20,000 bases of DNA, from assembly GCA_039621445.1 (NCBI GenBank), contig CP154954.1, forward strand, positions 14,856,236 to 14,876,235, written 5' to 3'. Source of the stretch: Euglena gracilis. Its lineage: Eukaryota. The position numbers and the translations under genes were made by a program. The notes beneath the pieces were generated by a model. It was not told the DNA's origin. It saw only the letters and a program-made list of their open reading frames with translations, and searched no databases. Positions 1 through 20,000 of the stretch are shown in pieces (the stretch's first letter is position 1; every line of letters begins with the position of its first letter).

Positions 1-1283
1 CATTAACAGCTTTGGAGCAACATTTCTGCCTCATTGTGCAACTTGTGTAACCCCCCCAAAAAAGCACCAGGAAAATTCAGTGGGAATGTGCCCTGTGTCC
101 ACAAGCCCCCCCATGGATGAGTAATTCGTTTTTGGCCCAAACCCTTTGGGGGGTCAGCAAAAAACAACAACATTGAAATGACCCGGGAAATTTTTGGTGT
201 TTTTTGATTGTGATCAATTTGGATTTAGAGTATTTAGGTCCAGAGTGACCAACCCCCCGGGCCTGGGGGGATTATTGACTGGTTTCTTTTTTTAAAAAAG
301 ATGACCGACTCGTCGTGGAAAGAGTCGAAGTAACAATGCCAGGGCCTTTCTTAGGTGACGTAACTTGCATTTAAGGAATTTGCCGGTGTGTGCGAATTCT
401 CACAACGTTTTTCAAAAATCAACCACTGCATCTGGGGAAACAAATATCTGCTTGTTTCACGCCTCTCGATACTGATAATGTATATTGCAAAAATTGGTGC
501 CCCCACTCAGAGGTGGGGGGGGGGGGGGGGGGGGGGGGGTGAATCCAATAATAATTTCCTTGTTTCTGTGTGCATTTTTCGCTGTGAAATGTGCTTTCTA
601 TATCGGGGAACTGTTTGGGTAAAAAAAAACGGGAAAAATTCTTTGCACAAAAGGGTATGAAAGTGGCATTTTGAGTTTTATTTGAGGGGAGCGGGGGAAG
701 GGAAGATCCAGGGGTGGGCAGCCCCTCCCCCGGGTAAAGCCAAAAAAATTCACATTTTAGAACCATTTTTCAGGGGGGAAAACATCGAAGAATGTGAAGT
801 TTTTGAAAAGGGGGGATTAGTGGGGGGCAGGGGGAGAGGGGAGGTGCAGCCCCCTCCCCCCCTCAGCCAAAAAATCACTTTTGCCATTTTCAAAACAAAT
901 GGCACCCACGCGCGCGTCAGTGGGGGGTGGGGAGGGGTGAGGGAACGATGGGGGGGGGTAGGGTGGGCGGGTATGCGGGTGGTGTGGGGGGGGATGTGGG
1001 GGCAAATTGCTCGTGGGGACACTAATTTTTGCAGTATTTCCGTTTTACATCACGGAGGTATCTGCGCAATACGGGCGGAGCGGCAGATTCGCGTCTTTGT
1101 CTGTGAAACGGGTGGATTGTACACGCCGGCTGTGCGGATGTTGTAATTGCAGGTTGTCAGGTGCTGCACACAGGTTTCATGACGATGGTTTCATATGATT
1201 TGGACGATGTGATGTGCAGCTAGAGTATATTATGATTGCGACATGAAAAACACACCTCCGAAATATTGTATGTTAAAATTTGG

Positions 1284-1450
1284 GCACATCGACCATTTGT
1301 GTGTTTTTGCAAGTAAAAAGTACACAAGTGGTCGATGTGTGCAAATGCAAACATCGACCATTTGGCAAAAATATTCAGGTAGTCGGTGTGTGCAAATGCA
1401 CGAACTGACCATTTTGCACAGATCCACAAATGGTTGGCGTATGCAAATAT
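1284..1450. repeat. Alternating direct/inverted repeats of CATCGACCATTTG / TGGTCGATGTGTGCAAATGCA
   Basis: Hairpin 1285-1302 with 1322-1339, plus further degenerate copies to ~1450. Confidence 0.7.
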
Positions 1451-2986
1451 GCACGTGTTCAGTGTACCGCAATCCATCTCTTCAGCTGAAGTTGTGGAAA
1501 AGATCTTTTTTTTTGCCTCATAAAAAGTTAAAAGCTGCCTTTTTTTGTTTTCAGCTGGTCAAATTGTTTAAGGTTTGTGAATGGGAACAGTGTGCAATGT
1601 GCGACGAAGAACGGTTGCAAACGTCCCTCTGTTTTTTTTTTGCATTTTGACGGTTTATGTAAACCGACATGAAAACGATTGGAGGTAGGAGATAAGACAT
1701 TCATTGCCCATGGAGCGGAGGCAATCGTTTTGTCACAGAACGTGACCTACCGAACAGGATGCACTGCCAGAGACCGGAATTTCTTCCCCGTGTAATCATT
1801 CAGCATCCACAATGGTTGTTCTCCAAAAAAAAAAACAAGTTCCAGAATTCAAAGTGTGCATCTATAATCTTCTGGTTACCTGGGTCTGGAGCCGGTTTCC
1901 CATTTTTTACACCGTGCTGTTTCAAATCAAATCTCAAATATCTGTATCCAAACACCACCTTTTTGTTGCTCTTGTGGCTACATTTGTGATGATGCCAGTT
2001 TTCTATGGACCTGAAGCATGTCCCCCCCCCCAATTCTGATTACCCGGTCGTAGAGGATAACGTACCAGCCTCGGTGGTGGTTGTTGACAGCCTGGTGGCT
2101 GCCAGAACGCCATAACCTGCAATCATGTAATGTGACGGCTGCGGCCAAACGAAATCAATGGGACGAACGGCAGGGGCTTTTGAGGATTAACCATCGACCC
2201 ATTGGCGCGGGTGAGCGTGAGGCGCGACGTGCTCTTGGTTAACCGCATACCAGAGGTCTTTGTCTCCATTTTCACCTGGCCCCTGAAACACCTCCTTGTA
2301 GAGCAGAGGATGTGGCAGCTGGACTCGTGCAAACCCGAAGATACCAATGCCGGTGGTGGTTGGGGCGGCATACGATGTGGTCTGTTTGAAGAAACACATC
2401 CCCATTATGGACCATTTCCCCTGCGGCCTGCACACAACTTGACAAACACCCCAGACACGCCCTCTTTCCCTCTCCTAAACCCCCCATCATTTTTAAATAA
2501 GATGTTTATCACCCCTGATCCCACTATGGGTATGAAAACCGAATTGCACAAAAAAAAGATTTTTTCCCGTTTTCATCCCCAAACAAAATAACAAAATAAA
2601 TTATTTCACCCCCACACCCCCCCCCCCAATGCTCCTTCAGAAAGAAAGTTGTTTTTACCCCACAACCCGTGAGGGAAAATTATTTGTGGGGGTGTTGAAG
2701 ACGTATTTTTGGGATCATTTTTTTCATTATCGTTCGCGACAATTAATTTTCCGTTACATTTTTTGATGAATAAAATACAATTCTACTGCAGCTCAATTGG
2801 CAGAGTGTCTATTTTGTGTGATTTTCAGATTACATGAGGCACCTGGCTCCTCACTCGAGCCTCCTCGAGCCTCCTTCAGGAGACCTCCTCGGCCGGGTTC
2901 CATTTTTTTTTGGAGACCCCAAGGCAGGAAAAAACAAAAATGTCTGTCAAAATTCCGAGGAGAAGCGGAGAGAAAAACCGGGTGTT

Positions 2987-2988
2987 GG

Positions 2989-3023
<35 letters not shown>

Positions 3024-3060
3024 TGTGTGTGTGTGTGCGTGTGTGTGTGTGTGTGTGTGT
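2987..3060. repeat. (TG)n microsatellite
   Basis: Direct reading; shorter tracts at 3263-3288 and 13142-13160. Confidence 0.97.
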
Positions 3061-5320
3061 TCCAAGCCTGCCGTGCATGCCGGGGATTTTGTGCCATCCA
3101 GAAATAAAAAACAGCTCGAAAAAAAAACAAGAAATCGGTCAAAGCAGGATTGACAGCCCCCAAAGAAGAGAATTCGCTTGGATCTGTCACACTCGTACTC
3201 CCCATCGATCCAAGTCCGCGGAGTCCTGGAAGTGCTGTCGAAGAAATCAAATTCCAGAAGTTTGTGTGCGTGTGTGTGTGTGTGTGTGTTTGCCCACACC
3301 AACCAAAAGAAGTCTATGTGCGAGTTACACCAGCCCACCACCCAAGTCAGTAAAAAATGTGTCGTCGTGGCATTTCAAGTCAGTTTGGCACCCCGCCACC
3401 CACCCACCCACTGCTGGAAAGGGCTGTTGTGTCCAATGTGGCTTTGGCCTTTAATCTTTGGCCTTTAATGGCCATTCCAGTGTCGGCCATTCCCATGTTC
3501 TCACTCCCACATCACAGCCATATAGCCACTGTGTGGGCCATGTTTGCCGCATTCTTTTTAGTTTACACCTCCTGCTACAAGTTCATATGTGCTGCTTCTC
3601 TTTTCCAGATATTTTCATTTTCATTCACCCTTTCTCAACTCACCCCATTCTCTTTTTGATTTCTGATTCTGATTCTTTATATATATTTTTTATTGAACTT
3701 GAACACCAGAAAAATGGACAACCTCAGTGAGATGTGAAGAAACCACGACTCTTTTTGGAAGGGTATTTGGAAGGGCAACTCACATACACACATCAAAAAT
3801 CTCTCTGAAATGATACGGATGAATCTGGGGTTGTTCCATTGGAACTGGTTGCTCCAGCATAGCAAGTGCGTTGCAAGTATGTTGCTGAGATAGACAGACA
3901 GGTAGGCACCCAAATAATGCGAAACACAAAGAATGAGAGGAAGGGGCAGGGTTGGAGTGTCTACCCAGGGATTTCGGGAACCTTCAAAACCCAATGTGTG
4001 ATGTGTGATGGGTGGTGTGTGGAGTGGTAGACCCCCCACCCCCCAGCCAGGCCATATTATTGGGACTGGCAGTGGGCTTGCCGGTTTTTAGATCGGAATT
4101 CCCACCAGTCTTCCCGTGCGCCCTTCCCCCCCCCCCTCTTAGGGGGCACCCACAAGACTCTTGGGGTCCCCTGCTGGAGGCGGGGTTTTGGCTATTTTTG
4201 GCACGAGGCACCGACTTTTTTTTACCCTCCAAATTACCTCCCAAAAGTGGGTCCCCAGACCTGTCTCTCCCCAGAGTGGCGGGGTGGTACCCCTTGGCTG
4301 GTACCCCTGGCTGGGGGCTGGGGGGGAACCGGGACCCCCCCCTGGTCTTTCAAGAAAAACCCTGATTTATATGCAAGAGAGAGAGGCAGATATTAGCGAT
4401 TCCGGAGAGGCAGATATTGGTTGTTATGTACATTGCATTACATTTTGTAATTCCATTTTTGTCATCCTCTGACACGAATCAACCAAATATTCCTAGGGCA
4501 TGTCATTTTGCAACTCACAGCTCCCAATTCTCCCAATATATAGTTTGCTTGTTATTCGGTTCTGAGTTAGGAACACAATATGATTTCGTCCATTTTCCAT
4601 CCTTGTCTGTTGCCTGTCAACAGAACCTTTATTTGTGCCGTTGCTGCTGCAGCAGGTCATTTTTTTTTTCCACTCAGTCCATCGCCGTGGAATACTGATG
4701 CAACTGAGTAATTGCGAAGTCCGCTGGGTGAGAGGGAGGGAGGAACGTTTGCCCTGCCCTGTTGTTGCCAGTCAGCCTTTGTCACAAACAGCCCAGACGC
4801 TGCAGAACGAGGGGGCCACACAGTAATGTTCACCTCACGTTTCCAAACAAAGGCCATCCTGAAGCAATAATTTCCCGGATTGTCGCTGTTTTTTAATTTG
4901 AAATTAACCCAAGCGAACCAGCGCCTCTTTTCACCGTTTTTATATGCATACCTCGCACACAAAAGTACATTCATAGAACACAGGAGCAGTCGACGTGGCG
5001 ATATTTGTGAATGTTGAAAGTTGATAATTGGACAAAGGTCCCCCCTGAAATTATAATACCAGAGATTTTCAATCCAGAGGAGAGTGGAGAAGAACGGAAG
5101 TCCAGATAACTCCGTGTACCACGGTGTTTATTTGATATATGTTCCAAGAATGAGACCGGTGAAATGGAGCAGGAGCACACCACGCTGCGGACCAGTTCCT
5201 TGGAGCCTTTTTGCTCCAAGGTTGTAGTAGAACCTCCCCCCTCGTGATAGCTGACCTTCAACCTCAGCCACAAGACAAGGAGCCTGGCTTCTGGTTCTGT
5301 AACATATGATTCATATATAA

Positions 5321-5398
5321 TGGGGATGCCCACCCCGCAGTGCCGGCACTGCGTGGCACTGCATGGCACCGCGTGGCACTGCGTGGCACTGCGGGCCG
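5321..5398 (+). repeat. 10-bp minisatellite (GTGGCACTGC)n with head TGGGGATGCCCACCC
   Basis: Direct reading; an inverted copy lies at 6197-6328. Confidence 0.85.
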
Positions 5399-5425
5399 TT
5401 TACAGGGAGGGGCAAAATATGCACC

Positions 5426-5555
5426 GTGCAGTTTTTGCAGTTTTTTGCAGTTTTCACATTTTGGGTTTTTTGCAGTTTTTTGCAGTTTTTTTGCAGTTTT
5501 TCTGAAAAAAAACTACACACGTGCAGTTTTTTGCAGTTTTTTTTGATTTCAGTTT
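5426..5555 (+). repeat. (TGCAGTTTTT)n degenerate minisatellite
   Basis: About eight TGCAG-T(n) units. Confidence 0.85.
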
Positions 5556-6196
5556 TGAGGAAACCTGAGGTGCTCATTTTTTGGTGCTCTGCGCCTTGTT
5601 ACGCTGTATATATTGTTTGAAGGGTGTTTCTCAAGAAAAAGTCTCTCTCAAGAAATCTCTTCATGAGTTGTGATGTGTACAGTAATCCCGCCAGTTGTCT
5701 TGATCCAACTGTTTGCGAGATTCGTGGAGACGCAAAGGAGCACGAGCTTTGCAGAAGATTGGGCCTTGTCCCAAGCATTTTGGCCAAATATCACACAAGC
5801 CAAATGCTTCAAAGAAGTCATCCTTATTTGCAAGAAATTCCCAGACCATTCGGCAATCCCCTAAAGACAGTATTCAAAGTTTGTGATGGTTGTTGTAGAT
5901 TTTTTTTTAGTTTCGTAGATTTTTCTGCATCGTGACATGGGTGAAGTTCACCAGGTGATGGACCAAATGTTCCAAAACTGAACATCCCATTCATGAATTA
6001 AAAGCATAGAAACTTTCTGCATATGGGTATGTGCATTTTATTATGTGAACCAGCATCCAAACCAAACACATGACGTGTGTTCGACATTTCTAGCCAGATG
6101 TGGCAAATTGGCCCAAAAAGGCAAAAAGTTGCACAAAACAACCACAATTGCCCTTGATGGCCCTAAAGTTCCAATGATGCAAAAACTAGTTTTAAG

Positions 6197-6328
6197 GGCC
6201 CGCAGTGCCACGCAGTGTGACGCAGTGCCACGCAGTGCCACGCAGTGCCCACGCAGTGCCACGCAGTGCCACACGCAGTGCCACACGCAGTGCCACGCAG
6301 TGCCGGCACTGCCGGGTGGGCATCCCCA
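6197..6328 (-). repeat. Inverted, longer copy of the 5321-5398 array, (GCAGTGCCAC)n
   Basis: Ends in CAGTGCCGGCACTGCCGGGTGGGCATCCCCA, the reverse complement of 5321-5351 with one mismatch. Confidence 0.85.
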
Positions 6329-7154
6329 AAGTCAATTTCCCACACAGGGGATTTCTTAAGGACCCCGGGGGGGTCCAGCCTCCGGCTGGAAAAAAGGCCG
6401 CTCACAGCCATTTTTGTGATTGTCATTCAGCCATTTGGCTATTTTTTTTTTACTTGGTTTAGTGTTTTGTGCATCTTTTTTTTTGGCTGCTTTGTTACTT
6501 CTGCCATTACTTTCTGGCTGATTCTGGCTGACTCGGTCATTTTTCAGTGACATTTTCCTTGTTGTTGGCATTTCTGAAGCGATATTACGATCAATCTTTC
6601 TGTTTTCATTGGTTGCAGCAATTTCTGGGTGGATCTCCCCAGTCGGCGCAGTCATTGTCAAATAATTACGGATAATTATGGATCGCAACAAATGGTGCCC
6701 CATGCTCTGATTGTTGTCTTATTGACCACCTCTCAATAGCGATGCGAGGCTTGCAGCTGTCATTCAGTCTCCGCCTAAGACCCCGTGACCTGGTTGCTGT
6801 TGCCGTGCCCACGCCTGACGTAAACACCCCATCTCCTCACCCGTGACCCATGACCCATATCTATTCACTCCGTACTTTGTTTGACGAGGTGTCTCTCGCA
6901 TTCCAAGCAGGGAGCCGCTTAAGCCGAAGGGCGCCTCATCCCCAGGCCCACCAAATTTCTAAACGTACAAAGTTGGCCCCCTAAGGTTGCCCCCCGCCTT
7001 TCCTTCAATCATGACGTGGTTCACATGTGTCGAAGTTGAAGTTTTCGCCGTTCCGGGTTCCCCACTTGTCTGTGGACCCCGGGGTATTAACCAGGTTTTG
7101 TGCAGTGCTGAGCCCCTGACGTTGCCATTGCTGCAGCAAATGTTTGAGGCTTGT

Positions 7155-7370
7155 GGCCAGGCCCAGCGGCCCGGCCCGGTCTGGTGGCACGGCCGGTAGC
7201 CCGGCCCGGCAGCCCACCGCTTTCCCGGCCTGGAAGCCCGGCGGCCGGCCCGTCCGGCAACCTGGCGGCCCGGCAGCCCGGCCCGGCCCGGAGGGCACCC
7301 CGGCAGCCTGGCCCGGCTGGCAACCCGGCGGCCGGACTGGCAGCCCGCGTGGCCTGGGTCCGGGAGGCCC
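7155..7370. repeat. Very GC-rich low-complexity (CCGG/GGCC/GGCAGC) repeat
   Basis: Reiterated CCCGGC, GGCCGG and GGCAGCCC motifs. Confidence 0.8.
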
Positions 7371-8835
7371 AAAAAGATTGTTTTGGGCAATTTTTTTTCG
7401 ATTCTTTTCGACATTTTGGACCCGGAGTTTTATTCGACTTTTTTGACCCGGAAATGACCCAAGGTGCTGGGAAGCTGGCGGGTCGAAAAGCGTTCATTTA
7501 CCCCTGGAAAACAGCTTTTTGGCCAATAAACATGGTTCTGGGCAAAAAAGAATTTTTCCGCTCGCTGCTTTTTTTTAAGCCCCGAAATGGCCGAAAACGA
7601 AGGAAGCCTGCCACGCTGTTTTGGGCCGTAAATTGTTCATATCTCGCGCTGGTGGGGATTTATGGGGAAGTCAAAATATCATTAGATAGAGCGTTCCAAG
7701 GGCTTCAATTTAGGTCTCCGGATATTTCCTTTGATTTTGCTTCATTTCCAAGATATTTTTGAAACCTCGATATTTCGGCCCCGAAAACAGCCTAAGATGG
7801 CCCCAGAAACAGGCAAAATTGGCCGGAAAATGGCTGTAATTTGGGCTGCACGAAGAGTTTGGGTTCAGTAAAACATTGTTGGATAGGGCATTCGAGGGCG
7901 TCATTTCTGGACTGTGGACATTTTCTTTTGTTTTTCTTGATGTATTTCGAAGGAAAATCGGTTTTTTTGACCGAAATTCGACCCCAAAAAAAAAACTCAG
8001 GCGGGACATCTCGCACTTGAGATTTTTTTCTTTGTTGATGTGCACAATTGCGCACATTGACATCTTTCAGACATCTTTTATGAAAATGACATGATATAAC
8101 CCCTAAAAACCGAAAATGTGAACAAGATGTGATGGGGTGCCTCAAAACGCGGAGGTGAAAACAGGGATTTTAGTCGAGAGGATGCCCAGGAGCAGGCATC
8201 ACTGTGCTCCCCAGGTGGAAATGGTCATTTTGTACTTTGCCTAGTTTTGTTCCATTAAAAAGTTCCAAGTATTGCAAAACGGGCAGTTTTGGCAGGTTTT
8301 GGGGGGGGGGGGTCAAATAAAAAAATTCCGGTGCTTCGAGCCGGTCACTTGTAACAAAACCACCACCAACCTGCAAGCGGACCCCCCTGGGCCCAAGCGA
8401 AATTTGGTTTCTGGTGGCTTGCAAAATGGCTAGCTAGTGGATCCAGCAGGGATAGATGGGAAGTCCTTCAGCTTTGAGTAGGTGGTGGGAGGGTCCAGAC
8501 CTTCCTGGGGGTGACGTGCCACCCCCCAGATGTTGGGAGGGAGTGGCCAGACCCCCACCCCCCATCCTTTGCTGGTTTCAAAAGTAGCGAAAAAATTTCC
8601 TCCGGTGCTGCGCCCAAAGACAGCCCAGCAAGACACGAGGGCCAGTTGGGGGAGATTGGGGGACCCGCACCTCGGACCTCCCAGGAGAGAGGGGTCCAGT
8701 TAGTAGCTTTTCCAGTGGCGATTTTGCAGACCGCCCGATTATTACAGTTCCTCATTTTTCATGACAAATCGTCCCATCATGCTGTTTTTTTTTTTGGTAT
8801 TGGCGTTCGATTCGCCGCCCCTGGTCCTGAACCTT

Positions 8836-9155
8836 TGCAATCTGACCAAGTTTTACAATAATCATTTTTTGTTCCGTCCTAGTTAGTTTGTATGTTATAG
8901 TAAGACAATATTTTCCTTCCCACCTCATTTGTTGCACTGCAACCACTTTGACGATGCCGTGTCTTTGCCTGTGGTGACAGAAGGTGCTTTATTTGCAGCT
9001 GTCTGTGCAGTGTCCACTGAACTGACCTGCAAGAGTGTGAAATTTGTTTGTTTTTTTTGCGTTTTTTTTTTGTTTGACTCCCTGTTTACATTTTGAGGCA
9101 CTTACCCCCCCCCCCCATGTGTTATGAACCCCTGTACAGGGTTCATAACCTTCCA
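8836..9155 (+). repeat. More diverged repeat, paralog of ~13260-13615
   Basis: Shared blocks such as TGCAATCTGACC, ACCTCATT.GTTGCACTGCA.CCACTTT, TTTGCCTGTGGT, CTGTGCAGTGTC.ACTGAACTG and CTTACCCCCCC..ATGTGT.ATGAACCCC. Confidence 0.8.
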
Positions 9156-10298
9156 GTTTGTCAGCTTTCACAGCATAGAAAAAGCCCATACACCCGCGCT
9201 CAAAGAATTTACCTAATTCGGACTCTCCAGATTTCAATTTGGTGTCTAATCAGGTTGGGGGGGGAAATACATGAAATAAAAATTAACCTGCGTTTTATGG
9301 ATTCCAGACCATTTCACATTCCCTCATTGGAAAGTGGTCAACCAACGATGGTGGGTCATAAATTGTCACTGCGTGACAGGACAAGGTATCGGAATATTGG
9401 CACAGGGCTGGCCCCTTTCCAACCCATTTGGAACCATGCAACGTGCTGTAGCGTCCCCCAATGGCTGCATCATTCATCGAACATTATTATGCTCCTGCAA
9501 CTTTGTATTTTGGTGGGATTTCAAGACCCTCAAGGGGGGGCTTTACAGAATTTACATGTTTCGGGGGGGAAGTCAAGCTTATCTGGGTGACCTATGCAAG
9601 ATTTGCTGTGTATTCCTATTTTCCTCAATAATGTGCATTTTTCTGTCGGAAACGGACGTTCTCTGTTGAAATTCTTGTATCCACCCGAAATTTTTTCAAC
9701 TTTCTTCTGGAGGACTCCATTGAGGGGCTTCGTGTTTTTTTGGGGTATTTTGGGGGTTTTGCAATATTTTTGTGTACGACTTCCTGAATTTCTGGGACAA
9801 AGAGGGGGTTGGCTTTCAGAATTTGAAAGTAGCAAGTTTGACTGATTCAGCCTGCGTCCATCAACCAATCGCCCCGCTGACACCTAATTGTACAGCTTCC
9901 CACGCTTTCCCCTGCTTCGAGCCCAGGCTTCTGCAGTTGCGCTGAAATGCTAAATTGGTGTAAGGAGAATGGGGGGCAAGCGCCTGGGGGTGGTGGGGAG
10001 CTCCCCTCACCGTGTTCAAAAATTACGACATGTGCGCAGAATCGGCACATTACCCACGCCGGGGGGGGGGGGGCGCGCAAGCGCCGGGGTGAGTGGAATC
10101 CAGACCAAAGCTCGGTGTGCTTCGGAGAAAAGAACCGGAAGCCTTTTTTTTCGCAGAAGTCTCTCCGCGTTCCTTTGGGAGTCGCTCCATGGAAGCCGTG
10201 CGGCAAGCTTGCCACCATTGAGGTGTTGAAGTGGCGCAAGTCGAGCCCCGCTTCATCTTGCAGCCCCGAAGCTGGTTGTTGCTGGCCCAGGGTGAGGT
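9147..10298 (+). repeat. ~1.15-kb dispersed direct repeat, copy 1
   Basis: Near-identical to 14124-15276 from AACCTTCCAGTTTGTCAGC to GGCCCAGGGTGAGGT; the ORF track gives the same peptides for both copies. Confidence 0.95.
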
Positions 10299-11705
10299 CC
10301 CCTGGGCCCAAGAAAACGTTTGGTGGTGCTTTGCCAATTATTTGGCACAATGCAATCACCCTCGCCTACGCACCCAATGACCAACCTACCTCTCTGCATT
10401 TGAGCTTCGAAATGGTAACCGATACCGCTGACGTTATTGTTTCCTTCGGGGGGCACACCTCTTGCAATCTGAAGTGTGCCACTGGCTGAATGACTCTCCT
10501 TCCCAGCCTGCCATAGGGTGGACTCTGGCCTGAATCGCCCCTGACCGCCTTTAATTTTACCTCCCTGAACCATCAAATGTGCTGATGAGCTACCGCAGGT
10601 AGGAGGTTTCGCAGGCGAATTTCCGTGATTCCAGCAATGATTGCTTTGTTCTTGTTCCAATTATCGGGAAGTCGTTAGCTGAATATGAAACAAACATTTC
10701 CGCCTGGCCATGCAAAAGATAACAAGCAAAAGAGCGATATAAAAAAAAATTCAGTAATTCAAACAGAGCCGCCATGGATGCCTTTCAAACCGACGGGGAA
10801 AATGAAAATGTGTGTGAGTATTAAGTGTTTTCTTGAGGAACCCAAAGTCCGCCTGCCAAGGTGCTGGCTGGACCCCCTTTTTCAGCTAAAAAGGTAATAA
10901 CACCCGCCCTCAAAACACCCGCTCTTCACCGACTTTTTTATATACCAAATTTCATTTATTTGCATCCAAAACAGATCCCCCAGCCCACCTTCGCCCTGGG
11001 ACCTCTCCCCCCCTCTCCCCCCCCCCCCCCCCCGTCACCCTCACTCTCCGCCTGTTTTTTGATTGCATTTGCATTTGGATCTTTTGTTTCCCACCTGAGT
11101 TGGTCTGAAATGTATGCTTATCTTTCCTTCTCCTCCGTCCGCCATGGGGCCCACACAGTCAGACGCCCCCCAGTCTAGTGCGGTGCCCCGAGGCGCCGTC
11201 CCCTCACTCGCCACCGCACGTGTGCCGCATTCTGCCTCGGTCGCCTCCATTCCCAGGGTGGGATGGGCAGCTGGTTTGCCCAGGCGTGGGGATGCCATTT
11301 TCCAGAAAGGGACCATGGAAGCTGAGGATGGGGGAGCACCGGAGCTCCCCCAGGTTTTCACCTCGCATTTTGCTTTTTGACACGAAGATCAGGCTGTATT
11401 GTCGGGTGACGACCCCACCCGGGGGGGCTGCCTGTCTGGGCACTCCAAGGCACCCCAAATCTGACCTGAGTTTTGAAGGCTTTTCCAAAGTTTCCAATGC
11501 CCCCCACCGGGATCTGTGAAAACTGTCGGGGCGCCAGCAAAACTTTGTTGTGTTTTCATTTTTTTAAATAAAAATGTTTAAGCCGTTCGCTTTTGGCATC
11601 CCATGCTTTGCTGGCGCTGCCGGCCCACCCTGGCGGTCTCTTCCTCCCGCCGTTGTGCCTCTGCTACTTGGCCGGGACGCTCCCCCCTCCGGTCTGCACC
11701 GCCAG

Positions 11706-11993
11706 CAAGCTCCTACAGTAAAAATGGCCGAAAATGAAAAAAAGTTTCTTTGGTGGATTCTGGTTGAAGTTGATCTACTCTCAGAAAAAAGAAGCCTATT
11801 CCCAAAACCTTGCATTTGCATATTGTAACAAAAACTCTTTGAATATTTTTAATTTCTTGGATGTGTTTACATGAATGATCAAATGCATTGTTGGCATGCA
11901 GGGATTTAAAGGTAACTTTACCCCCACCTATAGGAAAAAGTCGCCGAAAATGGCCGAAAATGGCAAAATTCTGGGGTCAACTGTAGGTGCTTG
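11706..11993. mobile_element. 288-bp insertion bounded by 14-bp imperfect inverted repeats (MITE-like or stem-loop-intron-like)
   Basis: CAAGCTCCTACAGT (11706-11719) and ACTGTAGGTGCTTG (11980-11993) are 13/14 complementary; the flanks are contiguous in the paralog at 19818-19829. Confidence 0.75.
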
Positions 11994-12612
11994 ACCTGAC
12001 TGCACCTCCAGCGTGCCGGGCCTTCCACGCGCGCTCAGCCACCGCGAGGTGCTGACTCTCAGGTGGCAAAAGGACCTTTCCTCCCCTGTGGAAAGCCACG
12101 CAGGACAAACAACAAGAAGTGGGTGGTTGGTGTGTGCAATTGCACACGTCAACCATTCAAATGTTCAGAAATGTTGATTGTTCCACAATTTCAGGACTGA
12201 AGAACTGCAATTTTATATTCAGTTCTTCAGGATGAAACCTGGAAATGTTGTGTATTTGTTGTTCCAGGGGCTAAGAAATGGTTTTTCACAGCTTCGATTG
12301 CCGTTGTTCAAATTTAGGCGTGCAGGCTGGTCCTTTATATGTATTTAAATTCTGCCTCTGAAATACCTCTGAATATGCATACATTTGTAACAATCACATA
12401 ACCATTTGTACAATGTACAAACTCATCATTTTTGGCTGGCGCATCCACTGTTCACAATTGCACAAACGGTTGGTGTGCATATTTGCGTTCACCAAATCGT
12501 TCAGTCAATATCCCAGGTTAATGAGACAACCATTGCAGGTTTATAAACACACCTGCTGGATGTTGGTGTACGTTTTGACTAAAAATATAGGAAAACGCGA
12601 TTTTTTGGGCCT

Positions 12613-12693
12613 TTTTCAAGTCCCAAAATTTTCCCGCACATTTTTTCCCCCAGGAGCATTTTTTCCCCCAGGAGAGAATCCAACCTCCCCCCT
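12613..12693 (+). repeat. Short repeat also present at ~14026-14107
   Basis: TTTTTCAAGTCCCAAAATTTTCCCGCACATTTTTT...CCCCAGGAGAGAATCCAACCTCCCCCCT at both sites. Confidence 0.85.
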
Positions 12694-13259
12694 CTGGAGG
12701 TGTCCAAACCACCCTGCCTACTAATTTCATAACCTGGTCGAACCCCCCCCCTGGTCAGAAACAAAAATAAATGTTTCTGCGATTGCCTCCCTGGTCACAG
12801 ACGAACATTCATGGTCGTTGAACAGGAGGGATGGGAAGTTGTTGCGGGTTGAGAAAACGTCGAGATCTGGACGATGATGAACAATGCAACCAATTCCTAA
12901 TGATCACGCTTCTTCATGAGTTTTCACAGTTCAACCCTGGGGGGGGGGGACTGCAGCTAGTCCAAATTTCCCTTGAGGGCGGTCCGCAGGTTGGTGGTGG
13001 TTTTTTGATACAAAACTGAAGAAAATTTTTATTTGACCCCCCAAAATCAAAATTTGCCAAAAATGACCGTTTTGCAATTTTTGGAATATTTCTTGAAAGA
13101 AAACCAGCCAAGAAACGAACTCACCAAAAACCCATTTCCATTGTGTGTGTGTGTGTGTGTATGTGCGCACGTGTTTATGGTTGTGTGCAAATTGTCCCAT
13201 CATGCTGGCTTTTCGTATTGGCATTCGATTTCACTCCACTGGTCCTGGACTTTTGCACC

Positions 13260-13615
13260 TGCAATCTGACCCAGGTTGTCAGAAATCATTTTGTTCCACC
13301 CTACTTGTTATATGTGTTATAGAAGGAGAACGCTTCCTTCCTTCGTACCTCATTCGTTGCACTGCAGCCACTTTCACCGTGCCATGCCTTTGCCTGTGGT
13401 CACGGAGGGTGCGTTGTTTGTGGGTTTCTGTGCAGTGTCAACTGAACTGCACTCCAACCCTCTCCGCTGGTGAGAGTGTGTTCAAAACCTGGCTTTTGCT
13501 TTTGTCGTTTGTTTGACTGTTGTTGTTTTGTTTGACCCTCTGTTTGTGTGTTGCTTACCCCCCCCCATGTGTAATGAACCCCCTTGCCCAATGAACAGGG
13601 TGTCCGAACCTTCCA
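13260..13615 (+). repeat. Diverged paralog of 8836-9155
   Basis: Collinear shared blocks with 8836-9155. Confidence 0.8.
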
Positions 13616-14123
13616 GGTTCAGGTATGTGCCGTCACTGCTTTGACGGGGCAACGTATCGGAAGATTTGGCACAATGCTGCTTTCGGCATGGCCCCATTCC
13701 AACCCGTCATGGAACCATGCAACCTGCTGAAGAGTCCCCCACTGTCTGAATCTTTTGTTGAACACTTGTTGCATTTTTCTCCACATCAAAATGCATTACA
13801 CGTCGTGTTTTAAGTTTCTGTCCCCCAAACATCCACTCCTATCGACAGAAGTGCTTCTTTTGCATTTCCAACTCAGGCAAATTATTTTTGATGTGAAGTG
13901 AAGTGGGATCGGCTTCCCCCTCAGGTCTCCCAATCTCCCCTCGGGTTTCCAGTCCCCCCCACACTGTCTGTGGAAACTGACGGGGCGACAGCAAATTTTG
14001 TGGTGTTTGGAAATGAAATGTTGAAGTTTTCAAGTCCCAAAATTTTCCCGCACATTTTTTCCCCTAGGTGCATTTTTGCCCCCAGGAGAGAATCCAACCT
14101 CCCCCCTGAACAGGGGGGGTCCG

Positions 14124-15276
14124 AACCTTCCAGTTTGTCAGCTTTCATAGCATAGAAAAGCCCATACACCCGCGCTCAAAGAATTTACCCAATTCGGACT
14201 CTCCAGATTTCATTTTGGTGTCTAATCAGGTTGGGGGGGAAATACATGAAATAAAAATTAACCTGCATTTTATGGATTCCAGACCATTTCACATTCCCTC
14301 ATTGGAAAGTGGTCAACCAACGATGGTGGGTCATAAATTGTCACTGCGTGGCAGGACAAGGTATCGGAATATTGGCACAAGGCTGGCCCCTTTCCAACCC
14401 ATTTTGAACCATGCAACGTGCTGTAGCGTCCCCCAATGGCTGCATCATTCATCGAACATTATTATGCTCCTGCAACTTTGTATTTTGGTGGGATTTCAAG
14501 ACCCTCAAGAGGGGGGCTTTACAGAATTTACATGTTTCGGGGGGGAAGTCAAAGTTATCTGGGTGACAAATGCAAGATTTGCTGTGTATTCTTATTTTCC
14601 TCAATAATGTGCATTTTTCTGTCGGAAACGGACGTTCTCTGATGAAAATTGTGTATCCACCCGAAATTTTTTCAACTTTCTTCTGGAGGACTCCATTGAG
14701 GGGCTTCGTGTTCTTTGGGGTATTTTGGGGGTTTTGCAATATTTTTGTGTACAATTTCCTGAGTTTCTGGGACAAAGAGGGGGTTGGCTTTCAGAATTTG
14801 AAAGTAGCAAGTTTGACTGATTCAGCCTGCGTCCATCAACCAATCGCCCCGCTGACACCTAATTGTACAGCTTCCCACGCTATCCCCTGCTTCGAGCCCA
14901 GGCTTCTGCAGTTGCGCTGAAATGCTAAATTGGTGTAAGGAGAATGGGGGGCAAGCGCCTGGGGGTGGTGGGGAGCTCCCCTCACCATGTTCAAAAATTA
15001 CGACATGTGCGCAGAATCGGCACATTACCCACGCCGGGGGGGTGGGGGGGGGGGGCGCAAGCGCCGGGGTGAGTGGAATCCAGACCAAAGCGGTGTGCTT
15101 CGGAGAAAAGAACCGGAAGCCTTTTTTTCCGCAGAAGTCTCTCCCCATTCCTGTTGGAGTCGCTCCATGGAAGCCGTGCGGCAAGCTTGCCACCATTGAG
15201 GTGTTGAAGTGGCGCAAGTCGAGCCCCGCTTCATCTTGCAGCCCCGAAGCTGGTTGTTGCTGGCCCAGGGTGAGGT
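14124..15276 (+). repeat. ~1.15-kb dispersed direct repeat, copy 2
   Basis: Matches 9147-10298 with scattered substitutions and small indels. Confidence 0.95.
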
Positions 15277-15365
15277 AATGCGGACTGCCCTTCACCTTAG
15301 GTCTCGGTGTTTGAAGACAGAACTTTTTTGCAAGACGAATTGGGTCCCAGAAAATCCTCATTTTT

Positions 15366-15466
15366 GGTTACCTGGAGCCTCCAGGGAGGCTTCAGGGAGG
15401 CTGGTTACCTGAGCCTTCCTGGAGCCTCCCTGGAGCCTCCCTCTGGGGAGCCTCCCTGGAGGCTGG
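15366..15466 (+). repeat. (CCTGGAGCCTC)n 11-bp repeat family with GGTTACCTG head
   Basis: Same family at 19334-19547 and, degenerate, at ~2843-2890. Confidence 0.85.
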
Positions 15467-15703
15467 TATATATATACATATATACATATATATACATATA
15501 TATACATATATATGTACATATATATGTATATATATATATATAAAATATATGTATATATATACATATACATATATATACATATACATATATATACATTCCT
15601 ATATATATATATATTATATATAATATATACATATATATACATATATATGTATGTATGTATATATATACATATATACATATATATACATATATATACATAT
15701 ATA

Positions 15704-15740
<37 letters not shown>
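15467..15740. repeat. Compound (TA/TACA)n then (TG)n microsatellite
   Basis: Direct reading. Confidence 0.97.
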
Positions 15741-15745
<5 letters not shown>

Positions 15746-15907
15746 ATTTACGCCATGACCGCCAATGGCAGAATTGGTTGAAACATTTATCCATTAGCCA
15801 CAACGACGCCATGTCCGCCTGATTTTGCTTTTACCGTTTACCCGTTTGCTATTTACGCTTTGTCCGCCAAATTTTGACCACACAAAAGGATGTTGTTATT
15901 GGAGAGC

Positions 15908-16033
15908 AGGGGGGAGGAGTGTAGGGGGGAGAGGGGCAGGGGGGTGGGAGGAGGGGGGGTCCGGGGGAAGGGGGGAGGGGGCCGCAGGCCCCCACCCCCC
16001 CCCCCCCCCCCTCCCCCCCCCCCCCTCCCCCCC
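15908..16033. repeat. G-tract followed by C-tract (G-quadruplex or fold-back potential) next to the TRIM insertion site
   Basis: Multiple G4+ runs at 15908-15981, then near-pure C at 15989-16033. Confidence 0.75.
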
Positions 16034-16041
16034 GGGCACAG

Positions 16042-16374
16042 TGTTTACGTTGGTCGTCACCACCCGCCGTTGGACGGCCACGGGGCAGCTCATACTGCTT
16101 GCCGTGGCACGCCCTCAGGCGGGGAACTACACCCAAGGTCCGGCCAACCAGTGTCTCGTCCTTGGGCGCAGTTACACGCGCCAGTCGATCCCCGCGGTAT
16201 GCCCTCTGCCCGTACGGGATCGACCAGGACTCACACGGCGGGACCTGGGTCTCGAACCCACGACCTCCCGTGTGTGAGCCCAGCACCTTACCGAATAAGC
16301 TACTCGAGCGATACTCGGCTTGGTACTACGCGCCGGCTACCAACCTCCGTAGGATCTCCCGTCTGCCGCACACA
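16042..16374 (-). repeat. 3' LTR (333 bp)
   Basis: Plus strand TGTTTACG...GCCGCACACA; preceded on the minus strand by PPT; abuts TSD CACAG at 16037-16041. Confidence 0.93.
16237..16309 (-). promoter_or_regulatory. tRNA-derived (Val-CAC-like) Pol III internal promoter within LTR; not a functional tRNA
   Basis: Minus strand GCTCGAG TA GCTT ATTCGGTA AGGT G CTGGG CTCACAC ACGGG AGGTC GTGGG TTCGAGA CCCAG GTCCCGCC. A-box-like TAGCTTATTCGG and B-box GGTTCGAGACC at tRNA spacing. D and T stems pair; acceptor and anticodon stems are broken. Confidence 0.85.
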
Positions 16375-16384
16375 CTCCCCTCCC
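16375..16384 (-). promoter_or_regulatory. Polypurine tract (plus-strand primer)
   Basis: Minus strand GGGAGGGGAG directly before the LTR's TG start. Confidence 0.85.
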
Positions 16385-16719
16385 AAGAGCCTTACTACAT
16401 TAGCCCACTGCGTCACTATGGCCGTGGCCCCTGCAGCTCGGGTTATGCCTCACACGGCCCTAGTTGGCTGAGTGCTTCTCACGAGTACTGCGTCACCAGG
16501 CTGCCGACCCCTGCAGCTCGGGTTTGCTATTGCCGGCAGTTTACGTATTGTCGATTTCCACGGGCTCTGCCGCCTTGGAGCGTCCCCCTTTTGCATCGGC
16601 TTGAGACTTTGGAACGGTGTAGGAGTTTCAGTCGCCCTAGACTCGGCGCGTCCGCCTCCGCCTTCCGGGCGCCGTGGGGTCAGGCTCTGATTTCCCGGTT
16701 CGTGTGGCATTAGACGGGT

Positions 16720-16732
16720 TCCTCTGCTACCA
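16720..16732 (-). promoter_or_regulatory. Primer-binding site complementary to the initiator tRNA-Met 3' end
   Basis: Minus strand TGGTAGCAGAGGA directly after the LTR's CA end; plus strand TCCTCTGCTACCA equals the 3' end, including CCA, of metazoan-type tRNAiMet. Confidence 0.9.
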
Positions 16733-17065
16733 TGTTTACGTTGGTCGTCACCACCCGCCGTTGGACGGCCACGGGGCAGCTCATACTGCTTGCCGTGGCA
16801 CGCCCTCAGGCGGGGAACTACACCCAAGGTCCGGCCAACCAGTGTCTCGTCCTTGGGCGCAGTTACACGCGCCAGTCGATCCCCGCGGTATGCCCTCTGC
16901 CCGTACGGGATCGACCAGGACTCACACGGCGGGACCTGGGTCTCGAACCCACGACCTCCCGTGTGTGAGCCCAGCACCTTACCGAATAAGCTACTCGAGC
17001 GATACTCGGCTTGGTACTACGCGCCGGCTACCAACCTCCGTAGGATCTCCCGTCTGCCGCACACA
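16733..17065 (-). repeat. Middle (shared) LTR (333 bp)
   Basis: Identical by eye to 16042-16374; PPT on one side, PBS on the other. Confidence 0.93.
16928..17000 (-). promoter_or_regulatory. tRNA-derived Pol III promoter in middle LTR
   Basis: Same sequence as 16237-16309. Confidence 0.85.
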
Positions 17066-17075
17066 CTCCCCTCCC
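17066..17075 (-). promoter_or_regulatory. Polypurine tract, second copy
   Basis: CTCCCCTCCC on the plus strand abutting the middle LTR. Confidence 0.85.
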
Positions 17076-17410
17076 AAGAGCCTTACTACATTAGCCCACT
17101 GCGTCACTATGGCCGTGGCCCCTGCAGCTCGGGTTATGCCTCACACGGCCCTAGTTGGCTGAGTGCTTCTCACGAGTACTGCGTCACCAGGCTGCCGACC
17201 CCTGCAGCTCGGGTTTGCTATTGCCGGCAGTTTACGTATTGTCGATTTCCACGGGCTCTGCCGCCTTGGAGCGTCCCCCTTTTGCATCGGCTTGAGACTT
17301 TGGAACGGTGTAGGAGTTTCAGTCGCCCTAGACTCGGCGCGTCCGCCTCCGCCTTCCGGGCGCCGTGGGGTCAGGCTCTGATTTCCCGGTTCGTGTGGCA
17401 TTAGACGGGT

Positions 17411-17423
17411 TCCTCTGCTACCA
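17411..17423 (-). promoter_or_regulatory. Primer-binding site (tRNA-iMet), copy next to the 5' LTR
   Basis: TCCTCTGCTACCA immediately adjacent to the LTR boundary at 17424. Confidence 0.9.
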
Positions 17424-17756
17424 TGTTTACGTTGGTCGTCACCACCCGCCGTTGGACGGCCACGGGGCAGCTCATACTGCTTGCCGTGGCACGCCCTCAG
17501 GCGGGGAACTACACCCAAGGTCCGGCCAACCAGTGTCTCGTCCTTGGGCGCAGTTACACGCGCCAGTCGATCCCCGCGGTATGCCCTCTGCCCGTACGGG
17601 ATCGACCAGGACTCACACGGCGGGACCTGGGTCTCGAACCCACGACCTCCCGCGTGTGAGCCCAGCACCTTACCGAATAAGCTACTCGAGCGATACTCGG
17701 CTTGGTACTACGCGCCGGCTACCAACCTCCGTAGGATCTCCCGTCTGCCGCACACA
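17424..17756 (-). repeat. 5' LTR (333 bp)
   Basis: Same sequence with one visible substitution (C at 17653 vs T at 16271/16962); abuts TSD CACAG at 17757-17761; followed on the minus strand by PBS. Confidence 0.93.
17619..17691 (-). promoter_or_regulatory. tRNA-derived Pol III promoter in 5' LTR
   Basis: Same sequence as 16237-16309 except the substitution at 17653. Confidence 0.85.
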
Positions 17757-18194
17757 CACAGCCAAATGAACACCATTTTGGATTTCAAGTGACCCTTTTT
17801 TTGCACGGCAAATAATTTAGGTACAATTCTGGCCGAATAAATTCATTTTCGGTTTCAATTAAGCTCTATGTTGCCTCCCAGCCTCCCATTACACCCATCT
17901 TGGCTTTTTTGCAAAATGTTTTATTTTTTTGCTAATTTGGGCTATTTTGCATTGATTTGGGCAAATATTGGGCAAATTTGGGTCAATATGAACACCGTTA
18001 TGGCATTTTTGGTCATTTTGTGACATTTTGGTGGTTTTGGGTATTTTTGTGGATTTTTGTGAAATTTTTGTCGATATTGTTGGCATTTTTGGGCTATTTA
18101 AGGTTATTTGAAGCTATTTTAGGTCATTTGGTTGCTCTTTGGGGCTTTTGTGGTCATTTTGGCTCGGTTGTGAGCCAATGGATGCAGGCACCAG

Positions 18195-19170
18195 GCAAGA
18201 TGCTGATATGGACAAGGTGCAGACGCTGGACAAGATGCAGACACTGGACAAGATGCAGACGCTGGACAAGGTGCAAATTTGGACGAGGTGTAGTGGTTGC
18301 GGATGCTGGACAAGATGTACTGGTTGTAGATGCTAAACAAGATGCAGATGTTGGACAAGATGCAGTGGTCGCAGATGATGGACAAGATGCAAATACCAGA
18401 CAAGATGCAGTGGACGCAGATACTGGACGAGATGCAGATGCTGGACAAAATGCAGACACTGGACAAGATGCCGTGGATGCAGATGCTGGACAAGATGCAG
18501 ACGCTGGACAAAATGCAGACGCTGGTCAAGATGCAGATGCTGGACAAGATGCCGTGGACGCAGATGCTGAACAGGATGCAGATTCTGGACAAAATGCAAA
18601 CGCTAGACAAGGTGCAGATGCTGGACAAGATGCAGTGGTTGCAGATGCTGGACAAGTTGCAGATGCTGGACAAAATGCAGATGCTGGACAAGATGCAGAT
18701 GCTGGACAAGGTGCAGGCACTGGACAAGATGCAGACGCTGGACAAGATGCAGATGCTGGAAAATATGCAGTGGTTGCAGATGCTGGACAAGATGCAGATG
18801 CTGGACAAAATGCAGACACTGGACAAGATGCAGATGCTGGACAAGATGCAGTGGTTGCAGATGCTGAACAGGATGCAGATTCAAGACAAGATGCAGTGGA
18901 TGCAGATATTGGACGAGATGCAGATGTTGGACAAGATGTAGATGCTTGAAAAGTTGTAGATGTTGGACAAAAGAGGACAATATCGGACAACATGCAATGG
19001 TTGTAGATATTGGACAAGATGCAATGGATGCAGGTACTGGACAAGGTGTAGATACGACAAGGTGCAGAGACCACACAACATGCAAATACGGGACAAGATG
19101 TTGACGTTTGACAAGATGCAGACACTGTACAAAGATTCAAATGCTAGTCAAGATGCAGATGTTGTCCAGA
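18195..19170 (+). repeat. 18/27-bp minisatellite GGACAAGATGCAGATGCT; possibly coding (GQDADA/GQDAVVADA repeats)
   Basis: Units built from 9-mers GGACAAGAT, GCAGATGCT and GCAGTGGTT; ORFs 17957-18949 and 18330-18941 run through it. Confidence 0.9.
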
Positions 19171-19333
19171 TGTTTCACATCTCTTCTTCTTGTGCCTCGC
19201 TGTGCCTGCATTATCCCATTATCCTTGTCACATCCCCGGCGAGCAACTGCTGATTCATGCATTCTGAGTCTACAACACCACAGATTGCATCACGGCACAA
19301 CACCTGTCCCACTGTCGTCTTGTGCACAAAACT

Positions 19334-19547
19334 GGTTACCTGAGCCTCCCTGGAGCCTCTATGGAGGCTCCCTGGAGGCCTTGGTATCTGAGCCGCCCTG
19401 GAGTCTCCTGGAGGCTCCCTAAAAGGGAGCCTCCCTAGAGGCTGGTTACCTGAGCCTCCCTGGAGCCTCCCTGGAGCCTCCATGGAGCATCCCTGGAGCC
19501 TCCCCGGAGCCTCCCTGGAGCTTCCCTGGAGCCTCCGGCAGGTAACC
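19334..19547 (+). repeat. (CCTGGAGCCTC)n array bounded by GGTTACCTG...CAGGTAACC inverted ends
   Basis: GGTTACCTG at 19334-19342 and CAGGTAACC at 19539-19547, with 11-bp units between. Confidence 0.8.
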
Positions 19548-19726
19548 TCCAGGGCAGGATTCTATTTTTGCGGTAGACCCAAATGAATTTGCGTGTCGGC
19601 GCAAAGTTACAATCACTTTCAAAGCCATGTGCGAGTTAGGCGGCCTAAGACAGCGAAACTCGTTGTGTTTGATTCTTTTCCAATAAAAATGGTGATACCG
19701 CGGCTCGTTTGTTTCGTCCTATTCCC

Positions 19727-19940
19727 TGCCGGCGCTGCTGGCCCACCCTGACAGTCTCTTTCTTCCACCGTCATGTCTCTGCCATTGGCCGAGACGCTCC
19801 CCCCTCTGGTCTGCACCGCCAGCGCTGACTGCACCTCCAGCGCGCCGGGCCTTCCACACTCTCTCAGCCACCACGAGTCGCGCACTCTCGGGTGGCAAAG
19901 GGACCTTTCTTCCCCTGGACTGACCCCGTGTGGAAAGCCG
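19727..19940 (+). repeat. Uninterrupted paralog of 11609-11705 + 11994-12100
   Basis: Shared GGCGCTGC.GGCCCACCCTG, GACGCTCCCCC.TC.GGTCTGCACCGCCAG, CTGACTGCACCTCCAGCG.GCCGGGCCTTCCAC, GGTGGCAAA.GGACCTTTC and GTGGAAAGCC. Confidence 0.85.
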
Positions 19941-20000
19941 TGCAAGACAACTGTTTGCACGTCGCTTTCTTTTGCTCTTTGCCATGAGCAGGTATTATTA

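Follow-up and report, generated by a model that had tools for sequence, protein, structure and literature searches.

A Helenus-type TRIM with tRNA-like sequence in each of three tandem LTRs

Introduction

Cassandra, a non-coding plant TRIM, carries inside its LTRs a Pol III promoter of small-RNA-gene origin, and among TRIMs with promoters of such origin it is, to our knowledge, the only one with experimental support for Pol III transcription. Cassandra forms LTR-internal-LTR tandem arrays (PMC7215508); its LTR sequence derives from 5S rRNA, and its LTR retains a Pol III terminator, from which an 18-nt terminal redundancy results (PMC10886601). Helenus (TRIMp3), which Kojima's 2024 description records from fungi, a lycophyte and animals of six phyla, bears tRNA-like sequence in its LTRs, for which the tRNA-derived SINEs of the SINE2 group were proposed as the likely source (PMC10886601). 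Ajax follows the TRIMp3 design with a 5-bp duplication, a partial 5S promoter and a tRNA-Leu PBS, and is known from two nemerteans only (PMC10886601). Among the papers on Helenus and Ajax that we consulted, none adds hosts to those of PMC10886601, and the term TRIMp3 occurs in one relevant paper only.

The element analysed here lies on the minus strand of a 20,000-nt window, by which we mean the whole stretch of DNA that was analysed. It is a Helenus by definition. As the tRNA-bearing TRIM design has been in the literature since 2024 (PMC10886601), the locus adds a good example to an element class that is rare but already known. The original prediction, made from the letters of the window, had named Helenus as the tRNA-bearing counterpart of Cassandra, rightly so according to that account, and had considered a new family or a new host lineage for the design; the locus is a further member of the kind already published. 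The assignment is by structure and published description.

The points of likeness to Helenus are several: a PBS and a PPT between the LTRs, a short duplication, no coding capacity, a tRNA part that is unlikely to be functional, and a two-LTR unit whose 1,024 bp fall within the reported 311-1,263 bp (PMC10886601). Tandem arrays have been reported for LTR-11_DR, and the tRNA part of the fish families was aligned with tRNA-Val-CAC (Figure 2c legend, PMC10886601). In one dimension the locus departs from the published range, its 333-bp LTR being longer than the longest reported (323 bp; PMC10886601). From Cassandra it differs in having tRNA-derived sequence, with no 5S match, and in the lack of a T-run in the LTR. 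With SINE2 elements it shares a tRNA-derived head and internal A and B boxes; these SINEs, however, are without LTRs, PBS and PPT – all present here – and are copied at the target by LINE machinery.

Results

Read on the minus strand, 16042-17756 has the order LTR-internal-LTR-internal-LTR, a back-to-back double copy whose parts are collected in Table 1. The three TGT...ACA LTRs, the initiator tRNA-Met PBS, the PPT and the 5-bp duplication that had been predicted were all found in place: the LTRs differ from one another at no or one position, the 13 letters of the PBS abut the LTR and equal those with which the HIV-1 tRNA-Met(i) PBS primer of PMC1797187 begins, the PPT GGGAGGGGAG stands directly before the next LTR, and CACAG is present on both flanks. 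The PBS motif also occurs in a wheat qPCR primer, which is unrelated. What had been called a complete TRIM thus has the anatomy of a non-coding TRIM; it is not, however, a simple two-LTR element but a tandem of two units with a common middle LTR, the LTR starts being spaced by 691 bp (about 2.5 units of this period). The internal domain of the first unit contains two 38-nt direct repeats that lie 80 nt apart, the internal-domain RNA fold shows no excess stability (z 0.73), and the element has no A-rich tail. Within the 20,000-nt window no further copies were found beyond the three LTRs and two internal domains, other matches being of 39 nt or less.

The LTR end is followed by a C in both settings, the junction with the internal domain and the flank. 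Formally, therefore, the LTR could be 334 bp long and the duplication 4 bp (ACAG), a boundary that needs a non-canonical LTR start; we favour the 333-bp LTR with a 5-bp duplication because it accords with the canonical TG...CA rule.

Table 1. Features of the element and its flanks, in window coordinates
Feature	Position	Strand	Remarks
Target-site duplication CACAG	16037..16041	.	Downstream side in element sense; same 5-mer as 17757-17761
3' LTR, 333 bp, TGT...ACA in sense	16042..16374	-	Identical to middle LTR; 1 difference from 5' LTR
tRNA-like sequence of 3' LTR	16237..16309	-	Same 73 nt as middle-LTR copy; A/B-box pattern match
Internal domain, second unit, 358 bp	16375..16732	-	Identical to 17066-17423
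PPT GGGAGGGGAG, second unit	16384-16375	-	Directly abuts next LTR
PBS TGGTAGCAGAGGA, second unit, 13 nt	16732-16720	-	Directly abuts LTR
Middle LTR, common to both units	16733..17065	-	Repeat comparison
tRNA-like sequence of middle LTR	16928..17000	-	A/B-box pattern match
Internal domain, first unit, 358 bp	17066..17423	-	Identical to second-unit domain
PPT GGGAGGGGAG, first unit	17075-17066	-	Directly abuts next LTR
PBS TGGTAGCAGAGGA, first unit	17423-17411	-	Directly abuts LTR
5' LTR, 333 bp	17424..17756	-	Single-base difference at 17653 from other two LTRs
Putative U3 of 5' LTR	17756-17692	-	Inferred
Putative R-U5 of 5' LTR	17691-17424	-	Inferred
tRNA-like sequence of 5' LTR, degenerate, Val-CAC-like	17619..17691	-	RF00005, 15.8 bits
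A box TAGCTTATTCGG of 5'-LTR tRNA-like part	17684-17673	-	
B box GGTTCGAGACC of 5'-LTR tRNA-like part	17640-17630	-	
Target-site duplication CACAG	17757..17761	.	Upstream side in element sense; pair of 16037-16041

The absence of coding capacity was borne out, none of the three ORFs across the element (3/3 searched) giving a Pfam family above the cut-off. The 188-aa sense ORF had no homologues among proteins of 103-329 aa; against protein representatives it gave one match (E 1e-5, 27% identity in five stretches, the best of them 43 residues of a 962-aa protein), which we take as chance. Elsewhere in the window ten ORFs yielded no Pfam families. A wider set, in which 138 ORFs were found and 31 dropped to leave 107 (at least 75 aa, outside 15300-19200, not of low complexity), yielded no families but GET4 (E 0.003) and BIRC6 (E 0.009), with one member each, and these carry little weight because about one such match is expected by chance per 107 queries.

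Each of the three LTRs contains, from its base 66 and in element sense, 73 nt of tRNA-like sequence. The original prediction had placed a tRNA-like part with A and B boxes 65 nt inside each LTR, on the strand of the PBS and PPT, and this is upheld by alignment to the Rfam tRNA model RF00005 and by three pattern matches. The alignment spans the full model (positions 1-71 of 71) with an anticodon loop CUCACAC and reaches 15.8 bits, where the threshold is 29; the E value is 1.4 over 4227 families, or about 3e-4, by our own arithmetic, for a single family named beforehand. The combined A-box/B-box pattern occurs at three places in the window, one per LTR, and in none of 300 shuffled windows. At the B box the sequence is a perfect GGTTCGANNCC, and TRGCY...YGG is retained in the A box; the tRNA-like part thus has both TRGCY...YGG and GGTTC, the motifs reported as conserved in boxes A and B of Helenus (PMC10886601). 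An 18-nt stretch over the B box found no match in literature text. The tRNA model was the sole small-RNA-gene match in the LTR, Rfam giving none to 5S rRNA there.

Could these stretches be functional tRNA-Val genes? The full-length alignment and the CAC anticodon speak for it. We nonetheless give the idea next to no credence, in view of a score well short of the threshold, broken pairs in the aligned stems (3/7 in the acceptor and 2/5 in the anticodon stem, by our own count), the absence of any tRNA gene call by ARAGORN for the tRNA-like stretches, and a minimum-energy fold of two hairpins with no cloverleaf. The tRNA-like part is not a working tRNA.

Evidence for a wider family came from summed word depth in the DNA contigs of one public run (X1). 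In the internal domain this depth was 33,000-94,000, in the LTR 47,000-387,000, the tRNA-like part being the most abundant part of the element. Past the LTR edge it fell about 75-fold, from 248,567 (17712-17749) to 3,303 (17788-17825). The abundant stretch takes in the 65 nt upstream of the tRNA-like part and stops where the LTR stops. At LTR sites variants are spread over tens of different contigs (55 contigs at 17724, for example), and in contigs 90-92% alike the tRNA-like part is joined with the LTR terminus. In one LTR variant 129 nt of the U5 part are replaced and the tRNA-like part is kept; across 17619-17691 no variant is listed at 10% of depth or more, and several are listed in the flanking parts of the LTR. 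The joint of LTR to PPT (17756>17066) was found in X1, in X20 and in one read of X24. In X20, the RNA library of a leaf-litter metatranscriptome, the unit is represented by a contig of 661 nt with seven differing letters and one gap, which may stem from DNA.

These observations show a very abundant, diversified repeat family that goes no further than the LTR edge, and suggest that it is dispersed. Dispersal is read from the depth drop and the contig variety in one run; a second copy together with flanking sequence of its own did not come to light directly. Two outcomes that would have counted against the prediction – a lack of other copies, and a one-off SINE insertion in this LTR – sit poorly with the abundance of the family and with the rank of the tRNA-like part within it. 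Exact motifs had no matches in public genome contigs or viral contigs; in public metagenome contigs the one match shared only 20 nt and was unrelated.

A reading in which the locus is no mobile element at all, only a local tandem repeat of 691 bp – a nascent satellite, TRIM-like in appearance and never mobile – draws on the period and on the known capacity of TRIMs to give rise to tandem arrays (PMC7215508). We regard it as very improbable: the PBS and PPT lie exactly at the LTR junctions, the LTRs have TG...CA termini, a duplication flanks the whole, family depth stops at the LTR edge and variant contigs are many.

As to how the three-LTR form came about, it probably arose in place once the element had inserted, through unequal LTR-LTR exchange or the duplication of a unit. 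That one pair of duplications brackets the whole accords with this. At 17653 the 5' LTR carries a letter for which no alternative reaches 10% in X1, and the middle and 3' LTRs share another; the pattern is explained most simply if a mutation arose in the inserted element and the unit was then duplicated. Insertion of the tandem as such, through read-through or template-switched cDNA, likewise has in its favour that a single duplication pair flanks the entire three-LTR structure, and that tandem LTR retrotransposons in rice were concluded to come from single insertions (PMC11899658). An assembly artefact must be weighed along with it, for in de Bruijn contigs a tandem and a collapsed two-LTR element look alike. 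We think either quite unlikely, given that two LTRs share a letter that falls short of 10% in the family, the usual letter standing in the 5' LTR, and that no other difference separates the two units over 691 bp; formation at the locus remains our preferred account.

Transcription was examined in raw RNA reads of two runs, X21 and X24, of which about 5-6% each was read and whose libraries may miss Pol III RNA. Depth over the element was only 0-6, with both strands represented over the LTR and no cluster of read starts on the element. The RNA reads at 17565 come from other copies, because they carry the majority family letter there. Nor do we take the X20 contig as transcription, because an RNA library can contain DNA.

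Discussion

Taken together, the data make it highly probable that the locus is a young insertion, on the minus strand, of a non-autonomous TRIM of Helenus type (TRIMp3), with a putative Pol III start and a helper acting in trans. Signs of youth are LTRs that differ at 1/333 bases and a CpG observed/expected ratio of 0.975 in the element against 0.605 outside it.

Under this explanation the tRNA-like part would serve as an internal Pol III promoter, with RNA starting near LTR base 66 (about 17691 in the window) reading through U5, PBS, internal domain and PPT and entering the LTR that follows. Gag, reverse transcriptase and integrase would be supplied in trans by an autonomous LTR retrotransposon, minus-strand synthesis would be primed by initiator tRNA-Met, and integration would create the 5-bp duplication.

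A critical issue is whether the tRNA-like part is in fact a promoter with a start near base 66, a view towards which we lean slightly. The degenerate sequence fits the relic of a promoter and, equally, a dead relic. In the latter case it would be a passenger, left by a tRNA-derived SINE in the ancestral LTR, and the RNA would be made by Pol II from the LTR or by read-through from genes of the host. This we judge unlikely, notwithstanding several observations that accord with it: the low score and the failure of gene call and cloverleaf; the want of any LTR terminator for Pol III (TTTT is missing from the sense strand of the element, which is not significant, 56% of shuffles also being without it); the sparse reads on both LTR strands without a start cluster, as in passive transcription of scattered copies; and Kojima's own statement that promoter function in Helenus has not been validated (PMC10886601). 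Set against these are the intact B box and the retained A-box motif, the dearth of common variants in the tRNA-like part, of which the flanking parts of the LTR show several, its survival in the subfamily that had exchanged 129 nt of U5, its orientation in the sense of the element, and the lack of any TATA-like motif visible by eye in the 65 nt upstream. We therefore continue with the internal promoter as the favoured, if modestly favoured, reading.

The nature of the helper is a more evenly balanced matter. A Copia-like element is suggested because an initiator tRNA-Met primer and a 5-bp duplication are combined here, as proposed for fungal Helenus, and there is about an even chance that it is right. 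The fungal and plant Helenus families linked to Copia match our element in both characters (PMC10886601), and Copia-9_PGr has been matched to LTR-1_PTrit through the PBS with the first tens to hundreds of bases of the internal domain, and through bases near the PPT (PMC10886601). Animal Helenus, unlike the element here, has 4-bp duplications, Gypsy-like PBS regions and other primer tRNAs; indeed, the animal families in Kojima's report are only of the 4-bp, Gypsy-linked kind (PMC10886601).

It is against this background that the identity of the host becomes of interest. The 13 letters of the PBS match the human tRNA-Met(i) PBS, and the acceptor-stem part of the PBS is presumably of the metazoan type; distinct contig sequence in X1 amounts to about 1 Gb. 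We tentatively entertain the possibility – one that we would not put at even odds – that the host is an animal and the element the first Copia-linked Helenus from an animal, with a 5-bp duplication and priming by the 3' end of the initiator tRNA. Were this so, the rule that animal Helenus is Gypsy-linked with 4-bp duplications would be due for revision; the Pol III-headed TRIM design would have been born independently in a new lineage, and the family of that lineage would be extremely abundant and very recently active.

Whatever the host, such elements inflate tRNA-gene predictions and should therefore be masked when its genome is annotated. The 5-bp duplication and the initiator tRNA-Met primer together give a lead in the search for the helper element. 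TRIMs with promoters from small-RNA genes are a rare meeting point of the strategies of SINEs and LTR retrotransposons, and a young, intact copy of a very abundant family is well suited to testing whether Helenus LTRs recruit Pol III.

Architecture of the element

Sequence reading (15700-18100) and a repeat finder together define a block of 1,715 bp at 16042-17756, in which three 333-bp repeats alternate with two 358-bp spacers (repeat family D4; spacing 691 and 691). A script comparison shows the first two repeats to be identical, the third to differ by one base – at window position 17653 – and the two spacers to be identical to each other; BLASTN of the 691-bp unit against the window returned these copies, matches of 39 nt or less, and nothing else. 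Every repeat has the form TGT...ACA and the functional signals lie on the minus strand, so that the layout in the sense direction is 5′ LTR-PBS-internal-PPT-LTR-PBS-internal-PPT-3′ LTR within one target-site duplication (see table). Coding capacity is absent from the element, and protein-level searches revealed no relatives of a 188-aa sense ORF. The original prediction of LTRs, primer-binding site (PBS), polypurine tract (PPT), duplication and tRNA-like part is thus borne out, and its interpretation of the structure was right; its account of transcription is a proposal, to which we return below.

Features of the element (minus strand; window coordinates)
Feature	Position	Strand	Detail
5′ LTR	17424-17756	minus	333 bp
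Middle LTR	16733-17065	minus	333 bp
3′ LTR	16042-16374	minus	333 bp
PBS	17423-17411 and 16732-16720	minus	TGGTAGCAGAGGA; directly after repeat
PPT	17075-17066 and 16384-16375	minus	GGGAGGGGAG; directly before next repeat
Target-site duplication	16037-16041 and 17757-17761		CACAG; bounds whole block
tRNA-like stretch	17619-17691	minus	RF00005, 15.8 bits, threshold 29
A box of tRNA-like part			TAGCTTATTCGG
B box of tRNA-like part			GGTTCGAGACC

The LTR end is followed by C at each internal junction and also in the flanking sequence; judged on this copy alone, the same bases could therefore be read as an LTR of 334 bp and a duplication of 4 bp. The TG...CA rule favours the reading adopted here, in which a 333-bp LTR would be accompanied by a 5-bp duplication. 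We take the acceptor-stem part of the PBS to be of metazoan type. All 13 nt of the PBS are identical to the start of one built complementary to human tRNA-Met(i), as given in PMC1797187.

A tRNA-derived relic within the LTR

ARAGORN found no tRNA gene in the window, and a whole-window Rfam search at E up to 1 gave 41 matches, all of them outside the element and to families other than tRNA and 5S. A single LTR searched at E up to 10 gave two: mir-662, dismissed (19.4 bits, threshold 88), and the tRNA family (E 1.4 across 4227 families), whose model is covered in full (positions 1-71 of 71), the anticodon loop reading CUCACAC. As had been stated from the sequence, the tRNA-like stretch begins after the first 65 nt of the LTR and shares the strand of PBS and PPT. 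Several of its stem pairs are broken in the RF00005 alignment, and the isolated 73 nt fold as two hairpins with no cloverleaf; a combined A- and B-box pattern matches only the three LTRs, with 0 matches in 300 shuffled windows. Broken stems, a two-hairpin fold and retained boxes thus identify this part of the LTR, by its sequence features, as a tRNA-derived relic with preserved promoter boxes and no tRNA gene.

An abundant family with variable LTRs

A run search placed part of 14000-19500 in 20 public runs: 14 of DNA type (0.41-0.47 of words; 13 labelled organism A and one organism B), five doubtful RNA runs (0.15-0.20) and one leaf-litter metatranscriptome (0.10). Four further raw-read RNA runs were added by species label. 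The segment 17066-18190 – one internal domain, one LTR and flank, with no long repeat – was compared with X1 (DNA contigs whose distinct letters total about 1 Gb), X20 (the leaf-litter metatranscriptome), and X21 and X24 (RNA raw reads). Exact-motif searches of public collections found no related sequence.

In X1, 2,502 contig pieces fell on this segment, flank repeats counted in. Summed word depth, which serves as a contrast measure only and not as copy number, was 33,000-94,000 over the internal domain, 47,000-76,000 in mid-LTR and 248,000-387,000 over 17560-17749; depth over 17484-17559 was 4-8 times lower than over 17560-17749. At the LTR edge it was 23,746 in the edge bin and then 3,303 in 17788-17825, a contrast from which it follows that the repeat family stops at the LTR terminus. 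The joint from LTR to PPT (17756 to 17066) occurs in two X1 contigs (depth 8,649), in a 661-nt X20 contig with seven other letters and one gap, and in one X24 read.

The family is heterogeneous. Variant letters appear in distinct X1 contigs (31 at 17437, 39 at 17479, 47 at 17720 and 55 at 17724), and among the contigs listed some that are 90-92% alike span the tRNA-like part through the LTR terminus. One contig joins 17430 to 17560, 10 other letters replacing 17431-17559, and loose ends at 17557 and 17560 lead into differing sequence upstream. The U5-replacing joint and the loose ends indicate LTR subfamilies that vary in U5 and have their first 197 nt in common, made up of 65 nt ahead of the tRNA-like part, that part itself and another 59 nt; in the commoner subfamilies U5 seems to be shorter or of other sequence.

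The tRNA-like part might have been a one-off SINE insertion into this copy. No variant at 10% or more of X1 depth is listed within 17619-17691; the tRNA-like part is therefore constant in the family, and a one-off insertion is rejected. Nor is a free SINE the source of the abundance: the abundant X1 unit also spans the 65 nt that precede the tRNA-like part and is therefore the LTR.

Likely age and history of the three-LTR block

Among the three LTRs one base in 333 differs, and the CpG observed/expected ratio is 0.975 in the element versus 0.605 in the rest of the window, where CpG loss is moderate; both values speak for recent insertion into a genome that is losing CpG. At 17167, 17238, 17479 and 17565 most or all X1 depth carries a letter other than that of the window, whose copies agree with one another; on these minority letters the locus is placed in a minor subfamily. 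No second letter attains 10% of X1 depth at 17653, so the 5′ LTR carries the common letter there, and the one found in both the middle and the 3′ LTR is rare.

Shared-LTR tandems are described for Cassandra (PMC7215508) and LTR-11_DR (PMC10886601), as well as for maize Wukong. A three-LTR tandem might arise by a single insertion, an origin argued for rice tandem elements in PMC11899658. The simplest history for the present locus is that an element with two LTRs inserted, that its 3′ LTR acquired a point change, and that the unit was then duplicated or unequal exchange took place between the LTRs.

Surroundings of the element

No credible Pfam family was found in 107 of the 138 window ORFs of at least 75 aa, the other 31 having been dropped beforehand as lying within the repeat block or being of low complexity. 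The metazoan-type PBS, the contig total of X1 and the moderate CpG loss of the background would suggest a large animal genome, as a lead and no more. The element directly adjoins 15467-16035, where a microsatellite of (TA)n/(TG)n occupies 15467-15740, an array of G-rich 15-mers 15908-15981 and a C-rich run of 45 nt 15989-16033; Rfam miRNA matches in these simple repeats are spurious. On the other side, 17960-17991 (X1 summed depth 207,372 in bin 17940-17977) has loose ends on each side, draws the deepest coverage in each of the two RNA raw-read runs and recurs in leaf-litter RNA contigs: it is a separate, very abundant, transcribed short repeat. Beyond lies a minisatellite (18190-19170; 9/18-bp period, consensus TGGACAAGATGCAGACGC, about 38 copies, higher-order periods 63-135) that is open in several frames.

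A 1.17-kb dispersed repeat (9129-10298 and 14103-15276, direct orientation, 96% identical by BLASTN) has ORFs with no Pfam family, and weaker kin at 8765-9159 / 13188-13619 (70%) and 9365-9483 / 13632-13764. A further pair, 11535-11706 and 19651-19823, is 77% identical over 175 nt. The 10-bp tandem repeats GGCACTGCGT (5345-5393) and CGCAGTGCCA (6201-6304), about 800 bp apart, look like reverse complements in shifted register.

A proposed cycle and the relationship to Helenus

The element combines the cis signals of LTR-retrotransposon replication with a lack of coding capacity, and its family is abundant. We propose that TFIIIC and Pol III would use the A and B boxes of the LTR, with transcription beginning at about LTR base 66; U3 would then comprise the preceding 65 nt and R-U5 the other 268 nt, and the RNA would have to run for 691 nt or more to enter the next LTR. 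No TTTT occurs on the sense strand of the element, the first lying 155 nt past the 3′ LTR; this is compatible with the Pol III model and is no evidence for it, since 56% of shuffles likewise have none. RNA depth on the element is 0-6 in X21 and X24 (about 5-6% of each run read), which is weak evidence; reads over the LTR fall on both strands, and those over the internal domain in X24 (1-3) have one orientation. No site where RNA molecules begin on the element was found in these two runs, whose libraries may miss Pol III RNA.

A helper reverse transcriptase, primed by initiator tRNA-Met, and a helper integrase would complete the cycle. Since BEL and some Gypsy elements give 5-bp duplications as well, there is about an even chance that the helper would be Copia-type. 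A tie to Copia is reported for fungal Helenus with a 5-bp duplication and iMet PBS (Kojima 2024, PMC10886601). With no Pol III terminator visible in the element, strand transfer would depend on long LTR homology; Cassandra differs in that a Pol III terminator within its LTR creates a redundancy of 18 nt (PMC10886601).

Helenus (TRIMp3) comprises TRIMs whose LTRs carry tRNA-derived sequence, from rust and agaric fungi, six animal phyla and Selaginella (PMC10886601); the literature available on TRIMp3, Helenus, Ajax and LTR retrotransposons yielded no report widening this host range. The element unites traits kept apart in Helenus: a Val-CAC-like tRNA part (that of fish Helenus is aligned with tRNA-Val-CAC in the Figure 2c legend), and a 5-bp duplication with a 3′-end iMet PBS, a pairing known from some of the fungal families. 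For animal Helenus, the reported duplications are of 4 bp and the primers Lys, Leu, Trp, Arg, His, Ile, Pro, Glu or Ser (PMC10886601). At 333 bp its LTR exceeds the longest described (323 bp) and, if the stated maxima cover all families, the element lies outside those of PMC10886601. All structural features of the class are present, and the Euglena gracilis element is thus Helenus by definition: the class has been known since 2024, and the element adds a member to it.
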